In this document: positions 1 through 64,000 of the stretch, one piece after another
Layout of the letters: the number at the start of each line of letters is the position of its first letter
Numbering within the stretch: the first letter of the stretch is position 1
Origin: a virus
IMG/VR virus record: IMGVR_UViG_3300026488_000025
Span: 15,664 to 79,663 of that record
Length of the DNA stretch: 64,000 nt
Strand: one strand, 5' to 3'
Position numbers and translations under genes: made by a program
The notes under the pieces: model-generated
What the model saw: only the letters and a program-made list of their open reading frames with translations
The model's database searches: none
What the model was told of the DNA's origin: nothing

Positions 1-696
1 TGAATACTCACCTTTAAGTTTACGAGATTTAGCTTCGATTGATTTTCTAACAATAGAGAATCCAACTTCTTTCATATCGTAACCTAATAACTCAGCTTCG
101 TTAGTTGGTAAAGAACCAGTATAACCTTTAAGAATCTTTCTGAAAGAAAGTTCGTTTGAGTAAGTAGCAGTAACATCAGTATCAGCAGTTGTAAAAGAAA
201 CAGTTGCTTGTCCTTCAGCATCATATGCTCTATCTACATCAACAAGAACAAGTGAACCTTCAACATAAATTACAGTACCAGTAGCAGCAGAAACAGAACC
301 AGTTACAGTATCTCCAATTGCAGGAACAGTAGCCATATCTAAAATTTGTCCACCTTTGATAGGAGAAACTCTTCCACCAGTGTTATCATTTACATTAGTT
401 CCACCACCAGTATAACGAAAGTTAAGTGAGTAGATAAATCCAGTTGGTGTATTAAGTGGTTGAACACCTAAAAGGTCGTTTGCGATAAGCGCAGGCATTA
501 CTCTACGAGCAAGTGGCATAAAGATTGGTGTGAATTGAGTAACATCAGAAGCGATAGTTCCCTCTGCAAGTAGTTTACTTTCTTCAACTTGTTGATTCTC
601 AAGCATAATTGCCATTGTTGATTTTTCTGATTCAGCAAGTGCTGGCATCTTTTCAGACTCGATTAAATCAATATATTTTTCTGTTAATAGTTCCAT
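1..696 (-). CDS. gp23: Major capsid protein gp23, N-terminal part (runs off the window)
   Basis: Manual translation from ATG 696: MELLTEKY...LENQ...FTPIFMPLARRVMPALIANDLLGVQPLNTPTGFIYSLNFRY, the T4 gp23 signature; follows gp22. Confidence 0.93.
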   Translation of the reverse strand, partial: MELLTEKYIDLIESEKMPALAESEKSTMAIMLENQQVEESKLLAEGTIASDVTQFTPIFMPLARRVMPALIANDLLGVQPLNTPTGFIYSLNFRYTGGGTNVNDNTGGRVSPIKGGQILDMATVPAIGDTVTGSVSAATGTVIYVEGSLVLVDVDRAYDAEGQATVSFTTADTDVTATYSNELSFRKILKGYTGSLPTNEAELLGYDMKEVGFSIVRKSIEAKSRKLKGEYS

Positions 697-755
697 ATTA
701 TTTCTCCGTTTGTGTTTATTTGTATTATTTATAAAGTATTAGAAAAGTCTATATA

Positions 756-1517
756 CTAGTATAAGTGTCTAGCACTTGTTTGATAAAGCGCACCAGTTGT
801 TGTTTTTTCTACGATAACTTCTTCAGTTTCTTGTTTCTTTTCAGTAACAATTTCAGCAGGAGTTTCATCGATAACGATTTTTGCTTCAGTAACTTTTACA
901 TCACTTACAGTTGATTTAATAGCATCAAGTTGAGCCATAAATTTTGTAGGGTTTTTAATGTCAAAATCAAGTGTTTCAGCAAGTTTTACGAATTTTTCTT
1001 TTTGAATAACTGTAAGTCCAGCCATTTCTTCCTGAATAAGTCCAGTTTTAAGAAGTTCTTCATTTTGTGCTTTAAGTGTTACAATTTGTTCTACTAATTC
1101 ATCGTTAGACTCGTTAGCTTCGCCAAGTGCTACAACTACTTCATTGTCATCTTCAGCTTTAGCTTCAGATATGTGCATTAAATCTACACCTGCAGTTAAT
1201 AATAAAGAATTAAATCCTTCAAGTACAGCGTCCATTTTTTCTGTTTTAACAGCTTCTTCTATTGCAATTTCGTTTTCAGTCATAAATGTTTCAATAACTT
1301 GGTCTAAATATGCATCTAGTTTATCTGCTAGTTCAGCTTTGTGTGTAGCAATTTCTTCGTTAATGTATGTTTCATATTCTGCTTGTTTTGCTTCTACGAT
1401 TGCCATAGCTTTTTCAGATGATTTAACATCTACCATAGAATCAAAAGATTCAAGAAGTTCTGATTTCATATCACTAGTAAATACTTCGCTATCTAGTTTT
1501 TCTAAAATAAGTTCCAT
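756..1517 (-). CDS. gp22: Prohead core scaffolding protein
   Basis: Acidic coiled coil with KLDAYLDQVIETFMTENEIAIE motif; lies between protease and capsid genes. Confidence 0.85.
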   Translation of the reverse strand: MELILEKLDSEVFTSDMKSELLESFDSMVDVKSSEKAMAIVEAKQAEYETYINEEIATHKAELADKLDAYLDQVIETFMTENEIAIEEAVKTEKMDAVLEGFNSLLLTAGVDLMHISEAKAEDDNEVVVALGEANESNDELVEQIVTLKAQNEELLKTGLIQEEMAGLTVIQKEKFVKLAETLDFDIKNPTKFMAQLDAIKSTVSDVKVTEAKIVIDETPAEIVTEKKQETEEVIVEKTTTGALYQTSARHLY

Positions 1518-1665
1518 TGTTGTTCCTCCGTTGGTTGTTTTTACTAAACTTTAATAATTTAAAGTCGTAAATCATTTGTATTTATAAGAGATAATTGGAG
1601 TGTTTGGGTGTTTTTGAGAGAAAGAATATAGACCTCGTTAAAAGTCTATATAGTGTATTCGTGGT

Positions 1666-2625
1666 TTAAGCGTTCTTCATAGCATCAATTAGTTCTTGTG
1701 CTTTTTGTCTTTTTTGTAGTAGCTCTTCTGAAACTTCTTCAACGATGATTTCTTCTTTAATTTTTACCTTTTCTGTCACTGGTACAGATTTAGCGAATTT
1801 AAGTCTATTAAGCTCACCTTCAACCTTAGTGAATGATTCTGTTACATATTTCTCGTATTTCTTCATTTGTTCAGCAAGTTCATAAGTAGCTAATTCAGCG
1901 AATTCAGCAAGTACTTCTTCTTTGTCTTCGTGTGATAAATCACATAAGATAGATACGCCTCTTGCTTCTAAGATGTCTTTAAGTATAGAAAGATTTTGGA
2001 AATCGCTTACTTCCTCATTAACTTCTTTAGATTCATTAATAACTGTACCAGGTAATTCACACTCACCTACACAACCATTTTCTAAAATTTCGAATTCTTT
2101 TTCAGTTAAAACACCTTCAACGATTCCCATCATTTCTGCATTGTAATCTGATTGACCTTGGTCAGGAATAATATCGTATGTACTTAGTTTGAAATCTTCA
2201 ACTAAACCCGATGATGATACTTTACCAACACCACGACTTGATACAGACATTTTAATACCGGCATCAATTAATGTTTTTAGTTGGTTAGCTTTAGGATTAT
2301 CTAATAGGAATGCTTCTCCCATTACATATTTTCTGTCATCAGAAATATATAGTTTACTAATTTTAGCAACTGCTTCCATCATATCTACATTAGCTCTTGG
2401 TGGGTGATTGAGTTCCATTAAAGAATTACTAGCACCTTTACTTAATGTGTCTTGGTATTTCTTAACTTGGCTTTCCCAAATCGTTCTAGGGTAAACTCTA
2501 CCATTTTTGTTCTTCTCACCTATTGTACTGAAAATCCCTGAAATCTTGTATCTAGGAGTGCTAGATGATTCAGTTAATTCCTGTTCAAAAGTTACTTGGT
2601 TTTCTTCTTCGTAATATAATTTCAT
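1666..2625 (-). CDS. gp21: Prohead core protease
   Basis: ISGIF, NKNGRVYP, ELNHP, VSSRGVG motifs. Confidence 0.93.
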   Translation of the reverse strand: MKLYYEEENQVTFEQELTESSSTPRYKISGIFSTIGEKNKNGRVYPRTIWESQVKKYQDTLSKGASNSLMELNHPPRANVDMMEAVAKISKLYISDDRKYVMGEAFLLDNPKANQLKTLIDAGIKMSVSSRGVGKVSSSGLVEDFKLSTYDIIPDQGQSDYNAEMMGIVEGVLTEKEFEILENGCVGECELPGTVINESKEVNEEVSDFQNLSILKDILEARGVSILCDLSHEDKEEVLAEFAELATYELAEQMKKYEKYVTESFTKVEGELNRLKFAKSVPVTEKVKIKEEIIVEEVSEELLQKRQKAQELIDAMKNA

Positions 2626-2643
2626 TTTATACCTCTGTTAATT

Positions 2644-2913
2644 TTAATCTTCAGTAGTAGCAGGTTTTTCAGTTTCAGTTGGCGTTTCTTCAACTGGAGT
2701 TTCTACTTCAGTTTCAACTGGAGTTTCTTCAACTGGTTCTGATATTTGAGCAAATGTTTCTTTAGCTTTCTGAAATGTTTCTAATTCTGCTGCTTTAGCT
2801 ACTATCGTAGGATGATTTCTTAGTTTATCATCTAATGTTTGCTTCACTGCTTTACTAAATTCAGAAAACTTTTTATCGTTTGCTAAATCTATAACTTCTG
2901 TTTTATTTTCCAT
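2644..2913 (-). CDS. Small acidic prohead core protein (gp67/68 position)
   Basis: Synteny between portal and protease; Glu/Thr/Pro-rich tail. Confidence 0.5.
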   Translation of the reverse strand: MENKTEVIDLANDKKFSEFSKAVKQTLDDKLRNHPTIVAKAAELETFQKAKETFAQISEPVEETPVETEVETPVEETPTETEKPATTED

Positions 2914-2967
2914 TTTTGAATCCTTTAAATTCGTTGTTTTGTTATTCTCTATTATTTATAAGAGATT

Positions 2968-4491
2968 CTACCACTGCTCATCGCCTTCTTCTGCTGCTGC
3001 ATAGAAACGAGCATAGATAGGGTCATCTTTTTCTTTATCTATTTCTTCTGATAATTCTTGAATTTCTTCATCCGTCATCTTAAAGATTTCTTTGAATACA
3101 AATCTATGAGAGAAAATCTTACCAACATATTCTTCAATGTCTTGGTACTGCGATATTCTCTCTGATAATGTTTCTCTATTCATTTTGTCATAGAAAACAT
3201 TTTCAGTACTAAAACGAATAATAAGATTTTTTTGTACTATATTCCACTCATCTAATGTCATAAGACCTTTAGATAGCATTTGTCTTTTAAGAAGCTCATA
3301 GAATACTTGTAAGAATGTTTTTCTAACACCTGAAACGAATGCATAGAATTTAATTTCTTCTCTTGAATTTGAACTATCATCGAATGTAAATTCTCCAGTC
3401 GATTCTTCATCATTAATTCTATCAGTAGGTACTTTCAGTGCAGTATATAATTTTCTTTTAAAGTAAAGAATATCTGCTAGTTCACCTAAGTTTCCAGTTT
3501 CATCGATTGTATCAACCGTTGTACCTTTTTGTCCATCACGGTTAGGGAACCAATAGTCTTCCGTCAAAGCAGCGACATGCTGCTGATTAGCAATCGTACC
3601 TGATTCTACATCATAGAATTTCTTGTACTTGAATTTATTTTGGGTCTTAATCATTACCTCTTCGGCTTTCTTGTTGTTAAGGTTGGCAACATCAACATTA
3701 AAAACTCTACGAGATACAGAACGACTAAATCTCATTGGAATTAACATATCTTCAAGCGTCTGTAGCATATTTGCTGGTTTAATAGCTTTATGTAAATGAC
3801 CCAAAATAAGTTGTTCGTGGTAGATACCTGAATCTATTCTTATAACCTCTTCTTTATCGAACCACTCTGTATTAGTAGCAGAGTGAAGCATATAGTTATT
3901 CGTATTTTCATAATCTTTATCATATTCCCATCTATCTTTTGAATAGTTGAAAAATAAACCTAACGGGTTGATTATTCTAAGTTTTTTGATACCTTCAGAT
4001 TCTTTGTTCTCTTCATACGAACAATGTAGATTTAACTGACCATCTACATAAAACTGCTTATAAAGACTGTGTAGATTTTTTTCGATGTTCATCATACTAG
4101 AAATTTCTTCAAATTCTTTAGTGATTGTATCTTGCACACTAATAGGTGTATCTGAATCAGTATAATCAATTTCAATAGGGTGTTTTTGGTCTGTTGGAGT
4201 AAAGATGCTTTCATTAACAATTTCTGTAATTGCTGCTTCAACTTCAGGTGAGTTGGCAATTCTTCTGTATTGGTTAATAAGCTCTGTTTGTTTCTTTAGG
4301 TACGATTGTTTCTTAGACTGATTAAGAAATCTGTTACCTTCGTTGGCATCAAAGAATCCAGTTGGCGCGAGGTCTTCGAAGCTGTCAAGATTGCTGTCAA
4401 TTCTATCGATTTCTGGCGTACTTGAATATTCAGCTTTATTGTCTTCAGTTCTCTTTAAGAACGGTTTTGTTATACTTTCTAATAAAGTCAT
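2968..4491 (-). CDS. gp20: Portal vertex protein
   Basis: YVDG, HKAIKPANMLQTLED, RRVFNVDV, EDYWFPNRDGQKGT, YFKRKLYTALKVP. Confidence 0.96.
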   Translation of the reverse strand: MTLLESITKPFLKRTEDNKAEYSSTPEIDRIDSNLDSFEDLAPTGFFDANEGNRFLNQSKKQSYLKKQTELINQYRRIANSPEVEAAITEIVNESIFTPTDQKHPIEIDYTDSDTPISVQDTITKEFEEISSMMNIEKNLHSLYKQFYVDGQLNLHCSYEENKESEGIKKLRIINPLGLFFNYSKDRWEYDKDYENTNNYMLHSATNTEWFDKEEVIRIDSGIYHEQLILGHLHKAIKPANMLQTLEDMLIPMRFSRSVSRRVFNVDVANLNNKKAEEVMIKTQNKFKYKKFYDVESGTIANQQHVAALTEDYWFPNRDGQKGTTVDTIDETGNLGELADILYFKRKLYTALKVPTDRINDEESTGEFTFDDSSNSREEIKFYAFVSGVRKTFLQVFYELLKRQMLSKGLMTLDEWNIVQKNLIIRFSTENVFYDKMNRETLSERISQYQDIEEYVGKIFSHRFVFKEIFKMTDEEIQELSEEIDKEKDDPIYARFYAAAEEGDEQW

Positions 4492-4522
4492 ATAATCACC
4501 TTTGTTTATGATTATTTATAAC

Positions 4523-5269
4523 TTAGTTCTTATGTATAATCCCTTCTTTAACGAGGCGGTTTATTTCTTTCATATTCTTTTTGACTCTTTCATAATATAG
4601 ATTATTGTGCCACCCACCATTGTATTTACTGATAGCTCCAAAATACGGGTTTCCTCGATTCTCTCTAACTGCTCTGTCATAATTGTATTTAAGGTATGAG
4701 TGTGCTACGATAGTATTGAAATGAATATCACCTAAAAGTTTACTAACAAGCACCGTATCTAAAAGAGAGAAACCATAATACTCTTTGTATAGTTCTTTAT
4801 TCTTATCTAGGACTCTATTTGCCCATTTAAGGACTTGTTTGTCTTTTTTATCATTGATGCCATCGTAGTATTTCGGGTTATTTACTATTTTAGTGAATTT
4901 ATTGATTTTTCTTTTGATTTTTGTAAATTTTTGTGTTAGTCTATGAGGTACATACAGATAATAGTAATTCTCGTGCATATAAGATTCTTTCAACATCATT
5001 TCTCTTGCCGTTATTACTCTAGTTTGTAAAACACCGAGTGATGCTTCAGTCAAACCTGAATATTTGCTGTGTATTTGTTGGTCGCCTACTATATTCTTCC
5101 CGGCTGATGATTCTGTAAGTGCCATAGCACATAAAGTTTTCTCAAAAGAGTGTCCATCGATAGCCTTCATTTCTAAACCAGTATTATACACTTCATTTAG
5201 GACACTTATCTGGTATTCCGAATAACCGTATAAAAAAGTAGATAACATTATAATTAAAATCTTCTTCAA
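4523..5269 (-). CDS. Putative lytic transglycosylase/lysozyme-like protein with signal peptide
   Basis: N-terminal hydrophobic signal; ALTESS catalytic-like Glu; GVLQ; AISKYNGG. Confidence 0.6.
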   Translation of the reverse strand: MKKILIIMLSTFLYGYSEYQISVLNEVYNTGLEMKAIDGHSFEKTLCAMALTESSAGKNIVGDQQIHSKYSGLTEASLGVLQTRVITAREMMLKESYMHENYYYLYVPHRLTQKFTKIKRKINKFTKIVNNPKYYDGINDKKDKQVLKWANRVLDKNKELYKEYYGFSLLDTVLVSKLLGDIHFNTIVAHSYLKYNYDRAVRENRGNPYFGAISKYNGGWHNNLYYERVKKNMKEINRLVKEGIIHKN

Positions 5270-5311
5270 ATAAATCCTTTATGTAGTATTATAACATACA
5301 AAGACTTAAAG

Positions 5312-5986
5312 CTAGATGAATTTAGAAGCTTTAAGTGGGTAGTACTTTCCGTGTTGGAAATAAGGCATTTCTATACCTTTACCAGAGATTTTTTCAGTAA
5401 CAAGGACTTTAAAGTTAAGCTCTCGTTCTAGTTCTCCCGGGTTGTTGAACTCATTCTTTGATTTTTTCTCTAATAGCACAAGATTATCTGGTACGATACC
5501 TTGAATATACGGATTAACACAAAACCACACGAAGCCTTTTCTTTGGGTCTTGTCGCCGAATCTGTAAATAGGTACATCACCTAAATCACGACTGAATTGT
5601 TGGACTTGTTCTTTGTTCATACTCTTGAAGAACATTACATATTCTGCATCTTTAGCATCAATCAATACTTTAGGCGAAACAAATTTCTCGAATTTCTTAG
5701 GTGAGTCTGTTTGTCTTCTTAGTAGATAAGGGACTTCATTACTCCTACGAGGTTTCAGTACATTCGTTAGATACTTAGCATCTGCCGAAGTAATTTCTTC
5801 ATAATTCACAAAAGTAGGTAAATCCTTATCATCTATTTGTATGTACCAGTTGAACGGCATTCTTGTGCTGATATATTCTTGATACGGTATCTTATTATTT
5901 TTCGCTGCTGTAAGAAACTCGTTATAAGCTGTTACATCATAATAATCATCAAATGTTATATAAACTTTACTCATTGGTGCCCTCAC
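5312..5986 (-). CDS. Hypothetical protein
   Basis: 224-aa ORF in a gene run. Confidence 0.6.
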   Translation of the reverse strand: MRAPMSKVYITFDDYYDVTAYNEFLTAAKNNKIPYQEYISTRMPFNWYIQIDDKDLPTFVNYEEITSADAKYLTNVLKPRRSNEVPYLLRRQTDSPKKFEKFVSPKVLIDAKDAEYVMFFKSMNKEQVQQFSRDLGDVPIYRFGDKTQRKGFVWFCVNPYIQGIVPDNLVLLEKKSKNEFNNPGELERELNFKVLVTEKISGKGIEMPYFQHGKYYPLKASKFI

Positions 5987-6230
5987 TTATTAGAAGCATT
6001 GTAGAAACCTTAACCATTAGTCCAGTGTACTCATCATAGATTAATATAGCTTCATTTTTCGAAATACCTAATGTAGATGCAATCTCGACCATCATTTCTG
6101 CTATTAACGGTTCTATTATACTATTAAGTTCATCTGCTGTCAATACATCTATTTTTGCTGCTATGATATTGTCGATGTTGTATTCTTCTTCTATGAAGCG
6201 GATAACAGTTACTTGTGCATCATTAATCAT
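5967..6230 (-). CDS. Hypothetical protein
   Basis: ORF overlapping both neighbours. Confidence 0.55.
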   Translation of the reverse strand: MINDAQVTVIRFIEEEYNIDNIIAAKIDVLTADELNSIIEPLIAEMMVEIASTLGISKNEAILIYDEYTGLMVKVSTMLLISEGTNE

Positions 6231-6745
6231 TTCTTTCTCCTTTTCTTAACGCTCATCTTCCAAGCATCACTTGATGAGATTCCCATAAAATGTTCGCCTC
6301 TAAGCTCCACCACTTTCAAGTAGCTTTCGTGTGGAATCAAAATACCTTTCTTACTTATTCTCTTATTTATATATTTTCTTAGTGCTGGAGCACCACTCTT
6401 AGCAAGTAACTTTAACATTCCCTGATAAGTAAAATCTAAAGGTTTTCCTGCTTTAATATTTCTTTTGTTTCTTCTTAGTATAATCTTCATTAAATTCTTT
6501 CTTACAGAAGGTGGTATCCAGTGCCAGTTTAATGCAAGAGTATGTCTGCTATTTCTACCTAGTATCATTGCCATAGGGGTAGCATCATACGGTGATTTCT
6601 TATCTTTTGCATTATAAGAATACATTATTATTTGTCCAGGCTGGAAATCTGAAGCCTTTAGTATTTTAGGTTTTTTTGCTAAATGTTTTACTAAATCAAA
6701 AGCTTCTTTCTCGTTACTCGTTAGTTTTTTTCTTATTTTACTCAT
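6227..6745 (-). CDS. gp2: DNA end protector protein
   Basis: PGQIIMYSYNAKDK..PYDATP and ALNWHWIPP resemble T4 gp2. Confidence 0.75.
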   Translation of the reverse strand: MSKIRKKLTSNEKEAFDLVKHLAKKPKILKASDFQPGQIIMYSYNAKDKKSPYDATPMAMILGRNSRHTLALNWHWIPPSVRKNLMKIILRRNKRNIKAGKPLDFTYQGMLKLLAKSGAPALRKYINKRISKKGILIPHESYLKVVELRGEHFMGISSSDAWKMSVKKRRKK

Positions 6746-7118
6746 TCGGTACTCCTAGTATTGCACTAATTTTTTCTTTGAGGACTTGTGGTGTAAACGG
6801 CTTGACAATGTAGTTATTCACGCCTGCTCGCAAAGCTTCGAGAACGCTCATTTTCCCACCCTCTGTCGTAACCATTACAATAGGTATCTCTTTATTCACT
6901 ACACGAACTTTTTTAACGAATTCTAGTCCATTCATTACGGGCATATTCCAATCTGTGATAATAATATCGAAAGGTTTATCGAATGAAGCTAGTGTATAAG
7001 CTTCAAATGCTTCTTCTCCATTGATTGCTTTCGTGACATCTTTGTACTCTAACCTAGCTAGTGTATTGGCAATAATCCTCAGCATCGTTGTGCTATCATC
7101 TACAATTAGTATTTTCAT
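6738..7118 (-). CDS. cheY: CheY chemotaxis response regulator (probable start 7118)
   Basis: MKILIVDDS, ITDWNMP, VTTEGGK, AGVNNYIVKPFTPQVLKEK, very like Helicobacter/Campylobacter CheY. Confidence 0.9.
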   Translation of the reverse strand: MKILIVDDSTTMLRIIANTLARLEYKDVTKAINGEEAFEAYTLASFDKPFDIIITDWNMPVMNGLEFVKKVRVVNKEIPIVMVTTEGGKMSVLEALRAGVNNYIVKPFTPQVLKEKISAILGVPNE

Positions 7119-7131
7119 ATAAATATTTATA
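7118..7131. promoter_or_regulatory. Palindromic pair of overlapping divergent T4-type late promoters
   Basis: TATAAATATTTATA contains TATAAATA on both strands, between cheY and gp4. Confidence 0.7.
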
Positions 7132-7142
7132 AAGGATTCAGA

Positions 7143-7643
7143 ATGGCATTCAAGAAAAAAACTCTCAAACAAGGTTATTTTACTCCAAAATTCCCAGACA
7201 AATATATTATTACAGAAAAGAGCATCACGAAAGGGAATGGTATTAGGTATATGAGTGGATGGGAAAGAATGTTTTTTGATTTCTGTGACCTGAACCCTAA
7301 TGTACTATCTTGGAATTCTGAAGGTATTCAAATTCCTTATATCTCACCATTAGATAATAGACAGCATACATATTATCCTGATGTGTATCTTGAGGTTAGA
7401 AGAGCTGATGGTTCAGTAGAGAAATCTTTAGTGGAAATTAAACCTAATGCTGAGCGTATGCCCCCTAAGGAACCTAAGAAGAAAACAGAAAAGAGTAAAG
7501 CTAGGTATATGAAACAATGTCAAACATTTTTAGTGAATCAGGCGAAATGGGAACAGGCGGAAAGGTTTTGTAATGATAATGGTATTACTTGGAAGATTAT
7601 GGATGAATACTCTTTGGGTATAAAAAAACAACCAAAGAAATGA
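7143..7643 (+). CDS. gp4: Head completion nuclease
   Basis: P..PDKY, Y.SGWE..F..FCD.NP, WNSE, YYPD, VEIKP, VNQAKW. Confidence 0.9.
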   Translation: MAFKKKTLKQGYFTPKFPDKYIITEKSITKGNGIRYMSGWERMFFDFCDLNPNVLSWNSEGIQIPYISPLDNRQHTYYPDVYLEVRRADGSVEKSLVEIKPNAERMPPKEPKKKTEKSKARYMKQCQTFLVNQAKWEQAERFCNDNGITWKIMDEYSLGIKKQPKK

Positions 7644-7804
7644 AATTCAAATTAGAAGATACATCATACGAATCAATATTAGAAGTAAGAAAAGCACTAC
7701 AAGATTACAAATATACAGTAACACTTGATAACATTTATACAGTCGAAGGTGAATCAAAAGGTATTATAAGCAATCTTCAATTCGTGATAATAACAGTCTT
7801 ATAA
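7640..7804 (+). CDS. Small hypothetical protein (54 aa; not in ORF track)
   Basis: ATGA overlap with gp4 stop; open to TAA 7804. Confidence 0.45.
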   Translation: MKFKLEDTSYESILEVRKALQDYKYTVTLDNIYTVEGESKGIISNLQFVIITVL

Positions 7805-7890
7805 ATACATTTAATAAGAGGAATCTTGTTTGAACTAACTCTTCGCGGTCTTTAGTTCAAACAAGATTCAGGCCGCGAACCACTCTTATA
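7800..7890 (+). promoter_or_regulatory. Late promoter plus structured endonuclease leader, copy 1
   Basis: TATAAATA 7800; 18-bp inverted repeat 7821-7838/7852-7869; loop complementary to 7870-7879; TAAGAG/CTCTTA frame. Confidence 0.8.
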
Positions 7891-7912
7891 ATTTACTTAT
7901 AGGAGTTCTCTA

Positions 7913-8683
7913 ATGAACCTTACAGAAATATTACACGAATTCAAATCACATAACCTTAACATAATCGATGAATCTAAACTTATAGAGTATATAGACTTTT
8001 GCATATCTCACAATCAAAATAACAAAATAATGTACAAAACAGCACACCATCACATTCTACCACAAGCAGTAAAACTACCATTTGGTAACTTCAGCGACCT
8101 CAAATCAAATCCTTGGAACGGCGTGCATTTACTACACAAAGACCATTATGACGCACACTTTCTACTTTGTCAATCAATAGAGCATTATAGCATAGTGAGT
8201 TCATTTTATGCTATGAATAATAAAGATTTAAAGAATAAGAGATTAGATAAAAATGATATGGTTTCTGAAGATGTTACGGAATTGTTATTAAGAGATAGAA
8301 CTAAACTAGTAACAGCAGAATATCTATTAAACGGTGAATATACTTCTATAGCTAAAGAAGTGGGTAAGAAAGCATCTATAACGAAAAGAAAAGGATTTAT
8401 AAAAGATGGGAACCTGACTACGATAGCTAAAGAAAGCGGAAAGAAAAGAACAGCTACAAATAATGGTAGAGCTATTACAGTTGTTATTTACAATATTAAT
8501 AATGAAGTTATTGAAGAGTGTAACGGTACTTTCTTTGCTTTTTGTAAAATACATTCATTGGATTATACATCGTTAAAGAACGCGTCTAAAGATAGTAGAT
8601 TATTCAAGACAAATCTAAGTAAAGCAAGAGCTATAAACCAAGGAAAAGAAAAGTTTATAGGTTGTTATACAGAAACTAAATAG
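7913..8683 (+). CDS. Free-standing HNH-type homing endonuclease
   Basis: AHHHILP...N..HL..KDHYDAHFLL, a MobB/MobE-like HNH motif. Confidence 0.75.
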   Translation: MNLTEILHEFKSHNLNIIDESKLIEYIDFCISHNQNNKIMYKTAHHHILPQAVKLPFGNFSDLKSNPWNGVHLLHKDHYDAHFLLCQSIEHYSIVSSFYAMNNKDLKNKRLDKNDMVSEDVTELLLRDRTKLVTAEYLLNGEYTSIAKEVGKKASITKRKGFIKDGNLTTIAKESGKKRTATNNGRAITVVIYNINNEVIEECNGTFFAFCKIHSLDYTSLKNASKDSRLFKTNLSKARAINQGKEKFIGCYTETK

Positions 8684-9013
8684 TTATTTCTCCTCCTTAA
8701 TAAATGTATCAGTTTCCTGAGCCATAGCAATCTCTTTGAATGTTCTAATTTGCTTCTTCTTTTTTGGTTTCTTGAATATAGCTGTATCGGGTGCTGTACC
8801 TAAGTCTGCTGATGCTGTTACTTCCTGAATACGATATGCTCTTTTCATAATCATTTCTCGTTCTTCTATATTAAAAGAACCATATAACAGTTTTTCATCA
8901 TATTTATTATCCTTTATTATCTGAGCAATTAAATCTAGTCTATTATCATTTTTTAGAGGGCTCTTAAAGTATTCTTTTGCTAGTTTCTGTATATCTTTTT
9001 CTATTGTGTGCAT
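8684..9013 (-). CDS. Hypothetical protein
   Basis: ORF with GGAG SD. Confidence 0.55.
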   Translation of the reverse strand: MHTIEKDIQKLAKEYFKSPLKNDNRLDLIAQIIKDNKYDEKLLYGSFNIEEREMIMKRAYRIQEVTASADLGTAPDTAIFKKPKKKKQIRTFKEIAMAQETDTFIKEEK

Positions 9014-9022
9014 ATCAATCTC

Positions 9023-9394
9023 CTAAGACTCGTATATTCTATAAATGTAATACGGAATCATTCCACCATATTCAAAATCTACCATTTTAGCACAAGCTAA
9101 TCTAATTGGTGCATCACCTGTAATTAAATCTTCATTATCTTCCATAATTGCATCATCTGTCATTAAGAAGAAATCTTTACCTTTCTTATCGATACCAGTC
9201 ATATAAACAAAACCATTTTCTGCTACTAACATTTTGATATTAGCATCTGGTCTTTCTATAATAATTCTCTGATTAGCATAAGCACTCTCGTGATTGATAT
9301 ATGCTTTCTTGATGGGTTTTATGTTTGAAACAAGATATTTTCTTACTTTGTCCCAAATTACACCTTCGTTTACAAATTCGCTAAATTTTTTCAT
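9023..9394 (-). CDS. Putative internal head protein
   Basis: N-terminus MKKFSEFVNE resembles T4 capsid-targeting sequence MKTYQEFIAE. Confidence 0.55.
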   Translation of the reverse strand: MKKFSEFVNEGVIWDKVRKYLVSNIKPIKKAYINHESAYANQRIIIERPDANIKMLVAENGFVYMTGIDKKGKDFFLMTDDAIMEDNEDLITGDAPIRLACAKMVDFEYGGMIPYYIYRIYES

Positions 9395-9412
9395 ATTAAT
9401 CTCCGTTTAAGT

Positions 9413-10897
9413 TTATTTATACTCTTCTTTTCTTATAGCATAACTGTCAATTCTTACAACTAACCAAGTTAAGGCGAGATAAGTTATTTCAAGAACAAAG
9501 GTCATTAAAAGATTTATCATCTTTAATAAAGCTAACAGTTCTATACCAAGCAACTCAGCAGTAAAATTAAGTGCTTTGTTAGTTTCTCCTACTTGTTTCT
9601 CATTCAATTCAATCTTTGCTTGTTCTTTTGTGTCTTCTAAACTAGTAATCTTATCTTGAAGTACTTCTACTTTTTTATTGATAAGTTCAACCTTACCTGC
9701 TTTAGAGCTAATGATAATAGTTTTCTTTTCTTGAACCTTAGAAATTTCATCATTCATTCTATTAATTTGAATCTGTAAGTTTCTTTTCATAGTCTTATAG
9801 TTCTTAGGTAAATCACTTATCCTAACTTTAGTATTAGTTATTTTATCTCTTATACTAGAAATACTTGAATCTAATGCACTAAGCTGTAATTGGATATTCT
9901 TCTCTACCTCAGGTATAGTGTTTTTTACTGTTAAGATTCTACTATTTGCTGTTAGAATCTGTTTATCGATAAATTTAATTCTACTATCACCCATCGAAAT
10001 GGTCTTAGCATCACCAACAGTCGATACGGCTAGACTCGAATAGATTCCTACACTAGATACGAATACCATCCCCACTAATGATGCTACTAGCACCATTCTG
10101 AGCATATAGTGATTGAAGTAAAATGCTATTTTGTCTTGCCATATTTTACCTATTTTTTCTTTATCAACACCTACTGAAAGAATTTTTATGATAGCCATCT
10201 TAGCTACATATAAAGAAACAATAATAAATGTTACCTGCGAAGGGTCTAAACGATGGTATGTTTCTTTCCAACCATCGATGTCAAACGATATAGCACTAGC
10301 AGCAATCATCAACATACTAACCATAACAATAAATCTTAGTGACATAACAAAATCTAATGTACCAGATACAACCCTAGAAGTGGTTTCAATAACAGTTTTT
10401 ATGGTGCTCTCAAATTTCGATACTTCTGGTTCTAAGGTATCCGCATCTTTGAAAGGCACAAAATCATCTTCGCATATAGAAAGTAGGTCATCTATTTCAT
10501 CTTTTGATAATACCCTAGGTTCAGGTTTCTCTGGTTTTTTGGGCTCCATTAGGTCTATATCTAGGTCTACTGTACTAGCAATGACGGTATCTAAATCAAT
10601 TATTTCATAAACCGTGTCTTCAATATTTGGGTAATCGTACGGTTTTACTTCGTTCAAAGGTATGTCATCAGCATCATCAGCTTCGTCGCTATGAAGGTCT
10701 TCTATGACTAGTGGTTCGTTGTTCACTGGAATACTTTCTCTATCAGGCTGAATGGTATTTGTACGCTCGAAATACTGAGGGAATGCCGCTTGAAGAGAAA
10801 CATTATCATTATCATCTCCGTGGAATAGTTTGTAATGTTTTCCGGCAAAAGTAATACCGACTGAATTAAATGGTTGTTCTGATAAATCTACTTTCAT
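9413..10897 (-). CDS. Membrane protein with long coiled coil
   Basis: Three to four hydrophobic segments flanking a coiled coil; acidic N-terminus. Confidence 0.6.
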   Translation of the reverse strand: MKVDLSEQPFNSVGITFAGKHYKLFHGDDNDNVSLQAAFPQYFERTNTIQPDRESIPVNNEPLVIEDLHSDEADDADDIPLNEVKPYDYPNIEDTVYEIIDLDTVIASTVDLDIDLMEPKKPEKPEPRVLSKDEIDDLLSICEDDFVPFKDADTLEPEVSKFESTIKTVIETTSRVVSGTLDFVMSLRFIVMVSMLMIAASAISFDIDGWKETYHRLDPSQVTFIIVSLYVAKMAIIKILSVGVDKEKIGKIWQDKIAFYFNHYMLRMVLVASLVGMVFVSSVGIYSSLAVSTVGDAKTISMGDSRIKFIDKQILTANSRILTVKNTIPEVEKNIQLQLSALDSSISSIRDKITNTKVRISDLPKNYKTMKRNLQIQINRMNDEISKVQEKKTIIISSKAGKVELINKKVEVLQDKITSLEDTKEQAKIELNEKQVGETNKALNFTAELLGIELLALLKMINLLMTFVLEITYLALTWLVVRIDSYAIRKEEYK

Positions 10898-10908
10898 ATT
10901 ATACCTCT

Positions 10909-11226
10909 CTAGTTTAGTTCTATTCTTATTTCGTTTTCATCGTGCTCGATAGTATATTTGTCGTAGACTCCATCAACCAACATAAAGGCACTCTCTGCAT
11001 CTTTAGCTTTAAAAAATACTAAGGTTTTACCTTTCTTAGTCGGTTTCTCTAATTTGATTTTGTAACCAAATTCTCTGATAATCTGAATAGGATTAGCTTC
11101 AGCTTCAATTAAGGTTTCCATCTTAGATTTCGGTGCTTCTTCACTCTGAACCTCTTGTGGTGCTTCTGTTATTGCTATTGCTTCGTTTGTGATTTTTGAT
11201 TCTAATAAATTTCTAAATGGTTTCAT
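10909..11226 (-). CDS. Hypothetical protein, possibly internal head protein
   Basis: MKPFRNLLE N-terminus. Confidence 0.5.
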   Translation of the reverse strand: MKPFRNLLESKITNEAIAITEAPQEVQSEEAPKSKMETLIEAEANPIQIIREFGYKIKLEKPTKKGKTLVFFKAKDAESAFMLVDGVYDKYTIEHDENEIRIELN

Positions 11227-12416
11227 ATATGTACTCCGTTACTGTTTAATATTTTCCTCATATCTGCTGATGATATTTTCTCGAAATTCTTGATATAAGC
11301 TTCTTTGATTTTAATTTTCTCTTCTGCTTCAGTCTGTTTTAATGCTTCACCTAAAGGTCCTGATTTTCTAATAACTGCAGACCTGATTTCAGAATCTACG
11401 GCTATTGTATCGAAAATTTCATTAATTTCTATATCGAATAGACTGTCTAGCATACTAAACATACCTACCATATATCCCTTCTCAGGTGATTCTGGATAGT
11501 GTCTTGCCATTTCTTCAGCTCTATCTATTGTGGCTTCAAGAACATTATTCGATAGAGCTTCACCTTCTACTTCTGCGAACAAGAAAATCAGTAACCACTG
11601 CGATAACGGATTTCTACCTATCATTGTTATTGCTTGTGAGATTGTAGAAATCTTTTTCGTGAATTCTTGTTGGTTATTCACAAATTTCAATATATTATAT
11701 ACTAGCTCTGGTCGTGTTTTAATATACTCTTCGATTTGTGTAGTACTAGCATCTTGTTTCAGTAAGACCATTAGCTGTAGAATAATAACCCGCGTGGCAT
11801 CTTTGATGCTCTTACAAGTCTTAATCTCAGGTTTACCAATATAGTATCCCTGGAAATATTCAAAACCAAAATCTATATATTTTTTGTAGTCTTCTACTGT
11901 CTCAATCTTCTCTGCTAATAGCGTAATACCCATCTTTTTAAATTTAGGTATCAGTTTTACGAGATTTTCTTCGTTTACTGTCTGAATATCTATTTTCAAT
12001 ATGTTCACATACTTCCATAATGGATTAAATTGCTTAAGCATTTCTGAAGAAGCATCAAAATCATCAACGGCTATAATAAAACCTGCTTGTTTTAGTAAAC
12101 GGACTTTCGAAACTACTTCGGGTGTAACATCTATTGTTTCAAGTAGTTCTATAACATATTTGTCATAATCGAGCATATCAAGTATATCGTGCTGTAGCAT
12201 TTCTTCATCCACATTTAAGAAACCTAATCGGTCTTCTAATACATTATCTATGTTTAAATGAGTCAAAAGATTAAATAAGACTTTTGATGTTGCTGCTATA
12301 TTAGACGGAAAATCATCGATGCCCCGAGGATTATCTCGATATAATAATTCATAACCTATTAATTTTCCGTGTAGGTTCTTAATAGGTTGTCGTGCTATAA
12401 AGACATCTGTAGCCAT
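11223..12416 (-). CDS. EAL-HDOD domain protein (YuxH/PdeH-like c-di-GMP phosphodiesterase family); probable start 12416
   Basis: VFIARQPI, GYELLYR, FLNV, AVDDF, KID, LAEKIET, FQGYY, followed by HDOD helices. Confidence 0.85.
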   Translation of the reverse strand: MATDVFIARQPIKNLHGKLIGYELLYRDNPRGIDDFPSNIAATSKVLFNLLTHLNIDNVLEDRLGFLNVDEEMLQHDILDMLDYDKYVIELLETIDVTPEVVSKVRLLKQAGFIIAVDDFDASSEMLKQFNPLWKYVNILKIDIQTVNEENLVKLIPKFKKMGITLLAEKIETVEDYKKYIDFGFEYFQGYYIGKPEIKTCKSIKDATRVIILQLMVLLKQDASTTQIEEYIKTRPELVYNILKFVNNQQEFTKKISTISQAITMIGRNPLSQWLLIFLFAEVEGEALSNNVLEATIDRAEEMARHYPESPEKGYMVGMFSMLDSLFDIEINEIFDTIAVDSEIRSAVIRKSGPLGEALKQTEAEEKIKIKEAYIKNFEKISSADMRKILNSNGVHI

Positions 12417-12441
12417 AGTGACCTCGTTTTGTGAGTATTTA

Positions 12442-13206
12442 TCAAAAAGACAAACCGTTCGGTACAAGGTTTAAAATATCTACATCATCTACCTCTCCCG
12501 AACAATGACCAAATTCCTTGAATGAGCAATAACCACATAAAGGTGAGACTTTTTTAGGATATCTCTCCCCATTCTCACAAGATTTTGTATCGGCATATAA
12601 ATCTTTAATAAGCTGTGTTAAATCTTTTCTGTGGAATGTTTCGTGTCTTTGAGTACCGTGTTCTACATAGATAAAAGCAGTCTGAACCTCGTTGATGTGT
12701 GGATATTCAGTAAATGCCCACACAGCGTATGTTTTCATTTGGTCGTTGGTGAAAAAACGAGTATCAGTACTCTTATCTTTACCTGATTTATAGTCATCGA
12801 TAAAAATCTTATCTCCTTCCCACCAGTGAACATCGATAGCACCACGAATCCAAGAAGTTTTATCCCAATAGTCGCACGATACTAGTTTAGCATCTATGAT
12901 TTTGAAAGCAAACTTTTGTTCGTTGATATAATTTTGTTTAATAATGTTAGCCCATATTGGACCTTCTTTGAATTTATTTACAGATACAAGAGCAAGTGCT
13001 TTCTCTTCTGGTGTAAATATTTTATTCGTTTTGAAATCGGGACGGTCATCGTTGTACTCTAAACATTCGTGAATATATGAACCTTTATATAGAGCTAGAT
13101 TCGGTTCGAATGGAACCTTAACCTTGTCAATGTATTGTAGTTTAAATTTCATCGGACAAGTTCTAAAACTATCTAATCTTGAATGTGAGTATGGTGAGAA
13201 TTTCAT
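12442..13206 (-). CDS. Cas4/RecB-like PD-(D/E)XK nuclease
   Basis: SHSRL..F..CP, GAID, DYKSG, QMKTY, CGYCSF...C (four Fe-S Cys). Confidence 0.8.
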   Translation of the reverse strand: MKFSPYSHSRLDSFRTCPMKFKLQYIDKVKVPFEPNLALYKGSYIHECLEYNDDRPDFKTNKIFTPEEKALALVSVNKFKEGPIWANIIKQNYINEQKFAFKIIDAKLVSCDYWDKTSWIRGAIDVHWWEGDKIFIDDYKSGKDKSTDTRFFTNDQMKTYAVWAFTEYPHINEVQTAFIYVEHGTQRHETFHRKDLTQLIKDLYADTKSCENGERYPKKVSPLCGYCSFKEFGHCSGEVDDVDILNLVPNGLSF

Positions 13207-13423
13207 CTATATTTCCTTCAGTTCTTTTGTTGTTCTATCAAATGAGAAATGTTTATTCTCTGTGTGGATGTGGACTTCTTTTTTTTCGATTTTATAATTT
13301 ACGGGTCTTAATTCTGTTTCAAATCTGAAATATGATAGAATTATTTGTAGTTCATTCTCTGACATAATCTTTCCTTTGTCTCTTTATATGTAATATTATA
13401 ACATAAAGAACCTTAGAGGTTCC

Positions 13424-14095
13424 TTAATCTATTAGATATATTTTATAAGCAACGATATTTCTGTCATACCAATAGAAGCTATTCTTCCAATAAGCATATT
13501 TAAGAATAATTGAGTTTCTTTTGTCGATTTTTACCTCAAACGATGTTTTATAAAGTTCTTCGCTTTCTTGTTTCTCTTTCTCTATCCAATCTACTGAATA
13601 TTTCCAAATAACATTCTTATTTTCATTAATATAACCTCCAAGAACACCATTCTTCATAATTGTTTGCTCGAGAACTCTATCATAACCATAACTAAATCTA
13701 TACTGAATAGCACCTTTTAATATTGTTGGTCTTAATACAATACCACCATTTAGTGATTCTTCATCGTATGATAATTGGTCTACATATAGTTTTTTAACTT
13801 TGCCAAATAATATTACATCTGTATATAAAACATTATAAGGGTCCATTAAGACTGTATAATCTGCTAAATAATCGATGTACTCTGTATTATTTGTTTTAGC
13901 AACATTGTATTCACCTTTAACTTTATGTGTTGTAATTCCTGCTTTGATAGCAGTTTCGAGTTTTAAATTTGTTGATTCTACTTCTGTGTGAGGTGTTGAA
14001 GATGTTGAATACCCACCCTCTCCGAATGTTTTTAAATGTGTTACATCAAATCCTGATAAACTTAATGCTAGTAGCAATATTAGTAATGTTTTCAT
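13424..14095 (-). CDS. Putative outer-membrane beta-barrel protein (probable start 14095)
   Basis: Signal peptide MKTLLILLLALSLSG after GGAG SD; alternating beta-strand pattern; aromatic C-terminal strand. Confidence 0.5.
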   Translation of the reverse strand: MKTLLILLLALSLSGFDVTHLKTFGEGGYSTSSTPHTEVESTNLKLETAIKAGITTHKVKGEYNVAKTNNTEYIDYLADYTVLMDPYNVLYTDVILFGKVKKLYVDQLSYDEESLNGGIVLRPTILKGAIQYRFSYGYDRVLEQTIMKNGVLGGYINENKNVIWKYSVDWIEKEKQESEELYKTSFEVKIDKRNSIILKYAYWKNSFYWYDRNIVAYKIYLID

Positions 14096-14123
14096 TGTTT
14101 CTTCTCCTATATATTTAAGGTAT

Positions 14124-14357
14124 TTATAAGAATAGGTGTGGTTTGTCTTCTTTGATTTTGACAATTTCTTCATTTGAAATCAAAACAATATTAGCAAGAC
14201 GCAAATCTTTCTCTGTTTTATGTGTCCTATATGAAATTGTAAAGTGAAAATTTTCTTCTAACATAGATACAGCACAAGCATCTTCTTTAGAATGTTTAAG
14301 ATATCCAATATAACCTTCTAAATAAACCCACCCTTCTGGAGCGTTTCGCAACATCAT
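14124..14357 (-). CDS. Small protein with C-terminal KPHLFL tag
   Basis: ORF; shared C-terminus. Confidence 0.65.
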   Translation of the reverse strand: MMLRNAPEGWVYLEGYIGYLKHSKEDACAVSMLEENFHFTISYRTHKTEKDLRLANIVLISNEEIVKIKEDKPHLFL

Positions 14358-14557
14358 AAGAAAGCATCCGGGTATGATTGCATTATCTCTTCGACTGTCT
14401 TCTTATCTACTACTTCGCCTCGACCATAATCAGAAGAGAATCCTGAAATTTTGAAATTTAATATCTGATATGAGTTCTCATTCCGTTTCTTTATGAGAAT
14501 ATCGGGAATTGTTATATTGTGAAATTCTTCTGATATGTCTAATAATTTTGCTGTCAT
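14354..14557 (-). CDS. Small protein ending YPDAFL
   Basis: ORF with SD; tag-like C-terminus. Confidence 0.6.
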   Translation of the reverse strand: MTAKLLDISEEFHNITIPDILIKKRNENSYQILNFKISGFSSDYGRGEVVDKKTVEEIMQSYPDAFL

Positions 14558-14566
14558 AATATTTCC

Positions 14567-14899
14567 TTATAATAATAGGTGAGGTTTGTCTTCATAGATT
14601 TCATTCAGTCTTACTTTCATCGATTCTAATCTCTCTAATGCGTCCACAACGGCTTCGATTTTATTTACTTGTTGTGCCATCTTATCTGTGATTTTCTCCC
14701 AACATTCTTCTTCTGATTTATATATTGCTTGAGTAGTGTATTTTTTGTCATCAGTAACATATACAAATTTCTTGGTTATTCTTATTACCTTTTCTGGAGT
14801 TAATTCACTCCAATCTCTCTCATAATCAACCATCCACAACGGATTTGTTTCAAAATATTCTTTTATTTCGTTTCGTTTCATCTGTGCTAATGGAGTCAT
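14567..14899 (-). CDS. Small protein with C-terminal KPHLLL tag
   Basis: ORF with AAGGA SD. Confidence 0.65.
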   Translation of the reverse strand: MTPLAQMKRNEIKEYFETNPLWMVDYERDWSELTPEKVIRITKKFVYVTDDKKYTTQAIYKSEEECWEKITDKMAQQVNKIEAVVDALERLESMKVRLNEIYEDKPHLLL

Positions 14900-14908
14900 A
14901 ATATTTCC

Positions 14909-15166
14909 TTATAAGAATAAATGAGGTTGATTCATCTGAATAGTTTCAACCTCATCAGTACTAAGAATTTCTATACCCATCTGTGAAATTGAATGAGGTG
15001 AATTACCGCTGTCGTGCCATCTAATCTTGCTTGTTCCTGTCCCGCCGATTATTTCATAATGCAAGTAATTAAGTCTATTTCGTACTACCCTCATAAGTAA
15101 TCTATTAAACATAAAAAATGTACCTACTGGTATGACTCTAATTTCTATATTATATTTCGGTTTCAT
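14909..15166 (-). CDS. Small protein with C-terminal QPHLFL tag
   Basis: ORF coupled to the upstream gene. Confidence 0.65.
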   Translation of the reverse strand: MKPKYNIEIRVIPVGTFFMFNRLLMRVVRNRLNYLHYEIIGGTGTSKIRWHDSGNSPHSISQMGIEILSTDEVETIQMNQPHLFL

Positions 15167-15483
15167 ATTTTGTCTACCATTACAAATGCTACATTTTCAT
15201 CAGAGAAATTTGTTAGTGCTTTCGTAAGAACTACATAACGGCTTCTTGTTACTGTCTGTTTTCCTGACATATCTATTAAATGTTTCGTACCTGCTTTACG
15301 AGATTCATCATTCGTTATTGTTTTCTCATATTGCTCTTTCTTAACGATAATACCATATTTGTATTTCTCATCGATTTTGTTCCAATCTTTACCAGTTTCT
15401 TCGAGGCATAAAGCAACTTGCTCAGGACCCGTTAGTTTTTGTAGTTTTTTGTGTGCTTTCTTCATTGCGGTTTCAAATGTCAT
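15163..15483 (-). CDS. C-terminal fragment of split Thg1-like protein
   Basis: HKKLQ.L...EQ....EETGKDWN....YKYG matches the Thg1 C-terminal domain; own promoter and SD. Confidence 0.7.
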   Translation of the reverse strand: MTFETAMKKAHKKLQKLTGPEQVALCLEETGKDWNKIDEKYKYGIIVKKEQYEKTITNDESRKAGTKHLIDMSGKQTVTRSRYVVLTKALTNFSDENVAFVMVDKI

Positions 15484-15535
15484 TTCTTATCCTTCTTTTT
15501 GTTTATATGTAGTATTATAACATAAACTACCTTAA

Positions 15536-16390
15536 TCAACTCTTAACTGCGTACCAACCATCCAATTCTCTATTAGATTGTTTTCTTGCCTTCTTGCTAT
15601 CAATCTTTTTGTTTGTTTGATATGACTTTTTGAGTAGATACATTTCTAAATTATATTCTTCACATTTCTGCACGAAATCTCCGTGGCTTTCAAATATAAG
15701 AACATCATCCTTATTATATACAAATATTTTCAGTGCCATACCATTTTTGTTGCCTGGTAACGAACCTAAAGACTTGTATAAATCTTTATTATTATGATAA
15801 TCTTCTGAAGGCACTCTAGTTTTCACTCCAGTGGATATAATTTCAACTGCTACTGTCCCTTTAGCTACACCCACGAAATTGCCACTATCAAAATCTTCTT
15901 TAGATATGCTTGTAGTTTCTCCGTTTATTGATACAGCTACCATACCTTTAGTATTATGTTCATACTCGCCTGTTGCAAATTCTTCTGAAGACACTCTTAT
16001 ATGACCTTCTTTTGTTTTGACAACTACGCTATTTCTATTGGTATTTGCCGCTTTTATTATATCTTCTTTGGAGAACTTATATTGTAGATTATTTTCATTA
16101 ACATAACCCCAGCCACCTATACCACCAACCTTTAAATTATAGGTATCTTTTCGTTTAATAAATTCTTCTGTTACTATCTCATTTTCTTTAGCATAAGATT
16201 CTTCTTTGGTGTTGTATGCAAATATTTCTACTATTTCAAATTGAGATTTACTGTATTTTCTAATTGAATCTCCTAAATGAGAATCAGAGTTAGCGTGGCC
16301 TTTGAATCTATTCTTTAGCGTATCTTCTGTTACACCTATGTATATTTTACAGTTTAATTTATTCGTAATTTGGTACACTTTATGTTTCAT
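15536..16390 (-). CDS. GIY-YIG (Seg-like) homing endonuclease
   Basis: VYQITNKLNCKIYIG, R..GH, E, YNLKVGG. Confidence 0.85.
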   Translation of the reverse strand: MKHKVYQITNKLNCKIYIGVTEDTLKNRFKGHANSDSHLGDSIRKYSKSQFEIVEIFAYNTKEESYAKENEIVTEEFIKRKDTYNLKVGGIGGWGYVNENNLQYKFSKEDIIKAANTNRNSVVVKTKEGHIRVSSEEFATGEYEHNTKGMVAVSINGETTSISKEDFDSGNFVGVAKGTVAVEIISTGVKTRVPSEDYHNNKDLYKSLGSLPGNKNGMALKIFVYNKDDVLIFESHGDFVQKCEEYNLEMYLLKKSYQTNKKIDSKKARKQSNRELDGWYAVKS

Positions 16391-16441
16391 CCCATTCTCC
16401 TAAAAGTCTATATACTACTATTTATAGAGTACGAGATACTG

Positions 16442-17092
16442 TTAAGAATTGGATTGTTCCATATAGTATTTTGCTAAAGTTGCTTGTGACCATAAAGATT
16501 TACTGTTTTTGATGCAATCCCTAATTCGCCACATTACTGAATTGAATGCTTCTTCATCTGAATCAACACCATACATTCTCGTATCGAAATAAGCATTACC
16601 TACTTTATTATTTTGGATATTTAAAATATAATCAATATCTTCCTGTTCTGTATAAGAAGTAATATTCATTTCATAATATTCATTTGCAATATCACCTAAA
16701 TGTTTATTGAATCTCATTGTAGTGTAACCTGCAATCAATGAACACATTTTTTGAACCCTACCACCATACGAGTGCTCCCATAGAGCTTTGTTAGTGCCTT
16801 TGTGATTCTCTTTAGTCATTAATGATGGAATAATAAGCGTAATCTCATCTGATTGCTGATATACACAAACTGCTTGGTATTCTTTAGCGAGGTCAAGCGA
16901 TGTCAATTCAAAAGCCTTAGATAAAATATCATCAAATGGTTTTTTGAAACCCTTAGTAAACTTAGAAAATTTATGACCATCTATACGAACGATGATATGC
17001 TTTTCTGATTCAATTCTTGTTTCATAATCAGCTTCTAAACCTTTCAGTCTTCCACCTAATGATTCTGTGTTGTTTTTGATACTTTTCTTCAT
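16442..17092 (-). CDS. Thg1-like tRNA-His guanylyltransferase, N-terminal catalytic fragment
   Basis: IVRIDGHKFSKFT, YQQSDEITL, GRVQK, FDTR, WR..DC.KNS. Confidence 0.88.
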   Translation of the reverse strand: MKKSIKNNTESLGGRLKGLEADYETRIESEKHIIVRIDGHKFSKFTKGFKKPFDDILSKAFELTSLDLAKEYQAVCVYQQSDEITLIIPSLMTKENHKGTNKALWEHSYGGRVQKMCSLIAGYTTMRFNKHLGDIANEYYEMNITSYTEQEDIDYILNIQNNKVGNAYFDTRMYGVDSDEEAFNSVMWRIRDCIKNSKSLWSQATLAKYYMEQSNS

Positions 17093-17157
17093 CTTTCTTT
17101 CCTTCTCTCTTTATATGTAATATTATAACATAATGAACCTTAAGGTGTACTGAACCG

Positions 17158-17541
17158 CTAGAATGGTACTTCTGATTCTACATAAGCACCCGTATCAGCA
17201 TAAAATATACCAGTACTCGAACCTATATGACCTTTACCTAAAAACTCCCAACACTCATCTATCGTATCAAAATATTTAACACCTAAATCGCTTGAATCTG
17301 CTTTATACTTTTTGTCTTTGTTCATTTCACCAAGCGTATGTTTGTATTCGTGAACCTTATAAAACTTATCTAATGATTCGTATTTAGGTGTGTAAACTTT
17401 TGGTTCTTCTAATCTTAAACCAACGAAATAATCGTACTTATGATATTCTTTGAGTACATCAAATACTTCTCTAGCATCTATCTGTGACCCTTGAAAAACT
17501 AAAGTGTTTTCGTTCTCTCTTTCTTCATATACTTTATGCAT
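17158..17541 (-). CDS. Hypothetical early protein
   Basis: ORF in early-promoter cassette region. Confidence 0.55.
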   Translation of the reverse strand: MHKVYEERENENTLVFQGSQIDAREVFDVLKEYHKYDYFVGLRLEEPKVYTPKYESLDKFYKVHEYKHTLGEMNKDKKYKADSSDLGVKYFDTIDECWEFLGKGHIGSSTGIFYADTGAYVESEVPF

Positions 17542-17843
17542 TATTCTTCCTCTTTAAAAAATTCTGCGAACATTTTCATAAACTCTTTATTTTCAGTAGG
17601 TGACTTATCATAACCAATAACTTCATTTTCCATACGATAAAGTTTTCTATCAATCTTTGTAACTTCTCTTTGTAGTTCAAATCTTGTATTGTACGGGTCG
17701 TATTTTTTATTGAAACGGCTTAATTCGCCTTGACATTTAGGAATCTTTCTCATTTGTATTATTCTATCGTTACAGACATCTAAATCTTTTTGAATCTCTC
17801 TTTGTGTTTGTACCAAATATTTGTATTCTTGAACTAAATTCAT
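17541..17843 (-). CDS. Hypothetical early protein
   Basis: ORF directly after promoter and SD. Confidence 0.55.
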   Translation of the reverse strand: MNLVQEYKYLVQTQREIQKDLDVCNDRIIQMRKIPKCQGELSRFNKKYDPYNTRFELQREVTKIDRKLYRMENEVIGYDKSPTENKEFMKMFAEFFKEEE

Positions 17844-17898
17844 CTTGTTTCCTTTATCTCTCTTTATATGTAATATTATAACATAAAGAACCTTAAAG
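17837..17898 (-). repeat. Early promoter-SD-ATG cassette, near-identical copy at 18642-18703
   Basis: About 62 nt with one mismatch; TTAAG..TATGTTATAATATTACATATAAAGAGAG..AAAGGAAAC..ATG. Confidence 0.8.
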
Positions 17899-17899
17899 G

Positions 17900-18271
17900 C
17901 TACTGAAAATCTATTGTAGTGTCTGTTATTTGCTTTTTCGTGTTTGTTCTGTCATTTAATGCACTTTGAAATAACCCAATAACATTAACATCAACGAAAT
18001 GGTCATCTGGTATATTGGTAAGGAATTCGCTAAATAGTTCATATAAATTCGTAGGGATATTTTGTTCGTGATATTCTACTCCAATATCATTGTAATAGTT
18101 TTTTATTGAGAGCATTCGTGAATTTCTGTTTAGTGGTTTTCTACTCTTTTTGTAATTCATTGGTACATCTTTCCCGAGGATTTTCATATTATTTTTCCAT
18201 TTCTTAGAATTCATTCCTTCGCAATCTGCACAATCGCACGATGCAGGATAGCTACAGCTTCGATAAATCAT
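17900..18271 (-). CDS. Hypothetical protein
   Basis: ORF with Cys-rich N-terminus. Confidence 0.5.
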   Translation of the reverse strand: MIYRSCSYPASCDCADCEGMNSKKWKNNMKILGKDVPMNYKKSRKPLNRNSRMLSIKNYYNDIGVEYHEQNIPTNLYELFSEFLTNIPDDHFVDVNVIGLFQSALNDRTNTKKQITDTTIDFQ

Positions 18272-18274
18272 TTC

Positions 18275-18499
18275 TTATCCTTTGTAACCAGTATCTTTGA
18301 TTTCTTTTTGAATAGCATCAAATAATTCTGTTTCATTTCTACTAACAATAAACATCATAGAATCATCACGAAATTTAGGCCATAGATTAAAAATATACAT
18401 TTCATCATTGTACCTTGGCATCATAAGTTCTTCGAATTTATCTGCGTTTACTCTGTTACTACAATACTTAACTAATATATTTAATTCTGAAAATTCCAT
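18275..18499 (-). CDS. Hypothetical protein
   Basis: ORF with SD. Confidence 0.5.
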   Translation of the reverse strand: MEFSELNILVKYCSNRVNADKFEELMMPRYNDEMYIFNLWPKFRDDSMMFIVSRNETELFDAIQKEIKDTGYKG

Positions 18500-18708
18500 T
18501 ATCTTCTTCCTTTACTAATAGTTCTATCCATTTTATCTTCTAGCATCATTAACATATTACCAAAATAACTAATCTCATCTGGTGTTGTTGCTAAATCCAA
18601 ATCTTTTTGTGTATCTTTGATTTTCTGTGTTAGTTCGTTGTAATTCATCTTGTTTCCTTTATCTCTCTTTATATGTAATATTATAACATAAAGGACCTTA
18701 AAGCTTTA

Positions 18709-18969
18709 TTAACCTATACAGACATATTCTTTTAAATCGCCTTCCACATAAAAATGATAATCTTCATCAGCAATAATGTCCATATTACCATCAAACCGTT
18801 CTACCGAAATCCAACCATTTGGTACTTTTCTGAATCCATTACCTTCATCATCTTTTGCTGTCACTATTTCTAAATCTTGTGGTAGTTCTTGTAGTAATGC
18901 TATCGTATCTTTTACTGTCATTATATTCCTTATATTACTTATAAAAATAAATGTGGTTTGTTTTCGCAA
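18709..18969 (-). CDS. Hypothetical protein (true start probably MTVKD)
   Basis: MTVKD..LQELPQDLEI...DDEGNG, a common small phage protein pattern. Confidence 0.55.
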   Translation of the reverse strand: MRKQTTFIFISNIRNIMTVKDTIALLQELPQDLEIVTAKDDEGNGFRKVPNGWISVERFDGNMDIIADEDYHFYVEGDLKEYVCIG

Positions 18970-19208
18970 ATATCTTTGTATTGGCTGTTTGCTGTTTTAA
19001 GGGCTGTTCTCCATTTTTTCATTTGAACCTTAAATTTTTCTTTCGTTGTACCTTTGTTCTTAGAGGCTACTTTCTTATTGAGGTATGCAATCCTAAGCTT
19101 TAGACCTTCAAAATCTGCTTCTTCTTTTGTGCTGTACCCTCTAGTTTCCCATTTGGATGTGCTTGTCTTGAATGGGTATTTCCAAGCATCGACAATAAAT
19201 ATTTCCAT
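18939..19208 (-). CDS. Small protein with C-terminal KPHLFL tag
   Basis: ORF; shared C-terminus. Confidence 0.6.
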   Translation of the reverse strand: MEIFIVDAWKYPFKTSTSKWETRGYSTKEEADFEGLKLRIAYLNKKVASKNKGTTKEKFKVQMKKWRTALKTANSQYKDICENKPHLFL

Positions 19209-19549
19209 TATTTTCTTCTTTTTCGTTCGATTTCAAAAACATCGTTACCTGAATCGATAAGCAATGTCGTGCTGTATCTGCATCGTTCTTGGTCATTGAA
19301 TTTTAGAGCAACATCCCATTCTTTGATGTAGTTCTTATTTTCTTCGTCCCAAGTAGCTATATCAATCTGAGGTACTACATTCCAGTATCCAGAATCAGTA
19401 AACTTGATTTGAAAAGTCATCTGTAAATCGCCTTTACAATACACATAAAACTTTCTAGCTGTAGATGTATTATTGACACCAAATTCTTCTCTAATATCGC
19501 CTTCAATTTCAATCAAATCGTCGCTTGCGCCATAAATTTGTACTTTCAT
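19208..19549 (-). CDS. Conserved phage hypothetical protein
   Basis: YGASDDLIEIEGDIREEF motif common in phage proteins. Confidence 0.6.
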   Translation of the reverse strand: MKVQIYGASDDLIEIEGDIREEFGVNNTSTARKFYVYCKGDLQMTFQIKFTDSGYWNVVPQIDIATWDEENKNYIKEWDVALKFNDQERCRYSTTLLIDSGNDVFEIERKRRK

Positions 19550-19552
19550 TAT

Positions 19553-19915
19553 TTATCCTTTAATCTCTAATTCTAATTGTTTGATTTCTTCTTGAAGTTT
19601 TTCTACTTTGTATTCACAAGAAGCTTTTCTTGCCTTTAGTGATGCTACTGCTTTATCTGCATCAGAAACTTTGCGTGTCTTAATATACTCTATTAGTATA
19701 GGTCTTAATGGTTCAATAGTCTTATCCATCGAATCTTCATCTACTGTGATTAATACGCAATCTGCATATATTTTAAGTAATGCATCATCTTTGTGTTGAG
19801 AAAAGTGTCTTTTGAGATAACCTAGAGTACTCCAAGTTTTACCTTTTTTAGTGAAAGTAACCCACATACCACCAGTTGAAAATTTATCATCTAAATTTTT
19901 TACTTTAATAAACAT
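19553..19915 (-). CDS. Hypothetical protein
   Basis: FSTGG...FTKKGKTW...LKRH; downstream of early promoter. Confidence 0.55.
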   Translation of the reverse strand: MFIKVKNLDDKFSTGGMWVTFTKKGKTWSTLGYLKRHFSQHKDDALLKIYADCVLITVDEDSMDKTIEPLRPILIEYIKTRKVSDADKAVASLKARKASCEYKVEKLQEEIKQLELEIKG

Positions 19916-19968
19916 TTTATATCCTTTTATATTATATGTATTATAACATATAAGACCTTAAGGCCTTA

Positions 19969-20196
19969 TTAAGAATATATGTTTTGGTTGTATGGTTTAG
20001 GGTTGGATTTAGAGAGTTCGAGGTTCTCTTCGCTCAAGTCTATGATTACTTGGCTGTATTGTAGAAGAAGAGTGGTTAGTAGTTTTACATCATCACCCGT
20101 TGTATTTTCGAAATCGAGTTCATCGAATTCTTCTTTCATACTACCTAAGGTAGCTTTAAGGGTATCAATGAGAGCCCTATTGATAGGGACAATCAT
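19969..20196 (-). CDS. Hypothetical protein
   Basis: Coupled to clpX stop. Confidence 0.45.
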   Translation of the reverse strand: MIVPINRALIDTLKATLGSMKEEFDELDFENTTGDDVKLLTTLLLQYSQVIIDLSEENLELSKSNPKPYNQNIYS

Positions 20197-21446
20197 TATT
20201 CAGATTCCTTCGTTTTGAACTTACCTCTACTGTAATCCACATTAAGTGATTTACCTTTGAATTCGTTGATATTATACATCGTGTCTAGCATAATCGATTC
20301 AAGAATCGTTCTAAGGCCACGAGCTCCTGCCTTTTGTTCAAGTGCCATATCAGCAATTTGGTCGATACTTTTTTTACTGAAACCTAAATCTACATCGTCC
20401 ATTGTGAATAATGTTTTGAACTGTGAAATAATGTTGTTGCTAGGCTCTGTTAAAATTCTAACCATTTCTTTCTTTGTAATCATTTCTAATTCAGTATGGA
20501 TTGGGAAACGACCCATTAGCTCAGGAATCATACCATAAGCAATAAAATCTTCATTCGTTACTGATTCTTTTTGAGTTTTTTTCTTATCATCAAAATTATA
20601 ACCAATAACATCATTGTCCTTTAGTCTTGCTTTAATAACATCATCCATACCATCGTATGCACCAGCACAGATAAACAGAATATTTGTAGTGTCGATTTCT
20701 ACTGTCTTACCTGCATTAGGATTTGATTTGTTTCTATCGATAGGAACCTGAACCTTAGAACCTTCTACTAATTTAAGAAGCTCTTGTTGTACACTAGCAC
20801 CACCGACATCACGACCACGACCACCAGTCTTAGCAATTTTATCTACCTCATCGATGAATACGATACCACGCTCACACGCTGCGATGTCTTCGCCCGAATC
20901 TTGATACAATCTATACAGAATACTAGAAACATCTTCTCCGACATAGCCAGACTGTGTTAATGATGTGCTATCTGTAATAGCCATTGGAACATTTAGTGCC
21001 TTAGCAATCGTTTGTGCAAGTAATGTTTTACCTGAACCAGTGGGCCCAATCATCAAGATATTTGATTTTTGTACATACTCGCCTGTCTTAAGCTTGAGTA
21101 ATCTTTTGTAGTGGTTATATACAGCTACAGCAAGAACTTTTTTGGCTTGATTTTGACCTATAACGGCCTCATCTAATGTATTTTTTACTTCTACTGGAGA
21201 GAATACATCCCAATCGATTAAATCAGTGCTTTCTTCTGGTGTATCAGAAAAAATATCCATATCTTTTGTACCGAGAACATCTGATGCAACAGCTACACAC
21301 GATTTACAAATACTGACATCATCAGCTACGATGATAACATTTTCTTTTGTTTCTTTTTGTTTACAGAAACTACACACTTTTGTTTCGTTCTCTTTGCTTT
21401 CTTTACTCATTAATCTCGTCCTTTTCTTTTCTAATTGATTCACCAT
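20196..21446 (-). CDS. clpX: ClpX-like AAA+ unfoldase
   Basis: CSFC zinc domain, VIGQ, KSNILMIGPTGSGKT, GYVGEDV, IDEVDK, PELMGR, GARGLR. Confidence 0.92.
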   Translation of the reverse strand: MVNQLEKKRTRLMSKESKENETKVCSFCKQKETKENVIIVADDVSICKSCVAVASDVLGTKDMDIFSDTPEESTDLIDWDVFSPVEVKNTLDEAVIGQNQAKKVLAVAVYNHYKRLLKLKTGEYVQKSNILMIGPTGSGKTLLAQTIAKALNVPMAITDSTSLTQSGYVGEDVSSILYRLYQDSGEDIAACERGIVFIDEVDKIAKTGGRGRDVGGASVQQELLKLVEGSKVQVPIDRNKSNPNAGKTVEIDTTNILFICAGAYDGMDDVIKARLKDNDVIGYNFDDKKKTQKESVTNEDFIAYGMIPELMGRFPIHTELEMITKKEMVRILTEPSNNIISQFKTLFTMDDVDLGFSKKSIDQIADMALEQKAGARGLRTILESIMLDTMYNINEFKGKSLNVDYSRGKFKTKESE

Positions 21447-21813
21447 TTTGTAACTTAATAATATTGGCTCTTAGTTTCATTCCACCAAAGATGTGTAGAA
21501 CATAAAAGAAGCTTAATACCGGGTAACCTAATCCTGCTAACATAATAAACACTAAAGTATCTAAAGTGCAATCGAACCACAAAGGCACTGATAGTTTCCA
21601 TTCATTGTCTGCTTCGTATATTGTTTCAGCTAGTACTGGTACACTACCAAAAGTACCAGCTAATGCTGTTAGCCAAAACACAAAAATAGATACAGCAACG
21701 AACCCGCTAATATCGTAAACTGTACCAACTATTAACAGGCTGATTAATATTGTATTTGTTGCAATGTATTTAATCATCCTAGTAGCATCTGAAATATTCT
21801 TCGTTCTTTCCAT
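21403..21813 (-). CDS. Membrane protein
   Basis: Several hydrophobic segments. Confidence 0.55.
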   Translation of the reverse strand: MERTKNISDATRMIKYIATNTILISLLIVGTVYDISGFVAVSIFVFWLTALAGTFGSVPVLAETIYEADNEWKLSVPLWFDCTLDTLVFIMLAGLGYPVLSFFYVLHIFGGMKLRANIIKLQNGESIRKEKDEINE

Positions 21814-21849
21814 TGATTCTCCTTACTTCATATTATATCGTAATATAAC

Positions 21850-22338
21850 TTAATATTTTATTAAATCTTTGATAGGTTTACAATCTACACCTACTGAATT
21901 AAGCAATTCTACGCCACTCAAATCTCTGTATGCTTCATCATAGATAACCTTAACGATTCCTGATTGTTTCATTAATTGAGCACATTCAGTACAAGGACTA
22001 TATGTGACATAAACAGTACAACCTTCTGTGGCAATACCGTTTTTAGCACAAAAAGCAATTAAATTCTTCTCTGCGTGTACGACATTTGGGTTACTGATAA
22101 TACCTTTACCTTGGCACGATTCGCATCTTCTTTCTTCATAAGATGATACTGTACCTGAACCATTACAGTCCAAACAATCTTTCTCACATTTGTTATCTGT
22201 ACCTGATATAGTACCATTATAACCTACACTAAGAATTCTACCATCTTTTTCAAGAACAGCACCTACTTTTTTTCTAATACACGAGGACATTTCTGCCCAA
22301 ACATAGGCAGTGTCCATCATAGGTTTGATAAATTTCAT
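21850..22338 (-). CDS. dCMP deaminase
   Basis: VGAV, GYNG, HAE, PCTEC motifs. Confidence 0.9.
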   Translation of the reverse strand: MKFIKPMMDTAYVWAEMSSCIRKKVGAVLEKDGRILSVGYNGTISGTDNKCEKDCLDCNGSGTVSSYEERRCESCQGKGIISNPNVVHAEKNLIAFCAKNGIATEGCTVYVTYSPCTECAQLMKQSGIVKVIYDEAYRDLSGVELLNSVGVDCKPIKDLIKY

Positions 22339-22634
22339 TATCTATATCCTTTTCTAGTTAATCTATGCCAATTCGGGCATTCCTTTCTTTTGAAGTGAAT
22401 TTCCCAATATACATTTACGAAATTACCATCACATAACCCTTGAACCATATTCCAATCGAAAACTCTGTTTTTAATATAGAGGTTATAAAAACTTCTATTC
22501 TCCCAATGAACTAATTGAAACATAGTGGGTTCTAAAATATAGTTGTAATATTCGTATCTTTCTTGATTATACATTTCATATCGCTTATAAGCACAATCTC
22601 TATTTCTTGTATAAGTACACTTTCTTATTTTCAT
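22338..22634 (-). CDS. Hypothetical protein
   Basis: ORF with AAGGAG SD. Confidence 0.45.
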   Translation of the reverse strand: MKIRKCTYTRNRDCAYKRYEMYNQERYEYYNYILEPTMFQLVHWENRSFYNLYIKNRVFDWNMVQGLCDGNFVNVYWEIHFKRKECPNWHRLTRKGYR

Positions 22635-22657
22635 TATGCTTCTCCTTATAGCTATCG

Positions 22658-23080
22658 CTAGTCGTTCTTCGCTGTTAATTGGTGAATAAGAACACCAATA
22701 TCAACATTTTCTTGGAACTGCTCTACTAAAAAGTTTTCTTCTTCTTCATCAAGTGGATTAGCTTTAGCCATTTTCTTCAGTTTAGCTAGTGCAGCATTTA
22801 CTTGTTTGATAGCAATACCTTCTGATTTGGCTTCTTTCTTAATCTCGCCTTGAGCTTCTTTAATCTCTTTGATTTCAAGGTCATAAGCTAACATTTGTTT
22901 CGCAAAATCAATAGTGAGATTTTCAGTCGAAACTTCTCTATCTACAATATATTTTTCAACCATTTGGTCTTCTAACGATTTCTCTGGTTTTGTCTCTGGA
23001 ATCGTTTCTAATGGCCCCATACCGTCATTTCCTGTTGTATCGATACTATCGAAAATATCATCTAATCCTAAATCTTCCAT
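22658..23080 (-). CDS. DsbA/GapR-like dsDNA-binding protein (probable start 23080)
   Basis: IKEIKEAQGEIKKEAKSEG..IKQVN pattern; AAGGAG SD before MEDLG. Confidence 0.5.
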   Translation of the reverse strand: MEDLGLDDIFDSIDTTGNDGMGPLETIPETKPEKSLEDQMVEKYIVDREVSTENLTIDFAKQMLAYDLEIKEIKEAQGEIKKEAKSEGIAIKQVNAALAKLKKMAKANPLDEEEENFLVEQFQENVDIGVLIHQLTAKND

Positions 23081-23081
23081 A

Positions 23082-23561
23082 TTAATGTTCTCCTTGAAGT
23101 TTTTGTTTTGTATTTGTGTATAGTGCTGTATCGTTACCGAATTCCCAAAATTCATAAGCAGCGATTAAAGAATCATTATAATGAGGGTGTGTTACACTAA
23201 AGTTAAAGTTAAAGATGACTTTCTGTTTTCTATCATCAAATCCTATACTTGATACATTGTTCATATTAATATAACGATGTTCTCCTAATTCAGGTTCTAA
23301 CCAATCATCTGTAAGATTCGCTACAATAATATCTTCATATACAGAACTTTCATTCTCCTGAATATTCCAATATAAGTAATCAGGCACATCTATACCTGAT
23401 TTAAGTGTACGAGGGTTGTTGAAGTGAAAAATCACTTTATCATTATCTACAAAGATTGTAGAAACATTGTCTAGGTTTACGGGTCGTTGGTCTTTAATAC
23501 TAAATAAATCCATCTTCTCTATCCTCTCATTCTTATAATCTTCTCTGCGATATAAGACCAA
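23082..23561 (-). CDS. Hypothetical protein with internal duplication
   Basis: VNLDNVS..KVIFHFN and INMNNVS..KVIFNFN. Confidence 0.55.
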   Translation of the reverse strand: MVLYRREDYKNERIEKMDLFSIKDQRPVNLDNVSTIFVDNDKVIFHFNNPRTLKSGIDVPDYLYWNIQENESSVYEDIIVANLTDDWLEPELGEHRYINMNNVSSIGFDDRKQKVIFNFNFSVTHPHYNDSLIAAYEFWEFGNDTALYTNTKQKLQGEH

Positions 23562-24019
23562 AAGTAATCACCTTCGATACCATCTTTCATAGCGAATATC
23601 ACAATATCAGAATCAGTTAAAGCCGAAGCGTTATCGTGCATAATAAGTTCATTCAAAATGTTTTTTGTTCCAACAGTATTATTAAATGAAATACTTGCTG
23701 TTTTGTCAATACCAGAAATATCTTGCGTGATACCTTGGCATCTACGAATCATTTCTTTACGGTCAAAATCTTCTCGAGTTTCTTTAGTCTCTGTCTCTCT
23801 TGCAGTCATTTGTTCATCAAAGATTTGGTCGAAGACTTTAGTTAAGTCACCAAATAGACCATTAAATGCATCTGAAGCACCTGGTTTAAAGGTAGTCTTA
23901 GTTTCTTTAACTACATTTTCAGTTTCCGTCTTTACGGTTTCTGCTGTTTTTTTGATTGTTTCTAAAACATCTGTGAATACAGATACTAATTCATCGGGGA
24001 TTTCTATTTCTACTTTCAT
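23519..24019 (-). CDS. Hypothetical protein
   Basis: ORF after early promoter. Confidence 0.55.
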   Translation of the reverse strand: MKVEIEIPDELVSVFTDVLETIKKTAETVKTETENVVKETKTTFKPGASDAFNGLFGDLTKVFDQIFDEQMTARETETKETREDFDRKEMIRRCQGITQDISGIDKTASISFNNTVGTKNILNELIMHDNASALTDSDIVIFAMKDGIEGDYFWSYIAEKIIRMRG

Positions 24020-24062
24020 TATCTTTCCTTTGTGTTGTATTATAACATTCTATTACTTAATT

Positions 24063-24254
24063 TTATTTAACTATTTTGATTTTACCTGAATTCGCAATTA
24101 ACATACCGAATCCTACTAATGCTCCAATAAATGGCATAATAATACCAACGATGTGTACAAACGGGTTCATTTTATATTTCGGTGATGGTTTGAAAAAGTA
24201 ATAAACATTTAAGAACCAACCGTATAATACGATTAAACTAAAAATAACACTCAT
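24063..24254 (-). CDS. Small membrane protein
   Basis: Two TM segments; GW..N...GI..P.IGA pattern. Confidence 0.5.
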   Translation of the reverse strand: MSVIFSLIVLYGWFLNVYYFFKPSPKYKMNPFVHIVGIIMPFIGALVGFGMLIANSGKIKIVK

Positions 24255-24267
24255 AATCTCTCCTTCT

Positions 24268-24561
24268 TTAAATTTGTAGTCTTTGACTTATTATTGTTCT
24301 TCTATCATTTTCGGGAATGTTATGCATATTAATTGTATCAGGTGTATCATTTTCATCACAATATCGAGTCGCGCTAGATAGAGTGTTAAATATACGATGT
24401 CCTGGGACTTCTTTACCCATTTTGGTGTCTTCAAAACAAACAGAAAGAAATTTAATACCATCATCATAGATGTACATTTCTGAAACTGTTTTACAGTCTT
24501 CTGAAGCTATCCAGTATTTTTTGTTTTTAATACCAATCATCTTAATCCTCCCACTCATCAC
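24268..24561 (-). CDS. Hypothetical protein
   Basis: ORF. Confidence 0.45.
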   Translation of the reverse strand: MMSGRIKMIGIKNKKYWIASEDCKTVSEMYIYDDGIKFLSVCFEDTKMGKEVPGHRIFNTLSSATRYCDENDTPDTINMHNIPENDRRTIISQRLQI

Positions 24562-24889
24562 ATTGTTGCATTACATAATCCATTTCTGCTTTTGAACGCA
24601 TATAAGATGTAAGATAGCCGTCAATGTTAGATGCTCCTACTGGATTTGCTGAGTGAATATTCCAAGTAAATGTATCAGGAATAAATTCACCTGACATATC
24701 TAAGTCCATTTCAATTAGCCATTTAACAATAACCATCGAAGTGTCATCACCACCTAAATCGTGGTCCCAACTTATAAAATCAGGACAACCGAAACGAGTT
24801 AAGTACTCAATAGTTTCTTCGCTTGAACGAGTAATTTTGTCAAAAGTTCCTTTAGGATTTCTAATATCATCTACATATAACTTTCTCAT
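24542..24889 (-). CDS. Cyclic-phosphate-processing receiver-domain protein
   Basis: LYVDDIRNP, ISWDHDLG, IHSANPVG motifs. Confidence 0.75.
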   Translation of the reverse strand: MRKLYVDDIRNPKGTFDKITRSSEETIEYLTRFGCPDFISWDHDLGGDDTSMVIVKWLIEMDLDMSGEFIPDTFTWNIHSANPVGASNIDGYLTSYMRSKAEMDYVMQQCDEWED

Positions 24890-24949
24890 CTTTCTCTCCT
24901 TTTAATCTTTATATGTAATATTATAACATAACTTAACTTAAAAACTCCT

Positions 24950-25051
24950 TATAAATAAGAGTATAAGAGATACTACATATACTTTCTAACTCTTAGTCGG
25001 GTTCTTAGAAAGTATATGTAGTGTGAACCCGACTAACCTCACACTCTTATA
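24950..25051 (+). promoter_or_regulatory. Late promoter plus structured endonuclease leader, copy 2
   Basis: TATAAATA 24950; 20-bp inverted repeat 24970-24989/25005-25024; 24993-25004 complementary to 25025-25036. Confidence 0.8.
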
Positions 25052-25073
25052 ATAAAAATATAGGAGTCTTCAA

Positions 25074-25709
25074 ATGACTACACAACAAGAAAATCAAGTA
25101 ACACTATACATAGCAACTCATAACAAAACAGGTCTTAAGTATTTCGGTAAAACAACAGTTTATTTTACTGAAGAACTACTCCAAGAAAAATATCACGGAA
25201 GTGGTAAATATTGGGTTAGGCATCTTAAAAAACACGGTGATGATGTGACTATGGAAATCTATGGTATATATGCATTGGATGAAGTAAAAGAAGTTGCATT
25301 AAAGTTTTCTGAAGAAAACAATATAGTAAAATCTCATAAATGGTCAAACCTTAAGTTAGAAAATGGTTTAGATGGAGGTTCAACTATATGGTCAGAGAAG
25401 TCAAAAATCAAAAATAGTATTAGTCACCTCGGAGTCAAAAATAGTATGTACGGAAAGACTCATTCTTTAGAAACGAAGCTTCTTTTAGGTAAACAGTCCT
25501 CACTAAGAACTCAAGGTTCTGATAATCCAAATGCTAAAAAGTGGAAAGTAACTAATCCAAACGGTATAATATTTATTGTTGAAGGAGGTATTATCGATTT
25601 TTCCAAAAAACATAATTTACCTACTACTACTTTAGCAACAATGGCTAAAGAAAATAGAATAATGAAATCCGGTAAATTAGTGGGTTGGAAGTGTGAATTT
25701 CTTACTTAA
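25074..25709 (+). CDS. GIY-YIG-like homing endonuclease with NUMOD3 motif
   Basis: LYIATHNKTGLKYFGKT, YHGSG.YW, N...ENG.DGG, NSMYGKTHSLETK. Confidence 0.75.
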   Translation: MTTQQENQVTLYIATHNKTGLKYFGKTTVYFTEELLQEKYHGSGKYWVRHLKKHGDDVTMEIYGIYALDEVKEVALKFSEENNIVKSHKWSNLKLENGLDGGSTIWSEKSKIKNSISHLGVKNSMYGKTHSLETKLLLGKQSSLRTQGSDNPNAKKWKVTNPNGIIFIVEGGIIDFSKKHNLPTTTLATMAKENRIMKSGKLVGWKCEFLT

Positions 25710-25879
25710 AGCAGTTATTTGCACCTAAATCTAGTGCTTGAATCTTTCTATTTGCTTCATCTTGTTCAGCTTGTGTACTAGCAAAGACAAATTCCATTAA
25801 TAATTCTCTATACATTCTTTCCTCCTTTTCCTTCTATTTATATGCATATAAATACATCATATATACTTTCGAAACCAAT

Positions 25880-26596
25880 ATGGAGACAATTATGATATTA
25901 GGACCTAGTGTAACGCACAAATTATCTTTAATAAGATTTACTAAACTTGAAGAAGAATGCTTAGAAATACACGGCGACCAATTTAACTATGATTCTTTCG
26001 TATTTACTAATATGAGATTACCGTCCACTATAATATGTAATATATGCAAAACATCATTCGATACATCTATGGACGCTCACATAAACAAAAAGTCTGGATG
26101 CAAAAAGTGCAAATCAACTAAACCTCAGCTAACACTCGATACGATTAAAAAGAGAGTCAAAAAATGTCACGGCGACAAATACACTATACTTAGTAGCGTG
26201 TTTACCGGCATAACAAACAAACTACTAATCAGATGCAACACTTGTAAATCAGAATATCTTCAAGTAGCCGATAGCATAACTAGAGGTATTGGTTGTGCAT
26301 CTTGCAATAAGACTGGTTTTAATGACAATAAACCTGCTACGCTATACTATATAAGTGTAGCTAATACTGCATTTAAAATAGGTATAACTAATAGGACAAT
26401 AAAGGAACGATTTGGTAAAGATTTTAGTAAAATACGAGTTATAGCAACAAAACATTTCGATAAAGGTGTAGATGCTCGTTTAGCAGAACGAGAAATCATA
26501 CTAAAATATAGAGAATGTCGCTATTTAGGCGAAAATCTACTAATGAACGGTAATACAGAATTATTTTATATGGATGTACTACAAGGTAAGCTTTAG
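25880..26596 (+). CDS. Zinc-ribbon (DUF723-like repeat) putative homing endonuclease
   Basis: Repeated HGD.Y...IIC..C...H....GC..C, then LYY..KIGITNR..ER..G.TE. Confidence 0.65.
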   Translation: METIMILGPSVTHKLSLIRFTKLEEECLEIHGDQFNYDSFVFTNMRLPSTIICNICKTSFDTSMDAHINKKSGCKKCKSTKPQLTLDTIKKRVKKCHGDKYTILSSVFTGITNKLLIRCNTCKSEYLQVADSITRGIGCASCNKTGFNDNKPATLYYISVANTAFKIGITNRTIKERFGKDFSKIRVIATKHFDKGVDARLAEREIILKYRECRYLGENLLMNGNTELFYMDVLQGKL

Positions 26597-27664
26597 TAGT
26601 GCTTCCATCCCTTTATATATGTTATTATCTATTAGTGAATTTATTTGTTCTTTGGTGGCACCCATTTTCACTAAATCATTAAAATCTTTTACTTTATGTG
26701 GTACCTTTTTAGGCCACACAAAAACTTTGTGCCCCGCTTTTGCATAATTTATAAGCTCTATTCTAGCTCTATCATCTATATTATTATTATCTAAACAGAA
26801 TATCGGTTCCTTCAGTTCATCAATCCTATCTTTAGATAATTGCGCACCCATCTGAGCTATAGCATTAGGTTTAAAAGTAGAAAGTGTGTCATATACAGAC
26901 TCCGTAATATATACGGGCTCATCTTTTTTAATATTCGACCAATTCCAGACCTTCCAACCAATATTCTCAGGTAGAAGCACCACTCTGAAATCTTTTTTCT
27001 TGAATGCCAATGCTTGAAAGCCGTACCATAGACCGTTTTTCCATTTGAGTGGTATAACGATGTAATCAGGTAGAGAAAACTCTCTAGCATCAAACGCTAG
27101 AGTCCCTAGACTGTATAGCCAATCCTCTTTGGGTTCTATCCCTCGATTTCTCAGGTACTGAACTGCTTCAGGAAAATCTTTGAGATTCGGTAGAGGAATT
27201 TCTTGAACGAGCTTATCAGGCTTAGGTTCTGCTTCTAGCTCTGTCATTTTCTGTGTGATAATGTTATCGATTACCAGAGGGGCGCTTGTGGGTTTGGTTT
27301 CTTTCTCTATCACTAAGCGATTAAAACCTTCTGATTGATTTTCTTTTTTAAACTGAGGAAATAATGAAGGATGATAATCTCTTAAATAAGAATACATATT
27401 TCCAGTATAATCGCAGTTCCAACATTTTATAGCATCGCCATCAAATCCCGATTTCGTGAAAAGGTGTAATCGTTTCTTTGAACGAGAGTGAGCAGAGTCT
27501 CCACAGATATCGCATCTACAAGCATAATCCTGAGGTGTTTCTGTACCTAAATCAGAAGCACTATGAACTAATTTCCAATATTTAACATTAATGGGGTCAA
27601 GTCTTGCCAATAGTTCTCCTTTTTGGGGTTTATAAATACAAGTATAAATAAATTTATATAACAT
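26579..27664 (-). CDS. gp61: DNA primase (true start probably TTG 27610)
   Basis: CRCDICGDS..KKR..CWNC zinc finger; YLRNRGI; Toprim ESVYD and LDN..D; KDFND. Confidence 0.88.
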   Translation of the reverse strand: MLYKFIYTCIYKPQKGELLARLDPINVKYWKLVHSASDLGTETPQDYACRCDICGDSAHSRSKKRLHLFTKSGFDGDAIKCWNCDYTGNMYSYLRDYHPSLFPQFKKENQSEGFNRLVIEKETKPTSAPLVIDNIITQKMTELEAEPKPDKLVQEIPLPNLKDFPEAVQYLRNRGIEPKEDWLYSLGTLAFDAREFSLPDYIVIPLKWKNGLWYGFQALAFKKKDFRVVLLPENIGWKVWNWSNIKKDEPVYITESVYDTLSTFKPNAIAQMGAQLSKDRIDELKEPIFCLDNNNIDDRARIELINYAKAGHKVFVWPKKVPHKVKDFNDLVKMGATKEQINSLIDNNIYKGMEALLKLTL

Positions 27665-27686
27665 TATATCTAAGAGGTACTTAAAA

Positions 27687-27974
27687 ATGATACAAAACGA
27701 AGCTTTACAAGCAGAATTTTCTAAGCTAGAAGCACTAACAACAAAGTCGTATGCAAATCATATTATGATGAACTCATTAAAAATGTTAGGTTCTAAGAAA
27801 TCAGAATCTAAAGATGTGCTTGATGAAAAAGATTATAAGTTATTGAATTCATATAAGTATCCTGATAGATTAATCAAGATGTTAGAACACAACTCTGCTC
27901 GTTTTGAGGCAGAGGGTTCATTTGGTGTGTCATTTGCGAAGTTAGCACTTCAAGGACACGATATTACTTTCTAA
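27687..27974 (+). CDS. Hypothetical late protein
   Basis: Preceded by TATAAATA and GAGG. Confidence 0.5.
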   Translation: MIQNEALQAEFSKLEALTTKSYANHIMMNSLKMLGSKKSESKDVLDEKDYKLLNSYKYPDRLIKMLEHNSARFEAEGSFGVSFAKLALQGHDITF

Positions 27975-29050
27975 AAGAAGTCAGCCAATGAAGTTTCTAC
28001 TTCAGCTCCCGAAATATAAAAATCAGATGCATTAGCAAATAACTCCCCTAGACTATATTTTAACAGAAAATCATTAATCTTCTTAGCATTGAATTGAATC
28101 GTTTGTTCTTTGAAATCTTTAACGACTGGATTATAAATGTAATCAGGAATAGCATCGAAACTAGTTAAGATATAATTCAAATCGTAATTCTTTCTATACA
28201 TAACATTCTCGCTTAAATTTACTTCCAAATCTTGAACGAATTTTAATGCACCTTTCTCACCGAATGGCACTGTTTTGTATATGTCTTTGATGTCTGACAT
28301 CTGACCTTTTTTCTTTCCTGCTGTAATTTTCTTAAAGACTGTGAAATCACTCATAAGTTTTTCGCTAATACTAAGTTTTAGAAACTCTGGTACGCTTGTA
28401 GTGTAAATTTCATTCTCTTTGAGATACGAAATAAATGTTGGACTGAATGCTGTCCTACTTTTAATATTTGGAATATTATCGACTGCATCACCTAAACATC
28501 TGTGAAGTATAGCATAATCTTCAGCTTCTTCTGGTGTCATTGATACAAAATCTTTTTTAATAGGTCTGTATTGTTTAACGCCTCTGTGTTTAAGTAATTG
28601 AAAGAAATCTTTATCTTCACTTAAAATAGTCACATTGTAAATAGGGCTGTATTCTTTTGCTATAACAGCAATACCATCATCTGCTTCAGTCTTATCTAAC
28701 CCAATAACTTTGAATGGGAATGCTTCTTTCATAGTATCTGTCAATTCATTAAGAACTACATAAAGAGTTTCCCAATTAATATCAGATTCAGATTTATCTC
28801 TGTTGCCTTTGTATTCCGGGTAAACATCTTTTCTCCAAGAACCAAAACCATCTAAGAATATAACTACTTCATCACTTTTAAATCGTTTCATACTGAAGCG
28901 TAGTGAATTTAGTACCATATGGAATAGCATACTCTGAAAGTCAGCTGTTACATATTTTCCATCTTTTTTTGAGGGTTTTGATAGGTGAATGGCCGTATGG
29001 ACCATTCTTGAAGAAAGATGACCGAAATCTACTAGTAGTAAATTTTTCAT
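27971..29050 (-). CDS. rnh: RNase H / 5'-3' exonuclease (T4 rnh type)
   Basis: LLVD, WRK..YPEYKGNR, EADD, SEDKDF.QL, GDAVDNIP. Confidence 0.9.
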   Translation of the reverse strand: MKNLLLVDFGHLSSRMVHTAIHLSKPSKKDGKYVTADFQSMLFHMVLNSLRFSMKRFKSDEVVIFLDGFGSWRKDVYPEYKGNRDKSESDINWETLYVVLNELTDTMKEAFPFKVIGLDKTEADDGIAVIAKEYSPIYNVTILSEDKDFFQLLKHRGVKQYRPIKKDFVSMTPEEAEDYAILHRCLGDAVDNIPNIKSRTAFSPTFISYLKENEIYTTSVPEFLKLSISEKLMSDFTVFKKITAGKKKGQMSDIKDIYKTVPFGEKGALKFVQDLEVNLSENVMYRKNYDLNYILTSFDAIPDYIYNPVVKDFKEQTIQFNAKKINDFLLKYSLGELFANASDFYISGAEVETSLADFF

Positions 29051-30078
29051 ATATTATCCTTTATATGTTTCAAATATGTAGTGCGGTTTATTATACTAAA
29101 ACTATCTACATATTTTTGTTTATTTTTCAATAACCTGAAGTTATCAACTGTGCTTTTATACTGTTTTGCTATTAAATAGTTAGCAAAATCATTTTTCCTC
29201 ATATAGATACCATCCACAAGAAAGAAGTATTTAGCATCAATAGTTGTATAAGTATTATCAGTTTCGTAAGTAGGTTTAGTTATCTCTACTAATTTATCTG
29301 TTTTTATATCCCAAGCAGTAACTATGTTTTGTTTTACGCTTTTAAGTTTCCCTAGTTTATATTCTTCTGAAGAAACCTTTATAGTATTGCCTTTTTCGTC
29401 TTTGACGCATACTTTATTACTGGAATTATGGCTATAATTCTGTTTATTCTTATAATATTCTTGTTTCGTTACTGATATGTTATTACCTTTTTTATCTACA
29501 ACTACAACTCTACCTTTAGTATGAAATAAATGAATATCACTATCATATTGGTCTTTATTTACTGTAATATTTTCGCCTGTTCTTATAAGTTTAACATTAA
29601 CCTTACCTTTAGCAACACCTACATAACTAGGATTTGCTTTAAACTCTTCTACTGTGACTCGCTTTTTATCGCCAGTTTCTAAATCTATAATAGTTGTAGT
29701 ACCAAGTTTGTCTAGCGATATTTGTTGCATAGATTGTTGCTTTAGTGCACCATAAGTAGTAGAATCAATAACACCTTTCATATCGTTCTTGTGAGTCATA
29801 CCCCACCAAGCATAAGTAGTAGATGGTTCATCTAAAGCTTGAGCTAATAGAGAATGAGCAATGTAGTGGTCTTCGCACAATAATATAGCACGATTCCACA
29901 CATAGTCTTTAAGATTACTATAATCTGGAAATAATGCTTGTGGTAGAATGTGATGGTTCTCTGTTTGGTTCTTGATATATATAGACTTATTATTATTACA
30001 AAAGTCTATATACTCTATTAGTTTTAACTGGTTTTTAACTCTAACATTTTTGAAATATTCTAGCATAATGACCTCCAA
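29047..30078 (-). CDS. HNH-type homing endonuclease
   Basis: ENHHILPQ..FP...N..L...DHYIAH; repeated C-terminal modules. Confidence 0.75.
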   Translation of the reverse strand: MEVIMLEYFKNVRVKNQLKLIEYIDFCNNNKSIYIKNQTENHHILPQALFPDYSNLKDYVWNRAILLCEDHYIAHSLLAQALDEPSTTYAWWGMTHKNDMKGVIDSTTYGALKQQSMQQISLDKLGTTTIIDLETGDKKRVTVEEFKANPSYVGVAKGKVNVKLIRTGENITVNKDQYDSDIHLFHTKGRVVVVDKKGNNISVTKQEYYKNKQNYSHNSSNKVCVKDEKGNTIKVSSEEYKLGKLKSVKQNIVTAWDIKTDKLVEITKPTYETDNTYTTIDAKYFFLVDGIYMRKNDFANYLIAKQYKSTVDNFRLLKNKQKYVDSFSIINRTTYLKHIKDNI

Positions 30079-30124
30079 AAGTCTATATAGTATTATTTAT
30101 ATAGACCGTTCAAGAAATCAAGTG

Positions 30125-31159
30125 CTACAACCCATTAAGGAAATCCAAATCATCATCTGATTCAGTTGCTGGAACTGGAGTCGTTTGACCCGCGTCTGCA
30201 TTGAGTGTTGTTTCGACTGGTGCACTAACAACTGGTGTTTCAACTACTGGAGTTGGTGTTGTAGTTACTGGTTGAACTGCTAGTGGGTCTATTACTGTTT
30301 GTGCAACTGTCGTAGTAGGCTCTTGTGCAACTGTCGTATCGGCTACTTGTCCTAGTGTACTTGCAACAAGTTGCTTGAATACGATTGGGTCAAGAAGTTT
30401 CGGTGTGTAAGTTTCACAAACCCATTTAAGTGACTTAGCACTTTCTTCATAAGTTTTGAATGCTTCTGGTTGCTTGAATTCCATTAAATCAACAGCGTTC
30501 TCTGTGATGTCTTTGATAGCAGCGTCTGCATCAGCATAAACTGAAGTTGCAACATCGATTGTAGTGTCATCATAATTGAAGAAACCTGACGCTTTCTTAA
30601 TTTTTAGTTTGATGTTATTACCAACTAATGGATTGAATAACTCTTTTGGAGTTTCACCAAGTGCTCTATCTTGCTCAGATGGATTAAGTGCTGCCATAAA
30701 CTTATCGAAAAGTTTTGTACCAAATTTCCATAGTTTGATTTTACCATTGTTCTCAGGGTTAGCAGGGTCATTAACTACTAAGATATTAACATAGTAATTC
30801 ATTTTACGAGAGAAGTTTTTCGCTTCAGTCTTTGCTTCATCTGTACCTAGTGCATAGATTGCTCCCCATAACTTAGAGGCAGGACACGGCTGGTCGATTG
30901 TTTCAGGTGATGTGTTTAAGTACCATCTTTTTTTCTTATTTACTGCATCCCAAGATTGAACTGCGTGTGAATAAACTTTAATGAAAGGTAAACCTTTTGG
31001 GTCTAATAGTAAGCGAATGATTGCTACACCGTTGTCATTTTCATCTCTTGAAAGTGTCCAGAATCGGTCATCTTTGTATGATTTTTTTTCAGTACCTAGT
31101 GTACCTGGTGCGAGTGTTTTTGATAGTTCTGCGAATGATTGATTGAAATCTAATGCCAT
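30125..31159 (-). CDS. gp32: Single-stranded DNA-binding protein
   Basis: DDRFW, G.AIIR, YYVNILVVNDPANPENNGK, KFG.K.F, NYD, acidic tail DDDLDFL. Confidence 0.92.
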   Translation of the reverse strand: MALDFNQSFAELSKTLAPGTLGTEKKSYKDDRFWTLSRDENDNGVAIIRLLLDPKGLPFIKVYSHAVQSWDAVNKKKRWYLNTSPETIDQPCPASKLWGAIYALGTDEAKTEAKNFSRKMNYYVNILVVNDPANPENNGKIKLWKFGTKLFDKFMAALNPSEQDRALGETPKELFNPLVGNNIKLKIKKASGFFNYDDTTIDVATSVYADADAAIKDITENAVDLMEFKQPEAFKTYEESAKSLKWVCETYTPKLLDPIVFKQLVASTLGQVADTTVAQEPTTTVAQTVIDPLAVQPVTTTPTPVVETPVVSAPVETTLNADAGQTTPVPATESDDDLDFLNGL

Positions 31160-31460
31160 TGTGTATTTCTCCTAACGAAATCTTAACGAGTATCTTAAAG
31201 ATACTTTTATACGAATGCCAACTTAAAGATGGCTTTAAACGAATTTTAACGAATGTCCTAAAGACAAAATTACTCTAAATAGTACTTCCTATAAGTACTT
31301 CCACGAATAATCCAATGTCTATATACATATCTATTTATAAACTTTATTTCTGAACATATTATATCAAGTTTTTACTTAATAACGATACGCTTATCAAAGA
31401 TTCTAAACTTCTCGTTCATTCTCTTTGTGTACAGTATTATAACAAAAAAGGACTTAATTT

Positions 31461-32402
31461 TTGTATATAAATACTATCAAAATGGAGAACTCTATGGAAT
31501 TAATCACCGAAGAAGAATTAAGAAGAATCGATGAAGCAACTACAATCAATGACCTTGTTAATACAGAAATACTAATTACTAGTATGGAAAGAATTGTACA
31601 AAAAGATAGTATTGCTTATCAAGTATCAGATATTAGAAAAATGGCAGGCCCAACTGGTCGTGTTAATGGATATTTAAGAGATAAAACATCAGATAAGATG
31701 ATTGTAAAAACAGCACTTGTAGAAGCTGTGTCAAGAACGATTAAATCTGAATTCACATTAGAAGTTCTTAAAGATAATGCAAGATTATATGGTGAAGATT
31801 TTCACGAAGTTCTTGCTTATTACTTCATAGATGAACTTGCTTATACAATCGATGCAGATTTTATCGATATGACTAAACTTGCTTCTAAAAAGAGTACAGC
31901 TTTATCTTTTGACTCTAGCTTTGATAATAACATTTATGATGTTGTTACACAAGTTTTCGCTAAAATAAACAAAGAAAGAGTTGCACTTGCTACACGCTCT
32001 AAACGCCCACTAAAAACTTGGGCAGTTGTTTCACCAAATATTGCTTCATTGCTTATGAATAACAGTATTCTTGCTCAAGATTTAGATAAAGGTGATTCAG
32101 GTGTTTCTCTTTTAGGTTCATTTGCTGGTATGGATATCTACTTAGATAATACGCATACGGATGTAAAAGATTATGTTCTTTTAGGTGTTAAAGGAAATGG
32201 TTTTGCTAAAGGTGCTACGACTGTAAGCCCTTATGAGAGAACTTTCTTTACATCACAAGACCAATTATCAGGTGAGAGAAATTACTTTATGCTAGATAGA
32301 ATAGCTATGATTCAAAACCCATCGGATACATTAGGTGATGACCTTTCAAGTATGCTAGTGTCATTTGAGATAGATTTAAGCCAATTAGCGTTATACGCAT
32401 AA
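31461..32402 (+). CDS. gp23/gp24-like capsid protein paralogue
   Basis: MAGPTG, SR.IKSEFTLE, ID.DFI, VVSPNIAS, G.DIY.D, PY; late promoter upstream. Confidence 0.7.
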   Translation: MYINTIKMENSMELITEEELRRIDEATTINDLVNTEILITSMERIVQKDSIAYQVSDIRKMAGPTGRVNGYLRDKTSDKMIVKTALVEAVSRTIKSEFTLEVLKDNARLYGEDFHEVLAYYFIDELAYTIDADFIDMTKLASKKSTALSFDSSFDNNIYDVVTQVFAKINKERVALATRSKRPLKTWAVVSPNIASLLMNNSILAQDLDKGDSGVSLLGSFAGMDIYLDNTHTDVKDYVLLGVKGNGFAKGATTVSPYERTFFTSQDQLSGERNYFMLDRIAMIQNPSDTLGDDLSSMLVSFEIDLSQLALYA

Positions 32403-32412
32403 GGAGATAGAT

Positions 32413-32535
32413 ATGTTAATTTTTAGTGAATTTGTACAAGAAGGTACAGAAAGCAAAGAGTGTGATTGTGGTTGTAAGGGTGATGAAAGCAAATGTAAAT
32501 GTGAAGATTCTTGCTCTTGTAGAACAAAAAAATAG
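32413..32535 (+). CDS. Metallothionein-like Cys-rich peptide with capsid-targeting-like N-terminus (not in ORF track)
   Basis: AAGGAG SD; MLIFSEFVQEGTESKECDCGCKGDESKCKCEDSCSCRTKK. Confidence 0.65.
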   Translation: MLIFSEFVQEGTESKECDCGCKGDESKCKCEDSCSCRTKK

Positions 32536-32550
32536 TAGTATATAGACATT

Positions 32551-32787
32551 ATGAATGCTCTATATGATTTGATATACGATTGGCTAGACAAAGATGCCAA
32601 CTCTATTGATTTTTGGGGTATTATAGCCGATGAATACGGCATATTTTATGAAGAAGGTAAAATAGATGATGTCGATGATTTAGTAACAAGGCTCTCTAAG
32701 AAGCAACTAAAGAAGTTTGCTAAAGATTATATTACTGACCCAGCGAGAACCAGACAAAAATTAGGTAAATATGCCGACCTATTGTAG
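32551..32787 (+). CDS. Small protein ending KLGKYADLL
   Basis: C-terminus shared with the ankyrin proteins. Confidence 0.6.
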   Translation: MNALYDLIYDWLDKDANSIDFWGIIADEYGIFYEEGKIDDVDDLVTRLSKKQLKKFAKDYITDPARTRQKLGKYADLL

Positions 32788-32788
32788 A

Positions 32789-34126
32789 TTAGTTAGTCAA
32801 TAAGACTAACTTGTCCGAACTCCTCGTAACCCCTACATACATTAAGCGAAACATTAAATCATCTTGTTCCTTACTCTTACCCTGCATACCTTGAATATCT
32901 CTTACATCTAAGTAAACAGAACAAAAAGATGAACCTTGTAGTTTGTGTAATGTACTTGCATAATGGTACTTGATTTCAATAAATTCTTCTTTCAAAGCGA
33001 AGAACTCTTGCCATAATTCTTTCTTGAATTCACCCTTAGCCATCTTTGCATCGTTAGCTACTTTTTGAGTAATACCATAGAAGTCTTGCTCTGAAGATGG
33101 GTCTATGATGTCAATACTTTTGTTGTCTTTATCGGCACATTTCCAGTAGTTAATCGTTTGACCTTTCATCTTTTTAGAACTTTTTATTACTCCCATTAAC
33201 TCAACACTTTGTCCATTACTATGAACCATTTCTTTTTGTGTACCTTTATCAATAACATTTGGTTGTTGTAGTACAATAGTGTCACCAGGTTCTAAGAATT
33301 TCTTATCAGGGAACATAGTTTTTCTGATTCCAAAATTGTAAGTATTCACCAAACTGTTTGTAAATGAACCTACAATTTTTGTAGTCAAAGTATTACTATC
33401 AGTAGCATAAATATTTAAGAATTCTCCTATCTCTTGGTACATAGGGATATCAGGATGTCTAGCAAGAATCTTACTGATTGGTGGGTATTTTTTCAGTTCG
33501 ATACATCTTCTAAGGTCTGTAGCAAGTTTAATTAATGGATTATCTTTTGCTTGTCTAACGATTTCTGTTAGTTCGTATGAGTGAGATTCTGGTAGTTCGT
33601 GCATCTTACCTGACACTACGGGTAGTTGGTATTTATCCCCTACTAGCAGTACAGCTTTGACTCTTCCCGAGTCGATAGCATCTTCTACATACTCGAACAA
33701 CTCTGAACCTACCATCGACTTCTCATCGATTATGAGCAAGTCACATTTCATTTTCTTGATACCAGGGTCTGTGTTCACTTTAAGGACTTGTTTACCAGTA
33801 TTGTAATCATTTTCGATTTTTAGTTTAAGGAATGAGTGTATAGTACTTGCTATAATTTCATCTTCTGCTCTTTTGTCGCCTGTATTGTATTTCTTAGCAA
33901 TATTCTTAGCTACTTCAAGTGAAGCGTGGGTAGGTGTCGTAATGGCAATCTTCCATCCTAAGAACTTGAAATAATTGATTATATAGAGTATAGAGAAAGT
34001 TTTACCTACTCCGGCACCACCAGATAATTCAACAATACTATCTCTAGTAATGTCCATATCTTTGGCTTCGATGAGGTCTTGAATGAGAGGCGTAACAACC
34101 TCTTCTTGGTGTGTAGTTAGTTCCAT
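32789..34126 (-). CDS. dda: Dda-like SF1B DNA helicase
   Basis: GGAGVGKT, TPTH, STIHSFL, IIDE.SM, GDKYQLP, LTEIVRQ, HKLQGS, YVGVTR. Confidence 0.9.
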   Translation of the reverse strand: MELTTHQEEVVTPLIQDLIEAKDMDITRDSIVELSGGAGVGKTFSILYIINYFKFLGWKIAITTPTHASLEVAKNIAKKYNTGDKRAEDEIIASTIHSFLKLKIENDYNTGKQVLKVNTDPGIKKMKCDLLIIDEKSMVGSELFEYVEDAIDSGRVKAVLLVGDKYQLPVVSGKMHELPESHSYELTEIVRQAKDNPLIKLATDLRRCIELKKYPPISKILARHPDIPMYQEIGEFLNIYATDSNTLTTKIVGSFTNSLVNTYNFGIRKTMFPDKKFLEPGDTIVLQQPNVIDKGTQKEMVHSNGQSVELMGVIKSSKKMKGQTINYWKCADKDNKSIDIIDPSSEQDFYGITQKVANDAKMAKGEFKKELWQEFFALKEEFIEIKYHYASTLHKLQGSSFCSVYLDVRDIQGMQGKSKEQDDLMFRLMYVGVTRSSDKLVLLTN

Positions 34127-34179
34127 TAGTATCCTTTATGTCGTATTATAACATAAAAGTACTTAATACATTTTAGTAC

Positions 34180-34524
34180 TTAGTATCTACTTGGTAAATC
34201 TTTTTGTGTCTTCATTGGCCCAAAATTAAAATATTTCTTACCACTGATTCTTACGGCGAAATAATAAGCATAAGCAGCAGTTCTATTCCAGATATTACTA
34301 AACCAATTCGATGCTCTTTCTGCATCTTCTAGCATAGCATCTAAAAATGATTTGTCTGCATATTTTCTGTCTTTGTTCTCACCACCTCTCCAGTAGTAAA
34401 AGTCGTGATGATTACAAGATGCCTTGAAGAAGAATTGTGGAGGCGTAAAACCCATTCCTTTACCACCACATCCGTTAGTGATTTCTGATTTTTGTTTATC
34501 TGTTAATTGACTGTATTTTAGCAT
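34180..34524 (-). CDS. Conserved phage protein, phospholipase A2-like/DUF1353-like
   Basis: NGCG..F..SCNHHDFYY..GG..DR..AD..F..M. Confidence 0.55.
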   Translation of the reverse strand: MLKYSQLTDKQKSEITNGCGGKGMGFTPPQFFFKASCNHHDFYYWRGGENKDRKYADKSFLDAMLEDAERASNWFSNIWNRTAAYAYYFAVRISGKKYFNFGPMKTQKDLPSRY

Positions 34525-34580
34525 ATTATATACCTCCGTATTTAGAGATATTTATAGAAGGAGTGTATTATTCTTAAAAA

Positions 34581-34846
34581 TTAGATTGAATCGTTTATGA
34601 TGTTTTCGTTTACTGGCATCTCCGAAGAGAACATTATCAATTTAATGCCGAAGGAACCATCTATTTGCTCATAGATAAGACACATTTATTTGATATGTGT
34701 ATCGAGTTATTCATTATCATAACTGAAAAGTTGAACTCATTTCGATGCTTATAGCATCAGGCTTTGTCTTCAACTCTGACTGTAACAGCTTCCATTTAAG
34801 TTTCCTTAATAATTAAGTTTGATGTATTCATAAACTGTAATTCTAA
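34581..34846 (-). ncRNA. Y-RNA-like ncRNA copy A (long), downstream of Ro60
   Basis: 5' TTAGA-ATTACA-GTTTATGA-ATACATC pairs with 3' TCATAAAC-GATTCAA-TCTAA; many internal hairpins; no ORF. Confidence 0.65.
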
Positions 34847-34998
34847 TTTTTAACAATAATAATTTAAAGAAGTATCATTATTTATAGACCCGATAAGAGG
34901 TCTATTTAAGTATTAAACTTTGCACTTACCAAATTTACGAAGCAATTTACAAAGTAAACAGTTCTTACGCATCCAATTTAACATAGTTCTCCTTTGTA

Positions 34999-36522
34999 TT
35001 AAAGTTTGATTGCTAGAATCTCATCGATTAATGCGTTTGAGTTTTTCCACATCTTCGGAATTACGCTTAACATCTTGTCCGAAAATCCTGAAACTTCCAG
35101 AATGTCATTAGATAATTTCATTGGTGTGTCACCGCCGTATCCTTGAAGATTCCAGAATAGTATCTTAACATTTGGGTTGATTTTTCTATATGCTGTTACT
35201 GCTTGTTTGAATGAACCTAAACTATTTGATTGCATATCTGTTAGGATAACAATTTTATCTACGAATGTTTTCGTTTTCACTAAATCTGCCATACTAGCAT
35301 TAAGATTTGTACCATATCCTTGTGTGTTTGTTCTCTTAATGAAATCGAACGGAGAACCACTGATATCCACTCTACGAGCATTGTCTGCCCATAAGTAACC
35401 TAATGTTTTGGTTTTATCTAATCCCACTAACATACTTGCCATTAAAATCTTACCGATTTTGAATGGGCTCATTTCTGTAGCACTTGAACCCCATCCTGAA
35501 CTACCCATTGAACCTGACTCATCTAGTAACAGTGCTACACTCTCACCTTCATCAACGATTGGGATATTCTTTGCTGAAATAATGAAACCTGCTTCGATAC
35601 CATCTAATAGTTCTTTTTGTAAGATTCTATCGAATGACATTGCTTCTACTGCTTCTGCTGCTTGAATAAATCTGAATGGAAGTACCATAGATTTACGACA
35701 CGCTTTCTCATTTCTGAATAACAATGAAAGTTTTGTAATCATTGCTTGTCTATCTGATTGGTCGAAACCATCAAGAGTTTCTAAGATATTTTTAAGGTTT
35801 TTAAGACCAGCCATATATCCTAGTTTTCCTTCGATTAACATACTGAAATAGTTTTGAGCTCTTGATTCACCAGTTGATTGAGCATTAACTGTTTGAGCAG
35901 TAACGATGTTCTCTAATGTTCCTTCGATTAATCTTTTGAATACATCTGTATCTTTTGCTTTACCTTTTGCTACAAGAGTTTCTGGATTTGGACGAGCAAG
36001 TTTAACGATGTCACGAAGTTTAATCTTACCTGAACCACCTGAATATTTCTTTAATTGATACTCATCAAATTTTGACTCAAATACATCTTTGATTGCTCTA
36101 CGAAGAGAATTTGGAATCATTTTACCTTTATTGCGAGTATTGAATAAAGCAACCATTTCCATAGCATCATCAGGTCTTACAATAGTTTTAGTAAGAGCAC
36201 TTCTTAAATAATCAGTACCTTTAACATTTTCTGCTAAGATAGCACCCATTATATGTGATACAGTTCTAAGATTACCTTCATTACGAACATAAACTGCTGC
36301 TTTTGCTGCGAACTCTGAATCGCCTTCAGCAACCATACCTATAATACGATTGATTCTATCTGATTCTGATTCGTAATATGAATTACCATTTACCATACTT
36401 GATAAGATAACTGAAGCTAACTCTTTACGAGCATCTTCATATTTGTATGCTACACCACCTGCTAAGTTTGTAGTTTCTGCTTTTTTCTCTGTTTGATTGA
36501 TTGTTTCGTTGAATTTTGCCAT
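34999..36522 (-). CDS. Ro60/Rsr-like TROVE + vWA RNA-binding protein (probable start 36522)
   Basis: TTNLAGG.AY, AVYVRNEGNLR, RPDD, FDEYQL.KY, A.LKNL.NI, VLPFRF, LLDESGSM, LTDMQ, GFSDK. Confidence 0.9.
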   Translation of the reverse strand: MAKFNETINQTEKKAETTNLAGGVAYKYEDARKELASVILSSMVNGNSYYESESDRINRIIGMVAEGDSEFAAKAAVYVRNEGNLRTVSHIMGAILAENVKGTDYLRSALTKTIVRPDDAMEMVALFNTRNKGKMIPNSLRRAIKDVFESKFDEYQLKKYSGGSGKIKLRDIVKLARPNPETLVAKGKAKDTDVFKRLIEGTLENIVTAQTVNAQSTGESRAQNYFSMLIEGKLGYMAGLKNLKNILETLDGFDQSDRQAMITKLSLLFRNEKACRKSMVLPFRFIQAAEAVEAMSFDRILQKELLDGIEAGFIISAKNIPIVDEGESVALLLDESGSMGSSGWGSSATEMSPFKIGKILMASMLVGLDKTKTLGYLWADNARRVDISGSPFDFIKRTNTQGYGTNLNASMADLVKTKTFVDKIVILTDMQSNSLGSFKQAVTAYRKINPNVKILFWNLQGYGGDTPMKLSNDILEVSGFSDKMLSVIPKMWKNSNALIDEILAIKL

Positions 36523-36603
36523 TGTGTTCTTTCCTTTGTTTAATTCTCTTACGAGATAATGTTGAAGTGTCCTCACTTCACCTTGTGTGTTCTTTTAGTA
36601 ATA

Positions 36604-36722
36604 TTAGATGAAATCTACCAAGATGTCATTCCCGAGGGAATGTTGTGGTTTGACCCACGAGTTCAAATTAAGAGTTTGTGTGCTGCAATCAGCGCGATGT
36701 AATCTGTGGTATGTAATTCTAA
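36604..36722 (-). ncRNA. Y-RNA-like ncRNA copy B
   Basis: TTAGA-ATTACA-TACCACAGA-TTACATC ... TCTTGGTA-GATTTCA-TCTAA; internal cloverleaf-like arms. Confidence 0.7.
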
Positions 36723-36744
36723 CATTACTAAAAGAACTTAGAAA

Positions 36745-36823
36745 TTTTTTGATGAAATCGAATTTGATGTATATGTGTAATTCAATTAATTTGCGATGTA
36801 ATCAAAATCTGTAATTCAAAAAA
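36745..36823 (-). ncRNA. Y-RNA-like ncRNA copy C (minimal)
   Basis: TTTTGA-ATTACA-GATTTTGA-TTACATC ... TCAAATTC-GATTTCA-TCAAAA. Confidence 0.65.
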
Positions 36824-36845
36824 TTTATAAGTTCTCTTTGTTCGT

Positions 36846-36873
36846 AGATGTATTATAACGAAAGTTTACTTAA
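36846..36873 (-). promoter_or_regulatory. Early promoter upstream of ncRNA C, ncRNA B and Ro60
   Basis: TTAAG-N9-CGTTATAATACATCTAC, a variant of the repeated early motif. Confidence 0.65.
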
Positions 36874-36947
36874 TTTTTGTGTAATTAAGTATTTTCTATC
36901 CATCTTTCTTTTCTTATATGTATTTATATAGACCAAAAGTCTATATA

Positions 36948-37703
36948 CTACTTATGTTTACACTTATCGAAATGCCATTGTTTCATTCCATTAATCTTTC
37001 CAGACTTATTGCAGTGAGGACAAGTAACTGTCTCTCTATTCTTAGCACTATCACTCATTTGTTTCTTAGTACAATCAGAGTGTTCTTTATCTAAGAATGG
37101 TTTAGAAGATATTATAACTCCATCAGCATATAGTTTTTTCATAAGTTTGGATTGTTTCTCTTTTCTTTCCTCTGAATGTTTCTTGCCTAGACAAGGATGA
37201 ATCTCTCTATTCTTAGCACTATCACTCATTTGTTTCTTAGTACAATCAGAGTGTATCTGATTGTACATAGGATTACCAACACCTGCTTTTACTTTTCTCA
37301 TCTTATTTTTTGTTTCTTCTGAATGAGATAGATTAAGATTATATGTTTCATAATGTTTTGAATTATACTTTCCTGACCCATTCATTCTTCTAATTGCTTT
37401 ACTCATCTTTCGTTCACCATAAGTATAAGAGATAGATTTGTAGTGTTTCCAAATAAGTATATGACATATAAAGTGCTCTCTAGCGGTAAGAAGAATGCTA
37501 TTCCATTTATTAGACCTTAGGTCACCATATTCAGGAAACATAGATTCGGGTAGAATATGGTGATTCTCAAAGTATATATACTCATCTTCAGATTTTTTAA
37601 GTTTCTTACGATTCTCATTTTGGGCATTGTTTATTATGCTAAGGTATAATTTGCCATATTTGGTTTCTTGTTTAAGGTGTGATTGTATTTCTGTAAGTGT
37701 CAT
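36948..37703 (-). CDS. HNH homing endonuclease with NUMOD3 repeats
   Basis: ENHHILPES.FP, LTAREHFICH, duplicated HSDCTKKQMSDSAKNRE, CPHC. Confidence 0.82.
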   Translation of the reverse strand: MTLTEIQSHLKQETKYGKLYLSIINNAQNENRKKLKKSEDEYIYFENHHILPESMFPEYGDLRSNKWNSILLTAREHFICHILIWKHYKSISYTYGERKMSKAIRRMNGSGKYNSKHYETYNLNLSHSEETKNKMRKVKAGVGNPMYNQIHSDCTKKQMSDSAKNREIHPCLGKKHSEERKEKQSKLMKKLYADGVIISSKPFLDKEHSDCTKKQMSDSAKNRETVTCPHCNKSGKINGMKQWHFDKCKHK

Positions 37704-37723
37704 AGAAGACTCCTATAATAAAT

Positions 37724-37816
37724 TATAAGAGTTGATTTCCAGGTCTGTTACTTATTATGATATAGACCTGGAAGAGTATATCATAATAAGTAACACTCTT
37801 ATTATCTGTATTTATA
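37724..37816 (-). promoter_or_regulatory. Late promoter plus structured endonuclease leader, copy 3
   Basis: TATAAATA at 37816-37809; 19-bp inverted repeat 37746-37764/37777-37795; loop complementary to 37737-37745. Confidence 0.8.
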
Positions 37817-38007
37817 TAGTACTATTCTTTGACTCACTCAATAACTCTTCTAAATCAGATAGAGCAAATTCGTATCCCTCTAATAAACCTTGAAGATAAG
37901 CATCATTATATTCATTATTACTTTTACTTATACCTTCATTGGTTACGCTTACCATAATTCTATAAGAATCAATCAATTTTTCAAGTTTCTCGTTCATACT
38001 TTTCCTT

Positions 38008-38721
38008 TTACCAGATTTCCCAAAGTACTGATTTGCTAAGAGCGTGAGTCTTAACCTCAGCATCCCAATCTCTAGCATCACACCACTTTCTGATATTCTG
38101 TCTGTCCATTGAAGAAGCATACTTTTGGGCATATTTTCTTCTTTTGCCGTCATTATAAAGAGTCATTCTTTTCCAATCAGGAAGAGGTTTACCATAGAGA
38201 TATGTAGTACCTTCTCCGTGGTTATTAACAGAAACCTTGTTGTTTCTTGTTTTCTCTTTAGTCCAATCTAAGCGAAGTTCACCAGTCATTCTTACTTTCT
38301 CAACGAAAAAATCTTTGTAAGTAGCACTCACTAATCTGAAAATATCTCTCTTATCAGTGGTACACCATTTTCCGTTATTGAAGAAAGCTTCAAAAGTAAT
38401 AGTATTCTCAACATCGCTTAAGAATGTTTTGTAGTGGACTCTTACTTTGAAAGTCTTCACATATTCAGGATAACTCCCGTTTGTGTAACCATAAAAAGAA
38501 CCACTGTAAGTGTGTTCTGTAATAGTACTATTTGTAAGAATTTCAGGTTTGTTTCTGCATCTGTGATTTCTAGGAATATCTTCTGTTTCATCGAAGTTTC
38601 TTAGTATAGCACGACCTTTGTCTCTTATTGTGTTGTTTCTTGATGTTTTTCTGCGTCTGTTTCCTTTACGGTCCCAGCCACTAACATTTTCTTTCCATAA
38701 TCCGTTCATTGTGAACCTCAT
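38008..38721 (-). CDS. Basic hypothetical protein (probable start 38709)
   Basis: 237-aa ORF; GAGG SD before MNGLWK. Confidence 0.6.
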   Translation of the reverse strand: MRFTMNGLWKENVSGWDRKGNRRRKTSRNNTIRDKGRAILRNFDETEDIPRNHRCRNKPEILTNSTITEHTYSGSFYGYTNGSYPEYVKTFKVRVHYKTFLSDVENTITFEAFFNNGKWCTTDKRDIFRLVSATYKDFFVEKVRMTGELRLDWTKEKTRNNKVSVNNHGEGTTYLYGKPLPDWKRMTLYNDGKRRKYAQKYASSMDRQNIRKWCDARDWDAEVKTHALSKSVLWEIW

Positions 38722-38973
38722 AAAGCATAAATTTAAACATTTCTGTTTAGAGCTTTATTTAGATAACACCTTTACCTTTAACTGTTTTCATTTTAGTTTC
38801 CTTATATAAATAAACTAATACTAGCTGTTACGATAAAACCTACAACAGCACCATTAACATCACCGATTAACCAACCGATTGCTGCACCTATCATCCAGAA
38901 CACTAAAGCATTTGGGTTTATATTCATTTCTCTTCCTTTTAATATAGTATTATAACATAACAATTCTTAAAGC

Positions 38974-39303
38974 CTACTGAAAGGCTCCATAAGCTTCTTT
39001 AGCTTTAACTGCGTTGTTTAATTCTCTGTAATCTTCTAGTGTGTCTAATGTCTTGATGTAGTTTTGTGTATCTATCTGCACTTCTGCTTCTACACCAGCA
39101 CCTGCTTTGTAAGCTTCTATTTTACCTTCTTGTACTTCTTTAGCTACTGCTAATGTTTCCATATCAGTAAGCTCTGTCTTTTGTGTTTTATCTGCTTTCT
39201 CTGCTTTCTCTAACGCTTTATCTCTAATATCATCGAGATTTACTGGTACTTCTGGTTTTGGATATACTGGTTGAATACCTATTGGTTGTGTGCCTTGTAT
39301 CAT
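38974..39303 (-). CDS. Hypothetical protein
   Basis: AAGGAG SD; late promoter upstream. Confidence 0.55.
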   Translation of the reverse strand: MIQGTQPIGIQPVYPKPEVPVNLDDIRDKALEKAEKADKTQKTELTDMETLAVAKEVQEGKIEAYKAGAGVEAEVQIDTQNYIKTLDTLEDYRELNNAVKAKEAYGAFQ

Positions 39304-39324
39304 AATAGTCTCCTTTAAGAATAT

Positions 39325-39633
39325 TTATAAGAAAATATGTGGATACCCTTCTGTTATTCTATCCACTATTTCCTGTGTTTTTTCGTTCTCTTCTATGAAA
39401 TGCATTGAACCATCAAGAAAAGTGAGAACGAATGCCTGTTCTGCTTCTAGCTTCGTTTCAAATAAATCCTCACGGACGACTCGTATATCAGCAAATTGTT
39501 CCTGACCAATGTACTGCTTGAATCGAATCACATTCCCTCTGATATGCTCTACCTCTATCTCTTTGGGGTATTCTACCAGCATAGTAGAATTGCTGTACCA
39601 GTAGTTTTTTCCTTTCTGAATATGTTCTATCAT
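39325..39633 (-). CDS. Small protein with C-terminal YPHIFL tag
   Basis: Shared C-terminus. Confidence 0.6.
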   Translation of the reverse strand: MIEHIQKGKNYWYSNSTMLVEYPKEIEVEHIRGNVIRFKQYIGQEQFADIRVVREDLFETKLEAEQAFVLTFLDGSMHFIEENEKTQEIVDRITEGYPHIFL

Positions 39634-39637
39634 AAGG

Positions 39638-40084
39638 TCATAGCTCTATCGTTGTGTCGTGCTTTACCTCTCGGTGTGTAACGACCTCTTCTTCAACGGG
39701 TTTTGGTGGAGCCTTCGGCCTATGTAATGGAGGTAACGAAGCAGGGGCCTTCTGAGGTCTAGGTAGATTATTCTTCTTCCATTCTTCATTCGATTTATTT
39801 AGTTTATCAGAAGAAATCTTATCAATGATTTTATATAGCCGTTTTGCTGTACTAACACTGCAATAACCCTTTATAGCGTATTCCCTATACAAACTCGGGC
39901 CAGCAAAATATCTATTTGCTATCCATATTGATTTACCATTTAATGTACAAGTACAATCACTCACATCCTTGATAATATAATCGCCATCAAGAGCAGTACT
40001 AATGAATTCTTCTACGATAGGATTATATTTCTCATTTCTTGACCAAGACGCTGGCGTGAATAATCTAGCGAAAAAAGAATTCAT
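39638..40084 (-). CDS. Hypothetical protein
   Basis: ORF. Confidence 0.55.
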   Translation of the reverse strand: MNSFFARLFTPASWSRNEKYNPIVEEFISTALDGDYIIKDVSDCTCTLNGKSIWIANRYFAGPSLYREYAIKGYCSVSTAKRLYKIIDKISSDKLNKSNEEWKKNNLPRPQKAPASLPPLHRPKAPPKPVEEEVVTHREVKHDTTIEL

Positions 40085-40278
40085 TACGAATCTCGTTTCT
40101 CGTTACGGATGTCTCTTGCTTTTCCTTTTTCTTCTTTTCCTAATGAATCAACAAAATCAGATGCTTCATCTGCGAATTCAGCACCTTTATCTAATATAGT
40201 ACTAAGACCTTCTAAGGCTCCTACTGCTAATGTTTTTGCTGTTTTCTTTACTACGGCTTGTGTGATTTTTCCAAACAT
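40084..40278 (-). CDS. Hypothetical protein
   Basis: ORF after early promoter. Confidence 0.5.
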   Translation of the reverse strand: MFGKITQAVVKKTAKTLAVGALEGLSTILDKGAEFADEASDFVDSLGKEEKGKARDIRNEKRDS

Positions 40279-40344
40279 ATTAAGTCCTTTCGTGTTATAT
40301 ATAGTATTATAACATAAAAGTCCTTAAGGTTTTATTAAAAAGAG

Positions 40345-41334
40345 CTAATAGGGATTATTTATTGTTTTTTCTATTTCTTCAAATAAAGGTAGATTTTCTA
40401 AAAATATTCGTACAACCTCAGGGTCGAAAGATTTTCCTGATTCTGCTTTGAAATGCTCTGTTATTTTTTCATAAGACCAAGCCTTTCTATAATCTTTATC
40501 CATTCTTAGAGAATCAAAAACATCTATAATAGCTACGACTCGAGCCCATATATGAATCTCTTCACCTTTTAATCCTTTTGGGTAACCTGAACCATCCCAT
40601 TTCTCGTGGTGTTGTTCGGCAATAATAACAACCATCTTATGTAAAAAAGAATCAGATTCCTTGAAGAATCTTGCTCCTTTTACTGTGTGTTGTTGTACTA
40701 ATTTGTATTCTGATTCTGTTAATCTTGTAGGTTTACCTAATATCGATTGAGGTATACCAATTTTACCTATATCGTGCATAGGTGCCGTTAATCTCAAATC
40801 TCGAGCTACTTTCATTCCTAGACCCATTTCTAAAGCAAGATGATAACTCCACTCACTAATTCTTAAAGCTTTAGCACTAGAAAAATTAATGTGTGCGTTT
40901 ACAATATTAGAAATAGTAGTAAACATTTCTTTGTGTGTTTCGTACATCTGTATATTATCATTCACTGCACAAGTAACATCTGTCCTAATACTAATATATT
41001 CTTTGGGGTTTAATTTTCTTATTATAGTATAGAAAAAAACTATTTCGCCTCTCTTAGAAACATTCTCTATGAGTCCCGTCCAAGTCTGGCCTCTAGCGAT
41101 AGTAGTCCACAAATCTTCAAAAATTTTCGGTTCATACTCATCAGGTAAAAGAAAGCTGTGAGTCCGACCCATAACTTCTTTTTTTGTATAACCCATTTTT
41201 TCTAGTAGGTTATTGTTAATAGATGTTATATTACCTTTGAGGTCTGTGGTGCTTATATAAAATACTTCGTCCACTATTGACTGAATATCAATAGTCTTCG
41301 CTGTTACTCCGAATATACCACATAAATTAAACAC
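40345..41334 (-). CDS. PAS + HD-GYP cyclic-dinucleotide phosphodiesterase-family protein
   Basis: TDLKGNI..GY...E.MG.H PAS; MHDIGKIGIP, HHEKWDGSGYP, IIDVFDSL. Confidence 0.88.
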   Translation of the reverse strand: MFNLCGIFGVTAKTIDIQSIVDEVFYISTTDLKGNITSINNNLLEKMGYTKKEVMGRTHSFLLPDEYEPKIFEDLWTTIARGQTWTGLIENVSKRGEIVFFYTIIRKLNPKEYISIRTDVTCAVNDNIQMYETHKEMFTTISNIVNAHINFSSAKALRISEWSYHLALEMGLGMKVARDLRLTAPMHDIGKIGIPQSILGKPTRLTESEYKLVQQHTVKGARFFKESDSFLHKMVVIIAEQHHEKWDGSGYPKGLKGEEIHIWARVVAIIDVFDSLRMDKDYRKAWSYEKITEHFKAESGKSFDPEVVRIFLENLPLFEEIEKTINNPY

Positions 41335-41345
41335 ATTGCTTCTCC

Positions 41346-41954
41346 TTAGACTGTTCTATCTCTATACATTTCAATAGTTGCTACCAATACAAAGTTCGGG
41401 TTTACTTCACCGTAAATATTACGATAATTTAATCTCATTTTAAAAATCTTTGGGACAAGCATAGCATCATTACTTTCAAGTATCATACCGTGATGATTAG
41501 TACCTAATACTAATAGATTGTTTACAAATCTATCTACTACATAATCAGTAGGAAATAGGAAATAATCTCCAACCCAAGTGTCATCAGGTGCTGAAGCAGC
41601 AGTTATATATTGAACTGTTCCCTCTACCATATTAGCATTACCTTTGCCATCACCAGTAGGTAAAGGTGTATTAGCAGGTAAAATAACTTCCCAATCTAAT
41701 GTATCACCTAGAATAGCGTTTTCCCATATAATCATACCATCTTTTAAGTGAATATCATCTATGAACTGGCAATCAACTGATTTCTGTGTAGTTGGAGTAA
41801 CTGTATTATTAAGTACAAGAGGTGTACCATCACCTACTACTCCGTTTACTGAATCATCTCCAGAAGAAGTGAAGTATAACATTGTACCTTCAATTCTTGG
41901 TGTACTTGATGTTTTAGCTGTACCATCTGGTTGTAAATATCTACTTTTTTTCAT
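41346..41954 (-). CDS. Putative virion structural protein
   Basis: Beta-rich; in operon with the fibre gene. Confidence 0.45.
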   Translation of the reverse strand: MKKSRYLQPDGTAKTSSTPRIEGTMLYFTSSGDDSVNGVVGDGTPLVLNNTVTPTTQKSVDCQFIDDIHLKDGMIIWENAILGDTLDWEVILPANTPLPTGDGKGNANMVEGTVQYITAASAPDDTWVGDYFLFPTDYVVDRFVNNLLVLGTNHHGMILESNDAMLVPKIFKMRLNYRNIYGEVNPNFVLVATIEMYRDRTV

Positions 41955-42913
41955 TATTTGTATCTCCCGTCTAAGTGTCTGTCTTTATACTGAATTCTCT
42001 CAACTGCATCACCAGTTCTCATATCAATAGTTCTATCATTGAATTTTACGAATCTACAATTTTTAACCCAATACTCGAAAGTTCTTGGATTCCAAGCTCC
42101 CCATTCATTCCATTCTAAATACTTTATATATAGGTATTTACCATCTTCAAAAGTACCAAATTCTTTACCTACACCACGATTATAGTCTGAACCAATAACT
42201 AAAGTATTACCTAAGTTATCATCATTTTCTACTGTTACTTTAACACCAGAAAGATAGTTTTTATTACCCGAAATACTTAATTTACCATCACTTTCCCACG
42301 AGTCTGAATCTTCATACCAAGTATTTATGAATCTCTGAATATCATCTATATCTTCACCTTGACTATATCCCTCTATAAAAAGTTCAACATAAGCATTTGT
42401 GCTTTCAGCTGTTATTACCACTTGGATATCACGAACTTTATTATTGAAATCCAACTCTAAAGTCTGTCTTTTAACTAGATTTTCACCTGGTAAAACAAGA
42501 CCGTCTCCCGTAATAATAGTAACTTCTACATCAGAAGTACTAGGTATAACATATAAAGAAGAAACTTTACCTCTAAAATGTTTAATCATTCTGTGGTCTT
42601 CTTTGATATAGAATCTATCTCTTACAAAGTAATATATACTTTTTGAGTCGTTGAAATCTTCTGTATTATCAATTACTATTCTGTTATAGTTATTTGCCAC
42701 AACAAGAGCAGCATCATTACTTGGTAAATCGAATTCATCTTCCATAATCACTAAAATACTCTGATATATAAGAGGTGTAATCTCTCCTACATTATCAGCT
42801 ATTTCTTCTCTTGAGCCAACTTCATTGAAGGCTCTTCTTTCACCAGGTTCTACATCGGCACCCGTGTTACCTATATTTACTACATCTAAACTAATATTTT
42901 TAAAATAATACAT
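41954..42913 (-). CDS. Putative virion structural protein
   Basis: In operon with the fibre gene. Confidence 0.45.
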   Translation of the reverse strand: MYYFKNISLDVVNIGNTGADVEPGERRAFNEVGSREEIADNVGEITPLIYQSILVIMEDEFDLPSNDAALVVANNYNRIVIDNTEDFNDSKSIYYFVRDRFYIKEDHRMIKHFRGKVSSLYVIPSTSDVEVTIITGDGLVLPGENLVKRQTLELDFNNKVRDIQVVITAESTNAYVELFIEGYSQGEDIDDIQRFINTWYEDSDSWESDGKLSISGNKNYLSGVKVTVENDDNLGNTLVIGSDYNRGVGKEFGTFEDGKYLYIKYLEWNEWGAWNPRTFEYWVKNCRFVKFNDRTIDMRTGDAVERIQYKDRHLDGRYK

Positions 42914-42923
42914 TTTTTACCTC

Positions 42924-45900
42924 TTATGGTTGAATAATTTTTCTGAATTTTAAAGTAAGAGTTGCATTACTCAATCTTTCACCCATTATTCTTGCTTTTA
43001 ACTCGAAACCAGCATTAAAATTCATATTCTCTGTTGTATTTATAGTAACTCTTGTGCCCGAATTTGTAATATCTATACCAAGAACATTATTACTTGCTCC
43101 GTCTCTTAGGAATATTACATCATTTCTAGCATTTTCGTTACTTGAAGTTTGGAGATTCCAACCAGTCAAACACATATCTTCATCTATTAGTTTTGGTATT
43201 GAAGATGTACTTATCTGTGGAGTACAATTCATATAAGTATCTCTTTTATCTGTACCATTTTTATACATAATAACATCATAAACTCTATGACTTAAATATT
43301 TACCACGAACTGAATCATAGAAATACGGTTCTACTGCTTGACCTTGAGCGAAACCTGAACCATCATCTTGCTCCCAATAGTAAGTGTTACCATCAGTCGC
43401 TAATCTATTGGTTGCTTTTCCTATTACAGAAGGGAGAACTGTTAATGCCGCAATCGCTGCATCTTGTTGGACATTCTTATCGTGTTCGATAGCTATATCA
43501 GTTTGTAATGAACTAACATCAGTAGCTCTTGTATTTGCTTCATTATTAACTGCTACCCATAGATTAGTATCTTCCGTAGCTCTTGATGATGCTTCAGCAT
43601 TGATATTGCTTTGTAAAATATTATCATTTGAGTTTCTGATTGCTGCTTCATCAGAAACACTACCATTCAATACGATACCGTAATTCACGAAATCATTCTC
43701 TAAAGAATCAATATTGCTTTGTAGGTTGTTATCTTCGGTAGCTCTTGTATTTGCTTCAGCGTTGATATTTGCTTGTAATGTATTATCTGCTGTTACTCTA
43801 TTAGAAACTTCAGTATTTAAACTATTTTGTATAATATTTTCTTTATTTGTTGCTCTAGTAGTTTCACTTGATAAGTTGGCTGATAATGTACTCTCTGCTG
43901 TCATAGCTCTTGATACTTCATTCGATAAATCAGAAGAAATAATCGTAACAGTTGCATTAGTCGTATTGATACCTGCTTGTAATGTGCTTTCTGCTGATTG
44001 AGCTCTTACTACTTCTGAAGCTAAGTCATTAGTTAGAGTTGCATCAGATGCTGTTCTTGCACTTGTTTCTGCTGATATGTTATTTTGTAAATTTGTATCT
44101 GCAGATTGTCTTGTGCTTTCTTCAGAATCAATGTTGCCTTGTAATATAGTATCAGCAGTAGCTCTACTTGTAATTTCAGAATCGATACTAGCTTGTAATG
44201 TATTATCAGTAGTTCCTCTAGTAGCAATTTCTTGTGCTAAATCACTTTCAATAGTATTGCTTCTAGTATTGTTACTGATAACATAAGAAGCAAAAGCATC
44301 ATCATTTGTTTGGTCTACTGTATTGATTAAGTCCACAATCTCTTGGAAAGAATCTTTATCAGCACTTGAACCAGATAAGATTGAATCAATTCTAGCAGTT
44401 TCAGTATCGATATTTGTTTGTAAAGTAACATCTACGATTGCTTGTTGTGCTACTTCAGTTTCCAATGAACTAATTCTTGCTTTTTCAATATCAATATTTG
44501 CTTGTAAAATAATATCGCTATCATTTCTTGTAGTTGCTTCAGTTGTTAAGTTATTAGCTAATACACTCTCTGCTACCGTTGCTCTTGATACTTCTGTATT
44601 TAGATTGCTTTCTATATTGTTTTCTTTAGATGTTGCTCTTGATACTTCACTCGATAAGTCATTAGTTAAAATGTTATCATTAGCAAGTCTTGTAGCTGAT
44701 TCACTATCTAAGTTACCTTGAACTTGTGCTATTGAAGCATCAGTACTATTACTTAAAGAATCGATATTACTCTGAAGAGTCGCTTCAGAAGAAGTTGCTC
44801 TAGTAACTTCTGCGTTTAAGTTATTATTTAGAGTATTTTCTTCAGTCGTTGCTCTTACTGTTTCTGCGTTTAAATTAGTACCCAAAGTGTTCTCTGCTGT
44901 TGTAGCTCTTTGTACTTCATTTACTAAATTATTAGATAATGTTGTATCATTAGCAAGTCTTGTAGCTGATTCACTATCTAAGTTAGATTGAATTAAATTT
45001 TCTTTGGTAGTTGCTCTAGTTGTTTCTGTGTCTAGGTTATTTTGTAATGCGTTATCATTAGCAAGTCTTGTAGTTGATTCAGTAACAATATCTGTATTAA
45101 GGTCAGATTCAGCTGATACAGCTCTGTTATATTCTGCAGTTACACTTCCTTCGATAGTTGTACTTCTTTGGTCGTTACTTGTAACATAAGCAGCGAATGC
45201 ATCATCGTTACTTTGGTCCACTGTATTGATTAAGTTCACGATTTCAGTAAATGAATCTAAGTCAGCAGAAGCACCAGATAAGATTGAATCAATTCTTGCT
45301 TTCTCTATATCTAAGTTACTTTGGAGAGTCGTATCATTAGTTTCTCTAGTAACGCCTTCTGCGTCTAAATTTGCTTGAATAACATTATCATTAGCAAGTC
45401 TTGTAGCTGATTCACTATCTAAGTTAGATTGAATTAAATTTTCTTTAGATGTTGCTCTTGATACTTCACTCGATAAGTCATTAGTTAAAATGTCATCGTT
45501 AGCAAGTCTTGTAGCTGATTCACTATCTAAGTTAGATTGAATAAGTGTTTCTGCATCTGTTGCTCTTGTAACTTCTGTGTTTAAGTTGGCTGTAAGTGTA
45601 CTTTCTGCAGATGTTGCTCTTGACTCCTCAGAATCGATATTGCTTTGTAAAGTTGTATCATTAGTAAGTCTTGTAGCTGATTCACTATCTAAGTTAGATT
45701 GAATTAAATTTTCTTTAGTAGAGGCTCTACTAATTTCTGTATTAAGATTGCTTTGAACTTGAGCTATGTCTGCATCAACATTTATAGTTAAAGTGTCGAT
45801 ATTTGTTTGAAGTGTTGCTTCGGCAGTTGTTGCTCTTGATACTTCACTTGCTAAGTTAGTAGTTAAAGTTGTTTCAGCTCCAGTTGCTCTAGTTGTTTCT

Positions 45901-48900
45901 GTGTTAGCATCTGTTTCAATAGTTGTACTTCTAGCGTTGTTACTTGTAACATAAGCACTGAATTGGTCATCATTTTCAGTATCTACTGAATTGATTAAAT
46001 CTACAACTTCTTTGAATGAATCTAAGTCAGCTGTACTAGCAGATAAGATTGAATCAATTCTTGCTTTTTCAACATCTAAGTTATTTTGTAAAGTTGTATC
46101 ATCTGATAATCTCGTAGCACTTTCTGCGTCTAAGTTAGTTTGGATACTTAATTCAGAAGCAGTTGCTCTAGTTGTTTCAGCGATTAAATCGTTAGCCAAT
46201 GTAGTTTCTGCTGTCTCAGCTCTTGATACTTCACTTACTAAGTTATCTGTTAATAGTATCTCAGCATCTGTTGCTCTAGTTGTTTCTGTGTCCAAGTTAG
46301 TTTGTAATGTATTATCATTAGAAAGTCTTGTAGCAGTCTCAGCATCGATGTTTGCTTGTAATGTATTATCATTAGAAAGTCTAGTAGCAGTCTCAGCATC
46401 GATGTTTGCTTGAAGTTGAACATCAACTGCAGTTCTTCCTGCTTCAACTGTATCTATATTAGTTTGAAGTTGAATGTCTGCTGCTGCTCTAACATCTAAT
46501 TCAGTAGCTATAGAGTCTTCCATAATATGGATTGAAGCATTAACATCTGTTTCTAGCACATCATAGTTAGTCTGCATAATAGTATCAGTAGCAATAGCTC
46601 TTGAAATTTCTGAATCTAAATCATCTCGAAGTATAGACTCTGCAGTAGATGCTCTTGAAGTCTCTATATCGATATTATCCTGAAGAATAGTGTCTTCTGA
46701 AATTCTTGAAGTAACCTCCGAATCGATACTAGCTTGTAATGTATTGTCATTTACTTCTCTCACACCAATTTCTGCCGATAAATCTGCTTCAACTTGCGAA
46801 ATCTTGATGTCATTAGAGTTTACATAAGAATTGTGATTACCTTCAACTTCATTGATTGCTAGAACTAAACTAGTTTTATCATTTGTTGCTAATGTTAGAA
46901 GAGAACCTTCAACTGATTTAGCTCTTGATTCTTCTGTATCGATGTTTGCTTGAAGCATAGTATCATCTGCATTTCTTTGTATTGCTTCAGTATCTAAGTT
47001 AGATTGAACTGTATCGATATTACTTTGTAATACAATATCTTGTGAGTTAGCATTAGCAGAAACAGTATCTAAGTTAGATTGAACTGAATCAACATTTGCT
47101 TGAATAATAATATCATTAGCAAGTCTATCAGAACTCTCTGTAACAAGATTTGCTTCGATTCCAGCACTTCTATTATCATTGTTTAATACATATCCAGCAA
47201 GTGCTTGGTCATTAACAGTATCAACTGAATTAACTAAAGCAACCATTTCTGTGAATGAGTTAAGGTCGGCACTTGAACCACTAAGAATATCATCAATTCT
47301 ACTTTTTTCAGTCGCTAATGCAGTACTGATATTAGTATCTTCTTGTGTTCTTTGTTGTGTTTCTAATGATACTGTTGCTTCAATAGCAGAACTTCTCGTA
47401 TCATTTGTACTTTTATAATCTAAGATAGTAGCATTAACATCATTAACAGCACCAGTAAGTGTACTTTTTTCTAAAGTATCTAAATTTGATAAGTCACCTT
47501 CAACTGATTTAGCTCTTGCTTCTTCTGAATCGATATTAGATTGAAGAAGATTATCTGCTGCTAATCTTGTATTGTTTTCTGCAGTTATAGAACTTTCGAT
47601 TCCAGTACTTCTAGTATTATTATCTTGCACATAGTTGTTGTGATTACTTTCAACTTCATTGATACTTGCAACTAAGTTTTCTTTTCTATCTGTTGTAAGG
47701 TCTAAAAGTACACCTTCAGTATTTGTAGCTCGTAGAGATTCTGTATCAAGGTTTGTTTGTAAAGTATTATCTGCAGAAATTCTATTAGATTCTTCTACAT
47801 CTATATTAGCTTGTAGTGCATTATCATTAACAGTTCTTGTATTTGCTTCAGAATCTAAATTGCTTTGTAAAGTATTATCTGCAGAAATTCTTGAATTAGT
47901 TTCAGTATCTAAGTTTGCTTGAAGTTGTGAGTCTTCTGCTAATCTAGTAACACCTTCAGAAGTTAAATCTGCTTCAATTTGTGTACTTCTTGTGTTGTTA
48001 GAAAGAACATAAGAATTGAATGTATCATCATTTGTAACATCAACGGAATTGATAATATCAACAACTTCTTTGAATGTGTCTGCATCAGCAGTACTACTTA
48101 GTAGTATAGCATCAATTCTTGCTTTTTCAGTATCTAATTCTGCTTGAAGTATACCATCTTCTGTTATTCTATCAGCGATTTCGCGACTTACTGAAGTTTC
48201 AATATTTGTACTTCTTTGGTCGTTTAAAGTCTTATAAACAGAAAGCTTATCATCAAGTACTGTCTCAGCTGTGATAGCTCTTGACTCTTCAGTATCTATG
48301 TTATCTTGTAATAAAGTTTCAGCTGTGATAGCTCTTGACTCTTCTACATCTATGTTATCTTGTAAAAGTGTTTCGGCAGTAATTGCTCTTGACTCTTCTA
48401 CATCTAAGTTATCTTGTAGTAAAGTTTCTGCTGCTATTGCTCTTGATTCTTCATTATCCAAGTTATCTTGCAATACAATTTCTGCAGAAGTTGCTCTTGA
48501 CTCTTCGTTGTTGATATTGTCTTGAAGAACATCATCACGGTCTTTTGAATCTATTTCTAAAGCTCTTTGCTTACCTTCTAACTCATCGATAGCATCTTGT
48601 ACTTTATCTCCTGTTAGTCTGTTTCCTGAGCTCTTAGCTGTATCATAAGTAACTACCATACTATCAATTCTGTTAGAAGAATCGGTAATAGTTTTAAAAG
48701 TTAGAGATTGTACATCATTTTCAGTAACAACGACATCCTCATCGCCTTCATTTCCTATTCTCCATTTTGAAGAAGCAGCAGTATCATAAATAATACTCCC
48801 GTTAGCTGAATCAGTACTTTCTACTGTGATTCCTGAACCATCAATAGTAAAACTATCTCCACCTTTATGTAGAACAATATTTTTATCTTCGATTTCCATA

Positions 48901-49316
48901 TTAGTTGTACTAATTTGAGTGCTTTCACCTAGGACTAAAAGATTTCCAGTAACCATAACATCTTGCTTGAAAGAGGCATTTTCTAAAACTTCCAGTTCGC
49001 CTTGTACTAAAAGGTCTCCAGTAAAATCAATATTCCCAAGAACCTTAAGGCTTTCTGAAATCGTTACTAAACCCGTTTGGCTATTTACTGTAAAAACATC
49101 TGCCGAACCATCAGTATTTTGTACCACAAGATTACCACCTTTAGTAGTAATAGTACCATCTTCTGCTATTTGCGTATGGTCATTAACATCTAATGCATTT
49201 ACTCTATAATCTAGTTCTTCATCTAATTTCGCTGGCGTAACCTGGTCATCACCTATTTTTTCAGTTGGTATCGATTGGTCTAATAACCATTTACTTGCGT
49301 CAATTCTAGTTGCCAT
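42924..49316 (-). CDS. Very long fibre protein (2130 aa) with coiled-coil repeats
   Basis: Dozens of 18-aa E..RA..AE..LQ.N(I/L)D repeats punctuated by EKARIDSILS.S.ADLDSF.E.V.LIN.VD units. Confidence 0.75.
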   Translation of the reverse strand: MATRIDASKWLLDQSIPTEKIGDDQVTPAKLDEELDYRVNALDVNDHTQIAEDGTITTKGGNLVVQNTDGSADVFTVNSQTGLVTISESLKVLGNIDFTGDLLVQGELEVLENASFKQDVMVTGNLLVLGESTQISTTNMEIEDKNIVLHKGGDSFTIDGSGITVESTDSANGSIIYDTAASSKWRIGNEGDEDVVVTENDVQSLTFKTITDSSNRIDSMVVTYDTAKSSGNRLTGDKVQDAIDELEGKQRALEIDSKDRDDVLQDNINNEESRATSAEIVLQDNLDNEESRAIAAETLLQDNLDVEESRAITAETLLQDNIDVEESRAITAETLLQDNIDTEESRAITAETVLDDKLSVYKTLNDQRSTNIETSVSREIADRITEDGILQAELDTEKARIDAILLSSTADADTFKEVVDIINSVDVTNDDTFNSYVLSNNTRSTQIEADLTSEGVTRLAEDSQLQANLDTETNSRISADNTLQSNLDSEANTRTVNDNALQANIDVEESNRISADNTLQTNLDTESLRATNTEGVLLDLTTDRKENLVASINEVESNHNNYVQDNNTRSTGIESSITAENNTRLAADNLLQSNIDSEEARAKSVEGDLSNLDTLEKSTLTGAVNDVNATILDYKSTNDTRSSAIEATVSLETQQRTQEDTNISTALATEKSRIDDILSGSSADLNSFTEMVALVNSVDTVNDQALAGYVLNNDNRSAGIEANLVTESSDRLANDIIIQANVDSVQSNLDTVSANANSQDIVLQSNIDTVQSNLDTEAIQRNADDTMLQANIDTEESRAKSVEGSLLTLATNDKTSLVLAINEVEGNHNSYVNSNDIKISQVEADLSAEIGVREVNDNTLQASIDSEVTSRISEDTILQDNIDIETSRASTAESILRDDLDSEISRAIATDTIMQTNYDVLETDVNASIHIMEDSIATELDVRAAADIQLQTNIDTVEAGRTAVDVQLQANIDAETATRLSNDNTLQANIDAETATRLSNDNTLQTNLDTETTRATDAEILLTDNLVSEVSRAETAETTLANDLIAETTRATASELSIQTNLDAESATRLSDDTTLQNNLDVEKARIDSILSASTADLDSFKEVVDLINSVDTENDDQFSAYVTSNNARSTTIETDANTETTRATGAETTLTTNLASEVSRATTAEATLQTNIDTLTINVDADIAQVQSNLNTEISRASTKENLIQSNLDSESATRLTNDTTLQSNIDSEESRATSAESTLTANLNTEVTRATDAETLIQSNLDSESATRLANDDILTNDLSSEVSRATSKENLIQSNLDSESATRLANDNVIQANLDAEGVTRETNDTTLQSNLDIEKARIDSILSGASADLDSFTEIVNLINTVDQSNDDAFAAYVTSNDQRSTTIEGSVTAEYNRAVSAESDLNTDIVTESTTRLANDNALQNNLDTETTRATTKENLIQSNLDSESATRLANDTTLSNNLVNEVQRATTAENTLGTNLNAETVRATTEENTLNNNLNAEVTRATSSEATLQSNIDSLSNSTDASIAQVQGNLDSESATRLANDNILTNDLSSEVSRATSKENNIESNLNTEVSRATVAESVLANNLTTEATTRNDSDIILQANIDIEKARISSLETEVAQQAIVDVTLQTNIDTETARIDSILSGSSADKDSFQEIVDLINTVDQTNDDAFASYVISNNTRSNTIESDLAQEIATRGTTDNTLQASIDSEITSRATADTILQGNIDSEESTRQSADTNLQNNISAETSARTASDATLTNDLASEVVRAQSAESTLQAGINTTNATVTIISSDLSNEVSRAMTAESTLSANLSSETTRATNKENIIQNSLNTEVSNRVTADNTLQANINAEANTRATEDNNLQSNIDSLENDFVNYGIVLNGSVSDEAAIRNSNDNILQSNINAEASSRATEDTNLWVAVNNEANTRATDVSSLQTDIAIEHDKNVQQDAAIAALTVLPSVIGKATNRLATDGNTYYWEQDDGSGFAQGQAVEPYFYDSVRGKYLSHRVYDVIMYKNGTDKRDTYMNCTPQISTSSIPKLIDEDMCLTGWNLQTSSNENARNDVIFLRDGASNNVLGIDITNSGTRVTINTTENMNFNAGFELKARIMGERLSNATLTLKFRKIIQP

Positions 49317-49345
49317 TAATATTCTCCCGTATTGTATTATTTAAA

Positions 49346-51322
49346 CTATTTATACTTGTAATGAAAAGTAATAGTTTGACCTTCAGTAGGTATTTGGTAC
49401 ATAATAACTGCTAAATGTTCTTTATCTAAATTATAATCTTCGCCTTCAGTTAATCTCATACCTGCATTATAAACTGCTAGTCCTTCGAATGTATCAAAAT
49501 CCACATAGAAAATGTTTTTCTCACCATCACCTAGCATTAGTTGAACATAACTAGTGTACTCTGATGCTAAGACTGATAATTCCACAAATCTCTTATAAGC
49601 TACTTTTATAATAGACCCATCGTATGATTCTGTAGCAAGTTTGATTGTAGGTGGGTTAGCTGGTTTAAGATACACTTTTTCTACAACATCATCATTTGCA
49701 CAAGGAGAATCTACACTAAAACCATTACATTCTATCGTGTAATCTGAATTCTCTCTTTGGAATAAACCACCATCATAAACTTGAATATTTACTACATCAC
49801 CATATTTTAATGTAAATTCTGTATTTACACCATCACTAATGAAAACTTCTTGCTCAGCTCTGTATTCGGAATCTACTATTATAAAACAATATCTAATAGT
49901 AAAATACTCACCATCTAAAGGCATTGTAAGAAATATTATTGTATCGTTTTCTATAATATAATCATTACCATATTCTAATAAGAAACCTGAACCATATATT
50001 TCAACATCGAAAATTTCTTTGTGGTCTAATGCCAAAAAGTTAGTCGCACCATCACCATTCCAATTAATGCTAAGACATTTGATTAACTGCTTACTACCAG
50101 TCCCACCTGCTCCTACCCCAGCACCAGCACTTCCACCAGTCCCACCGTCATCAGTACCCAAAGACCAGTCTAAGGTTCTTCTAAGGTCTACACTAAACAT
50201 CATAAAGAAATCTGATTGATTGTCTTCAGGTTCAATATCTTGTGGATTAATAGTATAAGCATATCTATTATACATAAACAGAACGGGGTCGCCGTGTGCA
50301 TCTGTTTTTGTCACTAATGTCTGATTATAAGGAGCAAAAATAAGTCCTGCATCACCATCATAATCAGATTTAAAACCAACGATTACTGTGTCTTCATCAG
50401 CACCATAATCTTGATAGATTTTTACTGTTCCTATTCTACCTAAATAAATTTCATCTTTATTTGTATTATAATGTGTTAATTGTGGTATCAAAGCATCAGC
50501 GATACCAGGTGAAACGATAGCATATCCTCTATTAGGTTTATGTGTTTTATTACATATATCAGTAATACATCGTGTTATTCTAAATGCTATGTGCTGGAAT
50601 TTTTCAAAAGTGTTACCTTCAATATTTCTTATAACAAGGTCATCGATAGGTCTAGCTACTGTCTTTAAGTAAGCTATAAGCTCTCTATCCATTTCAGCTC
50701 TAATCTGTGAAGCCATCATATCAGAAATCACATTTTCAAAACCTTTATTATGTATTTTCTTTATATCTTGTATAACCTCAAGTGATGTCTTTGCTTTAAT
50801 CTTATTTGTTTTAGCTTCGAGTGAATGTTGGTTAAATTTTAGGTTGATATTATTGTATTTTTCAGTAGATGTATATCCTTCTAGGACTCTTCGTGTGAAA
50901 GCCTTAGATGAGTAAACTGCTTTGATTCTTTTACCATCAATATTTTCAAGAGGAATGAAATCGCTGAACTGGCTTAATAATTTTACAACTATTAATTTTT
51001 CATTCATATATAAGATAGTCCCTTCCCCATTTTTGTTTCCTCTGACTAAATCTCCTACTTCATATCCTTTCCCAGCTAGTTCTTCAACCATTAGTGTTTT
51101 AGTTTCATCATAAAGAGAATCTTCTGCACCAGTCAAATATGATTCAATACTATTCACTATTCCCGTAGGTTTTTCTAAGGGTTGGACATTACTGATATGG
51201 TAAAAAAGTGTGTTAGGGTAAGTTTCGTGCGTGATAGGTTTTAGAATTGATTCAACATCTGCTAAATTATTTTCTTGTAGTGAGTTGTATTCTATGATTG
51301 CTTTGAAGTCTTCTATTTTCAT
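49346..51322 (-). CDS. gp23/gp24-like capsid protein fused to C-terminal beta-rich repeats
   Basis: VQPLEKPTG, E.DRE.I, IVSP, DAGLIFAPY, RYAY..NP; Gly linker; three (G/S)DG..N.F repeats. Confidence 0.7.
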   Translation of the reverse strand: MKIEDFKAIIEYNSLQENNLADVESILKPITHETYPNTLFYHISNVQPLEKPTGIVNSIESYLTGAEDSLYDETKTLMVEELAGKGYEVGDLVRGNKNGEGTILYMNEKLIVVKLLSQFSDFIPLENIDGKRIKAVYSSKAFTRRVLEGYTSTEKYNNINLKFNQHSLEAKTNKIKAKTSLEVIQDIKKIHNKGFENVISDMMASQIRAEMDRELIAYLKTVARPIDDLVIRNIEGNTFEKFQHIAFRITRCITDICNKTHKPNRGYAIVSPGIADALIPQLTHYNTNKDEIYLGRIGTVKIYQDYGADEDTVIVGFKSDYDGDAGLIFAPYNQTLVTKTDAHGDPVLFMYNRYAYTINPQDIEPEDNQSDFFMMFSVDLRRTLDWSLGTDDGGTGGSAGAGVGAGGTGSKQLIKCLSINWNGDGATNFLALDHKEIFDVEIYGSGFLLEYGNDYIIENDTIIFLTMPLDGEYFTIRYCFIIVDSEYRAEQEVFISDGVNTEFTLKYGDVVNIQVYDGGLFQRENSDYTIECNGFSVDSPCANDDVVEKVYLKPANPPTIKLATESYDGSIIKVAYKRFVELSVLASEYTSYVQLMLGDGEKNIFYVDFDTFEGLAVYNAGMRLTEGEDYNLDKEHLAVIMYQIPTEGQTITFHYKYK

Positions 51323-51528
51323 TGATAATACCTTTTAGTATTATTTATAAAAGAATTTGGTAATTTGTACCATTTTAGTGTTTAATTCTATTAAAACCTT
51401 TTATAATAAGAGTATAAAGACAAACAAAGGAGATAGAATGTTAAGATTTATAGGAAAAGTAGTTTTAAAAGTTTCAGAAGTATTGTTACCGTATGAGATA
51501 GGTGTATTTGTTCCTCTTATAGAGGAGA

Positions 51529-51855
51529 TTATAAAAGTAGGTGAGGCATATTTTCTTTCACAAGATAAAAAGAAGGACGAGGAATAAAAATCTCGTAATC
51601 AAATATATATGCTTCATCCATTTCAAAAGTTTTAGTATTAGAAAAGAATTGGAAAATTAATTCTTTTCCTTCAAGTAGTGCTCTGACGCCTTCATCTATA
51701 TAATTATAATCTGACCATTCATAATCATCATCATCATATCCGTATTCATATTCTTCATTAGAATTATATAGCTCATTATCGCAAGTAATCATAAATGGAG
51801 AAAGTTTTTGGATATGTTTTGTGTTTAAGAATAAATTGTCTGTTTTGAAATTCAT
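51529..51855 (-). CDS. Small protein with C-terminal MPHLLL tag
   Basis: Shared C-terminus. Confidence 0.55.
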   Translation of the reverse strand: MNFKTDNLFLNTKHIQKLSPFMITCDNELYNSNEEYEYGYDDDDYEWSDYNYIDEGVRALLEGKELIFQFFSNTKTFEMDEAYIFDYEIFIPRPSFYLVKENMPHLLL

Positions 51856-51868
51856 GCGAGTTCCTGAG

Positions 51869-51945
51869 TGGTACCCCCATCTGGACTCGAACCAGAAGTA
51901 TCATCCTTAGAAGGGATGTGCATTATCCAATTATGCTATGGAGGC
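51869..51945 (-). tRNA. tRNA-Arg(UCU)
   Basis: Cloverleaf; anticodon loop CTTCTAA; CCA. Confidence 0.9.
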
Positions 51946-51954
51946 AAATAAGTT

Positions 51955-52062
51955 AGAGATAAAAACGAAAAAGATGTAATTGGTCACCAGACTTCAATAG
52001 CCCGAATCGAACGGGCACTTCGTTTTCCAAATAAGCGATGTAATCTTTTTCTATAATTCTCT
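51955..52062 (-). ncRNA. Y-RNA-like ncRNA copy D with tRNA-like D and T arms
   Basis: AGAGA-ATTATA-GAAAAAGA-TTACATC ... TCTTTTTC-GTTTTTA-TCTCT; internal GCCCG-TTCGATT-CGGGC T-arm. Confidence 0.7.
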
Positions 52063-52098
52063 TAATTAATACTACTTTAATAATATCAATTAAAAGAA

Positions 52099-52174
52099 TG
52101 GTGCCGGTTAGAAGATTTGAACTCCTGGCCTATTGTTTACAAGACAATTGCTCTACCATCTGAGCTAAACCGGC
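52099..52174 (-). tRNA. tRNA-Thr(UGU)
   Basis: Loop CTTGTAA; CCA. Confidence 0.9.
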
Positions 52175-52231
52175 ATATTGAAATGGGCTTAATGAGTAAG
52201 ATATAGTTCTCTCTGCCATAATAGTGCTCAG

Positions 52232-52306
52232 AAGCGGGGGTTGGATTCGAACCAACGACCTCAAGGTTATGAGCCTTACGAGCTACCGGACTGCTACTAC
52301 CCCGCA
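52232..52306 (-). tRNA. tRNA-Met(CAU), initiator-like, no encoded CCA
   Basis: Loop CTCATAA; 1-72 mismatch; GCGGGG acceptor. Confidence 0.8.
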
Positions 52307-52334
52307 TCTCAACACTATATATGTTATTTATAAA

Positions 52335-52410
52335 TGGTTGCGGGAGAAGGATTTGAACCTACATCGTTTCGGCTTATGAGACCGATGAGTTACCAGTACT
52401 CTATCCCGCA
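52335..52410 (-). tRNA. tRNA-Met(CAU), initiator-like
   Basis: Loop CTCATAA; CCCGCAACCA 3' end. Confidence 0.85.
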
Positions 52411-53115
52411 ATATTTTTTGAATTTCTCAGTTTTCTCGACTGGTCAGCGTTACTTAAAGATACTGACTTACCCTACGATTGTTTATGATATAATTCTAAC
52501 CTTTAACAGTACAAAGCGTTAAGTTTCAGATATCCGAAGACCTTGTTCATAACGCTTTGTACTATTAAAAATACAAAAAAGTAATCTGTTATTGATTAAC
52601 CACGATACCTTATTCTTAATACTTCCTTAACGAATCGGAGATAAGGGTAACAAGTTTTTTACTCAAGGTTCAATAACTGTATTATCATTGCGACTCTTCA
52701 TCGACTAAATATTTCTACACTTCTCGTTTGTGCTTCAAATACATTGATTACTTTTTATGTCTTTCTTCTTTTGTAGTAACATTATAACATAGTGTTACTT
52801 AATTTTTGTTTAATAAATTGTGCTACATAAAGGTTTCGACCCTTTCAAATTCTCATAGAAATGTAACATATTGTTTACAATCAAATTTACTGGCACATTG
52901 TCAAGAGGTGTAAATAGATTATATTTTCAAGGACTGTCTAATCCTCTGCTCTATTGTATCAAATGTACGAGGAGAGTATCCACTTATAACCGTGACAAAG
53001 GCTACTAACAAAATACCTAGATACAGATATTCTTTTAGTAACTTTCTCTTTATATGTAGTATTATAACATACAAAGACTTAAAATATACTGAATTACTAA
53101 AAGAAGAGAAAAGAA

Positions 53116-55245
53116 TTACAGTAAATCGTTCCTCTCTTCTACCATCAGTACAAGCGACTCAAATAATTCTTCAGAACTTTTTTCCATCTTTTGTAGCGTT
53201 TCTTCTATACCAGGGTTGAATTTGTCTTTCATTCGCAAATTTATTGCCTCTTGTGCCTTCTCGTGGACATTTTGGTGGAACTTATTGATACCAGAAAAAT
53301 ATCTTGATTTACCGTACATTGTCTTACCTTCACCCAAGAACCATTTACCAAATCGGCAATCCGTGTGTTTGGACATAGTTTTATTTTCTGCTCCAAGGAT
53401 GGCATCATAAGCGTTTATTTTAAATATAAGATGCTCTATTTTTGTTAGAGAAACGATAATATCCTCAGAAATAACATTATTTCTTGCTGTATTATTGTTA
53501 TTCAGATTGCTTAGAACACTGATACGGTCATTAAGGTCTTCTGATACCGATGAAGCCTCACCAATAGATTTCATCATATTTTCTGTGCTTTCGTTCATTT
53601 CCGATGTATTTTGTTTAACCACATTAATACTAGCTTCTACATTTTTTGTAGCAGTCTGTGTTCTTTCTGCTAGTTTTCTTACCTCATCAGCAACAACAGC
53701 AAATCCTCTACCGTGTTCCCCTGCTCTTGCTGCTTCAATCGCTGCATTAAGTGCTAGTAAATTCGTTTGTTCTGAAATATCTTTAATAAGCTCAATAACG
53801 CTTGATATTTCATTTACTGATTCCTCTAGCTGCTGTGCAGATTCGGCTGTTCCTGTCATACCCTCTGATAATACCTGCAATGTATCTACCATCGTGTCTT
53901 TTGACGCAGTTAAAGAAGTAAAATCGTGTACTGCCTCTGTATTAAAATCATTTATTGTAGAAAGCTTAACCGTACTTTTTGAGAGAGCTTCTTTAATATC
54001 AGAAAGGTTATTAGTAGCTCCACCTGCCATTAAAGAATTTATACTAAGATTTAGTTCATTATCTTTTTGACCTAGTGCTAAATCTTTAGCTCTTTCTCTG
54101 ATTTCTTCATCTGATTTTGTTCTTTGTGTATCGGCTTCATTTAATGATGAGAATAAATTATTTATGCTTTGTTCTATTTCAGAAACCTCATCGGTACCAG
54201 TAACTACAATACTATTATTAAAATTATTAGAATCCTCTAAAATATTTTTCATACCCTCTATTCTAGTGATAAGGTTATTAGCAAATTTGAAACCTAGAAA
54301 AGACATCACTAGAGCAAATATTAGAGCTATTCCCATTTTTGTGAGCATCATCGTTAATAAATGTGATTTTTCTATGGCTGCATCTTTTTGGAGCACTTCA
54401 CCTAGAGTGATTTCTAATTCTCTAAGAGCATCAATCTTTCTCGTTATCGTCCTAAACCATTCACCTGGATTTGAGTCTAATGCAGTACCAGGCCCTCTTG
54501 CTAACAACATATTTCTCGTTCTCTCTACCTTGATATACTCTGGTGATATTTTGATGGAATCGAGAAGCTTTGTAGTCTCTGGTGTAGCTAGAGAACCGAA
54601 TTCTTTCAGGAATTTATTCTGCTCTGACACTAATACCACAAATTTTGAGAATGACTCTGTGCTGAATTGATTTTTTGTTAATGAACCCGTTACAACAGCT
54701 CTTTCTTTTCCTGCTAGTTCTTTTGAAGAGCTTAGATAACCTATCACGCTCATCTTTTTAATCGTTTCTGTATCTTTAGCTATGAATTTCGATAAGTTGA
54801 TAGCATCCAAATAAGTCCTATTCATAGTGCTAAAATATTGGACAACATCTTTCACTTCAATACTAAGGTTGTCTATACTGTTTCTTTTGTATGATATGTT
54901 ACTGTAAGACTGTAATGCTTTAGAGAATATCATCTTGCTGTCTTTATTAGGGAAATCAATATCTTTTACATCGTTGTAAGAAGAATCTACTTTGCTCCTA
55001 ATGTCTCGTATCTCTGACCTAAAATTTTTACCTTTTGAGCCTACGAAACCTGCAGAAGCACCTCTTTCTTGTTGTAGAAAATGTACGAGTTTGTTGATTT
55101 TGTTGTTTTCTGTGATTGTTTTTTCTAGTGTGGATATTGCTGTATAATCTCTGTATTCAGAAAATGTAAGGTAACTAAAACCTAATATAACAATAATTAC
55201 TGGTAGGACGGTGAGGGTTCTAAGTTTTGATGATATGTTTTTCAT
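53116..55245 (-). CDS. Methyl-accepting chemotaxis protein with NIT-like sensor and CZB domain
   Basis: Two TMs; LVH.LQQERG.S and KE.AGKERA (NIT); [37 protein letters not shown]; [15 protein letters not shown] (CZB). Confidence 0.92.
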
Positions 55246-55289
55246 ATTATGCTCTTTCTATTGATTTAACAATATTTATAGAGGCCTTA

Positions 55290-57006
55290 TCTTCATAAGG
55301 GCTTTTTTGAAACATCAGCAATTAAATCTGAATTAAGTTGTTTCTCACTTGGTTTTAGTTTTACTTCCTACTGACTGTTAAAGTAAGAATTTTTCATAAA
55401 ATAATCTATATAAGGTAATGTACACTTCCCTAAGTAAATTAATCTGCATTTTTTCAGCTTAACTAATTCAAAAATTTTACTTCTACGATGCCTCGAAAGA
55501 ACATCCTAAGATGCACTTGTGAAAACATTATAGAGAGTTTACGGACTTTTACCGCAGAAGATTGAACTTAATCAAAATCGTTACCTCGTGCAGACTCTAA
55601 CACACGATATGTTTTCTTATTGTTTTTAGTTGCAACATATTACAACAATAGCGTCCGACTCCACGCATCTTCGGACAAAGTTCTCTATTTTACGACTTAC
55701 CTTTTGTAGAGATAAAAGAGATTAATAAATTTCCAGTCATCGAATCTGGCACCCGTTGAATATACTAAATGCTACAAACATCGAGTAAATAATCAGGTTC
55801 GCCCACGCATTATAAACTTTTATAGATGTTGCCTACTCGGTGAGGATTATCACTACCTCTAGGTTGAATATCTCCAACTAGGTTCCGTTGTTTATTTTTA
55901 GGTCAAATCGTAAAAACCTTTGTTCTTTTTGACATTACATCGTTATCTATATCGGAACTAGACCCGAATCCCTCATCATTACAATGAGTACACTAAGTAT
56001 TTTGTGCTATATAGGTATTTAACATTTTCGATTAAATTAAAGGATTTGCACCTTTCTGTTCAGCCGCTTTTACCACAATTTCCCAGAAGGAATTGAACCC
56101 TCATAGCCACTTACTTGTTACTAAAAAATTTAATCTTCTATTTTTAGGTCTGGTTTCAAGATTCCTCTACACCCAATTACTACACCAATCTAAGGCGTAA
56201 CCCTCAACCCTATCAAGGTCGTTTCACATTATTTCGTTAATAGACACTTGCCAGCGATGCCGATTGTGAAGTCCTAGCCGTGAGGCGAGACAACCCAAGA
56301 CACTATCACTGGATGCCGTTATTAACTCAATAAAACTCTAACCATCCAGACTCCGATAGTTCCGCTACAATAACGGCCGTGGATTCGAACCTTAATAGAG
56401 TTTTATTGAATTAACATTGAATAACTATTATCTGTTCCACTTTATTCAAAAAGTTCAGCTGTGTTTCATCAGGTATTCTCAATTTTTTCAATTCGCAAAA
56501 CCAACTTCTATTTCCTTGTACTTCGGAATTTCTGTTGTTGTTTGATTAAAATATAAACAGTTCTTGAACATCATTTATACTTTCGACTTCTTTGAACTCG
56601 GATACTTCCTCTCTGTTCCTAAACCAAACGAGATTCGAACTCGTAACCTTCTCCGACCGTAGTGGGAAACGCTTTAACCATTTTAGCTTTTGGTGCTTTG
56701 TCTATTAATCAATTCTTACTGTGTATTTTGAGGTAATTAATCTCTAAATACTTTATAAAGATATAATAAATTTGGTAGTTTACATCTAGTCGAAATCCTC
56801 TTTCAAGGTACGAACAAGACAAAATTTATATCTTTATAAAGTACTCTATTAACTCAATAAAACCAACTTCCCAATTTCACTTTAGGAGCCATAACTAAGA
56901 TAGATGATGGTAAGTCATATCCCAAAGTTATGCTTTCTAGGCTACTTTATCGACAGCTATTTGAATCACCACGATTCCCTAGTACTGTTTGGTTTTATTG
57001 AATTAA
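55290..57006 (-). ncRNA. ORF-free island of multiple structured RNA modules, including tRNA-like elements
   Basis: No ORF of 60 aa or more; long bracketing stems; several T-loop hairpins; three tandem early promoters upstream. Confidence 0.55.
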
Positions 57007-57011
57007 CTCTC

Positions 57012-57262
57012 TTTATATGTAATATTATAACATAACCTTACTTAAAGTAAGATTAAATTCGATAAGAAACGCTCACATCTTGAACTTAATCAGATTCACT
57101 CATTTTGAGTAAATGACTCGGACTTACTTTCTTCTCTTATAGTACAATTATAACATAAAGTTACTTAAAAGTAACTGAAGTTTTTGATAAATCATAGAAC
57201 TTATAAAGAGAAAGTCTATATCCTCTTTATATGTAATATTATAACATAAGTAACCTTAGAGG
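57012..57262 (-). promoter_or_regulatory. Three tandem early promoters
   Basis: TATGTTATAAT motifs at about 57022-57035, 57146-57157 and 57237-57248. Confidence 0.7.
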
Positions 57263-57287
57263 CTACTTAACTTAGTAGCTTGTGGTA

Positions 57288-57860
57288 CTATATATTATAG
57301 TGCTCTTTAATTTCTTCAATGCTTTTTATATGCCTATCACCACGGTACTTTATATTACCAGTTTGCTGGATTCCCTCGTTAATGAGTTCTAAACCTTCAT
57401 CTAAATCGATGAATGAAACTATGTTATCATAATCACTAAGAGGAACTAAAGATTTTTTTATTTTGTGTATTAGCCCTTTGGTCCTTGTAGCGTCATAAAC
57501 TCTAGGTAAAACTATTACTGAATTATCATAACACAAAACTAACTCGCTTACCTTTAGTTTATACTTACTGTATTGTGTGCTATCACTATATACAGCCTCA
57601 GAAGAAGCATATACAAACTTTGCATCTATGTCCACACTTAAATACAGCATAGTTTTTGATAGCTCTAAGATGTCATTGTATAAATCCTCTGAATCTTCAG
57701 GTTCTGTTGGGGAGGCTAAATGTAGTATTATATCTATGTCTTTTCTGTGCCTATATAAAGAATAAGGTTTTTTAATCTTTTCAAACTCATATTTATTGCT
57801 ATATTTAGTAATAAAATTCTTACCAAGAAAACCAGTCCAACCAGTTATAAGAATCTTCAT
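57288..57860 (-). CDS. NAD-dependent epimerase/dehydratase
   Basis: ILITGWTGFLG, HLA, YASSEAVY, YSKYK. Confidence 0.8.
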   Translation of the reverse strand: MKILITGWTGFLGKNFITKYSNKYEFEKIKKPYSLYRHRKDIDIILHLASPTEPEDSEDLYNDILELSKTMLYLSVDIDAKFVYASSEAVYSDSTQYSKYKLKVSELVLCYDNSVIVLPRVYDATRTKGLIHKIKKSLVPLSDYDNIVSFIDLDEGLELINEGIQQTGNIKYRGDRHIKSIEEIKEHYNI

Positions 57861-58315
57861 CTATCTTTACCTAATTGTATATACCATATACCAATAGTAG
57901 CAAATTTTTCAATATTACGGAGAATAAAAACAAAATCACTCATATCTCGGGGAGCTATGAAAGCAATCTCCATCATCTCCATTATTTGTTTGTCATCATC
58001 TAATAGGTGGCCTATACCTAATTTCTCATAACCATATTTACCAGCATTACAGATAATAATCTTTCCTTGTTTGGCACCAAAATGTTTACAAGAAAATTTT
58101 AGTTGCTCTAATCTGTGTATGATAAAACCTGCAACACCATAGATATATACAGTATTCCCTTCAGAGGCTAGGCCTCCTGCTACATTCAGTAAATTGCTTT
58201 CACCTAAACCACAGTTTATTACTTTAGCTTTACTAGGAAAATTTTGTTCATTCCACATATCTGCGTGTAAAAGGTAATCAGTTTCTTTTAACTGTTTACT
58301 TAATTGTAATCTCAT
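57857..58315 (-). CDS. Transketolase-like protein, pyrimidine-binding subunit
   Basis: NCGLGESN...AGGLASEG, F..R.EQLK, GH...DD. Confidence 0.75.
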   Translation of the reverse strand: MRLQLSKQLKETDYLLHADMWNEQNFPSKAKVINCGLGESNLLNVAGGLASEGNTVYIYGVAGFIIHRLEQLKFSCKHFGAKQGKIIICNAGKYGYEKLGIGHLLDDDKQIMEMMEIAFIAPRDMSDFVFILRNIEKFATIGIWYIQLGKDR

Positions 58316-58973
58316 TGATATCCTTTAATTCTTTGTAGTGCCATTTGACTGAATCTTCTTCCATTTCTTTGACGCCTTGACCTTTGGTAGTTTTGAATAA
58401 TAATGCTGTTGGTGTGTATCGTTCTAGTATTTCTTGGATAAGATATTCGCTCATTTCATCATCTATAATCAGCACATCCCAACCATTACTAGATAGAATA
58501 TCAGCTATAGTGTTAATATTTTGGCTCAATATGGAATTTGTATTACCAGTTAATTGCATATCATTACAATCAACACACAATAACACATCTTTCTGGTGGT
58601 GCCCTATGAATTGAACGGCTTCCAATGTAGGTCCCATCTGAAAGGCACCATCACTAAGATTCACAAAAGTTTTCTTGTCATTAAACATCAGTCCACCAGC
58701 TACACCTAAAGCATTACCCAATGTTTCTTCACTAAAATTAACAAAATCTATCTCTTCGTGCTTAACACCATAGGATAAAGGTTGCTGTACTAATCCCATT
58801 TCTTCCCAAATAACATAATATGCTTGAGAACCAAAAGGTTTACCAATGCTGATATTCGTATTCTTGTAGTCTAATTCAGGTAAAATATTTTTGAGGTATG
58901 AATATTGTGATAAGGCACTAGGGATATGTCTTAGATTATTTTGGATGCTGTACTCTAACAATTTCTTAATCAT
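58296..58973 (-). CDS. Transketolase-like protein, N-terminal ThDP-binding subunit
   Basis: HIPSALS, LGNALGVA.G, LSDG..Q.G..EA, D.N..Q, TTKG.GV..ME...WH. Confidence 0.75.
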   Translation of the reverse strand: MIKKLLEYSIQNNLRHIPSALSQYSYLKNILPELDYKNTNISIGKPFGSQAYYVIWEEMGLVQQPLSYGVKHEEIDFVNFSEETLGNALGVAGGLMFNDKKTFVNLSDGAFQMGPTLEAVQFIGHHQKDVLLCVDCNDMQLTGNTNSILSQNINTIADILSSNGWDVLIIDDEMSEYLIQEILERYTPTALLFKTTKGQGVKEMEEDSVKWHYKELKDINEITIK

Positions 58974-59053
58974 CTATTTCCTTTACGAGTATTATATCAT
59001 AAAAGTACTTAATAGGTGCTGTTGTACATTATGTCCTATTCCAATATACTTTG

Positions 59054-59126
59054 TCTAACTGGCAGGTAACGCTCCTGCTATCCCTTAGGCCCAAGCTAAG
59101 TGGGATGACTTTTTCCCTACAGCTAG
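59054..59126 (-). tRNA. tRNA-Pro(UGG), atypical T-loop, no CCA
   Basis: Loop CTTGGGC; T-arm GCAGG-AGCGTTA-CCTGC. Confidence 0.65.
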
Positions 59127-59147
59127 ACAAAATATACTATTTCTAAA

Positions 59148-59224
59148 TGGTGCTGATAGTAGGGTTCGAACCTACAGTCTCTTGATTACAAAACAAGGGC
59201 CTTATCCAGTTTAGCTATATCAGC
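59148..59224 (-). tRNA. tRNA-Thr(UGU)
   Basis: Loop TTTGTAA; CCA. Confidence 0.85.
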
Positions 59225-59234
59225 ATTTATATTT

Positions 59235-59308
59235 TGGTGGAGATAGAGGGAATCGAACCCTCGTTACTACATTGCAAGTGTAGTGTAATCCCGTTATACT
59301 ATATCCCC
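59235..59308 (-). tRNA. tRNA-Ala(UGC)
   Basis: Loop CTTGCAA; G3-U70; CCA. Confidence 0.88.
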
Positions 59309-59310
59309 AA

Positions 59311-59386
59311 TGGCGCCCACGGTTGGTTACGCTCCAACTCCTCTAGTTTTTCAGACTAGCGATTCTACTAAGTTATCTTCGTAGGC
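59311..59386 (-). tRNA. tRNA-Phe(GAA), atypical T-loop
   Basis: Loop CTGAAAA; T-loop AGCGTAA; CCA. Confidence 0.78.
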
Positions 59387-59396
59387 ATTTATATTT

Positions 59397-59470
59397 TGGT
59401 ACTCATACTAGGATTCGAACCTAGATTATCCGATTATCGGTCGAATGTTCTACCATTGAACTATACGAGC
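59397..59470 (-). tRNA. tRNA-Ile(GAU)
   Basis: Loop CCGATAA (C33); CCA. Confidence 0.8.
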
Positions 59471-59474
59471 ATAT

Positions 59475-59548
59475 TGGTTCGGATATGGAGAATCGAACTC
59501 CAACTGCTACTTCCCAAAAGTAGTGTGATACCATTTCACTATATCCAA
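59475..59548 (-). tRNA. tRNA-Pro(UGG)
   Basis: Loop TTTGGGA; CCA. Confidence 0.85.
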
Positions 59549-59551
59549 TTA

Positions 59552-59625
59552 TGGTGGAGACACGGAGAGTCGAACTCCGAACTCAACATTGCAAGTGTTG
59601 TGTAATCCCATTTTACTATGTCCCC
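59552..59625 (-). tRNA. tRNA-Ala(UGC)
   Basis: Loop CTTGCAA; CCA. Confidence 0.88.
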
Positions 59626-59629
59626 AATT

Positions 59630-59704
59630 TGGTTGTTCTTAGAAGATTTGAACTTCTGACCTATCCCTTATCAAGGGAGTGCTCTACCACTGAGCTAAAG
59701 AACA
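59630..59704 (-). tRNA. tRNA-Ile(GAU)
   Basis: Loop TTGATAA; CCA. Confidence 0.85.
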
Positions 59705-59709
59705 TTATT

Positions 59710-59784
59710 TGGTACTCGATAGGGGAGTTGAACCCCTCTCTCTGACTTGAAAAGACAGCGACCTTACCGATAGTCGAATCGAGC
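59710..59784 (-). tRNA. tRNA-Glu(UUC)
   Basis: Loop TTTTCAA; CCA. Confidence 0.82.
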
Positions 59785-59886
59785 ATATATTTTAACAATT
59801 TGAAGATAATTTTATGAAAGATAGAAATCTGAAGTTTCAAGTCTTTCAAGAAATTACTTCTCAAAAGACCTGTTTGAAGAGGTTCT

Positions 59887-59997
59887 TTAAGAAATAGTTT
59901 CCGTTTCGGGAATAAAGGCAATTTCTGCCGGTGTAAAGGCAATAATAGATTCAATAGTAATAGTTGTTTCAATAGTTTCGATTGTAATTGTTCTCAT
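59887..59997 (-). CDS. Ile/Thr-rich leader-like peptide 1 (36 aa)
   Basis: AAGGA SD; MRTITIETIETTITIESIIAFTPAEIAFIPETETIS. Confidence 0.55.
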   Translation of the reverse strand: MRTITIETIETTITIESIIAFTPAEIAFIPETETIS

Positions 59998-60058
59998 ATT
60001 ATTTCCTTTTTTGTTTTTTAATTTTATTTAATTATTTTATAGTCTTATATGACATTTA

Positions 60059-60133
60059 TGGTGGACCCACTAGGTATCGAACCTAGTTCTCTGTGTTAAA
60101 AGCACAGTACTTCACCATTAAAGTTTTAGGTCC
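60059..60133 (-). tRNA. tRNA-Lys(UUU)
   Basis: Loop CTTTTAA; CCA. Confidence 0.85.
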
Positions 60134-60137
60134 TTAA

Positions 60138-60213
60138 TGGTGTATCTGGAAGGAATCGAACCTTCGACCGGTAGGTTAAAAGCCCACTACTCTGACCGCT
60201 GAGTTACAGATAC
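60138..60213 (-). tRNA. tRNA-Lys(UUU)
   Basis: Loop CTTTTAA; CCA. Confidence 0.88.
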
Positions 60214-60342
60214 ATCTAAAAATAAGTTATTCGTTTATTTAAAGATGCATTCTAGGTTTATAACTATCTACCTAAACAACATCTATGATTTTTGCTATCT
60301 TCATAGTGTTTCCTTTTATTTTATTTGAGTTAGAATACTCTG

Positions 60343-60414
60343 CTCCGGGAGTCAGAATCGAACTGACCTTTGTATGATTAACAGTCACGCGCATCGCCTT
60401 GATGCTGTCCCGGA
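60343..60414 (-). tRNA. tRNA-Asn(GUU), no encoded CCA
   Basis: Loop CTGTTAA; TCCGGGA acceptor. Confidence 0.75.
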
Positions 60415-60435
60415 GCACAATATTCTAAAATTATA

Positions 60436-60509
60436 TGGATGAGATACCAGGGCTCGAACCTGGGATAATCGAGTCAAAGTCGATTGTAATGCCACTTTAC
60501 TATATCTCA
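60436..60509 (-). tRNA. tRNA-Gln(UUG)
   Basis: Loop CTTTGAC; CCA. Confidence 0.85.
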
Positions 60510-60518
60510 ACATTTTTA

Positions 60519-60602
60519 TGGTGTAGACTGGTGGACTCGAACCACTCCCCTAAAGACAAGATTTACAGTCTTGCTGCCGTATCCGAACGACTTTCAATCT
60601 AC
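60519..60602 (-). tRNA. tRNA-Tyr(GUA)
   Basis: Loop CTGTAAA; variable arm; CCA. Confidence 0.82.
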
Positions 60603-60606
60603 ATTT

Positions 60607-60681
60607 TTACCAAATTGTCATTATCATTGGTAATACTTTTATTGCTAAACCTAACACTATTAATTCTACAATCAATCTCAT
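60607..60681 (-). CDS. Small hydrophobic peptide (24 aa) between tRNAs
   Basis: AAGGA SD; MRLIVELIVLGLAIKVLPMIMTIW. Confidence 0.4.
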   Translation of the reverse strand: MRLIVELIVLGLAIKVLPMIMTIW

Positions 60682-60696
60682 TAAATTCCTTTATTC

Positions 60697-60772
60697 TGGC
60701 GGTCTATATCGGTTCTGACCCGATTACCTTTCCCGTGACAAGGGAATGCTCTTCCAATTGAGCTAATAGACC
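60697..60772 (-). tRNA. tRNA-Asp(GUC)
   Basis: Loop TTGTCAC; T-loop GTCAGAA; CCA. Confidence 0.82.
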
Positions 60773-60775
60773 TTT

Positions 60776-60850
60776 TGGTGATTCCTAGGGGAATTGAACC
60801 CCTCTCTGCGAATTGAAAGTACGCTGACCTTACCGATAGTCGAAGGAACC
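60776..60850 (-). tRNA. tRNA-Glu(UUC)
   Basis: Loop CTTTCAA; CCA. Confidence 0.85.
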
Positions 60851-60991
60851 ACTATTGTATTTGCTTTTACTATGCAAGAGATACAGTCCGGCATAAACTC
60901 TGTGAAGAGAAAGTTGAAAAGATAAATTTGATTTTTTTGAAGAAGTTTCGATGAAAGTTCCTTCAAAAAGGAACCTCATCTAAGAAGGTCC

Positions 60992-61120
60992 CTATTGGGT
61001 AATTTGTTCCTGCGCCGGATTATAATTAAAATCATAATCGATTTCAGCATTAAAGGCTGGAGTAATAGTTTGTTTATAATCAGTTGTAAAAGTAATTTCT
61101 TTTGTAATGATAGTTTTCAT
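60992..61120 (-). CDS. Ile/Thr-rich leader-like peptide 2 (42 aa)
   Basis: AAGGAG SD; MKTIITKEITFTTDYKQTITPAFNAEIDYDFNYNPAQEQITQ. Confidence 0.55.
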   Translation of the reverse strand: MKTIITKEITFTTDYKQTITPAFNAEIDYDFNYNPAQEQITQ

Positions 61121-61162
61121 ACTATTCTCCTTGTTTATATTTGTTGTATTTATAAGACTCAA

Positions 61163-61321
61163 AAAGTCTATATACTCTCTTATTGTTTGTAGATGTATTA
61201 TAACATAGTGTTACTTAATTTCTACTTAACTTAGAAAAGAATTTAAACCTTTTAAAGTCTATATACTCTCTTTCGTTTTGTAGATGTATTATAACATAGT
61301 GTTACTTAATTTCTACTTAAC
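61163..61321 (-). repeat. Tandem duplicated early promoter unit upstream of the tRNA cluster
   Basis: TGTAGATGTATTATAACATAGTGTTACTTAATTTCTACTTAAC occurs twice, each preceded by AAAGTCTATATACTCTC; a third promoter near 61390-61416. Confidence 0.75.
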
Positions 61322-61452
61322 CTTGTGATTTCTTTTCAGAAAAACATTTAAAGACTCCGATGAGTTCTTAAATAGTCTTCCTCTTTATACGGTGTATTAT
61401 AACATACAGTTACTTAAAATAAGATTGAAAATATATCGAATTTATCTGTCTA

Positions 61453-62343
61453 TCAACTCAAACCATTATTTATTATATTAATAGCTTGAGTATTCTTTGG
61501 GTATTTACCCCAATTTATGAACTCATCCAGTTCCTGTTTGACTATTGCATTCTCTTCTACACTTAGATAAATATTGACTTCTTGTTTTTCTTCATCATCA
61601 GAACCAAAAATCCGAAACAAGACTTTAAATCTATTGGGTATGCTCATTTTTAGTAATACAGAAAAATAGTCATAATGGTATATAGGGAAATTACTATCTA
61701 TACCATCCCCTAAATATGCATTTGCGAAATTATGCTCAAATGCATCAAGAATCGATACTCTTTTGGTTAGTACTTCTATAGCAAGTTCTTCGCAGAAATG
61801 TTGAAGACTTCTACCTACTATTTTATTTGTACTACTAATACCTTTTTTAGCTATATTTATGCTTTCTTCCAACCATAATCTAGCAAAATCTTGATTCTTT
61901 GTGTAAATAAAAAAAGTGTCATAATGTTCTTTGTAGCTTGTTTCTAAAATACTCTCAAACCAGTACCCCATCATTTTCGACTGCTCATTAAGTAAGCCTG
62001 CTTTAAAAACATAAGTTTCGCCATTTTTTATCTGTGGTAAAGCGCTTGATACATAAACATCGGGGTCTAAAAATACATACCCATCTAAATCTGGATATTC
62101 ATTAACTACAAAATTAAATACTTCAGGCATTAACAAGAAAAAACACTCTTTTTTATAGTAAAATTTGTCATTCGTAAGCTCTATATTAAGTAGAGTTACA
62201 TTATCGTATTTTTCAATAAACTTAGACAGCTCTTTAGGTATTATAGAATTATTGTGATTGACCAAAAACATTTTATAATCGATATTAAAATTTTTATGGA
62301 TTGACTCAACTAATATAACTAACTGTGGTACTAGTCCAGGCAT
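61453..62343 (-). CDS. Putative GT-A glycosyltransferase
   Basis: LVESI, YVFLDPDVYV (DxD), late HY motif. Confidence 0.55.
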   Translation of the reverse strand: MPGLVPQLVILVESIHKNFNIDYKMFLVNHNNSIIPKELSKFIEKYDNVTLLNIELTNDKFYYKKECFFLLMPEVFNFVVNEYPDLDGYVFLDPDVYVSSALPQIKNGETYVFKAGLLNEQSKMMGYWFESILETSYKEHYDTFFIYTKNQDFARLWLEESINIAKKGISSTNKIVGRSLQHFCEELAIEVLTKRVSILDAFEHNFANAYLGDGIDSNFPIYHYDYFSVLLKMSIPNRFKVLFRIFGSDDEEKQEVNIYLSVEENAIVKQELDEFINWGKYPKNTQAINIINNGLS

Positions 62344-62527
62344 ATTCTCAAATGGGGTTATTATAGTGATATTATACTCCTTTAGAATATAACTTACCTT
62401 AAAGCAACCTTAAAGATTGTACTTTTGTCGTAAGATGTCACAAAGAGAATGAAATCAGATTCGAAAACCTTTGTCTTCCCCTTTATATGTAGTATTATAA
62501 CATACAAGGACTTAAAAACACCTTAGT

Positions 62528-63142
62528 TTACAATAAATCGGCGTATTTACCTAATTTCAGTCTAGTGCTTCTATAATCTGCGAAAAGTTTCTTGATAGCC
62601 TTATTCGAAGCTATATCCTCAGCCTTTTTACCTTTATGATTTTCTATTTCTAAATCGGGGTTATGCTTAAGGTATCTCTCAATGAATCCATCACGACCTA
62701 ATTCTGATGCCATCATCAAAGCCGTATATCCCTTATCATTTATGTGGTTAATATCTGCTCCAGCTTTGATTAAGGTTTCTATCACTGCTCTTGACCCTCT
62801 CATTCCTGCTCTCATTAATGGTGTTGTCCCTTGGTTGTTCTCTACATCTGGATTTATGCCACCTTTCAGTAACATTTTTACTAGAGTAAGATTATTTGTA
62901 CTAGCACTTTCGTGTAATAGAGTGTCACCATCTTCATCAGCGTAGTCACCTTTTACCTTGATGTTGCTCATCAGTAATTTTAATATTTTATCACCACAAC
63001 CCATATTAATGGCTGTGAAAATAACCTCATCTCCACCAGCATCTTTGTCATCAGCTCTAAGGCCTGTAGCAAGAATCTTTTTTGTTAGGCTTATATCCTC
63101 TGATACAACAGCATCAACTAGTTTTTCTACATCGTATTCCAT
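62528..63142 (-). CDS. Ankyrin-repeat protein ending KLGKYADLL
   Basis: GDTLLH, GTTPLM, GYTALM repeats. Confidence 0.9.
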   Translation of the reverse strand: MEYDVEKLVDAVVSEDISLTKKILATGLRADDKDAGGDEVIFTAINMGCGDKILKLLMSNIKVKGDYADEDGDTLLHESASTNNLTLVKMLLKGGINPDVENNQGTTPLMRAGMRGSRAVIETLIKAGADINHINDKGYTALMMASELGRDGFIERYLKHNPDLEIENHKGKKAEDIASNKAIKKLFADYRSTRLKLGKYADLL

Positions 63143-63624
63143 TAGTCATCTCCTAGTAAAGCAGCATATTTTCCGATTTTTTTGTTCTTCTCGTGTTCTA
63201 TAATTAAAGGGCTGTATTGTGAGTATTTTGCTTTGACCATATCCCTTACTGAACCATCACGATATGCCGATAAATCAAGATTCGGGTTGTACCTTAATAA
63301 CAGCTTAAATATTGTGCTAGATACCTTATTGAATAGTGCCATATGCACAGGCGTTACACCTTGTGCAGTCTGAAAATCTATATCTGCTCCAGCTTCTAAT
63401 AAGGTTAGAATCGTTAGATAATCTCCTGAGTAAATTCCCCAAGCGAGAATCGATTGCCCCATTTCATCAACGATACTAGTATCAGCACCTTTACTCAATA
63501 AATGTTTAACAGCCCTAGCATCTCCATCACGAGAAACCTTTTTGAGGGCAGTATCACCATCATTATTTACAAAATTTACATCGCCAGCTTGTTCTATATA
63601 TGCATCTAAATCATCGTTACTCAT
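63142..63624 (-). CDS. Ankyrin-repeat protein ending KIGKYAALLGDD
   Basis: GDTAL, LL.AGAD, GVTPVH. Confidence 0.88.
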   Translation of the reverse strand: MSNDDLDAYIEQAGDVNFVNNDGDTALKKVSRDGDARAVKHLLSKGADTSIVDEMGQSILAWGIYSGDYLTILTLLEAGADIDFQTAQGVTPVHMALFNKVSSTIFKLLLRYNPNLDLSAYRDGSVRDMVKAKYSQYSPLIIEHEKNKKIGKYAALLGDD

Positions 63625-64000
63625 TATATATCTCCTAGTAAATCGGCATACTTGCCTAGTTTTTTATAGTTTTTGTTTGTTAAATCATCTAATTCTTTAA
63701 GAGCTCTTTTCTTTTTGAATGATACAGCATACTCTCTCGGTGTAGTGTCGTACTCATTTCTGATAGTAACATCTGCTCCAGCTCTTAGAAGCATTTTGAC
63801 GGCAGGACCACGATTCTGAGCAACAGCATTAAATAAAGCTGTTCTCTTTTCGTAACCTCGTATATCTATATCTGCACCAGCTTTAAGAAGCATCTTGATG
63901 ACCGTAGTATTACCATTATGTGAAGCAAATATCAAAGCGTTATCGTTTTCATCATCAAGCTCATTCACATCTATACCAATCTCGATAAGATATTTTATTA
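63624..64000 (-). CDS. Ankyrin-repeat protein ending KLGKYADLLGDI (start probably beyond the window)
   Basis: NALIFAS..G, LLKAGAD, RTALF, LLRAGAD. Confidence 0.85.
   Translation of the reverse strand, partial: IKYLIEIGIDVNELDDENDNALIFASHNGNTTVIKMLLKAGADIDIRGYEKRTALFNAVAQNRGPAVKMLLRAGADVTIRNEYDTTPREYAVSFKKKRALKELDDLTNKNYKKLGKYADLLGDI

Follow-up and report, generated by a model that had tools for sequence, protein, structure and literature searches.

Small leader ORFs that track the content of downstream tRNA arrays: candidate attenuator-like control of tRNA genes in large T4-like phages

Leader attenuators of enterobacteria are multivalent. The thr leader reads Thr and Ile, and the ilvGMEDA leader Ile, Leu and Val; the trp, his, leu and phe leaders are further examples. 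Attenuators of amino-acid operons share a short ORF led by a Shine–Dalgarno sequence (SD), codons that report supply, exclusive pairings at the ORF end and rare codons that confer sensitivity. Sequestration of the ribosome-binding site (RBS) limits translation to about one round. The tRNA genes of phages are usually viewed as constitutive cargo, patching codon usage or replacing tRNAs cut by host defences. No published account of leader-peptide control for tRNA genes was found in the literature. The trn operon of Anabaena, a silent 26-gene tRNA array, is induced under translational stress (PMC8421152, PMC10272220). The locus described here lies in a 64,000-nt stretch of DNA from an uncultured T4-like phage (the window; positions 15,664 to 79,663 of IMG/VR record IMGVR_UViG_3300026488_000025). 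It holds two modules, each a small ORF followed by tRNA genes. The ORFs are probably attenuator-like gates on the tRNA arrays, read by ribosomes, with slow decoding giving more tRNA, a direction that we infer.

The genes of the two modules are the following.

59887..59997, minus strand: leader ORF 1, 36 aa, with SD AAGGAA 5 nt upstream of the ATG
60992..61120, minus strand: leader ORF 2 (ORF call), 42 aa, with its SD 6 nt upstream of the ATG
61127..61132, minus strand: Shine–Dalgarno AAGGAG of leader ORF 2
59053..59784, minus strand: tRNA sub-cluster A, Glu(UUC), Ile(GAU), Ala(UGC), Pro(UGG), Ile(GAU), Phe(GAA), Ala(UGC), Thr(UGU), Pro(UGG) (ARAGORN and Rfam)
60059..60850, minus strand: tRNA sub-cluster B, Glu(UUC), Asp(GUC), Tyr(GUA), Gln(UUG), Asn(GUU), Lys(UUU) twice (ARAGORN and Rfam)

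As in attenuators, both ORFs have their own RBS, are co-oriented with the tRNA genes and lie immediately 5′ of them; the gap from ORF end to first tRNA is 102 nt for ORF 1 and 141 nt for ORF 2. Repeated ACU-AUU-GAA units give ORF 1 a low complexity. Both sub-clusters are led by tRNA-Glu genes, which share 76% identity. An earlier note on this DNA, made from the letters alone, had described two small ORFs with good SDs and a duplicated module in which homologous hairpins precede tRNA-Glu. Both descriptions hold: the ORFs and SDs are those listed, the hairpins it named were found, and the alignment of the post-stop regions of modules 1 and 2 beats 499 of 500 dinucleotide shuffles.

Peptide composition matches the specificities of the downstream tRNAs, as the same note had claimed, and the counts bear this out. 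In ORF 1, 32 of 35 non-start residues belong to {E,I,A,P,F,T} (background 0.345; p = 3e-12), and none of the 35 is D, Y, Q, N or K, the amino acids of the upstream block. All 41 non-start residues of ORF 2 fall within the union of both tRNA sets (background 0.636; p = 9e-9), and its amino acids are exactly the 11 served by the 16 downstream tRNAs. The match extends to codons, of which the downstream tRNAs can read 41/41 in ORF 2 and 32/35 in ORF 1. The Ile codon AUA, unreadable by a GAU anticodon, is used in 0 of 16 cases in the leaders versus 31% in the genome, and Ala and Pro codons ending in G or C, the rare ones, are used 7 times out of 10. Like attenuator leaders, these are rich in codons that report the regulated supply, which here would be that of the tRNAs in the array itself. 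If the ORFs were open by chance, within spacer DNA that is AT-rich and repeat-like, the tRNA match would be a coincidence. The low complexity of ORF 1, with its repeated units, would suit such an origin, as would the bias of AT-rich DNA towards Ile, Thr, Lys and Asn codons. It is very unlikely all the same, as both ORFs are extreme outliers among the 333 ORFs of 30–60 aa in the 79.7-kb contig (scores of 0.91 versus a next-best 0.66, and of 0.93 and 0.91 versus a next-best 0.78, over the same 333). The pattern also replicates in genomes with quite different amino-acid sets, and conservation extends to SDs, promoters and covarying structure.

Composition across related phages, a check that the earlier note had proposed, gives the same picture: the pattern recurs in five further modules on three other phage contigs, for a total of 7 modules in 4 phage genomes. 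The match of each leader to its own set has p values of 9e-9, 3e-12, 1e-5, 5e-7, 3e-6, 1e-5 and 3e-3. The rules defining each tRNA set were chosen after the first cases had been seen; two leaders, G003_A and G003_B, were examined only once the test had been fixed. Whichever of two definitions is used for the tRNA set, the true assignment of peptides to arrays outranks all others among the 5040 permutations, which also speaks against chance frames. Each tRNA specificity, including the rare Trp, Cys and His, is represented in 7/7 leaders, and the chance of such coverage given exclusivity is about 1% (a hand estimate for the first five modules). The leader sets of the other genomes are quite different from those of the window and include Trp, Cys, His and Ser. 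Sets are nested: in both the window and G003, the upstream leader takes its remaining residues from the downstream block. The match is poor at codon level in G002_b (17/44), where the amino-acid match depends on a low-scoring tRNA-Ser. Leaders measure 32–54 aa; their peptide sequences are unconserved between modules, and promoter, SD and hairpin are conserved. The filter used gave no clear leader in the distant relatives with arrays G006, G021 and G016, and no SD-led leader ORF was seen upstream of a Met-Met-Thr-Arg cluster.

The ORFs might be translated for another reason, as micro-proteins or for cover, processing or stability of the precursor RNA. Amino acids without a phage tRNA would then be avoided for translatability after the host tRNA pool collapses, and the hairpins would be 3′ stabilizers or processing sites. 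Nearly all residues of both window peptides do have a phage tRNA on the contig, Arg AGA being served by a distant tRNA-Arg(UCU), and strong SDs with late promoters are typical of expressed genes. A close homologue of ORF 2, P0002, is 86% identical, has the same amino-acid set and keeps the frame across its indels. We hold this explanation to be unlikely, as it does not account for the avoidance of the five upstream-block amino acids in ORF 1 (0/35), for the representation of every array tRNA type in 7/7 leaders, for a peptide sequence that is free while its composition tracks each array, for the conserved dual pairing of the 3′ arm of the first hairpin (H1, below), or for the position of the stop codon in the stem. 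The peptides also lack a protein family match: neither window peptide hits a Pfam or PHROGs family at E <= 1. The evidence supports the view that the ORFs have the look of leaders with a regulatory role, not of protein genes.

Relatives were sought in several collections. The homologue search covered ORF 2; ORF 1, with 36 aa, was under its length limit. An identical ORF 2 peptide is encoded by a 331-kb contig. Of 19 matches from a motif scan of metagenomes, just two are real: L014, which is the phage of L002 again, and L017. In IMG/VR a looser motif returned 111 matches, and a scan of GTDB genomes 4, all judged to be chance; L003 is an unrelated GC-rich contig. Single-protein scans of IMG/VR returned nothing or one distant relative, and blastn and tblastn against cultured phages returned only tRNA matches or noise. 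Between the capsid protein and those of cultured T4-like phages, identity is only about 25%. Small ORFs near the arrays of Cronobacter phage GAP31, an unrelated control, gave no match; the test has low power there because these arrays cover nearly all amino acids.

Candidate promoters of two types lie upstream of the leaders.

61197..61420, minus strand: three tandem sigma-70-like promoter repeats with an extended -10 (TGTTATAAT)
61147..61154, minus strand: T4-type late promoter box TATAAATA, 26 nt upstream of the ORF 2 start
60034..60041, minus strand: late-promoter-like box TATAAAAT, upstream of ORF 1 and read by eye

The -10 hexamers of the three repeats are at about 61401-61396, 61293-61288 and 61202-61197. 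The same sigma-70-like extended -10 type occurs 5′ of the L017 leader and at 52790. The coding strand carries 26 boxes of the TATAAATA type, typically 20–35 nt before gene starts, including that of the gp23-like capsid gene. A late box precedes 6 of the 9 leaders of the family, L017 among them; none was seen before the L023 leader, and the one before ORF 1 has a single mismatch to TATAAATA.

Folding predicts the following RNA structures.

59858..59893, minus strand: hairpin H1 of module 1, stop codon UAA paired inside the 5′ arm, core CUUCUUAAAG ... UUUGAGAAG
59838..59872, minus strand: alternative 15-bp hairpin Hx of module 1, formed by the H1 3′ arm and downstream sequence
59806..59857, minus strand: hairpin H2 of module 1, co-forming with H1 and excluded by Hx
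60969..60993, minus strand: hairpin H1 of module 2, 5′ arm starting at the stop codon, U5 after the stem
60951..60979, minus strand: alternative hairpin Hx of module 2, the H1 3′ arm re-pairing downstream, stop-codon region masked
60935..60968, minus strand: hairpin H2 of module 2, co-forming with H1 and excluded by Hx
59935..59949, minus strand: anti-SD segment inside ORF 1, pairing with the SD/AUG region 60009-59994 (10/500 shuffles as good)
61059..61072, minus strand: anti-SD segment inside ORF 2, pairing with the SD/AUG region 61130-61118 (-12.1 kcal/mol; 5/500 shuffles as good)

The predicted H1 and Hx are mutually exclusive, and the choice between them would be set by ribosome position. 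In module 1, all 13 of 13 bases of the H1 3′ arm change partner (2/300 shuffles as good). The switch score of module 2 is modest (38/300 shuffles as good); there, only the last nucleotides of the stop codon are paired in H1, and the codon directly abuts the 5′ arm. Folding predicts switch behaviour above shuffles in 4 of 6 modules, and SD:anti-SD pairing is above shuffles in 4/6. H1 covaries, with 93% of cells paired and 4 pairs showing compensatory changes among 4 sequences (5/500 shuffles), and its covariance model finds exactly one leader-associated site each in G000, G001 and G002. The H1 stem ranges in length from 9 to 20 bp, which makes its processing by RNase III unlikely. The idea that hairpin segment 3 pairs, as in a T-box, with the anticodon arm of tRNA-Glu was set aside; the relatives, whose arrays are led by tRNA-Asn, show nothing comparable. 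In an Rfam scan only tRNA models pass, with no T-box or other cis-regulator at gathering score.

Terminator and antiterminator alternatives, which the earlier note had proposed to fold, were recovered in part: the exclusive pairing is there, anchored on the stop codon, and a canonical GC-rich stem with a U-tract is not evident. Its reading of the ORFs as attenuators stands as to the look of a regulatory leader, with composition tracking the tRNA set in 7 modules, and not as to a terminator in the window. No intrinsic terminator in the window passes a consensus scan, and none of canonical form follows either ORF. Canonical terminators are few anywhere in this phage, so their lack at the leaders says little either way. 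Module 1 Hx has no U-tail. The direction of control in which stalling would induce the array finds structural support in relatives G001 and G003 only. An opposite polarity of the same leader and switch, with coupling as at pyrBI, is improbable. H1, or H1 with H2, would be the terminator, blocked by a ribosome that follows closely to the stop codon, and the array would be on only under fast decoding, as positive feedback or as a check of translation competence. Such a terminator may be seen in module 2, where H1 has a stem of 7–9 bp with 4–5 G–C pairs and then U5, and in G003_A, whose H1 also carries a U5 tail. From stop codon to the end of the U-run is about 30–40 nt, close to the spacing of ribosome and polymerase in coupled complexes, and the U-tailed hairpin of G002_a is H2, which co-forms with H1. 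The pyrBI-type geometry, a terminator hairpin overlapped by the ORF end, would suit module 2 and G003_A; it does not suit module 1, G001 or L017, where the apparent U-tail of H1 is part of a longer H1 stem. In G001, G003_A and G003_B, moreover, a hairpin with a U-rich tail uses the H1 3′ arm and competes with H1. Shutting tRNA genes when their tRNAs are short has no obvious use, and full coverage of tRNA types fits an alarm for any shortage better than a gate that requires all supplies to be good.

The preferred mechanism, in which slow decoding raises tRNA output, would run as follows. The small ORF would be a cis-acting leader, presumably translated and presumably affecting transcription, in which one pioneer ribosome reports the decoding speed of codons served by the downstream tRNAs; through an RNA switch at the ORF end, this report would raise or lower transcription of the array. 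(i) Early promoters and a late promoter would drive the leader. (ii) A ribosome would load at the strong SD, and the anti-SD within the ORF would then sequester the SD, allowing about one round of translation. (iii) Under fast decoding the ribosome would cover the H1 5′ arm while the 3′ arm emerges, so that Hx forms. (iv) Hx, with a U-run behind it in some relatives, is read as the OFF form and might act as a terminator, a pause or an exposed Rho entry site. (v) At any slowly read codon the more stable H1 would form first and lock the 3′ arm, and polymerase would continue into the tRNA genes. (vi) ORF 1 would gate sub-cluster A alone and carries only its six amino acids; ORF 2 is proposed to gate both sub-clusters and therefore carries all 11.

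It is possible, and we put it forward tentatively, that these modules represent a 'tRNA-roster' class of leaders in large T4-like phages. Slow reading of even one among as many as 11 cognate codons would call up transcription of the tRNA block, through an antiterminator-first, default-ON switch flipped by the terminating ribosome. If so, the phage measures decoding capacity and adjusts its tRNA supply block by block, and ribosome-mediated attenuation extends from amino-acid supply to decoder supply. The phage would possess a built-in sensor of, and response to, tRNA depletion, whether from codon-usage mismatch, host shut-off or anticodon-nuclease defences, and the leader would be a small natural device that senses many tRNAs together. 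The question of when phages express their tRNAs, and why, becomes directly testable. The rule predicts both ways, from leader composition to array content (for example on the truncated contig L017, whose array should carry Ser, Val, Pro, Gly, His, Cys and Leu tRNAs) and from array content to leader composition.

Several known systems resemble these modules in part. T-boxes are likewise cis-acting RNAs that report tRNA status and control read-through; they bind uncharged tRNA directly, without a leader ORF, and their targets are amino-acid genes and genes for aminoacyl-tRNA synthetases. The Anabaena trn operon is likewise an accessory tRNA array switched on when translation is impaired. Its control is by a protein repressor, TrcR, and it resides on a bacterial megaplasmid, not in a phage (PMC8421152, PMC10272220); the terms 'leader', 'attenuat-' and 'stall' are absent from the text of both papers. 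In the tna operon, an event at the tnaC stop codon decides the fate of the downstream transcript, as is proposed here; a G-poor, C/U-rich stretch adjoins the stop codon in both, and tna has no intrinsic terminator, just as none of canonical form is visible in the window. However, tnaC uses the nascent peptide to sense free tryptophan and does not sense tRNA supply; that Rho acts at the phage leaders is speculation. The pyrBI and pyrE leaders share a long ORF (about 40 aa), a ribosome that must keep pace with polymerase and a hairpin at the ORF end. They sense UTP through polymerase pausing, and a close ribosome gives read-through, whereas the phage leaders would respond to decoding speed, likely with the reverse logic. 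The attenuators of amino-acid operons are similar in their SD-led, codon-rich ORF, exclusive end pairings, rare codons and RBS sequestration. Unlike them, the window has no visible canonical terminator. With its stop codon placed in or at hairpin H1, the phage leader differs from the four-segment trp design, and this placement suggests an antiterminator-first, default-ON design. The attenuators use a short codon run, whereas the phage leaders sample up to 11 amino acids with the whole ORF of 32–54 aa restricted. Finally, the attenuators gate biosynthetic enzymes; the phage modules would gate tRNA genes, and the signal would therefore be the decoder itself.

Nearly all genes of the 79.7-kb viral contig, and all of its 20 tRNAs, are carried on the minus strand. 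The contig, of which the window represents bases 15664-79663, has a GC content of 33%, includes a gp23-type capsid gene and is about 33% complete by CheckV estimate. Two small ORFs each precede a tRNA sub-cluster led by tRNA-Glu.

Gene order at the tRNA locus (minus strand, read from 61450 downwards)
Minus strand: three tandem promoter repeats with extended -10
Minus strand: T4-type late box TATAAATA
61120-60992, minus strand: ORF 2 (42 aa), module 2, preceded by SD AAGGAG
Minus strand: structured RNA of 141 nt between ORF 2 and its tRNAs
Minus strand: tRNAs Glu, Asp, Tyr, Gln, Asn, Lys, Lys
Minus strand: near-consensus late box and SD AAGGAA
59997-59887, minus strand: ORF 1 (36 aa), module 1
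Minus strand: structured RNA of 102 nt between ORF 1 and its tRNAs
Minus strand: tRNAs Glu, Ile, Ala, Pro, Ile, Phe, Ala, Thr, Pro

The box TATAAATA is very likely the late promoter of the phage, because its 26 copies on the coding strand typically lie 20-35 nt ahead of gene starts, that of the capsid gene among them. A short motif, GAGAGTATATAGACTTT, follows each promoter repeat (61160-61390, minus strand). Other genes also have it directly behind their late boxes (near 30101 and 16426, for example), so it may be a 5'-UTR element that they share. The first repeat is followed by a hairpin with U5 (about 61375-61340, minus strand).

The composition of both ORFs matches the tRNAs that follow, far beyond chance. 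Minus-strand ORFs of the contig that reach 120 aa or more supplied the background. In ORF 1, 32 of the 35 non-start residues belong to the six-letter set of its own nine-tRNA array (p = 3e-12), and D, Y, Q, N and K, which belong to the upstream block, are absent. All 41 residues of ORF 2 fall within the 11-letter union of both arrays (p = 9e-9), and the peptide uses exactly those 11 amino acids. Among all six-frame ORFs of the contig that measure 30-60 aa, 333 in number, both are far outliers. The observation of the earlier note, which had described two Ile/Thr-rich small ORFs with good SDs whose peptides mirror the downstream tRNAs, is confirmed. AUA, unreadable by the GAU anticodon, accounts for none of the 16 Ile codons in the two ORFs versus 31% of those in the genome. 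Assuming that U34 reads whole four-codon boxes, downstream tRNAs can read 41/41 codons of ORF 2 and 32/35 of ORF 1; the three exceptions are Ser UCU, used twice, and a single Arg AGA, which a distant tRNA-Arg(UCU) serves. Rare G/C-ending codons make up seven of ten for Ala and Pro.

Relatives were sought without the peptides as queries. A 19-mer of the tRNA-Glu gene identified contig G001 (locus L002), where tRNAs Asn, Phe, Asp, Thr, Leu, Tyr, Trp, Glu, Gln, His and Ser follow a 32-aa ORF that shares the late box and SD and whose post-stop hairpin is recognisably homologous; 29/31 leader residues are in the array set, and all 11 specificities are represented. A neighbouring-gene homologue led to G002 (235 kb), which carries two further modules. 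In one, six Asn in the peptide predicted a tRNA-Asn for an unrecognised tRNA 78 nt downstream; lower-threshold ARAGORN called tRNA-Asn there, at the site of an Infernal tRNA match. In the other, the run Pro-Phe-Phe-Pro-Cys-Arg-Trp-Leu precedes tRNAs Pro, Phe, Trp, Leu, Leu, Cys and Arg. ORFs (one of 168 aa) are inserted in the G002 arrays between the leader's first tRNA and the remainder (L023 1300-2000; L024, reverse, 2120-2626).

An alignment-based search, run once the test was fixed, gave 21 related contigs. G003, the closest of them, carries two leaders with a late box. Leader A precedes tRNAs Ile, Thr, Glu, Tyr, Gln, Asn, Lys, Lys, His and Ile, with 32/40 residues in the set (p = 1e-5) and 8/8 specificities covered; the remaining eight residues all come from the next block's set. 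Leader B, which lacks T, E, Y, Q, K and H, precedes tRNAs Asp, Ser, Pro, Met, Ala, Ala, Val, Phe, Leu, Leu, Trp, Arg and Ser (32/46 in set, p = 3e-3; 10/10 covered). Over seven testable modules the true peptide-array pairing was the single best of 5040 permutations under both set definitions. G019 was left out because its 22-tRNA array behind one leader spans nearly every amino acid and gives no power, and L017 because its sequence ends 29 nt past the hairpin. The L017 leader is rich in Ser, Val, Pro, Gly, His and Cys, an open prediction for its missing array. On its reverse strand (430-560), mini-ORFs of 13 and 15 codons, the first with the leader's SD context, lie directly upstream of tRNA-Phe, and a CCA-ending tRNA-like segment there goes uncalled by ARAGORN.

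Other features of the window and its relatives were recorded. A 10-codon mini-ORF (60272-60304, minus strand; SD AAAGGAAAC) with two Lys codons within its first five lies downstream of tRNA-Asn and ahead of the tRNA-Lys pair. At the same position (L165:2311-2448), the DNA of G003 retains spacer, SD and first codons, but its version of the ORF has lost the stop and extends to 14 aa. The mini-ORF could serve as a Lys-specific mini-leader, although AUA and Val codons, for which the phage has no tRNA, also occur in it. A strongly hydrophobic 24-aa ORF with an SD, between tRNA-Asp and tRNA-Tyr (60607-60681, minus strand), is composed of Leu, Val, Gly, Met and Trp and does not match the arrays. Some 370 nt without an SD-led ORF (52411-52800, minus strand) extend from a further copy of the early promoter that is repeated ahead of ORF 2 (AAATTAAGTAAC ... 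TGTTATAAT) to a Met-Met-Thr-Arg tRNA cluster and include a long inverted repeat near 52560-52500; the two tRNA-Met genes have a TATAAATA box between them (52332). No ORF of at least 70 aa occurs on either strand at 55246-57287, 2 kb between chemoreceptor-like and epimerase-like genes. The NIT-MCP-CZB chemoreceptor-like protein and two ankyrin-repeat proteins (53116-55245 and 62528-63624, minus strand), together with the 33% GC, hint at a Campylobacterota-type host. G006, a complete 214-kb relative, has ARAGORN tRNAs with suppressor-type anticodons CUA and UUA within its arrays (L166 2188-2262 and 7333-7406).

The post-stop regions of modules 1 and 2 are homologous, as had been noted earlier for their hairpins. 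In predicted folds of free RNA, the 5' arm of the first hairpin (H1) includes or directly abuts the stop codon in 6/6 modules first examined. When a terminating ribosome was mimicked by masking 15 nt from the stop codon, the H1 3' arm was predicted to re-pair with the next segment over 8-15 bp, forming an alternative hairpin (Hx) that excludes a second hairpin, H2. This dual pairing is clearly beyond shuffles in four modules (0-2/300 as good) and weaker in module 2 (38/300) and G002_a (12/300). Over four sequences, pairing in H1 of the CUUCUUAAAG type reaches 93%, and four of its pairs show compensatory changes (5/500 shuffles as good; slid controls 45-67% paired); a covariance model of H1 has one match each in G000, G001 and G002, every one at a leader. 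Four of six modules, among them both in the window, also show pairing between the SD/AUG region and a segment that lies 39-71 nt into the ORF (0-10/500 shuffles as good). Prediction and comparison thus support an RNA switch, whose output and direction of control we infer.

The core of the earlier interpretation, that the ORFs are sensor leaders for the tRNA arrays, is supported by composition, nesting and the predicted switch; no site in the window passed a scan for its terminator. Three features together point to a gauge that would sum decoding delay over every codon and sound an alarm at a shortage of any one tRNA: composition is restricted over the whole ORF and not just a short codon run, the leader represents all tRNA types of its array, and the leaders are nested, with the upstream leader listing both blocks and the downstream leader only its own. 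H1 would be a first-forming antiterminator: with a late ribosome it would form and polymerase would proceed, while a timely ribosome would cover its 5' arm, leaving the 3' arm to make Hx, the putative OFF form. Canonical terminators are few anywhere in the phage, and Hx of module 1 has no U-tail. In module 2, U5 directly follows H1, which would suit pyrBI-like control of opposite polarity. Hx as the OFF form is supported by G001 and both G003 modules (G003_A, G003_B), in which a hairpin with a U-rich tail uses the H1 3' arm.

The sequence surrounding the stop codon is poor in G and rich in C and U, which makes a Rho-dependent exit, as in the tna operon, conceivable. Apart from tRNA models, the locus had no match in Rfam, and neither peptide had one in Pfam or PHROGs; full-text literature searches turned up no publication in which leader peptides control tRNA genes. 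The nearest published case is the Anabaena trn array, which translational stress induces via the repressor TrcR; the two papers on it mention neither leader nor attenuation (PMC8421152, PMC10272220). By kind, the phage modules would belong to ribosome-mediated attenuation, but both their target and their layout would be new.
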